The notes beneath the pieces were generated by a model that was not told the origin of the DNA, searched no databases, and worked only from the letters and a program-made list of their open reading frames with translations. Below are positions 1 through 64,000 of a stretch of 64,000 nucleotides of DNA, in pieces (positions within the stretch are counted from its first letter, which is position 1; the number at the start of each line of letters is the position of its first letter). Location: assembly GCA_023379385.1 (NCBI GenBank), contig JAMCUS010000013.1, forward strand, positions 19,770-83,769. The letters run 5' to 3'. A program made the position numbers and the translations under genes. Source of the stretch: Thermoplasmatota archaeon. Lineage in GTDB: Archaea > Thermoplasmatota > Thermoplasmata > Lutacidiplasmatales > JAMCUS01.

Positions 1-1
1 A

Positions 2-832
2 GTTAAAAGACATTTAGAAAGAATAAAGGAAATAAAACCAAGAATCATTGTAGGGAAGATGTCTGGAGCAGTCGGAAGTGGGGCCGGTTGGCATGACTAC
101 TCCATAGAACTTGAAAGTGAAGTAATGAACTCACTGGGACTTGGACTGGATATAGGATCTACCCAGGTCATCTCCAGAGACAGGTACGCCGAATTTATAG
201 CACTGCTTGCACTCATAGCAACCTCCATGGAAAAATTCGCACTTGAAATGAGGCTACTGCAGCAAAGTGAAATAAATGAACTTCAGGAGCCATTTGAAGA
301 AAAGCAGGTGGGTAGTTCCACCATGGCGCAGAAAAGAAATCCCATTATATCCGAAAATATATGCTCAATAGCAAGGTTTGTAAGATCTTTTGTTATTACT
401 GAATATGAGAATATGCCTTTATGGCATGAACGGGACCTGTCCAACTCTGCCAACGAACGATTTATAATTCCGTATTCTATAATTTTGACTGATTACATTA
501 TATGGGAAACTGCAAAAATTTACAGTGAAGCAACTATAAACAGTGAAAACATGAAAGAAAATCTTTATAAATCTATAGAGGGAATAACTGCCGAAAATGT
601 TCTACTCTACCTTACAGATAAAGGTATGAATAGAGCAGAGGCACATGAGATCGTTAGATCTTTATATTTTAAATCACTGAAACTAAAAACAGGCTTCAAA
701 AATTTGCTTATAACTGAAGATATTATAACTGAAGAAGAATCCAAGAAACTATTTAATATTGATAAATATATAGCTTCATCAATAACAAGAACTAAATATA
801 TATTAAGTAATATTAAAAAAGGTGTTGTTTAA
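2..832 (+). CDS. purB: Adenylosuccinate lyase (5'-truncated by window edge)
   Basis: Frame is open from position 2; fumarase/ASL signature GSSTMAQKRNP; TQVISRDRYAE and WHERDLSNSANER motifs. Confidence 0.93.
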   Translation, partial: VKRHLERIKEIKPRIIVGKMSGAVGSGAGWHDYSIELESEVMNSLGLGLDIGSTQVISRDRYAEFIALLALIATSMEKFALEMRLLQQSEINELQEPFEEKQVGSSTMAQKRNPIISENICSIARFVRSFVITEYENMPLWHERDLSNSANERFIIPYSIILTDYIIWETAKIYSEATINSENMKENLYKSIEGITAENVLLYLTDKGMNRAEAHEIVRSLYFKSLKLKTGFKNLLITEDIITEEESKKLFNIDKYIASSITRTKYILSNIKKGVV

Positions 833-834
833 GA

Positions 835-1158
835 ATGGCTTTAGAATTGGTTACAATTGTATTGCTACTTGTTGTAATTGCCATATTTTATTGGGTATTA
901 TCCAACTATTTTAAGACACGGGCAGGCAGATATAAAACGAATCTATCCCCACCCAAAATGGATGAAGCACATAACTCTATAACGTGGTTAAAGGCATTCA
1001 TATCTAATATTTACCAAGACGGTATCTATACAGATAATGGTTACGAAAAGGCAACACAACTTCTTGCAGAAGCAGAGAAGGCGTACGGCGAAAGGAATTA
1101 TACGCTAGCTATTGATCTTGTGAACAAAGGCAAAGAGGCATTGCTCAAAAAAAACTAA
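835..1158 (+). CDS. Hypothetical protein with N-terminal transmembrane helix
   Basis: 107-aa ORF 2 nt after the purB stop, GGTG RBS, hydrophobic N-terminus. Confidence 0.7.
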   Translation: MALELVTIVLLLVVIAIFYWVLSNYFKTRAGRYKTNLSPPKMDEAHNSITWLKAFISNIYQDGIYTDNGYEKATQLLAEAEKAYGERNYTLAIDLVNKGKEALLKKN

Positions 1159-1658
1159 TTTTTATGTTTTGATACAATTACCTGTGCCGGTTTTATAAGC
1201 ACTCCATTTATTTTATACCCCTTTCTTATAACCTCTAACACCACATTGTCTGGATTTTTGTCATCTTCTTTTTCCATAAGCACTTCAGAAGATAGGGGAT
1301 CAAATTGACTGTTGATGGGGTTTACAACCTCTAAACCGATCTCATTTAATGTTTTATTGAGGGCTGTTATTATCATACTCAATCCTTTTTTTCTATCATC
1401 AGTAAGCACTTTATTAAGGTCATTGAATGCTGCCTCTATTGATTCTAAAACAGGCAAAAGAGATTTTATGACTTTTACAGAACCATTGAGAAATGATTCT
1501 TCAAGTTCCTTTTTATTCCTTTTTCTAAAATTATCAAATTCCGCCATAAGGTAGAGATACTTTTTTTTCCAGTCTTCTTCCTCAGTGGCCTCCTTTATAA
1601 CCGTTTCTACAGGTATGGGTGGCCATCCACCAAAGGAATCCGAATCATTATTAACCAT
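1155..1658 (-). CDS. grpE: Nucleotide exchange factor GrpE
   Basis: YLYLMAEFDNFRKR, FDP, VIRKGYKINGVLIKPAQVIV motifs; start placed at ATG 1658 after a GGTG RBS. Confidence 0.93.
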   Translation of the reverse strand: MVNNDSDSFGGWPPIPVETVIKEATEEEDWKKKYLYLMAEFDNFRKRNKKELEESFLNGSVKVIKSLLPVLESIEAAFNDLNKVLTDDRKKGLSMIITALNKTLNEIGLEVVNPINSQFDPLSSEVLMEKEDDKNPDNVVLEVIRKGYKINGVLIKPAQVIVSKHKN

Positions 1659-1869
1659 AAAACGATACACCTATTCAACAGTATTAAAAAGACAACATCA
1701 AATTTTAACTTTACGGTTGTCTCTATGCTGGACATAGACCGTTAGGTAGCATTATATGAAATACAATGTATCTCAACGACAGCATTTCCCACAACTGTTG
1801 AAAAGACGTACTGAAGATACGCTGAAAATAACGATAAACCGGATAGTGCTGTGTACTATCTCTACAGGC

Positions 1870-2403
1870 TGAGTGTATATTAAAATCTCTGTTTTGCAGC
1901 CCTTCATTGCGGCTCTTAGTCAGTCATAAGAGCCGCAAAGGAGGTAGATTAAATGTATAAACGAAAATGAACCCATCAATGAATATTATAATTCAATCAA
2001 GAAAAGGAAGGGGTCAGGTAGGTTTGCACATGTATCCACAATGCGCAAACTCACGAGAATGATATACAAAATGCTAACAGAGAGAGAGGAGTAGAAATAT
2101 CAAAGTCCTGTACTGACAGAGAAGAAGCTGTCAAAGCTTGAGGAGGAATGAACTAATCCGGATAAACAGGTCAACGAAACCTGCTGCATGGCTATCTATT
2201 ACATGAGTCAGATTTCTGAACTCTTAGTGCTGAATGCCAGCATCTGTCTTCGCTGTATTGTCAGATTGCATCTACGAATGCTTATGCGTGTTTGCGAAAA
2301 GGCAGAAAAAACAGGTTTCGCCCTGAACCATAGGATAGGATCATAAGGATGGAGGTGCTAACTATGTAACAGTGAAGGGCTGACCTTAGATTTTACATGC
2401 GTG
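1870..2403 (+). mobile_element. Non-autonomous IS110-family (IS1111-type) deletion derivative, copy 1
   Basis: Near-identical to 58234..58766; subterminal IRs TAAAATCT..CAGCCCTTCA / TGAAGGGCTG..AGATTTTA; RBS GGAGGT and ATG TAT joined out of frame to a transposase C-terminus (KRKGSGRFAHVSTMRKLTRMIYKML); TG at both ends. Confidence 0.85.
2175..2320 (+). ncRNA. Putative bridge/seek RNA of the IS110-derived element (copy 1)
   Basis: Closing stem CGAAACCTG/CAGGTTTCG encloses two stem-internal-loop-stem arms; loop sequences ATGCGTG and GTCA match the element end junction, TTACA and GCTG match the target. Confidence 0.65.
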
Positions 2404-2541
2404 TAATCTATCCGCATAACTAAAAAAAACCTGAATAGGTCAGGGGTACGGATTAGCAATGAACGAAAATGAGGTTGCAGACACATCGTAAACTCCAAGC
2501 AAAGTGTGTCAAGCAATAAAACAATACCAGAACCAGAAAGG

Positions 2542-2642
2542 GAACGGGACAGAGGGTAGAGGGTTGTACCAAAAAAGTTTGAGCATCAGACAGATAATGA
2601 CATCCAGAGGTGGTTGTTAATGTGGTTAACAAAAATCATAAC
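2542..2642 (+). pseudogene. tnpB: 3'-end remnant of IS200/IS605 tnpB with right end
   Basis: Translates GTEGRGLYQKSLSIRQIMTSRGGC*, matching the C-terminus GIEGTGLYPRSLSIKQMITSKGGC* of 61174..62424; similarity ends at a shared ATCATAAC. Confidence 0.8.
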
Positions 2643-2686
2643 ACAGGGGTACTTAATTACAAAAAAGGTATGTTAAACTATTCTTA

Positions 2687-3187
2687 TCACAAAGGTTCTA
2701 TCTTTCCAATCTTATGCCCTTTTACATCAAGTTTGGTAGAACGTTTAGATATTCCTTTAACCATTGTTTTAGAAATATTAAGATCTTTAGCTATATCAGT
2801 ATAAAATTTCCATGTATCACCTACATAATCTTCAATTTTCTTTTCCAGTTTAATAAAATCTTTATCAGGCATGGATATTGTTGCCATGATATCTGTAATA
2901 TCCATAATAGGTGTGGTTATATTCACCTGAAAAGCTTCAAAAAAGGTATGATATGCCTTCTCAGATACATTTTCTGAATTGGTTTGCCATCTGCTTTCTA
3001 CCAGTTTCAGTTTATCCAGCAAATAAAGTGCTTCAAGGCCCTTCTCATTATACTTTTTCTTTATCTGTGTAGGCGTTAACCAATCAGTAGTAAGATCCTG
3101 AAATACCCTTTTTTTTTCTTCTGTGTTTACGGCATGGATAATGATCACCAGATCAACAGGATCAGTAATAACCTTAATTCTAGTCAT
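2687..3187 (-). CDS. Archaeal ArsR-like HTH transcriptional regulator
   Basis: 166 aa; ITDPVDLV..LDKLKLVESRW..EKAYHT pattern typical of conserved archaeal wHTH proteins. Confidence 0.65.
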   Translation of the reverse strand: MTRIKVITDPVDLVIIIHAVNTEEKKRVFQDLTTDWLTPTQIKKKYNEKGLEALYLLDKLKLVESRWQTNSENVSEKAYHTFFEAFQVNITTPIMDITDIMATISMPDKDFIKLEKKIEDYVGDTWKFYTDIAKDLNISKTMVKGISKRSTKLDVKGHKIGKIEPL

Positions 3188-3316
3188 TTATATACCATAA
3201 TGCATACTATATACTTAAAATTGATTGCAACAAGTATGCTAACAAACCGTCTATTTCAAATTATTGTGAGTGATAAATAATTGAAATGCATCCATTTTAT
3301 AGAACGTTAGGGGTAT

Positions 3317-3876
3317 GGGGGAAGCTATAATACTCCGACGCTTTAGCTAGGAGATACATGGACTTCCCCCATCATCCTTAACATAACTATAACTATAACT
3401 ATATATATATGAAACGCATATATATATGTCTATCTATGATACGTACATCAATACAGACGGTATCCAAATAAGTAGTCTTTGAAGATTTAAATGTTCAGGG
3501 AATGGTTCAGAATCACAATCTAGCAAAGAGTATATCAGACTCCTCCTGGAGCAAACTGATAGACATGTGTGTTTACAAAGCCGAAAATGCTGGTAAATAC
3601 ATAGAGTTTGTAAATCCAAGAGGTACAAGTCAGTTATGCTCACGTTGCGGAGCAGTTGTAAAGAAGGACTTATCCGTAAGAATCCATAGTTGTAATAACT
3701 GTGGATTAGTAATGGATCGGGATCTTAACGCTGCTCTGAACATAAGAGGGAGGTACATACGGCATGTGTGAAACTCTGTAAAAACGTCTGCGGATGCTCT
3801 GACCCCTACTCAGACAGCCGAGCAAGTCGGAAGTATGAAGCAGGAAGCTCCGATACTTTAGCATGGAGTAGTTCAT
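3317..3876 (+). mobile_element. Internally deleted IS200/IS605 element with truncated tnpB (3502..3771)
   Basis: Paired end hairpins CTCCGACGCTTTAGCTAGGAG and CTCCGATACTTTAGCATGGAG, terminal GTTCAT; ORF holds only the TnpB C-terminus (TSQLCSRCG..HSCNNCGLVMDRDLNAALNI). Confidence 0.85.
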
Positions 3877-3896
3877 TTAGCACTTAATAAATTTGT

Positions 3897-6800
3897 ATGA
3901 TATTGGTGAAATTTATGTTTAAAGACACTGTAAAAAATTTATATTTACATAAATGGTGTTTAGCGACGATTTTCGTAATATTCCTATTTCTGGCGTCCCC
4001 TTTCACTGCTGTTGCATCAAATGGCCATTCTGTGCGAACGAATAATCTAACTGGCAGTTTAATAAAAAACGGAAATGGGCTGTATACTGTGGATCAATCA
4101 ATCTCAAATAACAAAATGGTGCAGCTACCATATAGAATCCACAACACAGATAACGCCAGAACAACGGGGCCATATACAGGCATGATGACCGTTATGGTCT
4201 CATTTAAACTCTCCAACAGAACGGAACTCAATCAATACTTAACAAATTTATCAGAGTTTAACAATCCGGAATACCATCATTACATGAGCAGAGCAGATTT
4301 TACAGCGAAATTCTCACCCTCTGAAACATTATATTCAAATGCTGTCAACTACTTTTCTAAATTTCCCAGTACCAGAGTTACCACATTTTCGGATAGAGTA
4401 TCCATAGTGATAAAAGCACCGTCAAGAGTTATAGAAAAGATCTTCAATGTGAGCATAGAAAACTATAGAATGAATAACATTGAATTTTACTCTACAGATA
4501 ATAAACCAGCACTGCCTTCGTATATAGGCCAATCCATTGATTACATATCCGGATTGAGCAACCAATCGTCTATACAACTGAATTCATATCCTGCAGGAGG
4601 TATGAGACGATTTAACGAGAAACAGTTATTAAAAAGTAATAATATTATAACATCAGGTGGTTTTCCGCAACCGGTTACATCGGGTGGAGTTCAAAATATA
4701 TACGGATCGGATCTTCAGGTTGCATACGACGAGCAGACGTTACTCAACACAACATATCCAACGAATGAGGTAATAGCAACAATACTGTGGTCAGGAAGTA
4801 ACAGCAGCGGTACACCTGTAGGTCCGTTTTATCCATCGGATATATACGCATATTACAATGCAACACTTCCATCATACGAACCGCATGCAAAGGTATACGG
4901 GGTACCAATAAACGGTGCACCCGAGCCTGGTGTATCCGCAACTTACGACGCTACAGGAGCAAATGGAGAGAACACACTGGATCTGGAAATGGTGGGAAGC
5001 ACAGCACCGGGTGCAAGCGTATTCAATGTATACGGTCCAAATGCCACAATTACGAATCTAAATGAAGCTTTTGCATATATACTCAATCCGAACGCATCAT
5101 TTCCACAGCTCAATAAGGTATCTGTTATAACGAATTCATGGGGAGGGCCTGAATACAATAATACGGTATGGTACACATATCTGCAGGAGGCACAGGCGAG
5201 GGGTATAACAGTACTTGCAAGCAGTGGTGACTCAGGAGACAATCCATCAAGCAGCAAGTACACACCGAATCCAAACTATCCTAGTGATTACGTACAGTTT
5301 CCGTCAGCCATGGCGTACAACAGCTTTGGAGTTACGGCGGTGGGAGGGACTACCCTCACACTATCATCAAATTTACAGATATTCAACCAGACGGCGTGGT
5401 ATATATCAGCCAGCGATAGTGCAGACGGAGGTCCTGCAGGAAGCACAGGAGGTATAAGCCAGGTATTTCCGGAGCCAGTATGGCAACTGAATACAGAAGC
5501 CAATAATACATTGCAGGGACATGGCAGAGGTGTTCCTGATATTGCTGCCATCGGGAACAATACTATAATATATATATCTATAAATGGAAGTGGTAAGGGG
5601 ATAGCAGAAGGGGGAACAAGCGTAGCATCGCCCGTGGAAGCGGGTATTGTAGCAGAAATGGATGCTATACTTAACTTAAATGCACAACCAAACCTAGGAT
5701 ATCTCAATCCGCTGATTTATCCGTTGGCCAATCAGCAGGTAGCACCACAGACCACTACATCAACAACAGGTTTTTATCAGACAGGTGTGTATAACTCTAC
5801 CCTGCCAACCCTTCCGTTCTACAATGTGATGTACGGAAGAAATCATGTATACAATGCATACTATGGCTATAACCTTGTTACGGGGTGGGGATCGATAGAT
5901 GCATACAACTTCACAATGTATGTACTGAATGTGAATTATAACAACAGCATAGGCGCTTTATCCGGGGTAATGAATCAGTTGAATTTAACAGCACTTAATG
6001 TGACATCATATTATCCGAATGGAACCGTAAATATAAACTTCAATGCATCAATACAGCAGAACTTTTTCATAGCGAATAGCATGGGTATGCCGATATACTG
6101 GATACAGAATGTGATTTATATATACGGTACACCTGCAAAAGGATATAATATGTGGTATACGGGCTGGGTGGTGTACCCATTTTACTGGCTATATCCATCT
6201 GACGTAATATATGAATATAACTTTCCTGCCGGAAAGTTAGTTACTTTACCCCATAGCTTCAGGATAGCTTCATGGTTATCCAATCTTAATACGTTTAATA
6301 AGCAGACGATGAATTTTGAGGTGAATTCGCAGGTAATAACCCTGCTAGTTCCTGGATCCTCATATATAATTGGATTATTGAATTATAGTTATCTCTGGCA
6401 GGGATCTGTAATATCTAACGGGCCCTACCCAAACAATCCATATCCAGGTGGACTTGCACCGCAATTTGGAGTAGTTGGAGGGCCATCCCTTGGAAATGGA
6501 AATTTTTATGTGCCTACATATGGAAATATGACACCATACCTGATGCCAATGGGGTCAAGCCAGTTTACAAAAGCCCCCTCAATGACATATAGCTACAGCG
6601 TAGATCAAACAGGAGAAAGCGCGACCAATCTGGCATGGGTAAAACAGAGCAATGGTGCGTGGAATATAACGACCTCTGCAGGAAGTACAGAACAGGGTGT
6701 ATTATCATACATATCACAAACCGATTACAAAGTAACGTTTACAGAGAGTGGATTACCGGCAGGTACTATATGGTATGTGAACATAACAGGTGGTAAATCA

Positions 6801-7883
6801 TATTCATCAACAACAGGAACAATAACATTTAGTGAGCCGAATGGGACGTACACATACACAGTAGCGTCAGAAGATAAAGCATACTCACCGAATCCTGCAA
6901 CAGGATCTTTTACAGTAAACGGAGTGAATACATCTAAATCCATTACCTTTTCATTATTATCATCTGCGTATACTGCAACGTTTACAGATAGCAGATTGCC
7001 ATCCGGTACTAAATGGTATGTAAATATAACCGGCGGTGCATCATATTCATCCGCAACCACCACGATAACATTTACAGAGCTGAATGGGACATACACATAC
7101 ACAGTAGCGACAGGAGATAAAGCGTACTCACCTAACCCTGCAACAGGATCTTTTACAGTAAACGGAGCGAATGTTAGCCGAACAATATCATTTAATTTGG
7201 TAACGTATAGCGTAACGCTTACAGAGAGTGGATTGCCACCGGGCACTAACTGGAGTGTAACGCTGAATGGAGTGACAGAGCAATCTACAGCATCAAGCAT
7301 CGTATTTACAGAGCCCAATGGTACCTACGCGTATACAGTAAGCAATGTATCTGTATATTCAGCAACACCATCACCCGGCAGTGTAACTGTAAATGGTAAG
7401 AATGCGTCTGTATCTGTAATATTCAAGCAGGTTATGTATAGCGTAACGCTTACAGAGAGTGGATTGCCACTGGGCACTAACTGGAGTGTAACGCTGAATG
7501 GAGTGACAGAGCATTCTACAGCATCAAGCATCGTATTTACAGAGCCCAATGGTACCTATGCGTACTTTATAGGATATGTGACAGGATATGCAACCTCATT
7601 TGTATCCGGTAGCGTAACGGTAAATGGAAAAGCAGTTACACTAACAATATCATTCACATCTACCAGTACATCTACCAACACGCCTACGGCAGTGTCATCA
7701 TATGTGTACTATATTATTATTGTGGTAGTAATAATAATTGTTGTTATTGCAGCAATTATACTCATGAAAAAGAAAGGCAAGTCATCAGGTGCTAGCATGG
7801 GTGCAAACAATGCAAGTTATACACAAAGCACAATGCAAAATGGAATGGGAGGAGGACAATTTCCACCACAGCCACCAGTATAA
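3897..7883 (+). CDS. Membrane-anchored sedolisin (S53) protease fused to a thermopsin-like domain and surface repeats
   Basis: Signal peptide, pro-kumamolisin-like domain, ENTLDLE, SGDSG, GVPDIAA, GGTSVASP, YNLVTGWGS; ASIQQN..YWIQNV thermopsin-like motif; four FTESGLP-type repeats; C-terminal TM helix. Confidence 0.88.
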   Translation: MILVKFMFKDTVKNLYLHKWCLATIFVIFLFLASPFTAVASNGHSVRTNNLTGSLIKNGNGLYTVDQSISNNKMVQLPYRIHNTDNARTTGPYTGMMTVMVSFKLSNRTELNQYLTNLSEFNNPEYHHYMSRADFTAKFSPSETLYSNAVNYFSKFPSTRVTTFSDRVSIVIKAPSRVIEKIFNVSIENYRMNNIEFYSTDNKPALPSYIGQSIDYISGLSNQSSIQLNSYPAGGMRRFNEKQLLKSNNIITSGGFPQPVTSGGVQNIYGSDLQVAYDEQTLLNTTYPTNEVIATILWSGSNSSGTPVGPFYPSDIYAYYNATLPSYEPHAKVYGVPINGAPEPGVSATYDATGANGENTLDLEMVGSTAPGASVFNVYGPNATITNLNEAFAYILNPNASFPQLNKVSVITNSWGGPEYNNTVWYTYLQEAQARGITVLASSGDSGDNPSSSKYTPNPNYPSDYVQFPSAMAYNSFGVTAVGGTTLTLSSNLQIFNQTAWYISASDSADGGPAGSTGGISQVFPEPVWQLNTEANNTLQGHGRGVPDIAAIGNNTIIYISINGSGKGIAEGGTSVASPVEAGIVAEMDAILNLNAQPNLGYLNPLIYPLANQQVAPQTTTSTTGFYQTGVYNSTLPTLPFYNVMYGRNHVYNAYYGYNLVTGWGSIDAYNFTMYVLNVNYNNSIGALSGVMNQLNLTALNVTSYYPNGTVNINFNASIQQNFFIANSMGMPIYWIQNVIYIYGTPAKGYNMWYTGWVVYPFYWLYPSDVIYEYNFPAGKLVTLPHSFRIASWLSNLNTFNKQTMNFEVNSQVITLLVPGSSYIIGLLNYSYLWQGSVISNGPYPNNPYPGGLAPQFGVVGGPSLGNGNFYVPTYGNMTPYLMPMGSSQFTKAPSMTYSYSVDQTGESATNLAWVKQSNGAWNITTSAGSTEQGVLSYISQTDYKVTFTESGLPAGTIWYVNITGGKSYSSTTGTITFSEPNGTYTYTVASEDKAYSPNPATGSFTVNGVNTSKSITFSLLSSAYTATFTDSRLPSGTKWYVNITGGASYSSATTTITFTELNGTYTYTVATGDKAYSPNPATGSFTVNGANVSRTISFNLVTYSVTLTESGLPPGTNWSVTLNGVTEQSTASSIVFTEPNGTYAYTVSNVSVYSATPSPGSVTVNGKNASVSVIFKQVMYSVTLTESGLPLGTNWSVTLNGVTEHSTASSIVFTEPNGTYAYFIGYVTGYATSFVSGSVTVNGKAVTLTISFTSTSTSTNTPTAVSSYVYYIIIVVVIIIVVIAAIILMKKKGKSSGASMGANNASYTQSTMQNGMGGGQFPPQPPV
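6727..7660 (+). repeat. Four intragenic ~77-81-codon surface-module repeats (two closely related pairs)
   Basis: 243-bp offset between units 1 and 2; 231-bp offset with a ~120-bp near-identical block between units 3 and 4. Confidence 0.85.
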
Positions 7884-7983
7884 CCCAATATGTAAAGGCA
7901 AAAGTTATAACATTTATTTTATATAGTAAAATTAAAAGTAAAATATATATACAAATAATACATTGAAGGTTTAGTGATTTAAA

Positions 7984-8517
7984 ATGTCGTCAACATTTGT
8001 ACCGCCTCCAAGTGGACCTAACCAGAATATGGCTCCACCTGCGGGAGGTCAACCAGGATTTGGATCGTTTCAACCACAACCGCTAGGTGTGGGTATGTAT
8101 GGAATGCCTCAGCAATTGCAACCGATTCCCAGTAAACCACTGGGAGAAAGGGTATTTGGAGACACTGTAGGATTCATATGGTATCTATTCTTCTTTGTAT
8201 GTATGGTGGTAGCAAGTATAATAATTCCAGTTAGCCTTATACCTGTCAATGTTACTGTGAATCATATTACATACAGAAGTGTATTATCCATAGATGGTTT
8301 CTATGTGGGGCTGGTGATACTGTTATTAGGGTTCAGTTTTCTTATATTCTACATGTTTGGTTCTGCTATATACAGAATTGAGCAACAGATGGATTTTAGA
8401 AAATCTCTAATGAGAACAGCTACTATAGTACTTATTCTCTCAATTGCAATGTTGATTGTCTATATCTTGGTATCTGGGTCTACAATCAGTATAGCTCTTA
8501 CACAGGCATTGCCATAA
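7984..8517 (+). CDS. Membrane protein with Pro/Gly/Gln-rich N-terminus
   Basis: Low-complexity first ~55 aa followed by three hydrophobic segments. Confidence 0.75.
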   Translation: MSSTFVPPPSGPNQNMAPPAGGQPGFGSFQPQPLGVGMYGMPQQLQPIPSKPLGERVFGDTVGFIWYLFFFVCMVVASIIIPVSLIPVNVTVNHITYRSVLSIDGFYVGLVILLLGFSFLIFYMFGSAIYRIEQQMDFRKSLMRTATIVLILSIAMLIVYILVSGSTISIALTQALP

Positions 8518-8570
8518 CCTTTTTATTATAATATTTGTAATTATTTCGTTCTTTTGTGAGGGTTCGATAT

Positions 8571-9476
8571 ATGAGTGAGATTTGTCCATACTGCCACGCA
8601 CCTGTTCAGGATAACACTTCAAAGTGTACCTACTGTTTAAAGCCAATAGATAGATGTATTTTATGTCATGCACCCATTGTACCTGAATCCACCGTATGTA
8701 GCCTTTGCGGAGGTTTTCCACTGCCCGAACCCAGGCTAAATATGAATGTATGGGTGGAAGGCGGTGTGTACCTTGATGAGTATGGTGTAATAATGGTTCA
8801 CCTCTCAAATACAGGCAATAATCCTACCAGTGTTTCTATACATATTGCTGCTGATAAAGGTATTGATCCTATCAAATTTGACGATAATATTGAAAGTCTG
8901 CATCCGGGTATGGGTGTAGAGAGAAGCTATAAATTCAAAATTACTGAAATTACCAGAATCACATTCAAGGATATAACCGCTACATACATCCATAGAGACG
9001 GCGGAAAGGATACATTGAAATTGCAGCCATTTACATTCGAATCGTATGGTAGACCTGTAGTAAATATTGATTTTAATAAAAAGGAAGTGGATCTAAAACT
9101 TGGTGAAGTGAATAAGATTTATTTTAATGTATTGAATAACGGAACTGAGAAAGTAGGCAAAATGAATATATTTATTAATATATCCCCATCCATAGAGGTA
9201 ACAAATAAAGAACTTATAGTAACAGATATAGATATTGGTGATATGCGAACAGGTTTTTTTGAATTAAAACCGTTATTTACAGGCAAATATCTGTGTGAAT
9301 ACGCTGCTACATACACAGGAGATTTAAATAAACCAGTTAGTTCAAATATATTTCAGCATCCATCTGTTAACATTTTACTTATTGTTAACGATACACGTAA
9401 CCTGGAATCTGTTTCAGATGTAAAACCATCCAGGAAAAGAAAAAAGGATTCAGAGGTGGTTAAAAATGGTACATAG
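8571..9476 (+). CDS. Multi-zinc-ribbon protein with Ig/CARDB-like beta domains
   Basis: Four CxxC pairs at the N-terminus; LSNTG and VLNNG beta-sandwich motifs; start placed at ATG 8571. Confidence 0.7.
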   Translation: MSEICPYCHAPVQDNTSKCTYCLKPIDRCILCHAPIVPESTVCSLCGGFPLPEPRLNMNVWVEGGVYLDEYGVIMVHLSNTGNNPTSVSIHIAADKGIDPIKFDDNIESLHPGMGVERSYKFKITEITRITFKDITATYIHRDGGKDTLKLQPFTFESYGRPVVNIDFNKKEVDLKLGEVNKIYFNVLNNGTEKVGKMNIFINISPSIEVTNKELIVTDIDIGDMRTGFFELKPLFTGKYLCEYAATYTGDLNKPVSSNIFQHPSVNILLIVNDTRNLESVSDVKPSRKRKKDSEVVKNGT

Positions 9477-9696
9477 AAATGCTCCTGTAATGGATAAAAA
9501 AGATAAAAAATGTGATGTTAAAGATTGTGAAAACGAAGCAGTCAGATCCTTTTCTATGTCTAATGTAAAAGATATCTTCAGTAATTTCAAAGACGGAAAT
9601 GTAAAGCATGTAAATTTATGCAAAGAACATTACAAAGTTTATCATAAAAAAACAAAAGAGGATAGAAAACTGGATCATCTCAGATGGGCACATTAA
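9466..9696 (+). CDS. Small archaeal zinc-binding protein
   Basis: CDVKDC..LCKEHY Cys/His pattern; GAGGTG RBS; overlaps upstream stop. Confidence 0.7.
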   Translation: MVHRNAPVMDKKDKKCDVKDCENEAVRSFSMSNVKDIFSNFKDGNVKHVNLCKEHYKVYHKKTKEDRKLDHLRWAH

Positions 9697-9734
9697 TCTA
9701 TAAATAAAAATTAAAAAGTTTTATTAAAAAGTGT

Positions 9735-10973
9735 TCATCTTTTTTTGTCGCTGTCTGGTTTTTTCTCAACCTCTTCGTCACTCTCTTTTTTGGGGTTCAC
9801 TTTGCTTTCTGCAGGTTTCTTTTTATATATTGTCATTATGATGATGACTGATATGGCAAGTATCAATATTACTGCGAGAATAAGGTACATTGTTGCAGTT
9901 CCAGAAAATCCATTGCTGGATGTTGAAGGTGTGGTGGAAGATGATGGTGTGCTATAAGACTGGGATGAAATCGTTACCGGTATGAACGACGGACTTATGG
10001 ACTTGGCCAGCAGTGTTTCCCCTTCGTACCCCTGCCATACAGCCAGTGCAAAATAGTATGTATCTCCTGTTGTAAAGGTGGGAACGTATGCAGACTCTCC
10101 TGATTCTGGAGCAAAATCTCTCACATATTCTACAACCCATTTGCCGTTTGACCACTGTGCACCTACATGTATATTGAATGGATTTACATTTGAGGTTCCA
10201 GGAAGAGATGAATACCACATACTATCGTTGCCTATCTGATACATGTTTGTATAGTTGGTATACAGAGGAAGTGCAAAACTGGAAGTTGGTTTGTATGGCA
10301 CACCCGAAGCACTCTCATTCATCCAGAAATTAAATCCTTTATCATTCGTAGAATTATCCGTTGCACCAGCAATCCATTCCCATATATTTGCACTTCCGGA
10401 TGATAAAGACCCTCCTGCTCCAGGTCCCTTCGGTCCACCGATTGTCATAACATCACTCGCTGATGTTCCATTACCGTTAAACCACATTATTGCCGCTCTA
10501 TCTGGATAATAATACGTAGAATTGCTGTAAAATCCAGCTGCATCACCGCTCTGATATGCTTTCGCTTCCTGTGCCCTGTTGGGGCCAACTATTTTCGTTC
10601 CGTTTTTTAATAGAAGTATCTGAGGATTTCCGCCAATAGCTGCGGATTCCATGTAGCTGGGATGTGTATCATTCCATTCTTCCAGTACAAATATAGCGGT
10701 TCCGTTATTAGCCATTTTAACAGAAACACTTTTTGTATGCCCACCACCTGTTACGGTGGCAATTAATCCAACCTGCATTGCTGGAATACTACTCCAGAAA
10801 CTTTCTGAACCAGGACTGGCCAGATTGGGTGTCGCATTCACATAGTAAGCAGTTAAACCACTGCCGTTTGTCTGTGCGTTAACAATATTGATTACCTGAA
10901 ATATACCTGCAGATATTATGACTATTGATAGCAATGCTACCATAATCTTTTCAATTTTACTAAGCCTGTACAT
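9735..10973 (-). CDS. cbsA: Cytochrome b558/566 subunit A (CbsA-like, DOMON-type heme protein)
   Basis: PGSESFWSSIP, NSTYYYPDRAAIMW, ANIWEW, PLYTNYTNMY, AVWQG..GETL..KSI blocks recalled from Sulfolobales CbsA; signal peptide, Ser/Thr linker, C-terminal TM. Confidence 0.82.
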   Translation of the reverse strand: MYRLSKIEKIMVALLSIVIISAGIFQVINIVNAQTNGSGLTAYYVNATPNLASPGSESFWSSIPAMQVGLIATVTGGGHTKSVSVKMANNGTAIFVLEEWNDTHPSYMESAAIGGNPQILLLKNGTKIVGPNRAQEAKAYQSGDAAGFYSNSTYYYPDRAAIMWFNGNGTSASDVMTIGGPKGPGAGGSLSSGSANIWEWIAGATDNSTNDKGFNFWMNESASGVPYKPTSSFALPLYTNYTNMYQIGNDSMWYSSLPGTSNVNPFNIHVGAQWSNGKWVVEYVRDFAPESGESAYVPTFTTGDTYYFALAVWQGYEGETLLAKSISPSFIPVTISSQSYSTPSSSTTPSTSSNGFSGTATMYLILAVILILAISVIIIMTIYKKKPAESKVNPKKESDEEVEKKPDSDKKR

Positions 10974-10975
10974 CT

Positions 10976-11059
10976 TTAATCACCACACTCCGCAGATTTT
11001 ACATCTTTCATTAAACAGCAATCTATAACAAAGCTCTCTTTGTTGTATTCATTATCCAT
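10976..11059 (-). CDS. 27-aa Cys-containing small ORF upstream of cbsA
   Basis: MDNEYNKESFVIDCCLMKDVKSAECGD*; strong GGTGAG RBS; stop 2 nt before the cbsA ATG. Confidence 0.5.
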   Translation of the reverse strand: MDNEYNKESFVIDCCLMKDVKSAECGD

Positions 11060-11202
11060 ATTTTACTCACCAAAACAGGTTTATACCTAAATCTAATAAA
11101 TGTATTATGTATTTAAAAAATATACGGAATATACAGCATTATATTGTAATATCTATGTATTAATTCAAACAATTTATAAATAGATGGTAAATATTATATA
11201 TA

Positions 11203-12606
11203 TTAAATGGAGCTGACTTTCACCATGAATGATGCTATCAGTGAAAGCAGTGAAAACAGAGCTCCTGTTAAAAAAATATATTTATAAGATATCCATGCTG
11301 GTAAAAGAATTGGTGCAGCATATATATTTGGAATGTATTGATATTGCCAGTATATTAACAGTAATGCTGCTATTGTTCCGCCCATTACTCCGCCCATTGT
11401 TCTGAAAAGAATATTGAAAGAGGTTCCACTGCTAACCCTTTCAGAAGGTAGCGAAATTGTTAAAAGATTTATAGAACCGACCAGGCCAAAAGATAGGCCA
11501 CATGATATGATGGATATTGATATTATCAAAAAAGGCAGTACCCCCATAGTTGCAGCAAGAGAAATATAACCAAACATGGACAATATAGATCCGTATACAA
11601 GTACCTTTTTCTGACCGATTCTTTTAATCAAAATAGCTGATAAGGGCGCTGCAAAAAGCATTGCAATACTGTATGGTGCGATGATCAATCCGGCATAAAA
11701 ATATGAAAAGCTATAACCAACCGGAACTGGATCTATGAGGAGAAAGATCAATGGTTGATAAAGTATGAATTGTATGATACCTAAAAATATTGCAATAACA
11801 TTACTGGCAAAAACATTTCTGTTGGATAAAATATTAATTTCAATAAGCGGATGAGATTGCACAAGTGCGTATATGATAAACATTATAAAAGAGGCAACGG
11901 AAAGAATAAGCAATGATATCACTGTAAAATTATATATCCCTACAGCGGGCAAAAATCCCATAGCAACTACAAAATATATCATGCTCAAAGTTAGAAAGGT
12001 TATGCTCAAAAAATCAAATTTTTCTTTTTTTTCAGGTGTGTCTTTTTTTATTTCCTTAAAAACAAGTATCAGCGATATGATAACGAAGGGGGCAATCGTA
12101 TGATAACTCCACTGCCAATTTAAATTTTGAACTATGTCAGAACCCACAATAATGCCCACAGACGCTCCCAATGCAAACATAGCACTCAGTACCCCCTGTG
12201 TTAATGGTAGCATCTCTTTATTATAGTAATCCGCTAAAATTGCATAGGATAATGGAAAAACTGCAGCACCTATTCCCTGTACACCTCTCAAAAATATAAG
12301 GATATAGAACTGGTTTGTAAATCCACTCAACGATACAGAAAATGAATATATGAGTAAGGCAAGCATCAGCATTTTTTTCTTTCCATAGATTTCACCGAGT
12401 TTACCGAACACAGGCATGGATATTGTAGCAACCAAAAGATATATTGTTATAATCCATGAAATTATTACCATATTTACAGAATAATTGAGTTCTGAAAAGA
12501 TCTGGGGTAATGCAGGAATCATCATTGCTTCAACGTACATAACTATAAATGACGTAAAACTAAGAACTCCTAGAATTTTGTATGAATATTTTCTTGTCTG
12601 TTTCAC
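11203..12606 (-). CDS. MFS transporter, 14-TMS DHA2-like
   Basis: Motif A GKLGEIYGKKK, LRGVQGIG; WQW motif; many TM segments. Confidence 0.9.
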   Translation of the reverse strand: MKQTRKYSYKILGVLSFTSFIVMYVEAMMIPALPQIFSELNYSVNMVIISWIITIYLLVATISMPVFGKLGEIYGKKKMLMLALLIYSFSVSLSGFTNQFYILIFLRGVQGIGAAVFPLSYAILADYYNKEMLPLTQGVLSAMFALGASVGIIVGSDIVQNLNWQWSYHTIAPFVIISLILVFKEIKKDTPEKKEKFDFLSITFLTLSMIYFVVAMGFLPAVGIYNFTVISLLILSVASFIMFIIYALVQSHPLIEINILSNRNVFASNVIAIFLGIIQFILYQPLIFLLIDPVPVGYSFSYFYAGLIIAPYSIAMLFAAPLSAILIKRIGQKKVLVYGSILSMFGYISLAATMGVLPFLIISISIISCGLSFGLVGSINLLTISLPSERVSSGTSFNILFRTMGGVMGGTIAALLLIYWQYQYIPNIYAAPILLPAWISYKYIFLTGALFSLLSLIASFMVKVSSI

Positions 12607-12874
12607 ATCGTAGTAGATATAATTGCATCTATTTAACTATTTAATATTGGTACTATAACAATTGATTCCAATAGAATAATTATCAATCCATTATTCAACA
12701 TTTAATTTAAATATTTACGTGGTACTTACATTAACTTAAATATATGCTATTATTGACAATATGTAGGCAAAATATTTAAAATAATAATTGCATCTCTTTA
12801 TTGATATGTTGGTTAACTATTATGCAGAGGATTGGTTTGATATGATGTTTTACCGGTATATGATGGGTGATTAA

Positions 12875-13048
12875 ATGATTGGAAGCATTAATGATTGGAT
12901 AATACTTATTGTTGTTGCTCTTCTTCTATTTGGTGGAGCAAAAAAGATACCTGAATTCGCAAAATCTCTGGGAAGGGCAATGGGTGAATTTAAAAAAGGA
13001 CAGAAAGAGATAGAAGATGAATTAAAAAAGGGTATTGAGTCAAAATAG
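12875..13048 (+). CDS. tatA: Twin-arginine translocase TatA (absent from ORF track)
   Basis: MIGSINDWIILIVVALLLFGGAKKIPEFAKSLGRAMGEFKKG..; GGTGA RBS; directly upstream of tatC. Confidence 0.93.
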   Translation: MIGSINDWIILIVVALLLFGGAKKIPEFAKSLGRAMGEFKKGQKEIEDELKKGIESK

Positions 13049-13068
13049 ATGTAATGGTGTTATGAGAT

Positions 13069-13851
13069 GTGGGGCTGATGGGTTTTGGAAACATTATAGA
13101 GGACATTGATAAATTTACATCCATTCTGAAAAAAATAATTTTTATTTTTGCATCGTTTTTTTTATTTATAATATTCTTCAGCTATAAGGTTATACGGGTT
13201 GATGGAATTTCTTTATATTATCCATATCCTGATTTTTTTCACAGCTTTTCTATCTCCTTTTTTCTATTTATAAAATCCAGTACATTACCACCAACAATAA
13301 TTCTTTTAAATCTAAACCCTTTTGACATGTTATACGTAGATTTATATTCAGCATTATTCCTTTCTGTTGCCCTTTCCTTCCCACTTATATTATACATAAT
13401 TTTATCCTATCTGTTTCCTGCTTTGTATCAAAAAGAACGAAGATTGATCCTGTTTGTTATAGGTCCATCCGTATTCCTGTTCCTTCTCGGGTCTTTATTC
13501 GCATTTTATATAATATTGCCTCTTCTTTTCAGGGTTGTAATTATACTGACAAAGAGTTTTGGTGTGGACCCAACCATGAGTGTAAGAAGCTTCCTTTCAT
13601 TTGTTTTAATGATCCTTCTCACTACCGGTCTATCGTTTGAATTACCTGTGATTATAACCTCTTTATCATATTTAAAAATCGTAAGTCCCAATACATGGTT
13701 AAAAAACTGGAGGTACGCCATTGTTGGTTCCTTTTTTATAGCGTTATTAATTTCACCCGGAGCTACTGGAGGGTTGATAGAGAGCTTAATAGGCATCGTT
13801 TTATCAACTCTCTATCTAATAGGTGCTCTGATATCAAAATATCTGTTTTAA
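13069..13851 (+). CDS. tatC: Twin-arginine translocase TatC
   Basis: PALYQKER, GLSFELPV, WRYAIV, ALLISP motifs. Confidence 0.92.
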   Translation: MGLMGFGNIIEDIDKFTSILKKIIFIFASFFLFIIFFSYKVIRVDGISLYYPYPDFFHSFSISFFLFIKSSTLPPTIILLNLNPFDMLYVDLYSALFLSVALSFPLILYIILSYLFPALYQKERRLILFVIGPSVFLFLLGSLFAFYIILPLLFRVVIILTKSFGVDPTMSVRSFLSFVLMILLTTGLSFELPVIITSLSYLKIVSPNTWLKNWRYAIVGSFFIALLISPGATGGLIESLIGIVLSTLYLIGALISKYLF

Positions 13852-13941
13852 CTCTGTCTTTATCGATGTATACCTGAATAATTAATATGTATTTATTATT
13901 ATTTATAATTGTGTGATGAAAATGTTTTTATATGTATAATG

Positions 13942-13970
13942 TATTTGATATATTTGAAGTATATCAAATA
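13942..13970. promoter_or_regulatory. Palindromic operator, probably for the downstream YtrA/GntR regulator
   Basis: TATTTGATATA-N7-TATATCAAATA perfect 11-bp arms just after a TTTTTATA TATA-like box and before the RBS of the operon. Confidence 0.65.
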
Positions 13971-13985
13971 GCACACGGTGGTAAA

Positions 13986-14498
13986 ATGAGAAAGAAGGTT
14001 GTTATAGCTGGTCTTATCCTGCTGATAGTAGGTATTGCCATCATCGTAGCTGGTGGATTTGCATCTCTAGGTATTTCTAAAAAGGGGAATACCATCAATA
14101 ATATCAAGCCTGGAGAATATGCTACACCTGAATTCATTTTTAATGGCAGTTATACTTTAACCATATCTGGAGCACCATCTGATAGTGCTCTGATATACTC
14201 GTCTAACTATTCTGTTGTGAATGCAACAAATTTTAATAAATATGCAATAAAGCCAGTTAATACTATAAATGGTGTATTAACATACTCTATATCATCTGGT
14301 TCGTATTATTTTGTAATATTTTCTTTATCTGCACCTCATATTACCTATACAGAGATTCCAGTTGGGGCCTCTCTGTATCTATTTGGTATAATAGGGATTG
14401 TAGGGATTGCCCTTTTTATAGGTGGAATTATAACAGCAATTGCAGGCCTTATCCTCAAAAAAACAAACAGGATACAGAATAACAGAAGAGGTGTGTAA
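13986..14498 (+). CDS. Membrane protein (N- and C-terminal TM helices)
   Basis: Start placed at ATG 13986 after GGTGGT; two hydrophobic segments flanking a beta-rich domain. Confidence 0.75.
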   Translation: MRKKVVIAGLILLIVGIAIIVAGGFASLGISKKGNTINNIKPGEYATPEFIFNGSYTLTISGAPSDSALIYSSNYSVVNATNFNKYAIKPVNTINGVLTYSISSGSYYFVIFSLSAPHITYTEIPVGASLYLFGIIGIVGIALFIGGIITAIAGLILKKTNRIQNNRRGV

Positions 14499-14891
14499 AT
14501 GTTCATAACATTACAGATGAATAGTGACGTGCCTATCTATATGCAGATACACGATCAAATTGTAGAAGGAATTGCATCTGGTAATATTAAGGAGAATACG
14601 GTATTACCTTCTGCAAGGAGATTGGCGATGGATATCGGAATAAATTTTCATACCGTAAATAAGGCATATACCCTTCTGAAACAGGATGGGTTTATTATAA
14701 TTTACAGGAAGCGGGCAATCGTCAGGCAATCAGGTAACACATCTCTGGATTCCGAAGTTATGAAAATGTGGAAAGAGAATGAAAAAAAATTGATATCTGA
14801 GGCAATTGCAAGAGGTTTAAGTTACGAAGAGATTATGAATCTGTTTAAAAATTTGCTATATTCTATCAAAAAAAATAAAGATGTTATGTGA
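14499..14891 (+). CDS. GntR-family (YtrA subfamily) regulator
   Basis: PIYMQIHDQI..LPSARRLA..INFHTVNKAY; short C-terminal domain. Confidence 0.9.
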   Translation: MFITLQMNSDVPIYMQIHDQIVEGIASGNIKENTVLPSARRLAMDIGINFHTVNKAYTLLKQDGFIIIYRKRAIVRQSGNTSLDSEVMKMWKENEKKLISEAIARGLSYEEIMNLFKNLLYSIKKNKDVM

Positions 14892-14899
14892 TGATTTAG

Positions 14900-16027
14900 A
14901 TGTTGAATTTTCTCTATTTTATATTTGTGTTTGTATTCGCAATTTTAACCTTAATCTACATGGCTATGCCTGATTTAGTACAGAACACGATTCCTTTTGG
15001 TATCAGAATTCCACCGGAGTACATACACAATCCATATATTAGAGAAATGAAAAAAATTTTTAGAAAATGGGTGGTCCTGGTGGGTATAACATCAATTATT
15101 GTATACACGCTAATGTCAATTACAATAAACAATTCAGATACAATAGCCATATTTAACGTTACTCTATTCTCAGTTATTTTCTTCTTTTTTATTATATATT
15201 ATATAATCCACAAAAAGATAGGTAAAAGAAAGGTGGAAGAGGGGTGGTACAGTAACAAACCCACATACACATATGCATCCTTAGACATGGATAGAGATAG
15301 TGAACTTAAAATATGGGTTGTATTACTACCATTCATTATAATTTTTGTTACGATTATTATAGGTATATGGAGGTATCCATCTCTACCTGCAAATTTTCCT
15401 GTTCACTATGCAATCAACGGTACTCCAAATGGATGGATGAGCAAAACGCCGTTTAATGTTTTTCTCATAGTTGTAATAGCATTTCTGGTTAACGTGTTCA
15501 TAGATCTCCTGATGTATGCTACAGTAATTTATTCAAAACGCGATATTGATCCAGCTCACCCATACGTCTCGCAGAAACAGCAGATAAAATTTACAAATAT
15601 CATGTTTGAATATCTGCAGATTATGCTGGTCTTTGTAAATGTATCTTTCATGTTTTCAGCTTTTCAGATATGGGGATTAATAGGATCTGACCAATTATCA
15701 GTTGTTTTTATTACGATTCCAGTATTTATAGGTGTTGTGATATTAGTTGCAGCTACATACAAAACAGGTCAGAGTGGGGCAAAGATCGTTATAAATGATA
15801 CGGGCAAAGATACAAAAAATGGTCATCTGCATATAGATGATGATATGTTCTGGATAGGGGGCTTTATATATTATAATAAAGAGGATCCATCAATTTTTGT
15901 TGGAAAAAGATTTGGTGTTGGATGGACATTAAATTTTGGGAATCCCAAAGCGTGGGTGATAATTTTTTTAATTATTCTGTTCATTATAGCTACAACCCTG
16001 ATGATAATCTTTCACCGAAACATTTAA
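14900..16027 (+). CDS. DUF1648/DUF5808 membrane protein
   Basis: LPANFPVHYAINGTPNGW and YYNKEDPSIFVGKRFGVGWTLNFGNP motifs. Confidence 0.85.
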   Translation: MLNFLYFIFVFVFAILTLIYMAMPDLVQNTIPFGIRIPPEYIHNPYIREMKKIFRKWVVLVGITSIIVYTLMSITINNSDTIAIFNVTLFSVIFFFFIIYYIIHKKIGKRKVEEGWYSNKPTYTYASLDMDRDSELKIWVVLLPFIIIFVTIIIGIWRYPSLPANFPVHYAINGTPNGWMSKTPFNVFLIVVIAFLVNVFIDLLMYATVIYSKRDIDPAHPYVSQKQQIKFTNIMFEYLQIMLVFVNVSFMFSAFQIWGLIGSDQLSVVFITIPVFIGVVILVAATYKTGQSGAKIVINDTGKDTKNGHLHIDDDMFWIGGFIYYNKEDPSIFVGKRFGVGWTLNFGNPKAWVIIFLIILFIIATTLMIIFHRNI

Positions 16028-16126
16028 TCTGCAACTTTGTGAAAAATGTATGCCACTAATAACCTAAACTGTAAACGTTGTTTGAATATTTATCGTCTAT
16101 ATTAATGCAAATTTTTAAAAATGTGC

Positions 16127-17377
16127 TTAACTGGTTTCTGATTTCAATCTTCTTATTCTATCTTCCACAAGCTCTTCTATCTTCTTTAAGTCATATAACG
16201 GAATCATTATACTGTCAATGACCGTCGTCGTACCCTCCAAGCCACCTCGATATGTTTTCATGGAAATTACATCCATATCTTTGAGTTTCTTAAGATAGCT
16301 CAAAAAGGTAGGGTGACTCACCTTTAGAGATTGAACAGCACTAACCCTGTATCCATATTCCTCTATGATTTTATTGAATTCATTCTCTACATCCACGCTA
16401 TTTGTTTTTAATTTTTTGTTATCAAGAACGCGAGTTATAGCCAGTAATATTAATAATTGTGTATCAGTCAATTCATCTACACCAATGTCATCATGATATG
16501 CATTAACATCATTGATATCCATGGCCTTTCTTATATGTGAAATGTCTATACTGCTGCACCCTTCTGTGGATGCAATATCGTATGAATCTCTCAAAATGTC
16601 AATCGCATATCTAGCATTGAGATTGGATTTATACGATAATATTGCAATCTCTTCCAGAGCATCATCTGCAATATCTATTTCACTGAAAGCCTCTTTTATT
16701 CTTGCCTTTAAAATATCAACAATCTCTTCAACAGTATAGTTATTGAAAGTTATTTTATGTTCCGGTGTATTTTGAATAGTTGATTGTATATCCTCAGGTA
16801 AAAAGGTTTGTATTGTGCTTTTCTGGCTTGTTAATAAAAGATATATTGGTGGTATGGTAGAATTTTCCCTCATAAATTCCATTGGTCTCGAAAGAACATA
16901 AAATATGTCTTTTCCATTTTTTACAAAAATCTCTTTTACATCATCAAGTATTATGAACATCGATTTTTCTTTTTTGGATAAAATATTTAGAATATCTTTG
17001 AGATATACAGAACCACTATAACCGGTAGATTTCAAATCTGGTGAGAATGCAATATTTTCTACAAATCGTTCATCTTTAACAATGTATTTCATAACGTTGC
17101 GGTACATTTCGAGTATTGTATCATAAGGTGAAATTCTTGCACAGTTATAATATGAAACGTACAGATTATCATATTTTTTTGAGAAATGGGTTTCTATTTT
17201 TTTAGTTACCATTGTTTTTCCTGTACCTGTAGAGCCACTTATATAAAAGAAGAATTTCTCTTTTCTTTCTATTGCATTTTCAAATTTAGATATGATCTTT
17301 TCATACGCCTCTTTTCTTACAGATATGTCATCCGGTATATATTCAAATGTTAATGCCTCAGAATCTTTTATATTCAT
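16127..17377 (-). CDS. cdc6: Divergent Orc1/Cdc6-family AAA+ ATPase
   Basis: Walker A GSTGTGKT, YYNC, Walker B IILDD, FNNYTVEEIVDILKAR, NARYAIDIL, C-terminal wHTH; start placed at ATG 17377. Confidence 0.85.
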   Translation of the reverse strand: MNIKDSEALTFEYIPDDISVRKEAYEKIISKFENAIERKEKFFFYISGSTGTGKTMVTKKIETHFSKKYDNLYVSYYNCARISPYDTILEMYRNVMKYIVKDERFVENIAFSPDLKSTGYSGSVYLKDILNILSKKEKSMFIILDDVKEIFVKNGKDIFYVLSRPMEFMRENSTIPPIYLLLTSQKSTIQTFLPEDIQSTIQNTPEHKITFNNYTVEEIVDILKARIKEAFSEIDIADDALEEIAILSYKSNLNARYAIDILRDSYDIASTEGCSSIDISHIRKAMDINDVNAYHDDIGVDELTDTQLLILLAITRVLDNKKLKTNSVDVENEFNKIIEEYGYRVSAVQSLKVSHPTFLSYLKKLKDMDVISMKTYRGGLEGTTTVIDSIMIPLYDLKKIEELVEDRIRRLKSETS

Positions 17378-17387
17378 TAACATACCT

Positions 17388-18755
17388 CTAGGAATGTCCT
17401 GTATCCATGATAAAAGCATCTATTTTTTTAACATATTCTTCAGCTATGGCCATAGCACTTTTTTCGTTTGTGGATTCAACATAAACTCTGATAATTGGTT
17501 CCGTACCTGATGCCCTCACCAGCACCCATCCAGTATCTATAAATAACTTCAAACCATCCGTTTTATCAATTTTCAATCCATTTGACTCAATCTCCATTCG
17601 TTTCATTACTTCGCTTTTTTTACTGTTATCACAATGTACTTTCATTTTTGAAAATCCAACAGAAGGTACGCGATCAAAAAGCTCCTTTGAACTTATATCA
17701 CCTTCCGAAAGTATTTTCAACATATAGGCAAGAGTCATGCCACCATCTCTGGCATATAAATGTTCAGGGTATATCATGCCACCATTCTCTTCTCCACCGA
17801 ATAATGCATTGAGTTCTATCATTAGTGATGAAACAGCAGGTGCACCTATTTTGGAATATCTGGTAACGCCACCTGCTGAAGAAATGTATCTTTCTACAAT
17901 CGATGACGTAGATACAGGCGTTACGAAAATTCCAGAGCCCCTTCTTTTTATTATATCATACGCAATAGTTGCAAGTGCAACTTCTCCGGCAATAAAATTG
18001 CCCTCGTTATCTATGAATATTGCTCTATCTGCATCTCCATCATGTGCCACACCCAGATCTGCATTTATTGATTTCACCATCTTTATTAAATTTGATAAAT
18101 TTTCTTTGACTGGTTCTGGATTTCTTCCAGGAAATGATCCCTGAATATTGCTATTTATCGTAACAGGTATATGTCCCAGTCGTTCCACAATATGAGGAGA
18201 TGTTACACTGCCTACACTATTGGCAGAATCTATGACAACCAAAAGCTTTCTTTTTTTATGTTCTGATTCAGTATGTTTAACTATTGAAGCTATATACTCC
18301 TGTGCCGCCGTGTCGGTATTCCTTACCAGCCCCGTTTCGTTCCATTCAACAGGCACAGATTTTCCATCAAAATAGATTGATTCAATGGCTTCTTCATCTG
18401 TCTCACTCAATTCCATTCCGGTTGAAGAGATGCATTTTATTCCATTAAATTCTGGTGGATTGTGCGAGGCTGTTATTATAACACCTCCAGCTAATTTATG
18501 ATTTTTTATAAATAATTGAATGGCAGGCGTTGGCACCATTCCTAAATCTATTACATTAATACCTGTAAGACAAAGTGATCCGGTAACTATTCTCTTTACA
18601 GCATCTGAACTCGTTCTAGCGTCTGTTCCTATAGCAAGCCAGCTATTCTTTCCATACCATGTACCTATTGCTTCTGCAATTTTTGAAATGAACTCTACAT
18701 TCAGTTCTTTATTAACTATGCCTCTAATCCCATTCGTACCAAATAGCTTTTTCAT
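17388..18755 (-). CDS. Phosphohexomutase (PGM/PMM/GlmM family)
   Basis: FGTNGIRG, TASHNP, DGDADR, GEENGG, RASGTEP. Confidence 0.93.
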   Translation of the reverse strand: MKKLFGTNGIRGIVNKELNVEFISKIAEAIGTWYGKNSWLAIGTDARTSSDAVKRIVTGSLCLTGINVIDLGMVPTPAIQLFIKNHKLAGGVIITASHNPPEFNGIKCISSTGMELSETDEEAIESIYFDGKSVPVEWNETGLVRNTDTAAQEYIASIVKHTESEHKKRKLLVVIDSANSVGSVTSPHIVERLGHIPVTINSNIQGSFPGRNPEPVKENLSNLIKMVKSINADLGVAHDGDADRAIFIDNEGNFIAGEVALATIAYDIIKRRGSGIFVTPVSTSSIVERYISSAGGVTRYSKIGAPAVSSLMIELNALFGGEENGGMIYPEHLYARDGGMTLAYMLKILSEGDISSKELFDRVPSVGFSKMKVHCDNSKKSEVMKRMEIESNGLKIDKTDGLKLFIDTGWVLVRASGTEPIIRVYVESTNEKSAMAIAEEYVKKIDAFIMDTGHS

Positions 18756-18858
18756 GTTCTGTTAAACCCGTTTCATCTATAAAAAATATTACTAAATATT
18801 ACTATATATAATATAATATCTTTATTTAATAGCGATAACACGTACTGTTCTGTTATGG

Positions 18859-19596
18859 TCATCCTTTATTCGTAATAAAATTTTTTAATGAAATACAATC
18901 AGGTTTGCTATGTATAGCCACATTATCGTATCTTTCAAAATCCATGCTCAGTCGGAGGTTATTGAATACCTCCCCTTTAAATATGCTCTGATTATATGGC
19001 AGTTCCAGTATAATCCTTTTTGCCTCGTTCATAAAATTCTCTGAATCTATAATAAAATCTGCAATATTCTGCTCCTCTATTTTAAATATTTTTTTTGATA
19101 AAAAGCCATAATATCTTTTTTTGCCATATATTGCGGATAGCAATGAAGGCGTAGCTATAAAATGTGGCATGCCATACCACAATCCTGGAAAACCAGCTAG
19201 TGCATTGTTTTTAGAGATTATTATATCTCCTAAAAGAGCTAACTCAAACCCTGCATCTACGCTGTTTCCGTTTATTAAGGAGACAACAATCTTTGGCATA
19301 GATAGAACTGTTGTAGCTATCGTATGGCCAAGACTTAATAATCTTTTTATATCATCTGGATTCTCAAACCGTTTTTCGCAAATATCCAGTCCTGTAGAAT
19401 ATGTCCTTTTTGTTCCTGTTATTACAACTGCATTAATACTGTTATCCGTCATGGCAATACTCAATGCACCCAGCATTTCAGATAACATTTCTGCATCCAT
19501 AACGTTGCTGTTACCGTTGTCCATTGCAATTATACCCAGTTTATTTTCTGCCCAAAATGATACTTTTTTAAAATTTTTATACATTATACAATCCAC
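18859..19596 (-). CDS. Enoyl-CoA hydratase/isomerase family protein
   Basis: YSTGLD, PKIVVSLING..GFELALLGDII crotonase motifs (divergent). Confidence 0.8.
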   Translation of the reverse strand: MDCIMYKNFKKVSFWAENKLGIIAMDNGNSNVMDAEMLSEMLGALSIAMTDNSINAVVITGTKRTYSTGLDICEKRFENPDDIKRLLSLGHTIATTVLSMPKIVVSLINGNSVDAGFELALLGDIIISKNNALAGFPGLWYGMPHFIATPSLLSAIYGKKRYYGFLSKKIFKIEEQNIADFIIDSENFMNEAKRIILELPYNQSIFKGEVFNNLRLSMDFERYDNVAIHSKPDCISLKNFITNKG

Positions 19597-19783
19597 CTGT
19601 ATAATACGAATAAATCATTATAATCTCTCCTACAAGAATGAACTCTATTCCAAGTCCAAACCCAAACAGTTCATATACAGCATTTATGTACGCATATGAT
19701 ATTATCGGTATGACTGCAATCTGAAGTAACAGAATGAAAAGTGACAACCTTTTAATTCCTTCAAAAATCTCCTTATTATTCAT
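19577..19783 (-). CDS. Small 2-TM membrane protein in the soxLN operon
   Basis: ATGA overlap with the upstream gene; hydrophobic. Confidence 0.65.
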   Translation of the reverse strand: MNNKEIFEGIKRLSLFILLLQIAVIPIISYAYINAVYELFGFGLGIEFILVGEIIMIYSYYTGGLYNV

Positions 19784-20016
19784 GCAACCACCTTTCTGGA
19801 TGTTTTTAAGGAATCTACTTTTTTTATAAATTCAATGAGCATGTATGTTGTAAAAATAATCGCACCAGATAACACAAATGCGTATACAGCATGCAGATAA
19901 CTGAAGTTTGAAACAAGGGCGTATGACTGGCTATAAAGCAATACGACCTCAGCCGTATCAGCAAATACCAGGACGGTATATATTGAAAATAGAATTAAAA
20001 AGGGATGCAGCTTCAT
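19780..20016 (-). CDS. Small 2-TM membrane protein in the soxLN operon
   Basis: 4-nt overlap with the cytochrome b stop, GAGGGTG RBS; hydrophobic. Confidence 0.7.
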   Translation of the reverse strand: MKLHPFLILFSIYTVLVFADTAEVVLLYSQSYALVSNFSYLHAVYAFVLSGAIIFTTYMLIEFIKKVDSLKTSRKVVA

Positions 20017-21260
20017 TTATCAACACCCTCCTTTTTGTCATTGCAATCTGATGCATCACTGAAATGTTGCTTTTTATTTTTTGTATTGCTGTGTGTAAAA
20101 GAGTTTCTCTCAGAACCGGTTGGTGTTACCTTCCTGTATTTATAGTATAAACCATATGTCAGACCAAAGTTAAATGCAATTATACCCAGCATTATTGGAA
20201 TCCATACTACAGGCTGAACCTGAACAGCCGGCTGTAAATATCCCCATATTGTAAAAAGTATAAAATAGTCTAAATTAACAGTTACGATAGAGACAAAAAA
20301 AGGTCTGTCTTTAGGGTCTCTGCTTTCGCTTCTATCAAAAAATGGCACCAGCATATAGAAAATAACGATCACAAGTAAAATATATATTATATTGCTGCTG
20401 ATAGGTACAAAATCAATTACCTTATATGGAGCTACGAGATACCATTCAGGCATAGCCTGCACAATTACAGACGATCCCGCTTCCGGAGCAAGTGGTACTG
20501 GAAATACAGAAGCGATAACAATTACAAAACCCCATAAAATCAATGTTATACCGGCTGTATAGGATAGGAAGGTAGGTACCCATGATAACGTAGATCCCTT
20601 TTGTTCTGTCTTCATTGATACCGGCGGTGTAGCCTCATTTTTCTCATAAAGATACATGTGTATACCGAATAAAAGCATCAGAATTGCCGGCAATATCAAG
20701 ATATGTAAGTCAAGCATTCTACCGAATTCCGATGAAATTGTGCCGTTGCCAGTTATCAATGATGCCAGGAAATTACCTATCAACGGGAATTTTGATGCTA
20801 GTCCAACACCTACATCCGTAGCATCTACAGATACCTCTGTATACGGCAGAAAGTATCCTGTAAAACCAGATCCAACAACCACAAGAGCCATAAGTATACC
20901 TATGATCCATGCGAGCTCTCTTGGCTTTTTATACGCACCTATATAGTAATTTCTGAAAAAATGTATAAAAATCAGCAAAATCATAACATAAGCCATATAA
21001 AGATGCGCGTTTAACAAAATAATACCGAAAGGAACCTTATTTATTATATACTGGGTACTTGAATATGCTGTAGACGCTCCGGGTGTATAGTACAGCATTA
21101 AAAGAACCCCTGTTATGGCCTGAAATATAAAGGCTGCCGCAAGCAAACCACCGGTCCAATATGATATATCCATTGTATATTCAGGCATGGCCTTTAATGG
21201 TATATCCGATATGTGCGCCCTGCTATCAATCCAGTTCCAAATTATATCAAAAAAGCTCAT
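20013..21260 (-). CDS. soxN: Cytochrome b of a Rieske/cyt b complex (SoxN/PetB-like)
   Basis: ITGVLLMLYY, heme His pairs (NAHLY..IHFFR; LHILILP..IHMY), YKKPRELAW, PEWY. Confidence 0.88.
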   Translation of the reverse strand: MSFFDIIWNWIDSRAHISDIPLKAMPEYTMDISYWTGGLLAAAFIFQAITGVLLMLYYTPGASTAYSSTQYIINKVPFGIILLNAHLYMAYVMILLIFIHFFRNYYIGAYKKPRELAWIIGILMALVVVGSGFTGYFLPYTEVSVDATDVGVGLASKFPLIGNFLASLITGNGTISSEFGRMLDLHILILPAILMLLFGIHMYLYEKNEATPPVSMKTEQKGSTLSWVPTFLSYTAGITLILWGFVIVIASVFPVPLAPEAGSSVIVQAMPEWYLVAPYKVIDFVPISSNIIYILLVIVIFYMLVPFFDRSESRDPKDRPFFVSIVTVNLDYFILFTIWGYLQPAVQVQPVVWIPIMLGIIAFNFGLTYGLYYKYRKVTPTGSERNSFTHSNTKNKKQHFSDASDCNDKKEGVDK

Positions 21261-21269
21261 TTTAATTCC

Positions 21270-21914
21270 TCATTGATTATTTAAAGTGGTTACGGGAGCT
21301 GTATTTCCTTTGGGTGGACTTCCACCGGTAAGATCATCTGTATGGCCATATATTACAGGACCATTCATTTTGACCGCCTGAAGCGTATCTGTGCTAGAGT
21401 CATATGTTAGAACAACCATGGGCTGGGGTTTTGTGGTTGGACTTGTGATTATACTGCATCTATTGAAGGGATCAAAAGTACTTCCGTGACATGAGCAGTG
21501 TATATACGATGTATAACCATCAATGGGTGGCGACCCAGGTGGATAAAACTTTATACTAGGTGGTAAACACCCGAGATGCTCACATATGGCACTGTAAGCA
21601 ACTATGCTGTTCTGTGGTCCAACACCACCTGGCACACTTTTACCGAGGTTCAGAAGAAAGTTTGGTTCGTTAAGAAGTGGATAATCAAACAGTACGATCT
21701 GTGGATTGTTAACAGCAATTGTACTGGCTTTTATAGGGTTTCCGGAGCTATCCACAAGTGTTAACGCAGGAAATTCACTGACGCCTATTGTGGGAGCTAC
21801 AATGTAAGATAGTGAAGGAGCAAAAGCACCCAGAGCCACCACAGCAGATCCAATGGATACCATCTTCAAAAATTTTCTTCTGGATAAATCAATTTCATTC
21901 TCTTTCTTACTCAT
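21270..21914 (-). CDS. soxL: Rieske 2Fe-2S protein with Tat signal (SoxL-like)
   Basis: SRRKFLK; CEHLGC and CSCHGS boxes; LVDSSGNPIKAS..YPL..EPNFLLNLG as in archaeal Rieske proteins. Confidence 0.88.
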   Translation of the reverse strand: MSKKENEIDLSRRKFLKMVSIGSAVVALGAFAPSLSYIVAPTIGVSEFPALTLVDSSGNPIKASTIAVNNPQIVLFDYPLLNEPNFLLNLGKSVPGGVGPQNSIVAYSAICEHLGCLPPSIKFYPPGSPPIDGYTSYIHCSCHGSTFDPFNRCSIITSPTTKPQPMVVLTYDSSTDTLQAVKMNGPVIYGHTDDLTGGSPPKGNTAPVTTLNNQ

Positions 21915-22228
21915 TACAGATACACCTGCTACTGCAAGGCATATATACGTTATATCTTTATTAAATAGTTTATGAATATAAAATAAATAGTACGTATAGT
22001 AATCAACATACTATTTATTTTAATAATAAAAATGTATAAAGTAAATACCAAAAATGATGGTTGAGTTAATATGGATGAGGTGAAAAAATAATTCATAAAT
22101 CTTTATATAGCATAAATTGTTTTGGTATTCTATTACATTGATTCACTCTCCCTCCTTTTATTTTTTTAGGAGGAGGGTGGTGATTGGCGTGACCGAAGGT
22201 AGCTGTTTATTGGTGGATGGTTGGGCGT

Positions 22229-22825
22229 TTACTCCTTTATGATCTGTTTTAAAAACAGTTCGTGTATTTCTGTATTATCTGTAAGTTCTGGATGGAATGT
22301 AGATGCCATGTTTTTTCCCGATCTAACCAACACTGGAAGGCTATTATAGGTTGATAGAATCTCTACATTCTTGCCAGTACCTCTAATTACAGGTGCTCTG
22401 ATAAATATTGCTCTAAATGGCTTATCAAGCCCATCTATTTTTATATCGGTTTCAAAGGAATCTTTCTGTCTACCATAACTGTTTCTCTCTATTTCTATAT
22501 CTATAATTGATAAAGGAACGATATCACTATTTATGATTTTAGTTGATAACAGTATAGCACCTGCACATGTACCAAAAAATATTGTACCTTTTTCAGATAA
22601 CATTTTCATACGTTTCAAAAGATTTTCATTTTTCATCAATTTCAATATTACTGTACTTTCACCACCTGGTATGATCACCGCAGATATTGTTTCATGCTTA
22701 TCAAAATCTGTTAAAGATGATACGGCAACTGCATGTTCATTAATATTTAACTTTTTTAACGTTTTTTCTGTTATATATATATGCTCACTTACGTCACCCT
22801 GAATTGATAAAATTGCAACAGTCAT
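22229..22825 (-). CDS. pdxT: PLP synthase glutaminase subunit
   Basis: IPGGEST, GTCAGAILL, RNSYGRQ, FIRAP, FHPEL; start placed at ATG 22825. Confidence 0.95.
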   Translation of the reverse strand: MTVAILSIQGDVSEHIYITEKTLKKLNINEHAVAVSSLTDFDKHETISAVIIPGGESTVILKLMKNENLLKRMKMLSEKGTIFFGTCAGAILLSTKIINSDIVPLSIIDIEIERNSYGRQKDSFETDIKIDGLDKPFRAIFIRAPVIRGTGKNVEILSTYNSLPVLVRSGKNMASTFHPELTDNTEIHELFLKQIIKE

Positions 22826-23075
22826 GCCAAATTCACAATGATTTAAATAAATTGTTATATTTAACATTATCCAGTTACATATATAGTGTGCTGTCAGGCA
22901 CATATAAATTAATATGTTGTTATAAATAAATAATTCAGTAGTTTATCACTACAATTCCATAAAAATGTTCACATTGCTGACATATATTTTGGTGTATTCA
23001 AAATTGATTAAGATAGGTTTAATAAATATTACATATTTATCTATAAGTAAAGCCTATTTCCTTAAAAATCACAAT

Positions 23076-23173
23076 GCGGGAGTACTCAAGCATGGCCAAA
23101 GGGGCAAGGCTTAGGACCTTGTTGCGCAGGCATTCGCCGGTTCAAAATAATATTGAAAATCCGGCCTCCCGCA
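23076..23173 (+). tRNA. tRNA-Leu(TAG) with 13-nt intron at 59/60 (23147..23159)
   Basis: Acceptor GCGGGAG/CTCCCGC, anticodon arm CAAGG-CTTAGGA-CCTTG, long variable arm; removing ATAATATTGAAAA restores GGTTCAAATCC. Confidence 0.9.
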
Positions 23174-23217
23174 TAAATAAAAGGTTTAAAAGCTATATGT
23201 CACACAGGTGATGTCTT

Positions 23218-25899
23218 ATGAAGATGGATAATAGCAATGCTAACACAGATAATAATTTACACGAAAAAACAGATAAAGGCCCATACGATAGCAAAGAGGT
23301 AGAAACAAAATGGCAAGATTACTGGGCATCTGAATCAATATTTAAATTTATTCCGGATAGTCCATTACCCGTGTTTTCCATAGACAACCCTCCAAGATAT
23401 ACGTCAGGTCCATTACATATGGGCCATGCAATAGGCTATTCCTTAATTGATTTTGTGGCTAGGTTTAAAAAAATGATAGGCTTTAATGTATTCTTTCCGT
23501 TATGCTTTGATGCCAATGGAATGCCAATAGAGATCAAAGTAGAAAAGAAATATGGAGTAAACAAAAAAAATACAGATAGAGCTAAACTTATAGAATTATG
23601 TACAGAATATTCCAATTCCAATATTGCAGAAATGGTGAGACAGTTTAGGTCTCTTGGTATAACAATGGATAATTCTATCTATTACCAAACAGATTCACCA
23701 GAATACAGAAAATTGACCCAGATAACCTTTTTAAAATTGTATGAAAATAATATGGTGTATAGAAAAGAACATCCTGTAATATGGTGTCCACACTGTGAAA
23801 CCTCACTCGCAGCTGCGGATGTTGAATACGACGAAGAATCCAAAAATTTAATTTTTATCAATTTTAAGAACGAAAAAAATAGTATACCTATAGCAACTAC
23901 CAGACCTGAACTTCTTCCTACATGCCAGATGGTATTGATAAATCCGGAAGACAATAGATACAATAACTTTGTTGGACAAAAGGTAAACGTACCCATATTT
24001 AATCAATCGGTTCCTGTTATGACTGATAGCAAGGTAGACCCATCATTTGGTACTGGAGCTGTTATGGTCTGCACTATTGGAGATAAAGATGATCTGTTTT
24101 GGACTTATAAGTATAATTTAACATTATTGAAAGGTATTGATGAAAGCGGGAGGTTGACAGATCTAGCAGGTGTATTTTCAGGACTGACAATAATAGATGG
24201 AAGAAAAGCAATAACAAACGAATTACAAAAAACAGGCAGTGTTATAAAAATAGAAAGCATAAAACAGAATGTTGGAAAATGCTGGAGATGCCATACACCG
24301 GTAGAGTTTGTAAACAAACTGAACTGGTTTCTAAAAACCTTGGATTATAAAGAAGAGATTAAAAAAATTAGTGATTCAATTATCTGGCACCCAGAATATA
24401 TGAAAAAAAGGCTGGATTCCTGGATTGACTCTCTTCTATGGGACTGGTGCATATCGAGGCAGAGATATTTTGCTACAGCAATTCCTGTATGGATATGTGA
24501 AAAATGTGGATACATCCTTCCCGCAAAAGTAGAGGATTGCTATATAGATACATTGATAAAAGAGCCGTACATTGAAAAATGTCCTGAATGTAATGGTAAA
24601 CTGAAAGGTTCTGACGAAGTTTTTGATACGTGGATGGATTCAAGTATAACTCCCCTATACAATAGCTCCTGGAATAGGGATGGTCAGTTGTTCAAAAAAC
24701 TGTATCCAATGTCTTTAAGACCTCAAGCACATGAAATAATTCGTACATGGATTTTTTATACGATATTGAGATGCAAGCAGATGACAGATATAAAGCCATG
24801 GAACGAAGTGATGATACATGGCTTTATAATGGCACCAGATGGACGACCCATGCATGCTTCAGCTGGAAATGCTATAGACCCACTGCCAATTATTGAAAAG
24901 TACGGCGCAGATGCTTGGCGATATTACACAGCTAAATGTAAGTTGGGAGAAGACACTGCATTTCAGATAAAAGAGGTAATTCATGGAAGAAAATTTATGA
25001 TAAAAATGTATAATGTATCCAAATACATAAAAATGAATGTACAAGGCATTGAAGATATTGGCAGAATAGATCGGACAAAAGAGCTCGCCGATATTGATAA
25101 ATGGATTTTAACAAAATTTAAAATTGTATTTGATACAGTGGTATCCTACTATAACAATTATGAGTTTGATAAGGCAATATCTGTTATAGAAGAATTTGCA
25201 TGGCATGATTTTGCCGATTTTTATATAGAAATGAGTAAGGAACGGGCAAAAGCACATGACGCTTCGGTAGCCTATACCCTGTCCACGGTTGGTATCGGAA
25301 TAATAATGTTATTAACACCCATTACCCCTCATCTAGCAGAGGAGATCTATCAGGATATTTACAGAAAAGAATATCTCGTTAAAAGTGTGAATATGCTTCC
25401 AATGTCTTTTGAATATTTGTACGATGAACAATCATATAAAATTGGTGAACTATTAAAAAACATAATATCCAAAATATGGACATATTCTGCCACGGCACAT
25501 GTTAATTCATTCAGAGTCATATTTATCGTGGGTGTTTTGAATGATTCACTTATAGAAGCATTAAAACATATGAAAAAATTGTTAAAAACCGATGATATAA
25601 GATTTTTGAACAACACAGATATTACAACTAAACCTGTAGATGTCAGGTTATTGAAAGAAAAGGTAGGATCAATATTCCGTAATGAAATGGCTAAAGTCAT
25701 AGAGATTGTAAATAAACAGGGAATATCTGTTCTATACAGGGAGCTCATGAACAACGGTTATATCGATATTGAATTAAATGGAAGAGTTGAAAGACTGTCC
25801 AAAGATTATTTTAAAATAGAAACTACAGAAATCGTTGAGGAAATGAATGTTAAACAGATTGAAACATCGGGAATGGATATACACATGTATGTATCATGA
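23218..25899 (+). CDS. valS: Valyl-tRNA synthetase
   Basis: DNPP..LHMGH, IATTRPELL, FGTGAVM, WDWCISRQR, DTWMDSS, LRPQAHEIIRTW. Confidence 0.93.
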   Translation: MKMDNSNANTDNNLHEKTDKGPYDSKEVETKWQDYWASESIFKFIPDSPLPVFSIDNPPRYTSGPLHMGHAIGYSLIDFVARFKKMIGFNVFFPLCFDANGMPIEIKVEKKYGVNKKNTDRAKLIELCTEYSNSNIAEMVRQFRSLGITMDNSIYYQTDSPEYRKLTQITFLKLYENNMVYRKEHPVIWCPHCETSLAAADVEYDEESKNLIFINFKNEKNSIPIATTRPELLPTCQMVLINPEDNRYNNFVGQKVNVPIFNQSVPVMTDSKVDPSFGTGAVMVCTIGDKDDLFWTYKYNLTLLKGIDESGRLTDLAGVFSGLTIIDGRKAITNELQKTGSVIKIESIKQNVGKCWRCHTPVEFVNKLNWFLKTLDYKEEIKKISDSIIWHPEYMKKRLDSWIDSLLWDWCISRQRYFATAIPVWICEKCGYILPAKVEDCYIDTLIKEPYIEKCPECNGKLKGSDEVFDTWMDSSITPLYNSSWNRDGQLFKKLYPMSLRPQAHEIIRTWIFYTILRCKQMTDIKPWNEVMIHGFIMAPDGRPMHASAGNAIDPLPIIEKYGADAWRYYTAKCKLGEDTAFQIKEVIHGRKFMIKMYNVSKYIKMNVQGIEDIGRIDRTKELADIDKWILTKFKIVFDTVVSYYNNYEFDKAISVIEEFAWHDFADFYIEMSKERAKAHDASVAYTLSTVGIGIIMLLTPITPHLAEEIYQDIYRKEYLVKSVNMLPMSFEYLYDEQSYKIGELLKNIISKIWTYSATAHVNSFRVIFIVGVLNDSLIEALKHMKKLLKTDDIRFLNNTDITTKPVDVRLLKEKVGSIFRNEMAKVIEIVNKQGISVLYRELMNNGYIDIELNGRVERLSKDYFKIETTEIVEEMNVKQIETSGMDIHMYVS

Positions 25900-25940
25900 C
25901 ATCCTCTCCTCCACTAAAGCATAGATATTTTACAGCTTTC
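25897..25940 (-). mobile_element. Degenerate IS200/IS605 right-end remnant
   Basis: Minus strand reads GCTTTAGTGGAGGAGAGGATGTCA, resembling the CTTTAG..GAGGATGTCA right-end pattern. Confidence 0.4.
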
Positions 25941-26351
25941 TCCAACCTCTGACAATCAACAATCTATTCATCGAATGTATAAAATAATATAAAGCTATAT
26001 CTGGCTATTCTCTATGACGGACATAAGGAGGTTGGTTTGTCTGAGAACAAAATGAAATAGCCAGTATAATCATAATTTGTATAAAATATATGCTACGTAC
26101 GTGAATGATGTATCTGGCAACCAGTTACAATTTAACGGGTTGTGGTGACTACGGGCAATTCTAACGGTATTATATACTAACTATTACATATTATTTTTAA
26201 TGTGCGTTGGTATATCTATTTATATTCTATAGTATTTACTTTATTTATGATATACGCTGAAAACAATGTAATTACTGCTATATAGTGTAAATAATCTTTA
26301 AATATTTAATCACAATATTGTGATGTGAACTTGGAAAAGAGGTAAAATAAG

Positions 26352-27944
26352 ATGGCGACTGGGAATGTAGCAACAAAAATACCTGTGAAAGGTGTTCCAT
26401 CTTCAGAGCATGAGATAATTACACCGGAAATTTCAAATTTTATTGCATCTCCTGGTGAAAAATATTTAAGATACAGATCTGAGGTTCCACGATTTGACCT
26501 TGGTCAGATACCTTTTTTTGATTGGTTATTTCATCAGAGATGGTGGCAATTTGTAACAGCGTTTCCCAATGTGGTTATCTTTAATCTCGTCCTGGTTGCC
26601 GGCTTCATAGGAGTAACAGACCCAAACGTAAATTTTGCTACTGTAATTACATGGTATCTGTGGTTCACGGTTGTTTTTTTCCTGATGGTAGGGGTGGGTA
26701 GAGGATGGTGTCTTATATGTCCATTTTCTGCTCAATCTGAATGGATACAGCGATTAAGTATATGGGGCAAGAATAAGCATAATTTAACACTCAATAAAAA
26801 ATGGCCAGCAATGTATTCAACAGTGTTGATATCCATTATATTTTTTGTAGTTCTTACTTTTTTTGAAGAGTATTTCAATATAGCTGGGCCCGGTTTACCA
26901 TTTATGACTGCTACTCTCGTTCTGGGAATTATCACGTGGGATATCTTTTATGCGCTTGTATTTGAGAGAAGAAGTTTCTGCAGGTATGGATGTCCTCTAA
27001 CAGGAATAATAGGTGTGGTTTCTTCCATGTCTCCTTTTGATGGGTACAGAACTAAAAATCCCGATATATGTAAAAGATGCAGAACGAAGGAATGTATGAG
27101 AGGTAGTGATGTTAGCTATGGGTGCCCATGGTATGAATATCCTGGTTCAATGAGTACCAATTTTAATTGTGGAATCTGCACGGAATGTGTTAAGGGGTGC
27201 CCCCATAATAATATAGGACTTGCTGCGAGAGTTCCTGTTGCTGATACATGGGCTCCAAAAGTTAAGAAATTTGATATTGCACTCTCTGTTACCTTATTGC
27301 TAGGTTTAACATGGTTTCAGATGTTTAATGCACTTCCATTTTACACCACCATGAACAATTATCTTAACAATGTAACAGGATGGTATACTTTTTCAAGAAA
27401 TTCAATGATGTTGCATGGATTGGGTAGCTATTATCCAAATCCACTTGATTTTGTTGCATTTGTGCTTTTGGGTCCGGCTATTATGCTACTCTTATCATAT
27501 ATGGGATACGTGATATCTAATAAAAAGTATGGCATAAAGAAGCTATTTACGCTCTATTCATACGCCCTTATACCTTTATTTGCAGGTACTATACTGGCAA
27601 GGCAGTTTCCAAAGTTCCTTACCAATTCTGATATTGTACCTAAATATGCATCGTCACCAATGGGATTCAAGGGATGGAATCTTTTAGGTACCCTAACATT
27701 GCCTGCCATGTATAGCTCAACCACACCTGTTTATGTATGGCAGGTGCAGGTTATAACTGTTATTATTTTTGGAATATTATCAATATATGCAGCATATAAA
27801 TTGTTAAAGGTGGATTTTGATGGTTCTAAAGAATCAAAAAGAGTGTTTGCTATAATGGTAACATCATTTATTCTGTTAATAATAATGAATGCGGTACTGT
27901 ACTATTACATGGCTTTCTTCAATGGTATGTCTGCACCGTTTTGA
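26352..27944 (+). CDS. Polytopic membrane 4Fe-4S protein (NapH/MauN/CcoG-like polyferredoxin)
   Basis: GRGWCLICP and RSFCRYGCP motifs, CKRC..ECMRG..GCPW, CGICTECVKGCP; about ten TM segments. Confidence 0.85.
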   Translation: MATGNVATKIPVKGVPSSEHEIITPEISNFIASPGEKYLRYRSEVPRFDLGQIPFFDWLFHQRWWQFVTAFPNVVIFNLVLVAGFIGVTDPNVNFATVITWYLWFTVVFFLMVGVGRGWCLICPFSAQSEWIQRLSIWGKNKHNLTLNKKWPAMYSTVLISIIFFVVLTFFEEYFNIAGPGLPFMTATLVLGIITWDIFYALVFERRSFCRYGCPLTGIIGVVSSMSPFDGYRTKNPDICKRCRTKECMRGSDVSYGCPWYEYPGSMSTNFNCGICTECVKGCPHNNIGLAARVPVADTWAPKVKKFDIALSVTLLLGLTWFQMFNALPFYTTMNNYLNNVTGWYTFSRNSMMLHGLGSYYPNPLDFVAFVLLGPAIMLLLSYMGYVISNKKYGIKKLFTLYSYALIPLFAGTILARQFPKFLTNSDIVPKYASSPMGFKGWNLLGTLTLPAMYSSTTPVYVWQVQVITVIIFGILSIYAAYKLLKVDFDGSKESKRVFAIMVTSFILLIIMNAVLYYYMAFFNGMSAPF

Positions 27945-27956
27945 GGTGTTATTGGA

Positions 27957-28196
27957 ATGGTTGCGAAAATAAATTATGAAAGATGTGTAGGTTGCGAGGA
28001 ATGTGTGGTTGCATGTGCAAGAGATCACTGCATTCATCTTGAAGAGTCTACCAATATCATTGTTGTTAACGAATCCACGTGCAACAATTGTGGTGCGTGT
28101 GTCAAGAGATGTCCATTCAGATGTATAGACCTTGTAGGAGATATAGGACCTTTAGCAAGAAAACCATCTATGGTTGCTACAGCAGTAAAAAGCTGA
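27957..28196 (+). CDS. 2[4Fe-4S] ferredoxin
   Basis: CVGCEECVVAC and CNNCGACVKRCP; GAGGTG RBS. Confidence 0.9.
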   Translation: MVAKINYERCVGCEECVVACARDHCIHLEESTNIIVVNESTCNNCGACVKRCPFRCIDLVGDIGPLARKPSMVATAVKS

Positions 28197-28213
28197 ATAA
28201 TAAAGGTGTCAAA

Positions 28214-28501
28214 ATGAAAGAAATATCATTTAATACGGGTGCATTGATAGTTGGAGTGTTTGTATGGATTGTCCTGGCCATAGGTATACTTTTACACAGT
28301 TTATTTATCATCATACTATCGTCACTTACCCTGGGGCTTGTATCAGCTGTATGGATTGTAATGATTTCAGCAGCCATATCTGAACATCTTAAAAAAAGAA
28401 AGTATAAAGATGTTAAGGGTGCAGACATAACATATAACTATGTTTCCTTTATAGATCCGTCTATTATGAAAAATAACGATAAAATAAAAAAGGGGGAATA
28501 A
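28214..28501 (+). CDS. Small 2-TM membrane protein
   Basis: Start placed at ATG 28214 after AGGTG; hydrophobic hairpin. Confidence 0.7.
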   Translation: MKEISFNTGALIVGVFVWIVLAIGILLHSLFIIILSSLTLGLVSAVWIVMISAAISEHLKKRKYKDVKGADITYNYVSFIDPSIMKNNDKIKKGE

Positions 28502-28502
28502 T

Positions 28503-29420
28503 ATGAAAGCTAACCAGATTTTTAATGCAGCAATCTCTCTCTATATAATTGCTTTATTATCAAATATATATGATGTATATCTTGCAGCCATTAACAGAAG
28601 CATGTTTACAACAGTACAGACTATAACACTTACGGGAATTACCCTGACAATCTATCCTGCTTTTGATGATTTTTTATATGACTTAGCTGGTCTTGTACTC
28701 ATATTCATACTGATTTTTGCGTTAGGTATGGCATGGAAACTTGATCCGATAAAGGGCAAAGGAAGAAAATATAGATGGGCAGCGATGATACTTGCATTTA
28801 TAGCAATTATTCCGAATTTGACCGATGTTTTTCCAAGTATTTTATCTATATTCCCAAATCCATCTCTATTTTACTGGAAAGCAGATAGTGGCGCTGATTT
28901 AGTTGCCGTCATTACAATCCTGTTAGGATGGGTGCTAGCAGAGGTATGGTTTGCATCTGTTGGCGCAGGTGTTCCTAAAGGATACGGATATGCAGACATA
29001 ATTGCTAGAAATCCAAGACTCAGACTGATCAACAGAATTATAAATGTTGTCGTGCCACTGGGAGTATTTTCTACTTTCTGGCTCATAACATATATATTGA
29101 CATGGAATCTCATTCACACACCAGGTTATGTATTATCCAGCACATCTTTTGCAGGAACCAGAGCAATAACACTGTTTTATATAATCTGGTATCCATTCGT
29201 AATAGTATATAGCTCCATTGCCATCAGAGATGTGTACATGAGTATAAAAGGTAGCTGGGAAGATGTTAGAAAACTCAACGCACCCATCCTGGGTGAACCC
29301 AGTATAACAAAGGGAAGACCTCCCGTACCACCAAATGTAGACATATATAAAACATATAAAATAAATGAAAAACTTTACGATAAACTGCTACCACCGTCAG
29401 AACCAGGCACCAACAAATAA
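28503..29420 (+). CDS. Uncharacterised ~6-TM membrane protein
   Basis: 1 nt after the previous stop; multiple TM segments; Pro-rich C-terminus. Confidence 0.75.
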   Translation: MKANQIFNAAISLYIIALLSNIYDVYLAAINRSMFTTVQTITLTGITLTIYPAFDDFLYDLAGLVLIFILIFALGMAWKLDPIKGKGRKYRWAAMILAFIAIIPNLTDVFPSILSIFPNPSLFYWKADSGADLVAVITILLGWVLAEVWFASVGAGVPKGYGYADIIARNPRLRLINRIINVVVPLGVFSTFWLITYILTWNLIHTPGYVLSSTSFAGTRAITLFYIIWYPFVIVYSSIAIRDVYMSIKGSWEDVRKLNAPILGEPSITKGRPPVPPNVDIYKTYKINEKLYDKLLPPSEPGTNK

Positions 29421-29667
29421 AATATATGTGTATCTATATAATTTGTTTATAGGACAGTAAAGGTATTAGGAAACCGCTAAAAACAGTCGCTTTAGTTGAT
29501 GAAACTGATCACATATCGTGAACAATCATTCATAAAGGTGTCATCACCAATCCAATCATATTGTATATACCAGCATGAATCATATATATGTAATTTACAT
29601 ATATTATATACTCTTATTTTTGTAATTAGAAAAGGAATATATATTTTATTAGAAGTAAAAGCTTCAG

Positions 29668-30531
29668 GTGTATGATATGTTTGACAAAAAAGTATCAAAG
29701 ATGAAAGGGGCATTACCAATATTTATGTTGCTGGTTATGGCACTCTCCTTAGGGTTCCTGGGATTGGTTACCACTTTCGTATCTGTAGGGCATGTGGTTG
29801 CAAGTTCTTCCCAGAATATAAGTAACGGGGTGAGTTCTGGATTATCTGCAGGTGGCTCTGTATTTACAGAGGCTACCATTGCATTAGTTGTAGGTATTCT
29901 TTTCATAGGGGCTTTTAGCTTACAAATCGCCAGAAACTATTTTCTCAGGATTCTAGATAAGTTTACGTTAAGGCTTGGTGCGGATATCTGGTGGCTGGCG
30001 TATGTGCTTATAAGAGATGGATTGATGTTTGCTATTGTTCTTATGGGTTTTGAACTGTTTTATGTGGGTACGTATACCGATTATCCCATTGCCGTTCCAT
30101 TTATGCCGTTGGCCATAGTATTTATTGCAGCAGCCCTGGCAACGAAGCTTATTTACGACACAGATGAGAGTGAAAATGCGAATAGATTTGTATCTATCCT
30201 AATAGCGGCAGGTACTTTCCTTTATGTTATTGGTGTTGTGTTTGTAACGGAAAATATAATAGGATATGCGAATGCAAATTATACAACCACATCAACAGGT
30301 ACGATAACAACCCCAGCAGGTGGATCCAACATATGGACCTACATGTATAATACCTTCAGTTCAACGGTAAATACAACGTTAGCACTTGATAGTTTCTATG
30401 TATGTTTTGCACTGCTTTCATTGATTGCTTTGATAGTCTTTGTCTACGTAACATTCCCTGTAAAAATAGGCAGAAATGCTAAGGCTACCGACGGGCCATC
30501 AACAAGAAAAAATGTGGTGGAGGAAGAATAG
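29668..30531 (+). CDS. Uncharacterised polytopic membrane protein
   Basis: Six or seven hydrophobic segments; KFTLRLGADIWWLAYVLIRD block. Confidence 0.75.
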   Translation: MYDMFDKKVSKMKGALPIFMLLVMALSLGFLGLVTTFVSVGHVVASSSQNISNGVSSGLSAGGSVFTEATIALVVGILFIGAFSLQIARNYFLRILDKFTLRLGADIWWLAYVLIRDGLMFAIVLMGFELFYVGTYTDYPIAVPFMPLAIVFIAAALATKLIYDTDESENANRFVSILIAAGTFLYVIGVVFVTENIIGYANANYTTTSTGTITTPAGGSNIWTYMYNTFSSTVNTTLALDSFYVCFALLSLIALIVFVYVTFPVKIGRNAKATDGPSTRKNVVEEE

Positions 30532-30572
30532 AGATCCAATCAAACCCTTTATTATTATCTGTGGGTGATAAT

Positions 30573-31097
30573 ATGATAAAACATTACTTAGAGATATCCG
30601 GTCAATGTCATTCGTGTGGTGTATGCATGGATGTATGTCCTGTAAAGGCAATTGACATGACACCACCCCCGAGAGCGAGTATTGAAGGTGGAATTGATAA
30701 AAAGATATGGATGACTGAGTTTCCAATATTGACTGGCAGGTGTATAGGTTGCAAGATATGCGTTGCAGAATGCCCTTTTGACGCCATAACACTTGTAAAG
30801 GATTCGGAGATAAAACAGGAAAAGATATTGAAAAAAGATGTAAGTGATATATTTGATAGAGCCAAAAAAATGAGAAAAAGTTCAACCACCTCTCTGTCAG
30901 AAGAAAAGGACTGGAGATCCTTCCATCCACTTTCAGAGCTTACAAGAGATATTCTTAAAAGACCTGTACGCAGTTCATTTCCCCAAAAAATCGTATTTAA
31001 GCCGTGGATATCTCCCATTGCAGTCAGTGCAAATAAAAAGAAATATACCTACAAAGAGCAGTGGAAGGTATGGAGAATCATGAAATCAGATAAGTAA
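30573..31097 (+). CDS. 2[4Fe-4S] ferredoxin with basic C-terminal extension
   Basis: CHSCGVCMDVCP and CIGCKICVAECP; start placed at ATG 30573 after GGGTGA. Confidence 0.85.
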   Translation: MIKHYLEISGQCHSCGVCMDVCPVKAIDMTPPPRASIEGGIDKKIWMTEFPILTGRCIGCKICVAECPFDAITLVKDSEIKQEKILKKDVSDIFDRAKKMRKSSTTSLSEEKDWRSFHPLSELTRDILKRPVRSSFPQKIVFKPWISPIAVSANKKKYTYKEQWKVWRIMKSDK

Positions 31098-31315
31098 CAT
31101 GCTCCTACCATCCACTGAAGGAGACAGAACATCCATACAACATCATTATTTTATATTCAATTTTTTATACTTTTGCGAATGTTCACAGAAATGTTTAATA
31201 ATAAATATAAATATATATTATAAGAAATTAAGAACTTAAGAAATACATCATATACCTGTACTGTGTCTGTGAGGTGTGTTCAATATTTTAATTATCTGTG
31301 GAATGTGTTATTAAT

Positions 31316-32284
31316 ATGTTGTTGATATCTGTTATTATTACTGTTTTAAATGATAAAAGAATTGAACGTGTTGTAGACAAGCTGGAAGAGATAATTGATT
31401 GCGATAAGGTTGAGGTTATAATAACTGATGGTGGTTCCATTGATGGCACATGGGAATTGGCATTGAAGTTATCCAGCAGATATAAAAATGTCAGAGTTAT
31501 AAAAGCACCTGGAACTGTTGCATACAGCAGAAATAGAGCGATTGATATTGTTCAGGGCAGGTTTATAGCATTTATAGACGCAGATGAATACCCTGATGAT
31601 AAATGGTTAGATACTCTTTATTCTGCTATCAACAGAAATGAAAAAACTGGATTTGCAGGTGGTCCAACTCCTCCATACGAATATGAAAAATATACAATAA
31701 CTGCAAAATATTATAGTTCATACATAGACTGGTTTTATGATTCAACAGCTTCAAGAAAACCCGAAGTGATACCCATGGGTAATTCTATATGGAGACGGGA
31801 GGTATTCGAAACCGTGGGTAGACTGGATGAAACCATATCAAGTGGCGAAGACCATGATTTTGCAAATAGAGCAATTGCACATGGGTGGGAAGGCATATAT
31901 GTAAAAGAGGCGATATTATATCATGACTACACTAACCTTACAATCAGAAAATTATGGAGAAAGCAGGCAAAATATGCGATGGAGGGTATGTTTATTTACA
32001 AAAGATACAGCTCTACATATGAGACAACAAAATTAAACGTGGTTCCTTACCTTTTATTGCCCGTTTCTCTATTTCTATCCTTAATAACGTTTTTTGTTTT
32101 ACACCAAATAGCTGTTGTTTTATTTCTTTTAGGAATTGCAGATCTATTATTTCTTTTTATCTACCTGGAGATTAAAGGTATAATTCTATCCAAATACTAT
32201 ACTGGACTAAAATACGGGTGGATTGAGATCATCCGTAAATATGCCGTGTTATGGGGTGTCCTTAAGTGGTATCTCAAAATTTAA
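31316..32284 (+). CDS. Glycosyltransferase family 2 with C-terminal TM helices
   Basis: ISVIIT, DGGSIDGT, RN..FIDAD, GEDHDF motifs. Confidence 0.9.
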   Translation: MLLISVIITVLNDKRIERVVDKLEEIIDCDKVEVIITDGGSIDGTWELALKLSSRYKNVRVIKAPGTVAYSRNRAIDIVQGRFIAFIDADEYPDDKWLDTLYSAINRNEKTGFAGGPTPPYEYEKYTITAKYYSSYIDWFYDSTASRKPEVIPMGNSIWRREVFETVGRLDETISSGEDHDFANRAIAHGWEGIYVKEAILYHDYTNLTIRKLWRKQAKYAMEGMFIYKRYSSTYETTKLNVVPYLLLPVSLFLSLITFFVLHQIAVVLFLLGIADLLFLFIYLEIKGIILSKYYTGLKYGWIEIIRKYAVLWGVLKWYLKI

Positions 32285-32347
32285 AAATAAGAATAAAAAT
32301 GAATTATACATAGGTTATATATGTAAAAAAGGTATCTGGTAATACAG

Positions 32348-34837
32348 GTGAAAAATGTGAATTCTACTGATTATACTGTTGCAGGAAATGTATCTAACAA
32401 ATCCATTGAAAAGGAGTTGAAACATTCATACATAGACTATGCAATGAGCGTAATTGTAGGAAGAGCACTACCACTTGTTCTTGATGGCTTAAAACCTGTT
32501 CACAGAAGGATTCTGTATTCAATGTATGAAAGTAACACGACACATGATAAACCATATAAAAAATCTGCAAGAACTGTCGGTGACGTACTGGGTAAATTTC
32601 ATCCCCATGGTGATACAGCTGTATATGATGCCCTGGTCAGAATGGCACAACCTTTTTCCATGAGGTATCCGCTCATAGATGGTCAGGGTAATTTTGGATC
32701 CGTGGATGGAGATAATGCTGCGGCAATGCGTTATACTGAAGCAAGATTGACTGAATTTGCTGAAGAATTGCTGGAAGATATAGATAAAGGCACCGTAGGA
32801 TGGATTGATAATTTTGATAACAGTCTGAAGGAACCGCTGTATCTTCCCTCCAAGGTACCGAATTTGCTGTTAAATGGTTCCTCCGGTATCGCCGTAGGTA
32901 TGGCAACACAGATGGCACCCCATAATATTGTTGAAGTTATCAACGTTATATTGAAATATTTGGATAATGAAAATCTTGGTATTGATGATATTTTACAAAT
33001 TATGCCAGGCCCTGATTTTCCTACTGGAGGCATTATATACGGTAGAGCTGGCATAATAAGCTATTACAGGACTGGCAAAGGCACATTAACAGTCAGATCA
33101 AAAATAGAGGTTACAAAGCGTAAGGATAGAACTATCCTTGTTATAAAGGAGATTCCATATTCTCTTAATAAATCCAATCTCATTGAGAGTATCGTTACCG
33201 CTATAAGAGAGGATAAGGTACTGGGTATACAGGATGTACGAGATGAATCTGACAGAGATGGTATACACATTGTTATTGAGTTAAAGAGGAGCAGTAATCC
33301 TGATATTGTTATTAATCAATTATATAAGCATACAAGAATAGAATACAGTTTTGGTGTGAACAATGTTGTTCTTGTAGATGGTAAACCAGTAATGCTTACT
33401 ATCCTTGATCTGGTAAAACTATACGTAAAGCACAGGACTGATGTCGTCGTAAAAAGATCTGAATATACACTGAAAAAGGATAAAGAGAGGTTGAATATCC
33501 TTGATGGACTTACCATTGCAATAAATAATATTGACGAAGTTATATCAATCATAAAAAAATCAAGAGATACAGCCGAGGCAAGATTGAAATTAAAAGAAAA
33601 ATATCTTATGAATGAAGAGCAGGTCAAGGCCATTATGGAGATGAGGTTGCAGCGGTTAACTGCTCTTGAAGTTGAATCCATAAAAAAAGAGGTATCTGAT
33701 ATTAAAAATGATATTGTTAAATTAGAAACAATTTTAGGCAGTGTTGGTGAGCAGCATAAAATTATAAAAGAGGAACTTAACTATCTTTCCAGGAAATACG
33801 GAGATAAGCGGAGGACTGAGATAGCTGAAAGGGGTGAAGAGCTTCTTGAGGAGGACCTTATTCCCAATATAAAAAATTTTGTTATTTTGACTGAGAACAA
33901 CTACATCAAAAGAATACCTCTCTCCCTTTATAAAGAACAGAACAGAGGTGGCCATGGCTCAAGAACCATGGATATGAAAAAGGAGGACGCAATTCACAGA
34001 ACCATAAATGCGTATAGCCATGACAACCTGCTGCTGTTTTCCAGTACAGGGAAGGTATACCACTTTAAATGTTATAATATTCCCGAAGGTTCCAAGCAAT
34101 CCAGAGGCAAGCCAATCGTTCAGTTAATTCCATCCATAGCTGAAAATGAGAAAATTGAAGCCGTAATCCCTGTTTCTGAGATGCATGATGATAAAATAGC
34201 ACTTTTATTTTCAACAGCCAAAGGCGTTGTTAAAACCACTGTTCTCAATCAATTTAAAAATATACGGGCATCCGGTATAAGAGCTATAAAGTTAGACCCT
34301 GATGATAGAATAATATCGATAAAATCTTTTAATACTGATAAAGAAGCAAATGTGTTTATAGCTACAAGGTTGGGGTTAGCCATTCGATTCAATGTCAATA
34401 ATTTAAGGCTTATGGGTAGAGCCACAAGAGGCGTAAGAGGTATACGATTGAATGCCGGTGATGAAGTGGTCCTTGCGGAGATTACAGAGGATTCAGACTA
34501 TCTACTTGCTGTAACAACCAATGGATATGGTAAAAGAACAGCTGTATCCACCTATAGAAAGGTTCATAGAGGTGGAAAGGGAGTTAAAACAATCAAATTA
34601 ACAGATAAAAATGGCAAAATAGCAGGCATACAGATCGTTAATGACGTTCATGATGTTATTCTCTCTACCAAAAATGGAAAATCGTTGAGGAGTGCGGGGA
34701 AATCAATAAGAATAATGAGCAGAAATACAATTGGGGTACGGTTGATGAAAATAGATCCTGATGACTATATTGTGAGCATCTCCATAGATCAACCAGATAC
34801 AGAAAATAAAGATGATTTATTAAATAAATCATCTTAA
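32348..34837 (+). CDS. gyrA: DNA gyrase subunit A
   Basis: [33 protein letters not shown] catalytic Tyr, GyrA-box QNRGGHG, pinwheel repeats. Confidence 0.96.
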
Positions 34838-34954
34838 TTTATTATTTATATTTGATATATATATATATATTTGTAGTTTTGTGGTAGCAATTTTGTGGTA
34901 TATTAACCATAACGAATATATACAACAACATGAACTATATAATTATTGATAATT

Positions 34955-36232
34955 ATGAAGAGGCATCATAAACGTTATAAGCGAAAGAGTGCCGTTTCTG
35001 ATATTCTTGGCAATATTCTCATATTGGCTATAACTGTTACTCTGTTCAGCACGCTATTTTACTGGGTCAGCACTATACCATCTCCACCACCCTCTATAAA
35101 AGCAGATTTTTATACACAGCTGGGATTGAAGCAGTTGAATAATGGTAATGTAGAGCTTACCTATATTCACATAATAGATATTGGAGGCAATGCACTGTAC
35201 AACAGCGGTACGATCATATATATAAGCTATGAGAACACGCCACAGTATAATAATCACTACACCATTACAGATGGTGGAATAACCAGCGGAACCTGGACGC
35301 CTGGAGAGACGTGGGTACTCACTCTACCTACCCCTATCACCAATCCCGGTTCGGTAACGACATCCATTATAGATACTTCAAAAAACGTTCTTGTATGGAG
35401 TAACCAGGATCCAGCAACCGATGTAAATTTACCACCACAGATCCTTAGCATAGGCACAAGTCCAGGTGGTGCTATAGCAATCAATTCGCAGTTTTATGTA
35501 TGGGCAAAAGTGATAAACCCCAATACCAACAGTGGTACCCTGACAGTCTCGGTTACCTTGCCTGTTCTGAGCAGTACGCCCTATACCATGACTTATTCAA
35601 CCACCCTCCAGGAATATATAAGTTCCGCAATAAATGCACCCTCTACACCGGAAACCATATCCGGATTTGTGAATGCAACAACCACCATAGGGTTGAGCAC
35701 AACCGCAGTCATATCGATTAATTTTATACAGCCCTTCTACGGACAGCCAGATCTGGTTTTTGGGGGACAGAGTGAAGGTTGGTATTGGATTTATTACATT
35801 GGTCTTCCTTACAGTATTGATTATAGCTTCAGCCAACCTATTGGAGTTACAATCTCTATAGGTAGTATACTATCTAGTAGTACTACTGTGATTACTACCC
35901 TGACAGTTAATGGAGAGGTTGTTAATACAGGCAGTGCTCCTGCACAGGATGTTGCTGTATGGATAAATGGAACAGCTACGAATGATCATTATCATCCTCC
36001 AACTACTGGAACTGTCAATTACAACGATTCATCTGCCAACGTAGCACCCACGGGACGAACTACTTTTACGTTCTCGGTAGACGTTTATACAGTGGAGACC
36101 TCTAAAAATGCTTATTCTGGAACTGTAGCTATATCTATTTATATAACATATTGGGGCTACAATACAGCTGGAAACTTTGTTGAATATCCTCCGTTAACAG
36201 GTTCTGTCACATTGACAGCTACTCCTGTGTAG
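34955..36232 (+). CDS. Large archaeal type IV pilin-like protein (DUF1628-type N-terminus)
   Basis: Class III signal peptide KRKSA/VSDILGNILILAITV; IHIIDIGG and WTPGE motifs. Confidence 0.8.
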   Translation: MKRHHKRYKRKSAVSDILGNILILAITVTLFSTLFYWVSTIPSPPPSIKADFYTQLGLKQLNNGNVELTYIHIIDIGGNALYNSGTIIYISYENTPQYNNHYTITDGGITSGTWTPGETWVLTLPTPITNPGSVTTSIIDTSKNVLVWSNQDPATDVNLPPQILSIGTSPGGAIAINSQFYVWAKVINPNTNSGTLTVSVTLPVLSSTPYTMTYSTTLQEYISSAINAPSTPETISGFVNATTTIGLSTTAVISINFIQPFYGQPDLVFGGQSEGWYWIYYIGLPYSIDYSFSQPIGVTISIGSILSSSTTVITTLTVNGEVVNTGSAPAQDVAVWINGTATNDHYHPPTTGTVNYNDSSANVAPTGRTTFTFSVDVYTVETSKNAYSGTVAISIYITYWGYNTAGNFVEYPPLTGSVTLTATPV

Positions 36233-36282
36233 TGACGTGAGTGAGAATACATTGGAAAATATTTATGTAGAAATATATTGAT

Positions 36283-39120
36283 ATGGTATTGGCAATGATA
36301 AGGTGGTATGCATTGGGTTTAAAAAATAAGCTATATCTTGTTATAACAATAATTACCTTGCTGACTCTCTCTTTATCGGGGTTAAGTGTAAAGGGAGCTT
36401 CTTTGCAGGGTGCAAATGTTAAAACATTGTGGAGTGTTCCCGCAGGCAGTAACTCTCTGAACATAACAGCCGCGGGAAATGTGCTGAATAACGGCTACAT
36501 GTCTTTTGTGGTGGTAAATAACTCTCAATATGGAAGTGAGATCTCTCTTGTAAACGGGCATAACGGAGATGTTATGTGGAATGTGAGCAGTGCAATTATC
36601 ACGGAATATATGGTGGTAAACATATCTGCTACCTTGAGAGGATTGTTAACGTTAACAGATACTGGATATCTGACACTTTATAATCTTGTCAACGGAACGA
36701 CGATATATCACAGATATTCAGTAAATACTGCTAAATATCAAAATGGAGATAATTTTATTATAGAGAAGAGTGAAAACGGATTATTGGTATATGTTCTGTC
36801 GGAGGAATCAATCAACTCAAGCGAATCCACAGGTGTAAATGAATATCTGATAAAGGCCAGTGCGTTAAATATATATAATGGAACATTTTTATGGAATATC
36901 TCGTACCCGTTCGCGGATGAATATCCCGTCTCGTTGTATAATATAATATATCCATTGCCATCAATCCCTGGATTACCATCAGGTGGTGTATTGATCTTCC
37001 CTACCTACATGAAAAATGGAAGCATATCATCGTATATTAATCTGTACAACAGCAATGGAAACCTTGTCTGGAATGTGAGCAGTTATATTTCAGGTTCATT
37101 ACAATCTGTATCAATTGGAAATTACTATTACAGCAATTCTTATAGCATTGCATATACCACCACAAATGGAAGTGGTAGCCTTGCAGTGATTGGCATAACC
37201 AACGGGACACTTCAGTACAGTAAAAAAATTCCCTATATAACACCTATTCTCAATCAGCTTGTCAGTGTATACAACTTTGAGATAAATGAGCATACTCTAC
37301 CGCTGAGTTATACAGGTATTACGTTACAAAGTTCAGAAGGATCCTCCTATTTGCTAGCAGAATACATTGGAATTGTTCCATCCTCAACAGGAAAATCTTT
37401 ACCAAATTCGTTGGTAGCTCTGGATATAGCAAACAATACCGTTGCATGGAGGACTTTTTTACCGGGTACTGTATCCATCTACACCTTTAATTATGCAATA
37501 ATACCTTCAACACTTACAGATGGGGTAACGGAGATCATAGCTGTAACGCCAGTCTTGAACTACGTATATGGTATATCTGCTGGTACAAGTGGCAATGCTA
37601 CATGGAGATTAAATTATAATTTTAAAGAATCCCTTAACTATTTCTATGCACTTTCATACGATCCGAGTTTGTACACAATAAACGGCAAACTTTCATTTAT
37701 AACTGCAAGCTATATGGGCTTTAACCACTATAACCTATCTTTCTATAATGGTATTAACGGAACATTAATGTTTAACAGAACGTTATCTGTTTCATTAATT
37801 TTTAGCTATATGGAGATCATGCCTCTATCCTATCTGTCAACCTCGGAATCCTATGCGTTCATGGGTATAGCAGAATCTCACGGTACATATAAAGATTTTA
37901 TAGATGGCTTTGATGGTAATGGATCAACTATATTCTCATTAAATACAACCGGTAATTTAGAATTGATAAACGGAACAAGTTACTATAGCTATTTTTACCC
38001 AGGCTTACATAATGGACAGTTGACTGATAATGGTAAAATAGACAATTTTATAATGTACAATTCAGAGAAAATTTACGCAATGGAGCTTAATGTAAGTAAT
38101 GTCACTCCTTTGAAAATTTTAAATTTTACATCTGTTAATGAATCAGGCATTGCACCATTAAGCGATGCATTTTATGTAAATGTGACCGGTGGCATTGCGC
38201 CTTATAACTACACATGGAGTGTTAATGGTGTGGTTTACAGTGTAACCACAGCACCCTATTACAATCACAGTTTTACGGTGTCAGGCATATACAACGTATC
38301 TGTGATGGTAAAGGATACAGTTGGCAATGTTGCCAATAGCAACAATATAATGGTAATCGTAAAATCATCCAATAGCAGTAGCAACAGCACATCAAGGTAC
38401 TACCTTATAGAAGGTATGGTTAAGAATTCAGGTGGACTTCCTGTAAGTGGGGTAAGCATAGAGGCAAGTACTGGTAATGTAACCACTTCACTATCCGATG
38501 GAGAATTCTTAATATATCTGCCGAATGGTACATGGGTGTTAACCTTCATTAAGACTGGATATGACACAGTAACAACCAATATAACAGTCAAAGGTGGATA
38601 TTCTGGTGGCATATACGTAGCAAAGATGAATAGCAGTAATGTAACATCTGTGACTACAGGGAGCAGTGTAAACAAACTCATGGATATGTACTATGTTATA
38701 ATACCTGTGATAGTAATCGTAATGGTTATTCTGATCTATCTATTTGTAATCAGTAGAAAAGAGGAGAATAAAATAAATTTCGCAGATGGATCTGCTGGAA
38801 AAGTTGTTAGCAATAGAGATAAAACTGTAAAAAAGACTGAAGTAAAAAAAGTAAAAGATAACAGACCAGTAAAAAGAAGCGTAAATGAACTCAATAAAAA
38901 TAGTGACAGGCATGTAAAGGTGAATAATACAAAGGTTGTAAAAGGAGAAGTAAAAACCGAAAGTAGCAGAGGTGAAGAAAAGAGGGTGGTGAAGAATAAG
39001 GTGACTAAAAAAACAAAGGAATGCCCCACATGTGGTGAAGTACTACCATATGAATCTGAAAAATGTACTTCATGTGGGGAGCAGTTTACGGTTGTTGTAC
39101 GAAAAGGAATTAATCCGTAG
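36283..39120 (+). CDS. Cell-surface protein: PQQ-like beta-propeller, PKD, carboxypeptidase-regulatory-like domain, TM, cytoplasmic zinc ribbon
   Basis: Repeated NGxxxW blades; GGIAPYNYTW..GIYNVSV PKD; KTGY motif; C-terminal CPTCG..CTSCG. Confidence 0.75.
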   Translation: MVLAMIRWYALGLKNKLYLVITIITLLTLSLSGLSVKGASLQGANVKTLWSVPAGSNSLNITAAGNVLNNGYMSFVVVNNSQYGSEISLVNGHNGDVMWNVSSAIITEYMVVNISATLRGLLTLTDTGYLTLYNLVNGTTIYHRYSVNTAKYQNGDNFIIEKSENGLLVYVLSEESINSSESTGVNEYLIKASALNIYNGTFLWNISYPFADEYPVSLYNIIYPLPSIPGLPSGGVLIFPTYMKNGSISSYINLYNSNGNLVWNVSSYISGSLQSVSIGNYYYSNSYSIAYTTTNGSGSLAVIGITNGTLQYSKKIPYITPILNQLVSVYNFEINEHTLPLSYTGITLQSSEGSSYLLAEYIGIVPSSTGKSLPNSLVALDIANNTVAWRTFLPGTVSIYTFNYAIIPSTLTDGVTEIIAVTPVLNYVYGISAGTSGNATWRLNYNFKESLNYFYALSYDPSLYTINGKLSFITASYMGFNHYNLSFYNGINGTLMFNRTLSVSLIFSYMEIMPLSYLSTSESYAFMGIAESHGTYKDFIDGFDGNGSTIFSLNTTGNLELINGTSYYSYFYPGLHNGQLTDNGKIDNFIMYNSEKIYAMELNVSNVTPLKILNFTSVNESGIAPLSDAFYVNVTGGIAPYNYTWSVNGVVYSVTTAPYYNHSFTVSGIYNVSVMVKDTVGNVANSNNIMVIVKSSNSSSNSTSRYYLIEGMVKNSGGLPVSGVSIEASTGNVTTSLSDGEFLIYLPNGTWVLTFIKTGYDTVTTNITVKGGYSGGIYVAKMNSSNVTSVTTGSSVNKLMDMYYVIIPVIVIVMVILIYLFVISRKEENKINFADGSAGKVVSNRDKTVKKTEVKKVKDNRPVKRSVNELNKNSDRHVKVNNTKVVKGEVKTESSRGEEKRVVKNKVTKKTKECPTCGEVLPYESEKCTSCGEQFTVVVRKGINP

Positions 39121-39128
39121 AGAATGGA

Positions 39129-39385
39129 GTGAACTCCCCCTCAGTTAAAGTTATGGTGCCTCCTATATATCATTCCCACTTGCACATCTTTACGATGTGT
39201 AGAGGTCAGAGCCATCACAACCTTTTTATTCGCTATGATAAGAGACATCCATACGTTCCGTATGTACATCTATCTTATATTCAATACAGTGTTAAGGTTT
39301 CTATCCATTACCAATTCACAGTTACCACATCTATGAATTCTCGTGGATAAGTCTTTCCTTAGCACCACGCCACAGGTTGAGCATA
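39129..39385 (-). pseudogene. tnpB: tnpB 3'-end remnant with IS200/IS605 right end
   Basis: Minus strand translates RKDLSTRIHRCGNCELVMDRNLNTVLNIR*, homologous to 3502..3771; ends CTTTAACTGAGGGGGAGTTCAC. Confidence 0.75.
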
Positions 39386-39522
39386 ATTTTTACAGTAACG
39401 AATAGGTTTGTTAATAACTTTCTATATTATGTCCTGTAAATTTTAATCAATATACATGTCTAAAAGAGTTTAAATATATGGACAATATATAAAGATTGTT
39501 AACAACTAGAGGTGTTATATAA

Positions 39523-40188
39523 TTGGTTGAAAATACTGAGGTAGATCGTATACTTCAGGTAGTAAGCAATCCCATAAGACGCAGGATTCTCATGAGGCTT
39601 GTGGAAAGCAGTGCATATCCATTACAGTTAGCAAAGGATCTCAGAGTTAGTCAGCAATCAATATCAAAACATCTTAAAATTCTTGAAAAAAACGAAGTTG
39701 TGAAGTCTCATATTGAAAAATCTAAAAGTGGAGGGCCAAAAAGAAAATATTACACGTTATCAAAAACAATATCCATGTATATAGATATAACCCCAAAATC
39801 ATTTTTTATGAAAAATCTTTCTGATAAAATTACAACCTCTGATGAGTTATATAAAACATTTATAAATGAATTAAAGGAGATAGAAAAGATAAATACAAAT
39901 GAGGAAAAGGTAAAAAAATTAAGTATGTTATCAGAGGTAATAAATAAAGAACTTAATGATCTAAGCTATAAACACAGAGATTTAACATCTATAAAAAATG
40001 AAATAAACAAATATACTGAAGAAATTATTAATGAGGTCTATGAAGCAGATAGCCTGGAACATCGCATTATGTGGTATATGGTTGATGATTGTAGTGTTAC
40101 CGTTGATGAATTGTCTGAAATGCTTGATTTAAGGGAAAAAGATATAAAAGATATTTGGAATATCCTTATGAATAAATTTTTTAGATAA
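39523..40188 (+). CDS. ArsR-family HTH regulator with coiled coil
   Basis: SNPIRRRIL..SQQSISKHLKILE..GGPKRKYY. Confidence 0.85.
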   Translation: MVENTEVDRILQVVSNPIRRRILMRLVESSAYPLQLAKDLRVSQQSISKHLKILEKNEVVKSHIEKSKSGGPKRKYYTLSKTISMYIDITPKSFFMKNLSDKITTSDELYKTFINELKEIEKINTNEEKVKKLSMLSEVINKELNDLSYKHRDLTSIKNEINKYTEEIINEVYEADSLEHRIMWYMVDDCSVTVDELSEMLDLREKDIKDIWNILMNKFFR

Positions 40189-40201
40189 GAGGTTGTTTTA
40201 A

Positions 40202-40387
40202 ATGAAAATATATACACGATTTGAAGAAGCTAGAATTATTGGTGCCAGAGCTCTGCAACTGGCCTTTGGTGCACCACCGTTGACCAAGATTGAGAATGAA
40301 ATAGTAGATCCACTGGTTATTGCTGAAATTGAATTTGAAAGAGATGTATTGCCCATAACTGTAAAGAGAGTGATGCATGGAGTTTGA
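40202..40387 (+). CDS. rpoK: RNA polymerase subunit Rpo6
   Basis: [29 protein letters not shown]. Confidence 0.96.
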
Positions 40388-40859
40388 AGTCGTACCTATT
40401 AACAAAGAGGAAAATATCAATATTATACTGGGGCAATCCCATTTTATAAAAACAGTTGAAGATATATATACTGCTCTCAAGGTCCATTTACCTGGAAGTA
40501 ATTTTTCAGTTTCTTTTTGTGAGGCATCTGGTGATAGAAAAATAAGATATGAAGGTAACGATAATGAGCTGATAAAGTTCACAAATGAAATTGCCAGATC
40601 CATTGGTGCGGGTCATAGCTTTGTTATCGCAATAAAGAATGGTTATCCAATATCTGTGTTGACTGAATTAAAAATGTTACCTGAGGTATGTAGAATTTAT
40701 GCAGCAGGTGGTAATCCCATGAAGGTTATTGTTGCAGAAGAAGGGGATCAAAGAGCAGTACTGGGTGTATTTGATGGATTTACACCCCTTGGAATTGAGA
40801 CAGGAGATGAAATTGCTAAAAGAAGGGAGTTTCTTGTAAAGATAGGATACAAGCTATAG
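40377..40859 (+). CDS. Adenosine-specific kinase / DUF355 family
   Basis: [41 protein letters not shown]. Confidence 0.88.
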
Positions 40860-40922
40860 ATCTGTCAATCATAATCAATGAAAATGGATCTATTATTTTA
40901 AATTAAAGAATTATTCAATACA

Positions 40923-41462
40923 ATGATCTATTCAACTGAAATATTGATACCCGCTGTCATTACTACGATTCTTGTAATATCGTGGGTTTACTTTGCTATT
41001 TATATAAAAAAAATAAAGGAGGTAGCTATTGAAAGAGCCTACCAGAAATTTGAACAATGGAAAGAGGAAGCGATGGAAAAAGACCTTGACCTGTATAAAA
41101 AAAAGATTGACGAAACCCTGAATGAAAAATATAATTCTATGCTTGAATCATGGAAATTTAAGGTTGAAAGGGATATTAGAGACGACGCCATAAAGCGTTC
41201 CAAAAGCAGCATGATGGGACACATAAGCGAGCAGTTTGCACCCTACATGGCTTTTGAAAAATATAATCTTTCGCCGGCTGATGCCAGATTTCTTGGAAGT
41301 CCCATTGATTTCGTGGTGTTTAATGGAAGTTCTTTAGGAACCATTGATTCAATATTTTTTGTAGAAGTTAAAAGTGGTGATTCCATGCTTACAGGCAAAG
41401 AAAAAACACTGAAAGAGGCTGTGGATAAAGGAAAAGTGAAATGGATAAAAATCAATATTTAG
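40923..41462 (+). CDS. Membrane-anchored Holliday-junction-resolvase-related endonuclease
   Basis: DAIKRS..GHISEQFAP..DARFLGSPIDFVVF..FVEVKSG PD-(D/E)xK core; N-terminal TM. Confidence 0.85.
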   Translation: MIYSTEILIPAVITTILVISWVYFAIYIKKIKEVAIERAYQKFEQWKEEAMEKDLDLYKKKIDETLNEKYNSMLESWKFKVERDIRDDAIKRSKSSMMGHISEQFAPYMAFEKYNLSPADARFLGSPIDFVVFNGSSLGTIDSIFFVEVKSGDSMLTGKEKTLKEAVDKGKVKWIKINI

Positions 41463-41565
41463 GATCTGTTAAATAATAATGTCTTTGCCAATTTTTATAA
41501 AAATAGCAAACTGCATCTATTTATTAGCAAATTAGAAATATACAAATCATATAATCTTCATATAT

Positions 41566-41665
41566 GCTCCCGTAGTGTAGTGGTCAAACATCGAGGCCTC
41601 TCGAGGTTTCTGGAGACAGTCTCGGCCCCGGGTTCAAAGCTATGTTGAAAATCCCGGCGGGAGCA
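41566..41665 (+). tRNA. tRNA-Glu(CTC) with two introns (37/38: 41604..41617; 59/60: 41639..41651)
   Basis: Acceptor GCTCCCG/CGGGAGC; canonical BHB (CTCT/GGAG helix); removing GCTATGTTGAAAA restores GGTTCAAATCC. Confidence 0.9.
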
Positions 41666-41763
41666 GTAGTTTATGTATTTAATTTAGAGCTGATGAAATT
41701 AGATATTTGAAAAAATGTGTAATGGGAAATGTTTATTATATAGAATGCAAATAAACATTACAT

Positions 41764-44424
41764 ATGTTTAATAGACATCACTACAAATTAATAGTAGTCA
41801 TGGCCCTCTTTTTTATTCTTGCGAACCCTGTTTATAATATGAATACAATAAATACAGGTGGTAAAGAGAAATCTCTTGGCATCCCGCAACATGTAAATCA
41901 ACGATACAATTTTACATACTCTAACGGAAATGTCTTGTGGTCCAGACCACTGAATGGTTCAATAACCACATTCAATTTCTTGAATCCAAGATCATTTTCA
42001 CTCAAAGGGCCCTCAATAATAGGAAACAATTTAACAGGCAGTGGAGCCATGGAGGATCTTTTTGTGTATGCTACAAATCATAATGCAACACTGTATACTG
42101 TAGATTCTATAAACGGTAGCGTAATATGGTCTCATAATTTTATAAATTTTGCTCAATATTATATGGTAGGAACTGACGGCAGGATTCCACTCATCATGGT
42201 AATGGAAAGCAATGCTATATTTCCTTATTACAACGGTCCATTATTTGGAACCGGATATGTCAATCTAACAATGGTGAATGGTATAACAGGATTTGCCATG
42301 TGGTATAGAAATGTGACCCTTGTCAAAAATGAGGCACTATTCTTTACAACAAATGAAACAATTTTTTCATTGACGAATCCTTTAGGCATAACCTTTGAAA
42401 CCTTTTATTACAATTCAATAAGTATATCTACAAATGTTGATATATACAGTGTTAATATTTTTTGTATAAACTCTTTGAATGGCAGTACATTATGGGATCA
42501 TCCATTTACCACAATAGGACTAAACAGCAGTGTAGATGGAGAAGTCTATCCCTCTATATACCCTCTTTATTTATCTCTATCTGTAAATCCCACTCTGCGT
42601 TACGGTGGTGTTTTCTATACCTATGTATACATGAACAGTGCTGGCGCTATATATACAGACTCCATACTTCTGAACGGAAGTGATGGTAGTCTGTTGTGGA
42701 ATGTTACATCACCGTCAGAAGGGTTCATTTTAACAGATGGTACGAATTTAGATGTAAGTGAGGCTATTGGTAATTTTACCGGTGGCATATATTATGATCT
42801 GGCCTATACCACTGCTGGTATTGTTAAGAATGGAACTGGTTATGCAATTGTAACAGCCATAACTGCAGTGAATCTGACAGATGGTGCTGTTATACTTGAC
42901 AGAATTTATAAGAGTAATGTATATCCAGGCGTATCTCAATTTGCACAGAGTACTCCATCCATGGAATCCTCATTCAATATAGATAATGCAACCGGTGGTA
43001 TAGGTCCACTTGTACGGTTCAATAATAATAGTATTCCTGGGTTAGTAATAATGCTTTATGATTTTGGTGGAGGTGAAAATATATCTCTTATTGATGTCTG
43101 GAATAACCGTACTGTATGGACAACACCTGTAAGCTCACCGGGTTTTTCATTTGCAGGGTTATCACAGAGAGGTCCAGGCAATCTAAAAATACCTGTAGTT
43201 CTTGTAATACCTGAATTCGGTGGAAAGGTATATCTTCTTAACGGAAATACTGGTGCCATTATATGGAGCACTCCTGAAACGGCAATGACTTTTCCAGCCG
43301 TATGGTATGCATCTATATTTATGTCTACCTACAGCATTCTGCCGTATCTTTCGCAGTCTAATTTACCATATGGTTTTGCAATCAATTTAACAATCATGAA
43401 CACCATTAATGGCACTGTTATAAAAAACTATACTTTGTCAATAAATGAAATAGGGGGTACAATAAGCTATTTCGTTTCACCTATCTATATAAACAATCAG
43501 TTATATCTGGAGGCGGGAGCCTTTATAAATAGATCCAATAACTGGACCGATTATCTGTATATTATATCTCCGTTGACCCTGACAATTGTAGATAATTTAA
43601 CCGCATCAATGCATGGCATAAATCCTTCACTTATGGTACCTCTATCATGGACTTCGTATATAGCAATGTTTCACATATCTTATAAAAGTGGCAATACCAC
43701 CTTTCCGTTAGAAACCGAAAAAAGATTTTATGAAATGGATTTAACGCAACCATCAAATATGAAAATCAATCTTACAGAAACAACTACTAAAAGCAGAGTT
43801 CCATTCCATGATACCTTTAAAGTCAATGTTACCGGTGGAATTCCATCTTATAATTATACCTGGTACGAAAACATGACTATACTGCCTTACTATAGTAATG
43901 TAACAACAATATCTTTCAATACAGAAGGTGTTTACAATATATCCGTTAAGGTAAGGGATCTGAACGGTAAAATTGCATTTGCTAATGTTACAGTTAATGC
44001 AATTAGTAATAATATTACCTTAATAACAGAGTTATACAGTATAAGTGGAGTTGTTACTGATGTGAATAACACACCTGTATATGGCGTGAATGTATCCATT
44101 AATAAAACAGAATATGCATATACCAATGATACCGGAAGTTTCAATTTAATTGTTGAAAACGGCTCTTACAGTTTATCCTTCTCAAAAACAGGGTATCAGA
44201 ACGAAACCTATACAGTTTCGGTAGAAGGAAAAAATGTAACCTTACGCATTGAAATGAAAAGTTCTGCGTCATCGACCAATAAAACAGGTAACGTTACTAA
44301 AACCACAACCAGTGGACTTGCTGAATTAGATATTGGTATTATTGTATCATTGATTGTTGCTGTTTCACTCGTACTGATTTATTTATTCTATCCAAAAAGA
44401 AAAATAAAAAATAAAAATGTATAA
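41764..44424 (+). CDS. Cell-surface protein: PQQ-like propeller, PKD, carboxypeptidase-regulatory-like domain, TM
   Basis: Same architecture as 36283..39120 (VNVTGGIxxYNYTW, KTGY). Confidence 0.75.
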   Translation: MFNRHHYKLIVVMALFFILANPVYNMNTINTGGKEKSLGIPQHVNQRYNFTYSNGNVLWSRPLNGSITTFNFLNPRSFSLKGPSIIGNNLTGSGAMEDLFVYATNHNATLYTVDSINGSVIWSHNFINFAQYYMVGTDGRIPLIMVMESNAIFPYYNGPLFGTGYVNLTMVNGITGFAMWYRNVTLVKNEALFFTTNETIFSLTNPLGITFETFYYNSISISTNVDIYSVNIFCINSLNGSTLWDHPFTTIGLNSSVDGEVYPSIYPLYLSLSVNPTLRYGGVFYTYVYMNSAGAIYTDSILLNGSDGSLLWNVTSPSEGFILTDGTNLDVSEAIGNFTGGIYYDLAYTTAGIVKNGTGYAIVTAITAVNLTDGAVILDRIYKSNVYPGVSQFAQSTPSMESSFNIDNATGGIGPLVRFNNNSIPGLVIMLYDFGGGENISLIDVWNNRTVWTTPVSSPGFSFAGLSQRGPGNLKIPVVLVIPEFGGKVYLLNGNTGAIIWSTPETAMTFPAVWYASIFMSTYSILPYLSQSNLPYGFAINLTIMNTINGTVIKNYTLSINEIGGTISYFVSPIYINNQLYLEAGAFINRSNNWTDYLYIISPLTLTIVDNLTASMHGINPSLMVPLSWTSYIAMFHISYKSGNTTFPLETEKRFYEMDLTQPSNMKINLTETTTKSRVPFHDTFKVNVTGGIPSYNYTWYENMTILPYYSNVTTISFNTEGVYNISVKVRDLNGKIAFANVTVNAISNNITLITELYSISGVVTDVNNTPVYGVNVSINKTEYAYTNDTGSFNLIVENGSYSLSFSKTGYQNETYTVSVEGKNVTLRIEMKSSASSTNKTGNVTKTTTSGLAELDIGIIVSLIVAVSLVLIYLFYPKRKIKNKNV

Positions 44425-44469
44425 ATCGGGGGAAAGTTTAAAAAGTAGAAAAGGTAATATTGAATTATC

Positions 44470-45759
44470 ATGGGATGGGATGCAATGGATATACCTGATG
44501 GAGTGGATTTGACAAACAATTCTGTACCGGATTCCGACGGATACACACCTATTGCAAAGAATATGCAGGTATTTCTTGATTCATATATACCTGATAAATT
44601 ACCGTACAGAGAGAAAGAGCTTGGTGCGATACTGCAGATTTTACAGCCAATTCTATACGGCAATCCTGTATCAAATATTTTTGTAATAGGTAAAACAGGA
44701 ACAGGTAAGACCATCGTAGTAAAAAAAATAGGGCATAAGATTGAATCTATGAGTAAAGAAGGAATGCAAAATGTGGTCTTTCAATATATAAATTGTTCTG
44801 AAGTAGATAATATTTATGGATTTTTTTGTGTTGTAGGAAATAAACTTGCTGAAGGTACGGAATTTCATATTCCATATACAGGATGGCCACTGGACAAGGT
44901 GATAGATACATTCAGGTCCATACTGAATAAAAGAAAAATTAAGGTTATACTGGTAATGGATGAAATTGATAAGCTTATACATAAGGTGGGGGACAGTTAT
45001 CTATATACACTGATCAATCTTTCAAATGAAAACGAAAATTTTAGAATAAATATAGTAGGTATAACAAATGATGTCAATTTGCCATCCCAGATAACTGATG
45101 AACGGGTTAAAAGCAGACTGAATGATGAAAAAATAACCTTTGCCCCATACAACGCAGAACAGCTAGCCACAATACTTGATGAACGGGCCAAACTTGCATT
45201 TGATGAATCTGTACTTGATAACGGTGTAATATCTCTATGTGCAGCTATTGGTGCGCACGAACATGGAGATGCAAGAAGAGCAATAAATTTATTACGTATG
45301 GCAGCTCAGCTCGCTGAAAGAAAAAGATCAAAGAAGATAACTACAGAAGACGTATATGATGCCAAAAGAACCATTGACATTGACTATACTGAACAAATCT
45401 TATCCGATCTTCCCCTGCATCAAAAGATCATACTGTACGCAATTGTTAAATCTATGGAAAATAGTACAAAAAGAATTCAGACTGCACCAGAAATAATAAC
45501 AATGTATACAGGAATATGCATGAAAATGGAAGTTTCCCCCTTGTCTCCCAGAAGAATAAATGATCTTATAAATGATTTATCAACACTGGGTATTCTTAAA
45601 TCAACAGTCCAGTATCATGGAAGAAAAGGACGTATAAAGATTGTTGAACTATGGGTTCCAATACCCAATATAACTAAAATGATAAAATCAGATTCCACAT
45701 TAAATGTTTTTATGGAGGAACATCCTGAACTACATTTTAAACAGAAGACGTTATTTTGA
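44470..45759 (+). CDS. cdc6: Orc1/Cdc6 replication initiator
   Basis: YIPDKLPYRE, GKTGTGKT, VMDEID, RVKSRL, FAPYNAEQL, HGDARRA. Confidence 0.95.
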   Translation: MGWDAMDIPDGVDLTNNSVPDSDGYTPIAKNMQVFLDSYIPDKLPYREKELGAILQILQPILYGNPVSNIFVIGKTGTGKTIVVKKIGHKIESMSKEGMQNVVFQYINCSEVDNIYGFFCVVGNKLAEGTEFHIPYTGWPLDKVIDTFRSILNKRKIKVILVMDEIDKLIHKVGDSYLYTLINLSNENENFRINIVGITNDVNLPSQITDERVKSRLNDEKITFAPYNAEQLATILDERAKLAFDESVLDNGVISLCAAIGAHEHGDARRAINLLRMAAQLAERKRSKKITTEDVYDAKRTIDIDYTEQILSDLPLHQKIILYAIVKSMENSTKRIQTAPEIITMYTGICMKMEVSPLSPRRINDLINDLSTLGILKSTVQYHGRKGRIKIVELWVPIPNITKMIKSDSTLNVFMEEHPELHFKQKTLF

Positions 45760-46623
45760 TTTTATCTTCTTTTTTAATTTTTTATTTAAAACAGGCAATC
45801 CATAATCTATAAATGTTGTTATAATAAATATGCCTGCGATTATTCCGCCCAGATAATACCACGTATTGTATGGTACATATTGATAATTTCCATCTACCAG
45901 AAGTTTTAATGAACCGAGCCATGGAATGTATCCTGTAGCTATACCAACTATCCATGAAATTTCCACCTGCTGTACGAGCCTCCCGTAATAGTCTATTAAA
46001 CCCTCCTGATCATATATTCCATTTCCATTCACATAGTTATTATCGCCCATGGTAATATATCCGTTATGATGTCTCAGTCCGCTAAGAGAAATATTCACGG
46101 TAACATTTTTCCATCCAATGTTATACAGGGTTAACCATCTGGTTATATTATTATAATTATCTCCACTGCTTGACCTCCACGACGATCCGTACGGTATATT
46201 CATAAGTGATGGTATATCAAAACCACCCTCGCTTCTGTTCCATATGAGGTATACGATAGCTCTGTGAATTATCGGGGTTGTAAAATTTTCATCATTTTTA
46301 TGGTATATGATTACATTTCCAAACTCGCCATAACTCTTAAAGCCAGTATGTTCACCGTCAACATACGTTTGGATTGACGAAGGTACTGTTACCTTTTTGA
46401 CAAATACCATATCACCTGCATTTATAACACCATAAACGTAAGCATGAGACGAATGCTGCATACTTGAAGATTCAACAACAACAAGAGGTGGCCATACACC
46501 GCAATACGCATAAACCGCACCAAAAATGATAATAATGGATATTAATACTATAAGAATCTCCTTTAACCAAACATATTTGTGAAAAATATATTTTACAGAT
46601 TTCTTAAGGTCTTTTACCAACAT
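45751..46623 (-). CDS. Signal peptidase I (S26, Sec11-like)
   Basis: VVVESSSM, GDMV, PIIHRA, ITMGDNN, IPWLG. Confidence 0.88.
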   Translation of the reverse strand: MLVKDLKKSVKYIFHKYVWLKEILIVLISIIIIFGAVYAYCGVWPPLVVVESSSMQHSSHAYVYGVINAGDMVFVKKVTVPSSIQTYVDGEHTGFKSYGEFGNVIIYHKNDENFTTPIIHRAIVYLIWNRSEGGFDIPSLMNIPYGSSWRSSSGDNYNNITRWLTLYNIGWKNVTVNISLSGLRHHNGYITMGDNNYVNGNGIYDQEGLIDYYGRLVQQVEISWIVGIATGYIPWLGSLKLLVDGNYQYVPYNTWYYLGGIIAGIFIITTFIDYGLPVLNKKLKKKIKSK

Positions 46624-46649
46624 TTTTTTACCCTGAAAAAATATGGAGC

Positions 46650-47216
46650 TTATCTTAAAGTCGCCATAGCGAATAATGCAAAAGCTATAATTACACCGGT
46701 AGCGATAACTATTCCTTCCTTAACATTTTCTGATAATTTATTATTAAAAAATAACAAAAATAAAAAAGAAATAACAACAATCAACCCTCCCAGAACAGCC
46801 AAAAACGTTGATACCGAACTGCCTATAAACAACGCAGCTGCACCTATCATAACAACAATTCCTATAATAAATATAAAAAAAGATAATATATCCACATCTA
46901 CCTTCCTTGAAATTATAAATATATTGTCTGTTCCGGGTTCTGTAGCTTTACCTTTCTGGGGTGCGGATACATCATTCATTCCATAAGGAAAAACAGATGG
47001 AGGGTTGTTATCGACAGGCATATTTGCTTTGAATGACTGACTATATGCCACATCCGGATTAACTACAGGTGGAGAATACTGTTTAGATGCAACTGGTGGT
47101 GATGTAGGAGGTGATATTATTGGTGGTGGTGTATCCGGTAACGGTCCATTGCATCGCATACAGAATCTATATTCATCTGGAGATCTGGTTCCACAAACTG
47201 TACAAATTTTAACCAT
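46650..47216 (-). CDS. Zinc-ribbon, Pro-rich membrane protein
   Basis: CTVCG..FCMRC, PPPIISPPTSPP, three TM segments. Confidence 0.75.
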   Translation of the reverse strand: MVKICTVCGTRSPDEYRFCMRCNGPLPDTPPPIISPPTSPPVASKQYSPPVVNPDVAYSQSFKANMPVDNNPPSVFPYGMNDVSAPQKGKATEPGTDNIFIISRKVDVDILSFFIFIIGIVVMIGAAALFIGSSVSTFLAVLGGLIVVISFLFLLFFNNKLSENVKEGIVIATGVIIAFALFAMATLR

Positions 47217-47758
47217 TAAAATACACCCTTTACCAATATATCAATAATCACTCCATTAGATATAAATATATTGAATACTCTATACCGAAAACTGTAATTA
47301 TATATGATTTAATAAATAATCTATTCTGTGTTGCGTTCTACCGTGTATGAAAATATACTGATGTGTTGAATAAATCTGGCTCAACAATTTTTTAATTTTA
47401 TCAAAACCTTATTCTGTTTGGTCTGGATTGATCTTATATAAATATCTAATAACTAATATGATAGTTTATTAATTAAATCTGGCATTTGTTCAACAGAGCA
47501 CAAATATACAAAACATCTAAATATTTCGTTATAGCAATGCATATATATATTAATTGCATAGTATAATATGGGAATTAAATCCAATAAAAATACATTTAAA
47601 TTTGGATAAAAATTAAAATTGTATCTATGGGCAATGCGAAGTAACCAGTATCTGCCAACAGAGGTGCCAATACATTAGATACTGCAAAAGAATGAACAAT
47701 GCAGATACACTGGGTGATGCAGTAAAATTTTTAAATTTGGGTAAGGAGATGTGGTTGT

Positions 47759-48337
47759 ATGGGTTCAACGGATAAAAAAGAAGAAAAAAAAGAAGAAATT
47801 TCAGTTAAAAAAGATGTAGAATTAACAGAAAAGGATAAAGACGAAGTAAAAAAGGTTCTTGACATGTATAAGCTAAATGATGATGAACTAACAATGGAAG
47901 CACAATTCAAGCTTAAAATGCCCAAAAATAAAATGGAATCTAAATTTATGATAGATGTTACTACTGAATATCTGAAAAACCTGCATGATACTAAGAATGA
48001 AAAATTTATCTCTGCAAATAAAGAGTTACTTATGGCAGAACAACTTTATAATGAAAATAAATTTACTGAATCTCTTGCACATGCAATGAGGGCTAAAAGA
48101 ATATGTGGATTCACAGACGAAACAATGAATGTTACTGGCGAAGGTCGCATAAATGAGAACAGTACAAAAGTGGAACCGATTATAAAATGTTCGTCATGTG
48201 GAAATGCTGTTGCTATAAATGATAAATTCTGTAAAGAATGCGGAAAAAATTTGATGCCTTTAAAATGTCCAGGTTGTGGCAAATCTATAGAATCTAGTGA
48301 TAAATTCTGCAGTAACTGTGGATATAAATTAAAGTAA
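47759..48337 (+). CDS. Double zinc-ribbon protein
   Basis: CSSCG..FCKECG..CPGCG..FCSNCG. Confidence 0.8.
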   Translation: MGSTDKKEEKKEEISVKKDVELTEKDKDEVKKVLDMYKLNDDELTMEAQFKLKMPKNKMESKFMIDVTTEYLKNLHDTKNEKFISANKELLMAEQLYNENKFTESLAHAMRAKRICGFTDETMNVTGEGRINENSTKVEPIIKCSSCGNAVAINDKFCKECGKNLMPLKCPGCGKSIESSDKFCSNCGYKLK

Positions 48338-48354
48338 ATCTTTTAGGGACGTAT

Positions 48355-49677
48355 ATGTTAGAAAAATTAAGCGAATCCCTTAGAGAGGTTCTGAGAAAAG
48401 TTACCAATTTATCACATGTAGATAAAGAGGTTGTCAATCAAATTGTAAAGGATATTCAGAGAGCCTTACTCTTAGGGGATGTAAATGTATCGCTTACGCT
48501 TAAACTGAGTAAAGAAGTGGAGAGACGGGCGCTGGCAGAAACTCCACCTGCCGGTATGCCGTATAAAGAATATTTAATAAAAATAATATACGAAGAAATA
48601 ACCAATGTGTTAGGTGACCTGCATACAATACCCGTCAAAAAGCAGAAGATAATGTCTGTAGGTTTATTTGGTCAGGGTAAAACCACCACATGTGGTAAGA
48701 TTGCATACTATTTTCAAAAAAAAAGATTTACGGTGGGGTTACTTGCACTTGATATTCATAGACCTGCAGCATATGACCAGCTGAAACAGATTGCAGAACA
48801 GTTACACACAGAATTTTATGGAGAAAAGGATGGTAAAGATGCTGTAAAAATCCTTATCCACGGACTTGAAAAATTAAAAAATGTGGATATTATTGTCGTC
48901 GATACAGCTGGCAGGGATGCACTTGATGATAACCTCATAAAAGAACTTAAAAACATTGAAAATATTTTAAAACCAGACGAAACCATTCTTGTTATTGATG
49001 CGGTCATAGGGCAGCAGGCTGGTAAACAGGCAAAAGCGTTTAGAGAGGCTGTTACCATAACAGGTGTTATAGTAACAAAGATGGATGGTACAGCAAAAGG
49101 TGGTGGCGCATTAAGTGCTGTAAACGAGGTGAATGCACCCATCTATTTTATAGGTACTGGTGAACACATTGAGGATTTAGAACTTTTTAATCCACCTCGC
49201 TTTGTATCAAAGTTGCTTGGAATGGGTGATATTGAAACGTTACTAGAAAAATTTGAATCCATAGCATCAGAAAAAGATTTGGCAAAAAAAATGGAAAAAA
49301 TTTCATCTGGAAAGTTTACATTGAAAGATATGTATGAACAGATGGAATCAATCAACAAATTAGGACCATTAAATAAACTATTAGGCATGATTCCAGGTAT
49401 ATCTGGCAAGGTAAACGATTCAAAAATTGAGGAAACCCAGAAAAAATTAAAAAAATTCAGATATATTATGGATTCAATGACCAAGGAAGAAATGGAGACG
49501 CCTGGAATAATCAAGGCAGAAAGGGTTAATAGAATTGCAAAAGGTAGCGGTACAACAGCCAGGGATGTAAAGGAACTGTTGAATTATTATGAAATGTCAA
49601 AAAAAACTGCGAAGGGGCTTATGGGCAACAGAAAGCTCAGAATGCAGATGGAGAAACAGTTTAAGGGAGGTACCTAG
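48355..49677 (+). CDS. srp54: Signal recognition particle protein SRP54
   Basis: GQGKTTT, DTAGR, TKMDGTAKGGG, LLGMGD, IMDSMT, RIAKGSG. Confidence 0.96.
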   Translation: MLEKLSESLREVLRKVTNLSHVDKEVVNQIVKDIQRALLLGDVNVSLTLKLSKEVERRALAETPPAGMPYKEYLIKIIYEEITNVLGDLHTIPVKKQKIMSVGLFGQGKTTTCGKIAYYFQKKRFTVGLLALDIHRPAAYDQLKQIAEQLHTEFYGEKDGKDAVKILIHGLEKLKNVDIIVVDTAGRDALDDNLIKELKNIENILKPDETILVIDAVIGQQAGKQAKAFREAVTITGVIVTKMDGTAKGGGALSAVNEVNAPIYFIGTGEHIEDLELFNPPRFVSKLLGMGDIETLLEKFESIASEKDLAKKMEKISSGKFTLKDMYEQMESINKLGPLNKLLGMIPGISGKVNDSKIEETQKKLKKFRYIMDSMTKEEMETPGIIKAERVNRIAKGSGTTARDVKELLNYYEMSKKTAKGLMGNRKLRMQMEKQFKGGT

Positions 49678-49684
49678 TAATCAT

Positions 49685-49868
49685 CAATAGTTTTGCATTC
49701 ATTTCATAATACAAGAATATTTACTGACATCCAGATTCAAGGGATAGCACAGAATTACAGAATATTAAATAATCTTTAATATTTCATAACATTTAAAATC
49801 AACATCTGGTTATCAATAAATAAATAGAAATGGCATTTTTATTTTTACATGTGTATGCAAAACTATTG
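49685..49868. mobile_element. 184-bp MITE, copy 1
   Basis: Perfect 14-bp TIRs CAATAGTTTTGCAT/ATGCAAAACTATTG; colinear with 56285..56468; degenerate 7-bp flanks TAATCAT/TAATAAC. Confidence 0.88.
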
Positions 49869-50125
49869 TAATAACCTGTAAAACTACCACGTCACTTGCA
49901 CTTCTGTATTGCTTTTGTTGGCTATCGGCATGCTTCATAAAATACGTCATCAAAAGTGAGTATAACCCATTTCATTTATGCAGGATATACGTCACTACAA
50001 CATTTAAGTATATATATTGTATACAATAAAATGTGTATTTACAGGACTTTACAGGATTGAAAGTGCTGGTTTACACAAGACAATAAAAACATCAGGTACT
50101 CTAAAAGGGGAATATATATGAGGGG

Positions 50126-50695
50126 TTGGCTTATATGGTAGAAGGTACAGGGTCTGTTATAGCTTCAATTAATGAATTAATTACTAAAAATAATAATGGA
50201 TCGTATGTAATATATGTTAAAAGGAATTATCAGTTATGGAGTTATATAAACAAAATTCTTGATGTGGTAGAAAATTACGGTTATCATACATTATTTATTA
50301 CACGAATGAACCAGTCTAGGGTAGCAAGAAATGTTTTGCACTCAATCAATATCATGTACTGGCTGGCTATGGAAAACGGTGAAAATATAATCAAGCCCAC
50401 CGAATATTCCATTATACAATTGACCATGGAGGATTTTATAGGCATTCACAAAGAAAAATCTATAATCATTTGTGAAGGGTTGGAATATCTTATATTTTAC
50501 AATGGATTTGAAAAAATATATAAAATGGTGTCCAGAATAAGTGATGTTGTTTACAATAATAACAGTATATTTTTTTTGTTAGTCGATTATAATGCATTTA
50601 ATAATAAGGAACTCTCTCTACTTGAAACCTCCTTTCAACCTCTGACAACGGAGTTCGCTGATAAAGAAGCTACAGATACAACGGACTCAACATAA
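50126..50695 (+). CDS. DUF835 domain protein
   Basis: LFITR, YWL, IKPT, EGLEYLIFYNGF, KELSLLE motifs. Confidence 0.85.
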   Translation: MAYMVEGTGSVIASINELITKNNNGSYVIYVKRNYQLWSYINKILDVVENYGYHTLFITRMNQSRVARNVLHSINIMYWLAMENGENIIKPTEYSIIQLTMEDFIGIHKEKSIIICEGLEYLIFYNGFEKIYKMVSRISDVVYNNNSIFFLLVDYNAFNNKELSLLETSFQPLTTEFADKEATDTTDST

Positions 50696-50697
50696 AA

Positions 50698-53286
50698 TTA
50701 AATCTGTTGACGTAAAAATGATAAAACCTCTTTCACAACTTTTTCAAAAATAATAGAGAATTGAGAATCTGGTACATCTTTAAATGTATATTCCGTCAGA
50801 GAATTACTTCCACCTCCATTACCATATGGAATTGCCTGTTTAATCACTGGTAAAATTTTCCTGCAGTCAACATCTATATCGTCAGAACGTCCGCAATAGA
50901 TATAATTGAGGTCTCCCTTTTTTAATCCAATAAAAGCAAATACATTTTTGGTGGTCAAAATTTTTAGAAATTGTTTAATATTTACATCAAACGTTATAAT
51001 TGTATGTACATATTTCACATTCCCGATATTGTCTGAAAGCTCTATAAGGCTTTTTATATACCCGTTGATCCTATCCATTTCGGTATTATCAATAATTGAT
51101 TTATATTTTTTATTATCGGATATGAGGTTTACTATTTTTTTTATAATGGTATCGTCATTCGCGTCTGTTATTTCATTAACACGATCTATCAACATTTCTC
51201 TGTCTTGAATTTTTTTCAATGCCAAGTCTCCGCACAGGTATTCCAATCTGACAACACCATCCTGAAGCCTTTTTACATCTGTAATCTTAAGTAATCCTAC
51301 CTGTGAAGTGTTGGTACAATGAGTACCACCACAGGCTTCAACATCAAAATTTTCAATATCAATAATTCTTAACATTTTTCCAGGAACTGCACCGCCTTGA
51401 TATATTGTAAAACCGTATCTTTTTTCTGCTTCAGACCTTTCCATGAAATAACTGTCAATTTTTACGGAAGCCAGAATCTCTGTATTTATAAGATTTTCAA
51501 TCGCTTTTCTCTCATCAACTGTCACATGTTTATAGTGTGTAAGATCAATTCTGGCTGAGTCAATTCCCTTAAAAGCCCCTGCCTGCCATACATGTTTTCC
51601 AAGAATTTTTCTAGCAGCACCGTTTATAAGATGGGCGCCTGTATGATGTCTCATCAACCTCAATCTGCGTTCTCTATCAATTGAACATTTAACTGTTTTT
51701 CCAGCATAAAAATCATTTATAAATTGGTTATCTATGTGATGTAATATTATTTTACTAACTCGCTCCACATCTTTAACATATATTCCATCAATTGTACCCG
51801 TATCGGTTACCTGTCCTCCTCCAGTGGGGTAAAAATAAGTTTCGTTTAAAATTAAACTATCTTTGTATATGGCAACAACCTTTGCATTAAAGTCAAGTGT
51901 GAATGGATCGTTGTAATATTTTATAATGGTGTCCTCTACACCCAGATCCAGTGTTTTAACCCCTATAGCTTCACGTTTTGAACCTCCTTTTTTGGAAATC
52001 TTTGCGTAAAAATCATCCGGAATATTTACAGGCAGTTTTGTGAAATCTTTAACAATTTCTGGGTTAAGGCCATGGCTTTCATACAATTTAATTAACAGAT
52101 CTTCGTCAAATATCTTTTTCTCATCTATCAGATCTCTTTCAAATTTTTGTACAATGCTTTTTCCTTTTTTGAGTGTTTCAAAATACTTATTGTATTCAAA
52201 TCTCACCATGTCAAGAAGTTCTTCTCTGAAATCAATTAATTTTACATTTTTTCTGGATTCTATTGTGATAATATGATCAACTATATCTATCAATGAATCT
52301 ATTCTGCCAAGTTTATTCATTATATTTATCATTCTGCGTAATAAAACCCTTGCAAAGTATCCTTCTTTAACATTGGAAGGTACAACGCCATCGAATAACA
52401 TGTATATTATTGATTTGCTATGATCCAGTAAAATATAATATAACGGCATTTCCTCGTTACTTAATTTTCCTATGATGGGATCTATAACCTTTACATAATC
52501 TTTAAAAACAGCTTCATAAGCGGTTTTAGACCCTGTGGATAACCAGCATAATCTTTCCAATCCATAACCAGTATCCACAACCTTAAGTGGCATATCTGTA
52601 AGGGTATTATCATTTTTAATATATTGCATAAATACCAGTGTAGCCACTTCTACACCCATCACACCAACAGAAAGGGATGGACCAGCATTTCCACCACCTT
52701 CCCATACCTCCTCCTTATATGTGACATTTTCGGAAGGAATCTTTAAAGTATCTACTAAAAATCTATTACACAACTCTACTGTTTTATCTTTATAATAAAT
52801 GTATTTATCCTTTTTATTAAAGGCATGGTGAGCCATCATCTCAAAGAATGTAAAATGCCTTCCTGAATATCCAACGTTGTCTATATCATTAAATCTAAGA
52901 CAAGGTTGAGATATTACAAGTGGATTAGCAGGTGGATCTATTACTCCATTAGTTACCCATGGCTGAAAATCATAAATAGAAGCCTGTGTGAAAAACACAT
53001 CGTCTCGCCATCTTGCTACAACTGGATACCTGTTAATTTCTGTATGCCCGTTTGATTTGAAAAAATTTATGAAGCTATCTCTCATCTTATCCAATGAATA
53101 TTCCATATCAGTAGGTGGATGATTTATAAATTCATAACTCCTGCAGGGCTCCTCTGCACATGTGTTCACATCTTCAGATGCCCAGAAATAACTTCCACAA
53201 TGTGTACATTTATTTCTTTTGAACTTATTGTCTATAAAAAAATTTAGTCTATATTCGTTTTCATTCATTGTAGCAGTATATTCCAT
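50698..53286 (-). CDS. alaS: Alanyl-tRNA synthetase (archaeal type)
   Basis: YPVVARWRDD, ASIYDFQP, FEMMAHHAFN, DTGYGLER, HHTGAH, ACGGTH editing motifs. Confidence 0.96.
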   Translation of the reverse strand: MEYTATMNENEYRLNFFIDNKFKRNKCTHCGSYFWASEDVNTCAEEPCRSYEFINHPPTDMEYSLDKMRDSFINFFKSNGHTEINRYPVVARWRDDVFFTQASIYDFQPWVTNGVIDPPANPLVISQPCLRFNDIDNVGYSGRHFTFFEMMAHHAFNKKDKYIYYKDKTVELCNRFLVDTLKIPSENVTYKEEVWEGGGNAGPSLSVGVMGVEVATLVFMQYIKNDNTLTDMPLKVVDTGYGLERLCWLSTGSKTAYEAVFKDYVKVIDPIIGKLSNEEMPLYYILLDHSKSIIYMLFDGVVPSNVKEGYFARVLLRRMINIMNKLGRIDSLIDIVDHIITIESRKNVKLIDFREELLDMVRFEYNKYFETLKKGKSIVQKFERDLIDEKKIFDEDLLIKLYESHGLNPEIVKDFTKLPVNIPDDFYAKISKKGGSKREAIGVKTLDLGVEDTIIKYYNDPFTLDFNAKVVAIYKDSLILNETYFYPTGGGQVTDTGTIDGIYVKDVERVSKIILHHIDNQFINDFYAGKTVKCSIDRERRLRLMRHHTGAHLINGAARKILGKHVWQAGAFKGIDSARIDLTHYKHVTVDERKAIENLINTEILASVKIDSYFMERSEAEKRYGFTIYQGGAVPGKMLRIIDIENFDVEACGGTHCTNTSQVGLLKITDVKRLQDGVVRLEYLCGDLALKKIQDREMLIDRVNEITDANDDTIIKKIVNLISDNKKYKSIIDNTEMDRINGYIKSLIELSDNIGNVKYVHTIITFDVNIKQFLKILTTKNVFAFIGLKKGDLNYIYCGRSDDIDVDCRKILPVIKQAIPYGNGGGSNSLTEYTFKDVPDSQFSIIFEKVVKEVLSFLRQQI

Positions 53287-53460
53287 TACATTATTTTAAC
53301 ATTTTTCATACCTACAAAAACAAAAAAGATATGAATAGTATTATTAACATCCTTTCTTTAATCTTTTTAACATCTCAATATATACATTTTTTCACGATAA
53401 AAATATATATAACACAAAACATCTCAAATTAGTTAGCAATATTAGCGAGGATAGAAAAAT

Positions 53461-54192
53461 ATGGTATCAAAAGCAACCAAAACATCTGGTAGTGGAAAAG
53501 GCACAAGAAAGGTAAAGGATAAATGGAGAGCAAAAAACGCATACAAAATAATTGCGCCTCTTATATTTAATTCTGCCCATATCGGAAATACTTTATCTGA
53601 CGACCCCAGTAAGGTAATTGGTAGAGTTATAACGGTATCTGCACAAGATTTGAATGGTGATATATCTAAGGCACATATAAAACTTAAATTTAAAATAACA
53701 GGTCAGAGTGGAAATGATTTTCATACGGTATTTTATGGACTGGATTTAACAAGTGATTATCTCAGACGATTAACAAGAAGAAAAAGGTCTAAAATTGATC
53801 TATCTGTAAAAGCTACCACATCCGATAATGGTGTTTTCAAGATTAAACTTTTATCAATATCTGAAAGAAGATTACAATCCACTGTTAAAGCGGCTTTGAG
53901 AAATAAGTTATCTACAACAGTAAAAGAAATAATATCCAAAAAAAATTTTGAAGAAACAATAACATATGTAATGGGTAGCAATGTTATAAAGGATTTAGTT
54001 AGTGTGTGTAAAAACATCTACATTCTTAAGAAGCTAGATATTAGACGTGTAGAGGTAGTTTCTTTACCAGCAGCAACTGCTAAAAATGAAACCAATGACG
54101 CTAAAGGGTTGGATACGAGCCATGCTGAGGAAAACATAGTAAAAGAAGATGATGTAGAGGTTGAACCAAAAAATAATACTGAAGAAATTTAA
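53461..54192 (+). CDS. rps3ae: 30S ribosomal protein S3Ae (eS1)
   Basis: KVKDKWRAK..IIAP, IGRV, DYLRRLTRR..SKID. Confidence 0.93.
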   Translation: MVSKATKTSGSGKGTRKVKDKWRAKNAYKIIAPLIFNSAHIGNTLSDDPSKVIGRVITVSAQDLNGDISKAHIKLKFKITGQSGNDFHTVFYGLDLTSDYLRRLTRRKRSKIDLSVKATTSDNGVFKIKLLSISERRLQSTVKAALRNKLSTTVKEIISKKNFEETITYVMGSNVIKDLVSVCKNIYILKKLDIRRVEVVSLPAATAKNETNDAKGLDTSHAEENIVKEDDVEVEPKNNTEEI

Positions 54193-54205
54193 ACTAATAA
54201 TTAAA

Positions 54206-54306
54206 GTCGGGGTGGCTCAGACTGGTAGAGTATCGGACTCATAGGGTTTATTTATGATACTACCGGAGATATCCGGGGGCCGCGAGTTCAAATCTCGCCC
54301 CCGACA
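54206..54306 (+). tRNA. tRNA-Met(CAT), elongator type, with 27-nt intron at 37/38 (54244..54270)
   Basis: Acceptor GTCGGGG/CCCCGAC, TCGGA-CTCATA..ATCCGG, intact GTTCAAATC T-loop. Confidence 0.88.
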
Positions 54307-55140
54307 CTACATTTTTAGCTGGATCTTAATTTTACATACCATATAACCGCAAAGGGCAAAAAAAATTCTTATTACACCTACCATTGACGAGATCTCTTTT
54401 ATCATGTTTGCGGGTCTATAACCCCTCCACAAATTTCCATGCTTTACAGTAAGTTGCTTTCTACCATATCCATTCCAGAATGCCTGTTTTATAAACAAAA
54501 AAATATTTTCACGCGCGTAATGTGTAACAATAACAGTATCTACATATTCTATTTTTCCTCCGATTTTAATGGCATTCATGTTAAGATCAATATCTTCTGC
54601 CGTTATAAATGAGACGTCAAAACAGTCTATTTTTCTAAAAAGGTCAGCAGGGTATGCAAGATTTGTTGATGGATATGTAACGTCATATCCATTTACATAC
54701 AATTCCACCCTCTCTAATCCACGATATCTTTTTTTACCAGCGGAAATGGTTTTTCCAGCTATAACTGTTGTTTTATCATAATGTTTTCTGATTTCTTTTA
54801 CCCAGTTTCTGTCAGCAATACAATCACCATCTATAAATGCATAAATTTTTCCATGTCCCCTGCTACATCCGTAATTTCTTCCCGTGGCTCTATTTCCAGG
54901 GTGTGTATATAAATTTATACAATCATATTTTTTTATATATTTTTCAATAATTTGTCTAGTATTGTCTGTGCTATTCGCGTCTACAATTATTATATTTACA
55001 GGTGGCTCCTGAATAACCAAACTATCGAGCAACTTTTCTATGTGTTTACTCTCATTCTTTACAGTTATTATAATATCTACCAGTAACTTTTCATCATCTT
55101 TGTTAAAAGTGTTCTGTTTAATATCTGTAGTTTCATTCAT
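54307..55140 (-). CDS. Glycosyltransferase family 2
   Basis: DANSTDNT, GRN..FIDGD, AEDIDL. Confidence 0.9.
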   Translation of the reverse strand: MNETTDIKQNTFNKDDEKLLVDIIITVKNESKHIEKLLDSLVIQEPPVNIIIVDANSTDNTRQIIEKYIKKYDCINLYTHPGNRATGRNYGCSRGHGKIYAFIDGDCIADRNWVKEIRKHYDKTTVIAGKTISAGKKRYRGLERVELYVNGYDVTYPSTNLAYPADLFRKIDCFDVSFITAEDIDLNMNAIKIGGKIEYVDTVIVTHYARENIFLFIKQAFWNGYGRKQLTVKHGNLWRGYRPANMIKEISSMVGVIRIFFALCGYMVCKIKIQLKM

Positions 55141-55169
55141 TAAATATCACCAGAATGCATCTCATTAAT

Positions 55170-55664
55170 TTATAATAGTTTATATTTTTCCAATAATTCT
55201 TTATTAATATCTATAAATGTGCTACCCCATTTAAATTTTGATAATATATATCCAGAATAATCTGTGTAATTTGATATATACAAAATTGCGGATAAAGCTT
55301 CTACAGTAGATAATCTTCCAGGTTTACCATAGCTTACAGGATTTGCAGCAATTAATGGCGGCAATTTTAATCCGTATTCAAAAATGTATTTTTCTTTGAA
55401 AAATAAAATATTGTTTTCTATAAGTTTCCAGGATGTATCTATAGCTACTACGCCATATTTTTCAAGTCTATCTTTGTATTTACTCGTATATGTATTATTT
55501 GAAAATGGCCACAGTACTATTGCATTGTTGAGTATCGCTCTGTTTGTTAAAAAAATTTCTTTTGCTAGTTTAAAATGTTTTAATTTTTTAGCAGTACATT
55601 TTTTAGGATCATCATTTTTAAGGTCTATGAAAAAGAGTTTTGGAACTTTTGCATCTATAAACAT
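55170..55664 (-). CDS. tsr3: rRNA aminocarboxypropyltransferase Tsr3 (DUF367)
   Basis: DDPKKCTAKKL, IDTSW, LPPLIAANPVSYG..LSTVEAL, FKWG. Confidence 0.92.
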   Translation of the reverse strand: MFIDAKVPKLFFIDLKNDDPKKCTAKKLKHFKLAKEIFLTNRAILNNAIVLWPFSNNTYTSKYKDRLEKYGVVAIDTSWKLIENNILFFKEKYIFEYGLKLPPLIAANPVSYGKPGRLSTVEALSAILYISNYTDYSGYILSKFKWGSTFIDINKELLEKYKLL

Positions 55665-56284
55665 AAATTATCATCTATTACTTAATATATGTATTTTTTT
55701 AATACATAGGATGTATATCAACCCTTAACTCCTGTTTTCACGAAATAGGTTGGTATTGAGTTTTTCGTCTAACATTCGTGTCCCCCTTAGTACTTACGTT
55801 ACTATCACTTTCGTATCTGTTTAGCTTTGTGCCAATATTATTTATTAAAATATATTGTTGCATCATTTATTTTCCAATTATTGTCGGCTTTTGTAACTGT
55901 TTTTGCATAACTGGTTAATGGATTGTCCTTACTTTTAAACGCTTTTATCAGTTTATTATCAGGGTGTTCATCTTTAAGGTATTGCTTACAGTCTGACTTT
56001 AGGTCAAACAAATATCAAAAACAATTAAATTTTTACCTAATTTATAAGACGTATAAATTATAAAAGCACTGAAAGAGCAGTATTAAAAATGGATAAAGGA
56101 GTAAAGGGATGGGATGATCTATTTTCCCCTTTATCCAATATGATATTAACTACACATAGCTATATATATTTTGCTATTATAAATAATGTAAACTTCATAA
56201 TTTTATCTCAAAGCACGTTTTATGGTCAATATCTGCTCAAAAATATATTTATACATGTGGAAGCAGTTGAATCATAATATATTA

Positions 56285-56468
56285 CAATAGTTTTGCATTC
56301 ATTTCATTATATAAAAATATTTATTAACTTCTGGATTCAATAAATAACATAGAATTACAGAATATTAAATAATCTTTAATATTTTATAATGTTTAAAATT
56401 GACATCTGGTTATTAATAGATAAATAGAAATAGCATTTTTATTTTTACATATATATGCAAAACTATTG
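56285..56468. mobile_element. 184-bp MITE, copy 2
   Basis: Same 14-bp TIRs; perfect 7-bp target duplication TATATTA. Confidence 0.9.
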
Positions 56469-56702
56469 TATATTACAACTCACAACATAATGACATCTAC
56501 ATCACTATAGTTAATTGCCCTATCTTTTATATCTTTTAATTGATAACAAGGCAGATTTTACGAAGGTTTTACAATATCATAAAGTATATTTTATGCGTTT
56601 TATAATATGTATAATCATCGTTAATGTTGACTATATCATACCTGTTAAGTTATATATAAATACAAAGATATCTTTATATAACATAATGAGGTGTTAGTTT
56701 AC

Positions 56703-57932
56703 ATGGCTGATTCTAAAGGAGTGTCTGGTAGCTCCAAATCCAATATATATGACAAAATTTTAATATATATTATTAAAAAAGGAAAGGGTAACAAAGATAT
56801 ATCTAGAAATGACTTTATAAGAGATTTGAGAAAGGAGTTTAGCCAATTTTCATACAGTGATATTGAAAAAACCATACCAGAATTAACAAAAAATGGACAT
56901 ATTAGTATACAATGGGTTGGCGTTGGCGATTTCAATGTAAATATAACACAAAAGGGTATTGAATATATTGAATCAAACAAAGAAAAGATGGAACAGATCG
57001 GAGCTTCTCTTTCTTTGAAAGATGTAAAAAATGAAATCAAAGGATCAAAAAAAGCACCTAATGTGTTAGAGATTGTTGAACAACCAACTAATACAGGTAT
57101 GGATAACAATGTCAAAGAAATAAGCTATTCAGAATTAGATGAAAATAAAACAAAAAATAGCTTGCCTGATATAAAAGATGTAAAAAATGAAGGTTATATT
57201 CCTTCACCTATATCTGATAATATAAAAAATAATATGCTGGAAAGAGAAAAAAGGTTAATGGAATTGGAAAATGAATACAAAAAGAATAAAACGAATTTAG
57301 AAAATATGGAAGAAGAACTGAATAAGAGAAATAAAATATTGGATGAAAAAGAATCTAAAATAAATGAAATGAAGATAAAATTTAATGAATTAATTGAGAA
57401 TCTAAAGAATGATATAAATGAAAAGGATCGTATGATATCTACATTAAAAAATGAAAATGAAAATATTAAAAAAATGTACAGTAATGTAGAAACAGTTAAA
57501 GAAAATGAAGAAATCAAAAATAAACAGAAAGAACTTTTAGACAAGGAAGCCGAGTTAAATAATATTAAACTTGAAATATCTGGAGAAAAAGATATAATGA
57601 TTCAGCATGAGCTAGATCTTTCTACAACGGAATATGAATTAGAGGAAAAAAAGAAACTGTTAGAAAAGGAATATGAACAATTGGCTATTGAAAGAAACAA
57701 AAGAAATGTTATTATCAAGGCAATTGAAGGCAGAGAAAAACAATTAGATGAGATGGAAAACAAAATTAAAGAAAAGGAAAAGTCTATTAATATTGCAAAA
57801 GAAACTATCAAAAGAATTCTGTCTATGTGGTTAGAAAAAATAGAAAAGATGGATGTTACATTGCATTCATATATGAATTCTGCTCAGGAACTTAAAATAA
57901 CAATAGAAGATATTTATAAATACATGAAATAA
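56703..57932 (+). CDS. Long coiled-coil protein with N-terminal winged-helix-like domain
   Basis: ELTKNGHI..ITQKGIEY wHTH-like end; E/K-rich heptads over ~230 aa; GAGGTG RBS before ATG 56703. Confidence 0.75.
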   Translation: MADSKGVSGSSKSNIYDKILIYIIKKGKGNKDISRNDFIRDLRKEFSQFSYSDIEKTIPELTKNGHISIQWVGVGDFNVNITQKGIEYIESNKEKMEQIGASLSLKDVKNEIKGSKKAPNVLEIVEQPTNTGMDNNVKEISYSELDENKTKNSLPDIKDVKNEGYIPSPISDNIKNNMLEREKRLMELENEYKKNKTNLENMEEELNKRNKILDEKESKINEMKIKFNELIENLKNDINEKDRMISTLKNENENIKKMYSNVETVKENEEIKNKQKELLDKEAELNNIKLEISGEKDIMIQHELDLSTTEYELEEKKKLLEKEYEQLAIERNKRNVIIKAIEGREKQLDEMENKIKEKEKSINIAKETIKRILSMWLEKIEKMDVTLHSYMNSAQELKITIEDIYKYMK

Positions 57933-58233
57933 CCCCAAATTACATGTTTTGGGACAAAATTATGTATGCGTAGCTCTACTTCATCGACGTACCTTGATAT
58001 GTATTGATTGATTCACCTACAATCTTTTTTACAGAGTTCCGCGCTGTCTGTATGAATGCTATATGAGATCTAACCTATATCTATGAAAACGGATTATGAT
58101 ATGATGATCCTAGATGTGGGGAGGGGGAGTTGAGAAGTATTGTGAGCAGCGTTAAGATACCTATCTACTTCCAATCAACAGTTATTACACATGTGTATCC
58201 TATCAGACAGAGTCTTCTTTACCACCGACAGGT

Positions 58234-58766
58234 TGACTGAATATTAAAATCTCTGTTTTGCAGCCCTTCATTGAGGCTCTTAGTCAGTCATAAGAGCCGC
58301 ATAGGAGGTGGATTAAATGTATAAACGAAAATGAACCCATCAATGAATAGTACATTCAATCAAGAAAAGGAAGGGATCTTGGAAGTTTGCACATGTGTCC
58401 ACAATGCGCAAACTCACGAGAATGATATACAAAATGCTAACAGAGAGAGAGGAGTGGAAATACCAAAGTCCTGTACTGACAGAGAAGAAGCTGCCAAAGC
58501 TTGAGGAGGAATGAACCAATCCGGATAAACAGGTCAACGAAACCTGCTGCATGGCTATGCCTTCCATGAGTCAAATATTTGAACTCTTGGTGCTGAGTGC
58601 CAGTATCTGTCTTCGCTGTATTGTCAGATTGCATCTATGAATGCTTATGCGTGTTTGCGAAAAGGCAGAAAAAACAGGTTTCGCCCTGGTCCATAGGGTA
58701 GGATCATAAGGATGGAGATGTTAGCTATGTAGTAGTGAAGGGCTGACCTTAGATTTTACATGCGTG
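58234..58766 (+). mobile_element. Non-autonomous IS110-family (IS1111-type) deletion derivative, copy 2
   Basis: Colinear with 1870..2403, same deletion junction, same subterminal IRs and TG ends. Confidence 0.85.
58538..58683 (+). ncRNA. Putative bridge/seek RNA (copy 2)
   Basis: Same closing stem and donor-matching arm as 2175..2320; the first arm's loop differs. Confidence 0.6.
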
Positions 58767-59033
58767 TAAGATAACAAAATATTTTGTCAAGACAATCAAA
58801 AATTCACATCCAAAAAATGTTTTTTAGGACTAAAATGGATCATTTTTGGTATTCTCTTACAGCCTGTGATCCACAATATGAGCGTAATTGACTTGTTCCA
58901 TTCTGGGATCTATGGATCTTACATATTTACCAGCATTTGCAGAGTTGTAAATCAGATTCTATTAACCTTGAGGTAAAGTGGTTGATAAAAACGTTTACAA
59001 TCATATAGAAATTATGCTCTGTGGATGGCATTA

Positions 59034-60023
59034 TCAATGGTGTTGATAACTCCAATAACCTGATGTTAGATTAAATTTTGATATGTTTTTATCAACTTGC
59101 CACACAGGTCTACATGAACAATCTATGTCGTCGAATATTGAGATATCCTGATGTAACGAAAATTTATCAATTGCATTTAACACAGTTTTATCACAATTAA
59201 AACAGTTATGTGCACCCCTTAATGATCCACCACCGGTAGGACTAGAAATGATTGGTATATTAACAAATGAATGTGTTGTTTTTATAACTTCAACCACACT
59301 CCACAACCATGGTGACCTATATCTTAAATGATGAAAGAGTTCTTCTACGATCGTATTTTTCTGAATATTAACAGGATTTATTGATATTTCATCTGAATAT
59401 TTAAAAGAGTCCAATACTGATTTGATTGTATCGGCAATTGCGTCGTACTCGGATAAAAATGGTGGTTTAAGGATAAGATATGTTTTGACATATCCTCCTA
59501 ATTTGTGGATAAGGTCTGCTTTTATGCAAAATTGTTTGAAGGAGAACGATTTATTTATAAAAACCCTTCTTATGTAATCAGAGCTACTTTCCAATCCAAT
59601 CGCTATATATATTTTCTGTTCTGGTTCCAGAAGTGGTAATATATTTTTTTCAGTTATAAATTCCGGTCTACTTTCAATAATTATCTTTTTTGCATTATGA
59701 AAATTAGATATTATCCATGATCTTATATCTGCTGGAATCTCATGTTCATCCAAAAAACTACCAGAAGTATATATTTTTACTATCTTTTCACCTTTATAGT
59801 GTTTTATTACATTTCTGATTTGCTTTATTAGATCCTCTTTATTTATTGGTGTCTTTGAAACATCGTTTACATATCCACACATAGTACATTTTTTATTCTC
59901 TCTGAATATGCAACCTACGGTATTTAATATAATTACAAAAGCATCTACCACAGTATTATTGTATATTTCCTTTTCATACCAGTATGATATGACGTGTTCA
60001 GCATCGTTCATAATCCCCATCAA
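59034..60023 (-). CDS. Archaeosine-biosynthesis radical SAM lyase (RaSEA)
   Basis: TVGC..CTMCGY, KIYTSGSFLD, ESRPEF, IGLES, KTYLILKPPFLSE, PWLWS, RGAHNC. Confidence 0.88.
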   Translation of the reverse strand: MMGIMNDAEHVISYWYEKEIYNNTVVDAFVIILNTVGCIFRENKKCTMCGYVNDVSKTPINKEDLIKQIRNVIKHYKGEKIVKIYTSGSFLDEHEIPADIRSWIISNFHNAKKIIIESRPEFITEKNILPLLEPEQKIYIAIGLESSSDYIRRVFINKSFSFKQFCIKADLIHKLGGYVKTYLILKPPFLSEYDAIADTIKSVLDSFKYSDEISINPVNIQKNTIVEELFHHLRYRSPWLWSVVEVIKTTHSFVNIPIISSPTGGGSLRGAHNCFNCDKTVLNAIDKFSLHQDISIFDDIDCSCRPVWQVDKNISKFNLTSGYWSYQHH

Positions 60024-60690
60024 CCAATTTTATGTATACTTTGACTATATCATCATCTTTAAGATTTAATCGACTTCTTAAATTAAATTCAGATATTATT
60101 TCAATAACATCTGGATGATGTCCTCTCTCGGGAATTATGACAAAGCAAACGGTTCCTGACAACGCAGCTTTATATAAGGTAACATCGCCATATGTCCTTC
60201 CGTCAGCAGAGAATCCATTTATAATTGTTCCATATTTGCATTTAAGAAGATCCAATTTATTAAATTCTGAACTATCTAAACGTATATTGAGTGTTCCAAG
60301 AAATGGTGTTATACCTATAAGTTCTTTGAACTGTTTCATATATCCTCCTCTACCTATATAATATGAACCTTCTCCAAATCCTGACGTTACCGTACCTGTT
60401 ATAAGAAGCTGCTTTGGATTCTCAAAAATGAATTTGTATTCATTATATTCCCTTTCAAGTATTTGCCATCCATATGAAGTTATAATAATTTTCTCTTTGT
60501 TAGCTATTCTATATCTTTTTATGTATGCTTTATTCTCTAGAATTGTCAACCATCTACTTGCAGATTGTTGACTAAAATGTAACGCATTACCAATCTCTGC
60601 GGTAGTCATTATTGTATCACCACGATTGACATATTCATGTGCTATTAATTTTAATATCTGTACTATATTTAATGATTCCATATCTACCAT
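59998..60690 (-). CDS. ribK: HTH-fused CTP-dependent riboflavin kinase (RbkR type)
   Basis: SQQSASR HTH; VTSGFGEG, PFLGTLN, IIPERGHH, EIIS..LR. Confidence 0.92.
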   Translation of the reverse strand: MVDMESLNIVQILKLIAHEYVNRGDTIMTTAEIGNALHFSQQSASRWLTILENKAYIKRYRIANKEKIIITSYGWQILEREYNEYKFIFENPKQLLITGTVTSGFGEGSYYIGRGGYMKQFKELIGITPFLGTLNIRLDSSEFNKLDLLKCKYGTIINGFSADGRTYGDVTLYKAALSGTVCFVIIPERGHHPDVIEIISEFNLRSRLNLKDDDIVKVYIKLVDGDYERC

Positions 60691-61064
60691 TCCAACAGAT
60701 CATTTCCATGTAACTCCAAATGATTTTTTTTTCTCATAAATACTACCGATATTTTCATTTTAAGAGCTGTTCTCATTAAATTACGATCATTTGTAAATAT
60801 AACACCATTAACAAAATTTGCTGCCTCTATTACACCTCTATCCCCTTTATTAATGGTATTGACTATTTTATATTTATGTGATAATGCTATAGCTGATTTT
60901 CTTTCATTATCTGTTATATCAATTTTTTGAATCTCGTCTATAACTGATGAAGGTATGTATATAGTAGCTGAACCATATATTCTCTGAAGTTCTTTATCTA
61001 CATTTATACCAAATCTAAATGGGATTAACAGTGCATTTGTATCTATCACAACATTAACAGTCAT
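60684..61064 (-). CDS. PIN-domain protein (Fcf1/Utp24-like)
   Basis: VVIDTNALL, VIDE, GD, TNDRNL. Confidence 0.85.
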   Translation of the reverse strand: MTVNVVIDTNALLIPFRFGINVDKELQRIYGSATIYIPSSVIDEIQKIDITDNERKSAIALSHKYKIVNTINKGDRGVIEAANFVNGVIFTNDRNLMRTALKMKISVVFMRKKNHLELHGNDLLEW

Positions 61065-61173
61065 AATTATCCACCATTGCATATATCAACATTTTTATTT
61101 TCAACAATTGAAGTTTACTATAAATATCAAACTATTAACGAATCATTGCAGGTTATGATATCTGTTAAACATG

Positions 61174-62424
61174 TTAACAACCACCTTTAGAAGTTATCAT
61201 CTGCTTGATGCTTAAACTTCGTGGGTATAACCCTGTACCCTCTATCCCGTTCGCAAAAGCTTCAGGTATTGCCTTTTTTATTATATTGTATGCACCGTTA
61301 AGATCTGCATGAATTATCTTGCCTAATCCTGATTGAAACGCACCTCTTTTTACTCTTTTACCCATGTAATTATCATGATGTTCTATGCTTTCGTTATCAA
61401 GGAAAGAGCATTTACTGGTATGGCTTTCATTCACTATTTTGACTTCTATTCCATGCTCTTCTGCCTTGTATTGTATTTGCTGTATCAGTTTATTGAAAGG
61501 AATCTGTACGAACTTCTGATTGTTTATCTTTCCAAGATTAGTATTTTGTTTCCAACCATCATTGTGTCCTATGACTGTTGTATCTACTTTTGATTTTATA
61601 GCGTAATTGATTATGGGTCTGGATGTTTTATGCATAAAGTTCTTTATCTTATGGTTCCTATTAATGAAGAGTTTCCGTATGTGTTTCGTTGACTTTTTTT
61701 CATTACCTTGCAGATCGTTTATGCCTCTGAGTCTGGATAGTTCTTTATTAAAGAATTGATTGGTTGATTTGAGCAATCCTGCCCTTACAGCAATCCCCTG
61801 TTCAAAGAGGTTGTTACCAATAGTTACAAGATTTCTCACGCCAATATCTATTCCCATGACCCTCTGCGGCTTTAGTGCAAATTGTTTTATTCCTGCTGTT
61901 TCTTTCGTGTACACAATCTCTATTACATAGCCGACTATTTGAGGTATTATCCTCACTTCTCTTAGATTTACATTTTCCAGTCCTGTTTTAACCTCCGATC
62001 CCATTATCTTCGGAAATTTTAATATGCCTTTATCAATTTTACATTGCTGATTTGTAAAAATCAGCATGAACTCACCGTTTTTATTTTTATAATGCGGTGA
62101 TCTCGGCATTTTTATAAATTTATCAGGATGTTTTTTCCATGTTTTCAAGGCTTTAAAGAACGGGTTCCATGATTGTATTGATATTTTAATAGTCCACTGT
62201 GCTGTCTGTGCAGGTAGTTTCTGATAATTATTATACTCCTCATTATCAGAAGGAATTGAGAGTTGTTTAGCAAGAACAGTATATTCGCTTAGTTTTTCAT
62301 GCCTTAAGAACTGATTCAATAGAATGTAATTAACCTGATTGTAGAGATTTTTAGAAAGATGACACATATGTGAAATAGTTTCATCCTTTTTAATGTATAT
62401 CTGTTCAGTCATTGTCACTTTCAT
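61174..62424 (-). CDS. tnpB: IS200/IS605 RNA-guided endonuclease TnpB (no adjacent tnpA)
   Basis: SKNLYN, GIDIG, QIPF..YKAE, ESHTSKCS, HADLNGAYNI; right end ATCATAAC at 61152. Confidence 0.93.
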   Translation of the reverse strand: MKVTMTEQIYIKKDETISHMCHLSKNLYNQVNYILLNQFLRHEKLSEYTVLAKQLSIPSDNEEYNNYQKLPAQTAQWTIKISIQSWNPFFKALKTWKKHPDKFIKMPRSPHYKNKNGEFMLIFTNQQCKIDKGILKFPKIMGSEVKTGLENVNLREVRIIPQIVGYVIEIVYTKETAGIKQFALKPQRVMGIDIGVRNLVTIGNNLFEQGIAVRAGLLKSTNQFFNKELSRLRGINDLQGNEKKSTKHIRKLFINRNHKIKNFMHKTSRPIINYAIKSKVDTTVIGHNDGWKQNTNLGKINNQKFVQIPFNKLIQQIQYKAEEHGIEVKIVNESHTSKCSFLDNESIEHHDNYMGKRVKRGAFQSGLGKIIHADLNGAYNIIKKAIPEAFANGIEGTGLYPRSLSIKQMITSKGGC

Positions 62425-62777
62425 AACCTACCTCTATTATTAACATATATATCATTAATGATTTATATAGTTACCAGTTTTACTTAGGCACTGTAATTTA
62501 ATCAGATGATTATTTATATCTAATTTTGATAAATAAGTTCTTATGTAAACACTTACGTTATTTATTCACAATGCCTTACTATATCAATTTTTCTATTTTG
62601 TTGAATCATTCACTTCTTTTACAGCCTGTCGAATAGCATAGTTAAATGAAATTTTTAAAGTGAAAATTGGGTAATAAAAGTTTTTGAAATACAATTAGCA
62701 AAATTAAATAGAAATATTTATATAGTGTAATTGTACATCTATTCCCAAAGATTAGTGAATTATAAAGGAGGAATAAA

Positions 62778-64000
62778 ATGTTGCATAAGAAAGATATGTT
62801 TGGATACGCAATAGTTGGATTGATTGTAGCGTTGTTTGTTGTTGGATTGTTAGGTGGTAGCAATGTATTGAACATTCTACCATCATCAAATTATGGATAC
62901 CCGGCAGCAACTCCATCTGTTTTATTAACGGCTACGCCTACCAATGGTACAGCACCCCTGAATGTTTCATTTAGTGTAGCTGTTAGCGGGCTGTATAGCA
63001 GTGTTACGAGTGTGGAGTGGTTTTTCGGTAATAATGTAACAGGTAGTACAACCGGTGTAAATACTACATATATATACAAAGTAGCTGGTACATATACAGC
63101 ACATGCTGTTGTAACGACTACCAGTAGTCTATATGGTAATTCTACTTATCCGTCTAATAACGTCACCATTAGTGTATTTACAGGATATGCAGTAACTTTT
63201 ACAGAAAGCGGATTGGCAAGTGGAACAGGCTGGAATGTAACGCTGAACAATGTTACACATAGCTCAACAACGGGAACAATAACGTTTACAGAGGTAAACG
63301 GAACATACAGTTATACAGTAGCCAATGTAACAGGATATACAGTAACGCCATCCGTCGGTAACGTAACGGTAAATGGTAAGGCAGTAGTTGTAAATGTGAC
63401 ATTCACACCTGTAGTAACACCATCTAAATATACAGTAACGTTTATGGAAAGTGGATTGGCAAGTGGAACAAGCTGGAGTGTAACGCTGAGCGGTAAGACA
63501 CAGAGTTCAACAACAGGAACAATAACGTTTACAGAGGTAAACGGAACGTACAGCTATACAGTAGCCAATGTATCTGGATACACGGTATCACCATTATCCG
63601 GTAGTGTAACGGTAAATGGCAAAGCGGTTGCTGCGAATGTGACATTCACACCTGTAGTAACACCATCTAAATATACAGTAACATTTACGGAAAGTGGATT
63701 GGCAAGTGGAACAAGCTGGAGTGTAACGCTGAGCGGTAAGACACAGAGTTCAACAACAGGAACAATAACGTTTACAGAGGTAAACGGAACGTACAGCTAT
63801 ACAGTAGCCAATGTATCTGGATACACGGTATCACCATTATCTGGTAGTGTACCGGTAAATGGCACGAATGCGTCTGTATCAGTAACCTTCAAATCCACAA
63901 CAACAACCACTGCAACTTCATCTAGCACGATCATTCTTGCATTAACAGCAATAGTCATAATTGCAGCAATAATAATTGTAGTAGTAGCTATTACAAGAAA
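62778..64000 (+). CDS. Cell-surface protein with PKD domain and FTESGL repeats (3'-truncated; absent from ORF track)
   Basis: GGAGG RBS, ATG 62778; signal peptide, GTAPLNVSF..WFFG..AGTY PKD, three repeats, TM helix at the window edge. Confidence 0.85.
   Translation, partial: MLHKKDMFGYAIVGLIVALFVVGLLGGSNVLNILPSSNYGYPAATPSVLLTATPTNGTAPLNVSFSVAVSGLYSSVTSVEWFFGNNVTGSTTGVNTTYIYKVAGTYTAHAVVTTTSSLYGNSTYPSNNVTISVFTGYAVTFTESGLASGTGWNVTLNNVTHSSTTGTITFTEVNGTYSYTVANVTGYTVTPSVGNVTVNGKAVVVNVTFTPVVTPSKYTVTFMESGLASGTSWSVTLSGKTQSSTTGTITFTEVNGTYSYTVANVSGYTVSPLSGSVTVNGKAVAANVTFTPVVTPSKYTVTFTESGLASGTSWSVTLSGKTQSSTTGTITFTEVNGTYSYTVANVSGYTVSPLSGSVPVNGTNASVSVTFKSTTTTTATSSSTIILALTAIVIIAAIIIVVVAITR
63393..63863 (+). 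repeat. Near-perfect 243-bp intragenic tandem duplication
   Basis: Two units differ at about four positions over ~225 bp; a more diverged unit precedes them. Confidence 0.9.

Follow-up and report, generated by a model that had tools for sequence, protein, structure and literature searches.

Genomic context and copy inventory

The window analyzed here is a 64,000-nucleotide stretch (C13:19770-83769) of the genome assembly of a Thermoplasmatota archaeon (1.63 Mb in 45 contigs, ∼35% G+C, 93.8% complete). Two stretches of this window, 1870-2403 and 58234-58766, hereafter copy 1 and copy 2, are colinear and ∼93% identical in a pairwise alignment, in line with the repeat pair originally predicted from the sequence. 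An archaeal host is confirmed by a gene for ribosomal protein L19e, a protein restricted to the four archaea within the control set, while a search for archaeal RNase P RNA gave no match. Each carries a left end, a remnant of a transposase (tnp) gene, a putative bridge/seek RNA gene and a right end tail (Table 1). Identity between both copies runs from ACAGG (1864 and 58228) to TGTAA (2406 and 58769), and the flanks outside these words are unrelated.

The original prediction counted two copies, whereas a blastn search of the genome with the element revealed pieces of it at 10 loci, with at least four copies having one common tnp deletion. The full 543-nt query is matched by three copies, namely copy 1, copy 2 and C14:1331-1872, and the copy in C30 is interrupted by the contig end. 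Longer tnp remnants are present in C19 (198-218 codons) and C24 (∼96-149 codons), C22 carries a different internal deletion, C28 a solo left end, and C10 and C38 one right-end fragment each. The element is flanked by different sequences at every locus; therefore, segmental duplication extending into the flanks, which the original prediction had listed as a way to refute it, is excluded. Both ends are thus kept without a transposase, with one internal structure at four loci with differing flanks, the arrangement of a non-autonomous, MITE-like derivative.

Sequence divergence among the copies is ∼7% and the variant pattern is mosaic, variants being common to copies in incompatible groupings. Copy 1 resembles C14 at the left end, while at positions 2013-2021 copy 1 groups with C24 and C19, whereas C14 groups with copy 2. 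This mosaic sharing of variants indicates that the copies recombine.

Transposase remnant and deletion junction

In copy 1, the ATG at 1953-1955 is followed by TAT AAA CGA AAA, after which the final 60 tnp codons are attached in another reading frame. Four codons beyond the start are kept (MYKRK), i.e., 5 + 60 tnp codons remain in the element. The junction ACGAAAA-TGAACCC is identical in both window copies, C14 and C30, which bears out the prediction that one deletion joins ATG TAT to the last ∼60 transposase codons. The residual open reading frame assumed in the same prediction did not hold: the ATG frame ends after 5 codons, so that no such frame is translated from that ATG. Since longer relatives start with MNKGKRR or MDKEKKR, the ATG of the element is the original start. 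The remnant of copy 2 carries two TGA codons and one TAA within its tblastn match.

In the parental form, represented by C19 and C24, the 3' breakpoint reads GAGAAATAAACCC, which places the break within a short A-rich microhomology of only ∼4-6 nt (GAAAAT vs GAGAAAT). A second, independent deletion in C22 and the break in C28 both start in the same A-rich codons, indicating that this spot breaks recurrently.

The copy 1 remnant matches residues 135-198 of P0001, the protein remnant of C19, with 91% identity and residues 291-353 of a full-length relative, P0002, with 70% identity (tblastn). P0001 contains a Transposase_20 domain at residues 61-145, and PF01548 and PF02371 are recorded for all of its 78 longer relatives, 77 of which measure 349-396 aa and are 50-76% identical, the remaining one being a weak 33% match. 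The similarity to IS110 transposases on which the original prediction depended is therefore present. The nearest named transposase relatives come from Thermoplasmatota and Nitrososphaerota metagenome-assembled genomes. The element itself does not encode a DEDD (RuvC-like) recombinase with PF01548 and PF02371. With 5 + 60 codons left, homologous to the C-terminus of the family, it derives from an IS110/IS1111 member rather than being an autonomous member. A search of a genome-contig collection with P0001 gave 24 pattern matches, none of which was confirmed, and inspection of the truncated relatives L120, L122, L126 and L129 for the same kind of deletion gave no clear answer.

Ends, inverted repeats and target site

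The bipartite subterminal inverted repeats that had been predicted were found, with 13 nt (92%) and 8 nt (100%) in copy 1 and 10 nt and 8 nt (both 100%) in copy 2, so that both copies fall within the 7-17 bp of the IS1111 group. Likewise, the predicted 10-bp hairpin is present in the left end of copy 1, where GCGGCTCTTA (1909-1918) pairs with TAAGAGCCGC (1927-1936); copy 2 has one mismatch. A short left end (81 nt, 1872-1952) is combined with a long right non-coding end (252 nt, 2152-2403, for a predicted ∼250 nt).

All left ends conform to TG-A(C/G)TG(A/T)ATATTAAAATC. The left end of copy 1 is AGTGTATATT and that of the majority of copies ACTGAATATT; copy 1 and C14 thus have TGAG and not TGAC. 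The left ends of two metagenomic relatives, L050 and L051, open with the same TG-ACTG...TAAAAT block. The right ends in the genome read ...TTTTACATG(C/T)GTG in 8/8 cases, followed by TAA in seven and by CAA in one.

ACAGGY and TG precede the element at four of six left junctions. The complete word ACAGGYTGTAA occurs at 33 empty sites, compared with ∼1.8 expected from composition, and is occupied in four cases. The occupied arrangement, ACAGGY-TG-element-TG-TAA, contains one extra TG and therefore reflects insertion without target duplication. Together, these junctions and the empty sites amount to site-specific insertion at a conserved core. To the right of copy 2, as well as at C14 and C24, the first ∼100 nt derive from a repeat present >35 times in the genome, whose uninterrupted copies start with GACAGGYTGTAA and end with TTACAGCCTGTC. 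This repeat is a ∼105-nt MITE, and the element lies inside its left terminal inverted repeat.

Table 1. Features of the two window copies and of their target sites. Positions are those of the window; IR, inverted repeat; R2, covariance model described in the text.
Feature	Position	Strand	Details
Copy 1, left target half and core	1864..1871	+	ACAGGC + core dinucleotide TG
Copy 1, left end	1872..1952	+	outer IR 1881-1888, inner IR 1897-1909, hairpin, GGAGG before ATG
Copy 1, tnp remnant	1953..2151	+	start + 4 codons 1953-1967, last 60 codons 1969-2148, in-frame TAG 2092-2094, stop 2149-2151
Copy 1, predicted bridge/seek RNA	2153..2339	+	closing stem 2156-2183 with 2312-2336; 138.6 bits with R2
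Copy 1, target-binding arm (arm 1)	2189-2240	+	right-target guide TCTATTACA 2195-2203, apical hairpin 2205-2223, left-target guide AGTGCTG 2226-2232
Copy 1, donor-binding arm (arm 2)	2244-2305	+	GTCA 2260-2263, ATGCGTG 2284-2290
Copy 1, right end tail	2340..2403	+	inner IR 2370-2382 (pairs with 1897-1909), outer IR 2388-2395 (pairs with 1881-1888), donor end ACATGCG 2395-2401, core TG 2402-2403
Copy 1, right target half	2404..2412	+	TAATCTATC; TAA after 7/8 right ends
Copy 2, left target half and core	58228..58235	+	ACAGGT + core TG; left terminal inverted repeat of the ∼105-nt MITE
Copy 2, left end	58236..58316	+	ACTGAATATT..., subterminal IRs 58245-58252 and 58261-58270, hairpin with one mismatch
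Copy 2, tnp remnant	58317..58514	+	same deletion junction, plus further 1-nt deletion
Copy 2, predicted bridge/seek RNA	58516..58702	+	139.2 bits with R2, positions 1-184 of 184
Copy 2, guides		+	right-target TGCCTTCCA 58558-58566; left-target GGTGCTG 58589-58595
Copy 2, donor loop		+	TGTATTGTCAGATT 58617-58630; ATGCGTG 58647-58653
Copy 2, right end tail	58703..58766	+	subterminal IRs 58736-58745 and 58751-58758, terminates ACATGCG-TG
Copy 2, remainder of interrupted MITE	58767..58868	+	TAAGATAAC...TTACAGCCTGT; target, outside the element

A structured RNA conserved in related elements

The RNA encoded between the tnp stop codon and the right end is ∼181 nt long. A closing stem (2175-2183 with 2312-2320) carrying two arms had been drawn by eye; its two sides are complementary at 9/9 positions, and the minimum-free-energy fold of 2153-2339 likewise consists of a closing stem and two arms (z = -2.72; 3/200 shuffles fold as well). 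The loop motifs were found at the predicted places, with TTACA at 2199-2203 and the other three as listed in Table 1. A scan of 1800-2500 against Rfam 15, with E up to 10, returned chance matches of 12-15 bits only.

A metagenome scan with the alignment of the relatives yielded 80 loci. L128, L050 and L051 align with the element at 67-77%, up to the end of the element, and two of the three, L050 and L051, represent complete elements (1414 and 1443 bp, respectively) whose end sequences are those found here. The RNAalifold consensus of seven sequences again shows a long closing stem and two arms. With a covariance model built from eight sequences (R1; cut-off E ≤ 0.01), the RNA was recovered at 70/81 related loci, in every case in the orientation of tnp and with its start at or immediately 3' of the stop codon, tnp being a full-length DEDD/Transposase_20 gene. 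At least six of the 11 remaining loci break off within tnp.

Covariation was evaluated in the alignment of these 70 sequences (60 distinct rows). This alignment was fitted to the model, which favors structure, and the controls, in which pairing partners were slid by 1-3 columns, have the same bias: 92.9% of cells pair vs 28-48% in the controls, and the covariation score is 0.409 vs 0.03-0.06. Both sides have changed in 47/51 pairs, so that the stem covariation on which the original prediction staked its RNA is strong in the relatives. A second model (R2), built from the 70 relatives only and thus containing no sequence of this genome, gives six matches in this genome, all covering positions 1-184 of 184 (149.9, 148.9, 140.9, 139.2, 138.6 and 119.3 bits). 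Of the 150 other genomes of the order that were scanned, R2 matched three, once each.

Guide code of the family

Within the alignment, variability is highest in the two strands of the arm-1 internal loop. In this arm, the right-target guide was taken as the 9 nt before the apical helix, and its reverse complement was sought up to 80 nt downstream of the RNA. Among 25 distinct guides, 0, 1, 2, 3 and 4 mismatches with the own locus occur in 6, 10, 6, 2 and 1 cases, respectively, which corresponds to a mean of 1.28 mismatches of 9 for cognate pairs (≤2 in 22/25) vs 3.29 for 600 non-cognate pairs. In every case, the right-flank match starts immediately behind ...TTACAxxxG, an end identical to the 3' strand of the arm-2 loop, and at least seven different end variants among the relatives each match their own donor loop.

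The left-target guide, for which the heptamer terminating in TG on the 3' side of the arm-1 loop was taken, equals the left flank exactly in 7/17 distinct cases, as compared with 2/272 non-cognate pairs. In L051, L096, L111, L098, L062, L108 and L061, the matching flank lies directly before the left end (ACTGA..., ACAGA..., ACTCA...), and the same match was seen by eye in L050. The complement of the right flank thus comes 5' and the identity with the left flank 3', the order reported for IS1111 seekRNAs, in which the top-strand complement comes first (PMC11187229). The features of the family also fit those of the IS1111 group as summarized in PMC11208160. As the RNA loops of the family match the flanks and ends of their own elements, the RNA is of the IS1111 bridge/seek type, located in the right end and equipped with target- and donor-binding internal loops. 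The loop-to-junction matches originally noticed by eye follow a rule that holds across the family.

Guides of the resident copies

Arm 2 had been predicted to match the circle junction CATGCG-TG-AC. For the right end this is correct, ATGCGTG being identical to it at 7/7 positions in both window copies. On the left, GTCA is complementary to the TG and AC of the junction in copy 2, but copy 1 and C14 read TGAG there, so that this half of the prediction stands for copy 2 and fails for copy 1.

Arm 1, predicted to match the empty site in part, does so. The core and flank of copy 1 agree with the reverse complement of its right-target guide at 7/9 positions, and across the resident copies the right guide fits its own flank at 6-8 of 9. 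Among the listed MITE copies, the commonest reading is TGTAATAGA, the reverse complement of which is the copy 1 guide, TCTATTACA. The left guides AGTGCTG, GGTGCTG and ACTATTG (the latter in C19) fit the occupied flanks CAGGYTG at only 3-4 of 7 positions. When cognate and non-cognate pairs were compared for the six resident RNAs, no copy favored its own flanks, and no perfect site for the variant guides was found in the genome, the best sites having 1-2 mismatches of 14. Despite the poor fit of the left guide, the resident RNAs may still have served in insertion; equally, another RNA may have guided it.

Among the six resident RNAs, 9/16 target-guide positions are variable, as opposed to 0/16 donor-guide positions and 16/171 positions in the rest of the RNA (target guides vs rest, Fisher p = 2e-5). 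This variability of the target guides suggests either retargeting or exchange with diverged relatives, and the hypervariable target loops are the part of the element that deserves follow-up. Variable positions amount to 6/102 for paired RNA positions, 20/178 for the tnp remnant and 8/64 for the right tail; conservation of the paired positions does not significantly exceed that of the dead tnp remnant (p = 0.2).

Candidate helper recombinases

The original prediction suggested a search for a full-length IS110 parent in the genome. None was found: a tblastn search with P0002 produced 10 matches, none of them full length, including fragments that cover residues 3-56, 137-353 and 243-353. The N-terminal piece (residues 3-56) lies at C3:11132-11293. 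An intact cognate recombinase, and with it an autonomous partner, is therefore absent from the assembly. As the assembly is 93.8% complete and divided over 45 contigs, a cognate copy may be unassembled. The one intact IS110-family gene detected with PF01548 (C38, 436 aa) is only 21-25% identical to the family of the element and thus represents a distant member. The left end of this C38 element is inserted into a right-end fragment of the element studied here.

Additionally, contigs from mine tailings, mine drainage and sediment (four public runs, four studies) were compared with the copy-1 locus. In three of these runs, the copy-1 junctions were recovered unchanged. The contigs of the four runs contain no empty allele of this site, no joint skipping the whole element, and no listed record of the deletion junction with 31 letters on both sides; copy number is not derivable from such contigs. 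In two of the four runs, left ends that are ≥90% alike continue into the tnp starts of relatives (MDKQRK..., MNKGKRRI...; ends 1936 and 1944 in X8 and X9), from which we conclude that related autonomous elements exist in such communities, none of them being placed in this genome.

Proposed origin and spread of the deleted copies

Taken together, we estimate at about three in four the probability that the copies are non-autonomous, internally deleted derivatives (∼532 bp) of a ∼1.4-kb archaeal IS1111-type element, with the bridge RNA kept. This explanation builds on the observed anatomy, deletion, copy distribution, target site, RNA structure and family guide code. The original reading, a recombinase-less IS1111-type derivative with a structurally intact bridge RNA, is thereby backed by remnant homology, covariation and the guide code.

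According to the model that we propose, a deletion at the short A-rich microhomology removed nearly the whole DEDD recombinase gene, and everything that the known mechanism requires in cis was kept: two donor ends, subterminal inverted repeats and the gene for a bridge (seek) RNA of ∼181 nt, which is predicted from the sequence of the copies to be produced from them. The donor ends would meet at the TG core, yielding the circle junction ACATGCG-TG-A(C/G)TG. In arm 1, the 5' strand of the loop would complement the target to the right of the core and its 3' strand would be identical to the target on the left; the loop of arm 2 would read the left end (GTCA) and the right end (ATGCGTG) of the element itself. 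Insertion is site-specific, at ACAGGYTG-TAA in the terminal inverted repeats of the MITE, and proceeds without duplication. The predicted insertion point is ACAGGCTG-TAATAGA.

That the deleted form got to at least some of its four loci by means of a cognate recombinase acting in trans seems to us slightly favored. Spread after the loss of the recombinase is suggested by the occurrence of one and the same junction at four loci, for which gene conversion among the copies is the alternative. Full-length elements would then have inserted first, and the deletion would have spread by conversion or have arisen repeatedly at the A-rich microhomology, leaving decaying relics in which the RNA is kept merely because it lies outside the deleted segment. 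This scenario, which we consider unlikely yet worth weighing, draws on the mosaic sharing of variants: as recombination among the copies occurs, the deletion could have spread without transposition. It also accommodates the independent deletion in C22 and the break in C28 in the same codons, RNA stems whose conservation is not significantly above that of the dead tnp remnant, and the absence of the helper recombinase from the assembly. On the other hand, the junction is base-identical at four loci although the microhomology comprises only ∼4-6 nt, no full-length cognate copy survives in the assembly as a conversion partner, and transposition of one deleted copy takes fewer events than conversion across a ∼0.9-kb heterology, which would have been required at four sites.

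A further scenario makes the copies active guide donors: their RNAs would be transcribed, associate with a recombinase from another source, be it an unassembled gene or a co-resident element, and direct it to new sites, the copies forming a dispersed guide repertoire. The contrast between the target guides, far more variable than the rest of the RNA (p = 2e-5), and the invariant donor guides (0/16) would fit such a role, as would the left-end-like contigs that continue into tnp starts of relatives in two of the four runs. Moreover, bridge RNA works when supplied in trans, as reported in PMC11208160 and PMC11187229. The cognate recombinase is missing from this genome assembly, though, the variant guides have no perfect genome site (at best 1-2 mismatches of 14), and the variability could also come from recombination with diverged relatives or from retargeting while the element was still autonomous. 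We therefore judge this scenario improbable. In its extended form, the copies would not be relics but dispersed bridge-RNA genes with diversified target loops and fixed donor loops, loaded by a recombinase that an unassembled copy or a co-resident relative supplies, and would parasitize the autonomous element while widening its range of targets; this we hold to be quite unlikely. Guide supply in trans, which also figured in the original prediction, would likewise have to be reconciled with the lack of an intact cognate recombinase in the assembly and the poor fit of the left guides.

Finally, segmental duplication, or an ordinary untranslated region as the source of the 3' structure, accounts for the repeat itself and nothing else and can be dismissed, as identity at each locus goes no further than the target word on either side and the loops of the relatives co-vary with their own flanks and ends.

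Returning to the non-autonomous IS1111-type derivative, the lack of an intact cognate recombinase and the ∼7% divergence imply that the copies are most likely dormant now, and their present activity is doubtful.

Relation to known systems

The bridge/seek RNAs described in 2024 belong to autonomous bacterial elements. Here, a natural element reduced to its ends and a guide RNA is found in an archaeon, together with a family of at least 70 related metagenome loci whose guide code is readable from the sequence itself. Because an internal deletion in tnp keeps the RNA automatically, such copies are not very surprising in themselves, and the element is a modest natural variant of a known RNA-guided IS system. 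If the copies were mobilized in trans, guide-bearing hyperparasites of bridge recombinases would exist in nature, and the hypervariable target loops would constitute a record of natural retargeting. If the dispersed-guide reading were true, an archaeal bridge recombinase would be served by multiple guides in a natural setting. If they are relics only, what remains is an ordinary decayed insertion sequence, although still a well-annotated example.

A literature search limited to article texts found no natural recombinase-less element with a bridge RNA, the nearest case being MITEPpu9 only. This derivative of ISPpu9 from Pseudomonas putida, which carries ssr9, resembles the present element in being natural, without transposase, with IS110-family ends and a small-RNA gene, and present at several loci, and it was proposed to use the IS transposase in trans (PMC12288879). 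According to the same paper, Ssr9 is dispensable for transposition and not a bridge RNA, whereas the guide itself is retained here; moreover, MITEPpu9 has its own duplicated end boxes, in contrast to the simple internal deletion of the archaeal element.

Insertion sequences of the IS1111 group with a 3' bridge/seek RNA, such as ISEc11, are likewise close (PMC11187229, PMC11208160). They combine a short left end with a long right non-coding end, carry subterminal inverted repeats and insert site-specifically without duplication; their guide RNA is located downstream of tnp, before the right end, and presents the complement of the top strand ahead of the match to the bottom strand. The 1443 bp of ISEc11 compare with 1414-1443 bp for the full-length relatives found here. 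The element described here differs from this group by its deleted recombinase gene, archaeal host, TG core and an RNA without an Rfam 15 family. Engineered mini-IS versions of ISEc11 and ISEc21, with ends of 50-84 bp, move when Tnp and seekRNA are supplied in trans (PMC11187229), which shows that the parts kept in the archaeal element are sufficient in cis. These constructs, as presented there, are made in the laboratory and contain no internal RNA gene, unlike the window element, which is natural and has the RNA gene inside.

Even if the copies are relics, the covariance model of this archaeal bridge-RNA clade is useful, given that Rfam 15 is without one. With respect to target choice, a known IS1111-group element also targets the terminal inverted repeat of another transposable element, a role played here by the repeat of the ∼105-nt archaeal MITE.

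The left-end hairpin

The left-end hairpin of the recombinase-less element (window 1909-1936 in copy 1) precedes the ribosome-binding site and is also present in the left ends of the two complete metagenomic relatives, L050 and L051. It is kept in these relatives through two-sided changes (GCGGCTCTTA/TAAGAGCCGC versus GCTGCTCT.../...AGAGCAGC). In the copies on contigs C14 and C22, the hairpin has its loop in inverted orientation compared with the remaining copies.

Target repeats and flanking sequences

The 33 empty target sites of the element are supplied by a MITE-like repeat, whose terminal inverted repeats read GACAGGYTGTAA...TTACAGCCTGTC, and by single repeat-like words. On contig C3 of the host genome (C3:11132-11330), an N-terminal fragment of the recombinase gene tnp (residues 3-56 of the family) adjoins a MITE end of sequence ACAGGCCG-CATG-TAAAAG, the 4 additional bases (CATG) being located exactly at the element's usual insertion position.

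The 140 nt to the left of copy 1 (window 1723-1863) form a different repeat, found at three further places (C16, C7, and C44) with 88-91% identity; these three copies diverge from the copy 1 locus after ...TACTATCTC. Within this repeat, at 1845-1851 and 19 nt before the real junction, lies an exact AGTGCTG, the 7-nt left-target guide of copy 1, an occurrence that is probably due to chance.

Neighbouring genes and mobile elements

One of the TnpB/Cas12f-like remnants is split by copy 2 together with its MITE, and the two sides of this remnant match window 3655-3736 and 3572-3621 in reversed orientation. Just upstream of copy 2, window 58051-58148 contains a 98-nt piece, 98% identical, of the left end of a second, distant IS110-family element on contig C38. 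There, a right-end fragment of the studied element served as the insertion point for the left end of this distant element. The bridge-RNA models gave no match in the neighbourhood of the distant C38 element.

Coordinates of neighbouring features (window positions unless a contig, C plus number, or locus is named)
Feature	Position	Description
TnpB/Cas12f-like remnants	3502-3771 (+); 58144-58225 and 58902-58951 (reverse strand)	Cas12f1-like_TNB, OrfB_IS605
TnpB/Cas12f-like long copy	61174-62424 (-)	Cas12f1-like_TNB, OrfB_IS605
MITE-like repeat	58770-58868; >35 further genome places (e.g. C19:37316, C27:40541, C8:10493)	∼105 nt
Long ORFs with 243-nt tandem repeats	3897-7883; 62778-63998	1328 aa (first ORF)
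Second, distant IS110-family element	1263-1360 and 1483-2793 of locus L014 (C38:16904-20386)	intact 436-aa gene

Elsewhere in the window, the 243-nt tandem repeats occupy positions 6734-7678 and 63185-63913, within two long ORFs. Judged by eye, the 1328-aa product resembles a secreted protease containing repeated domains.
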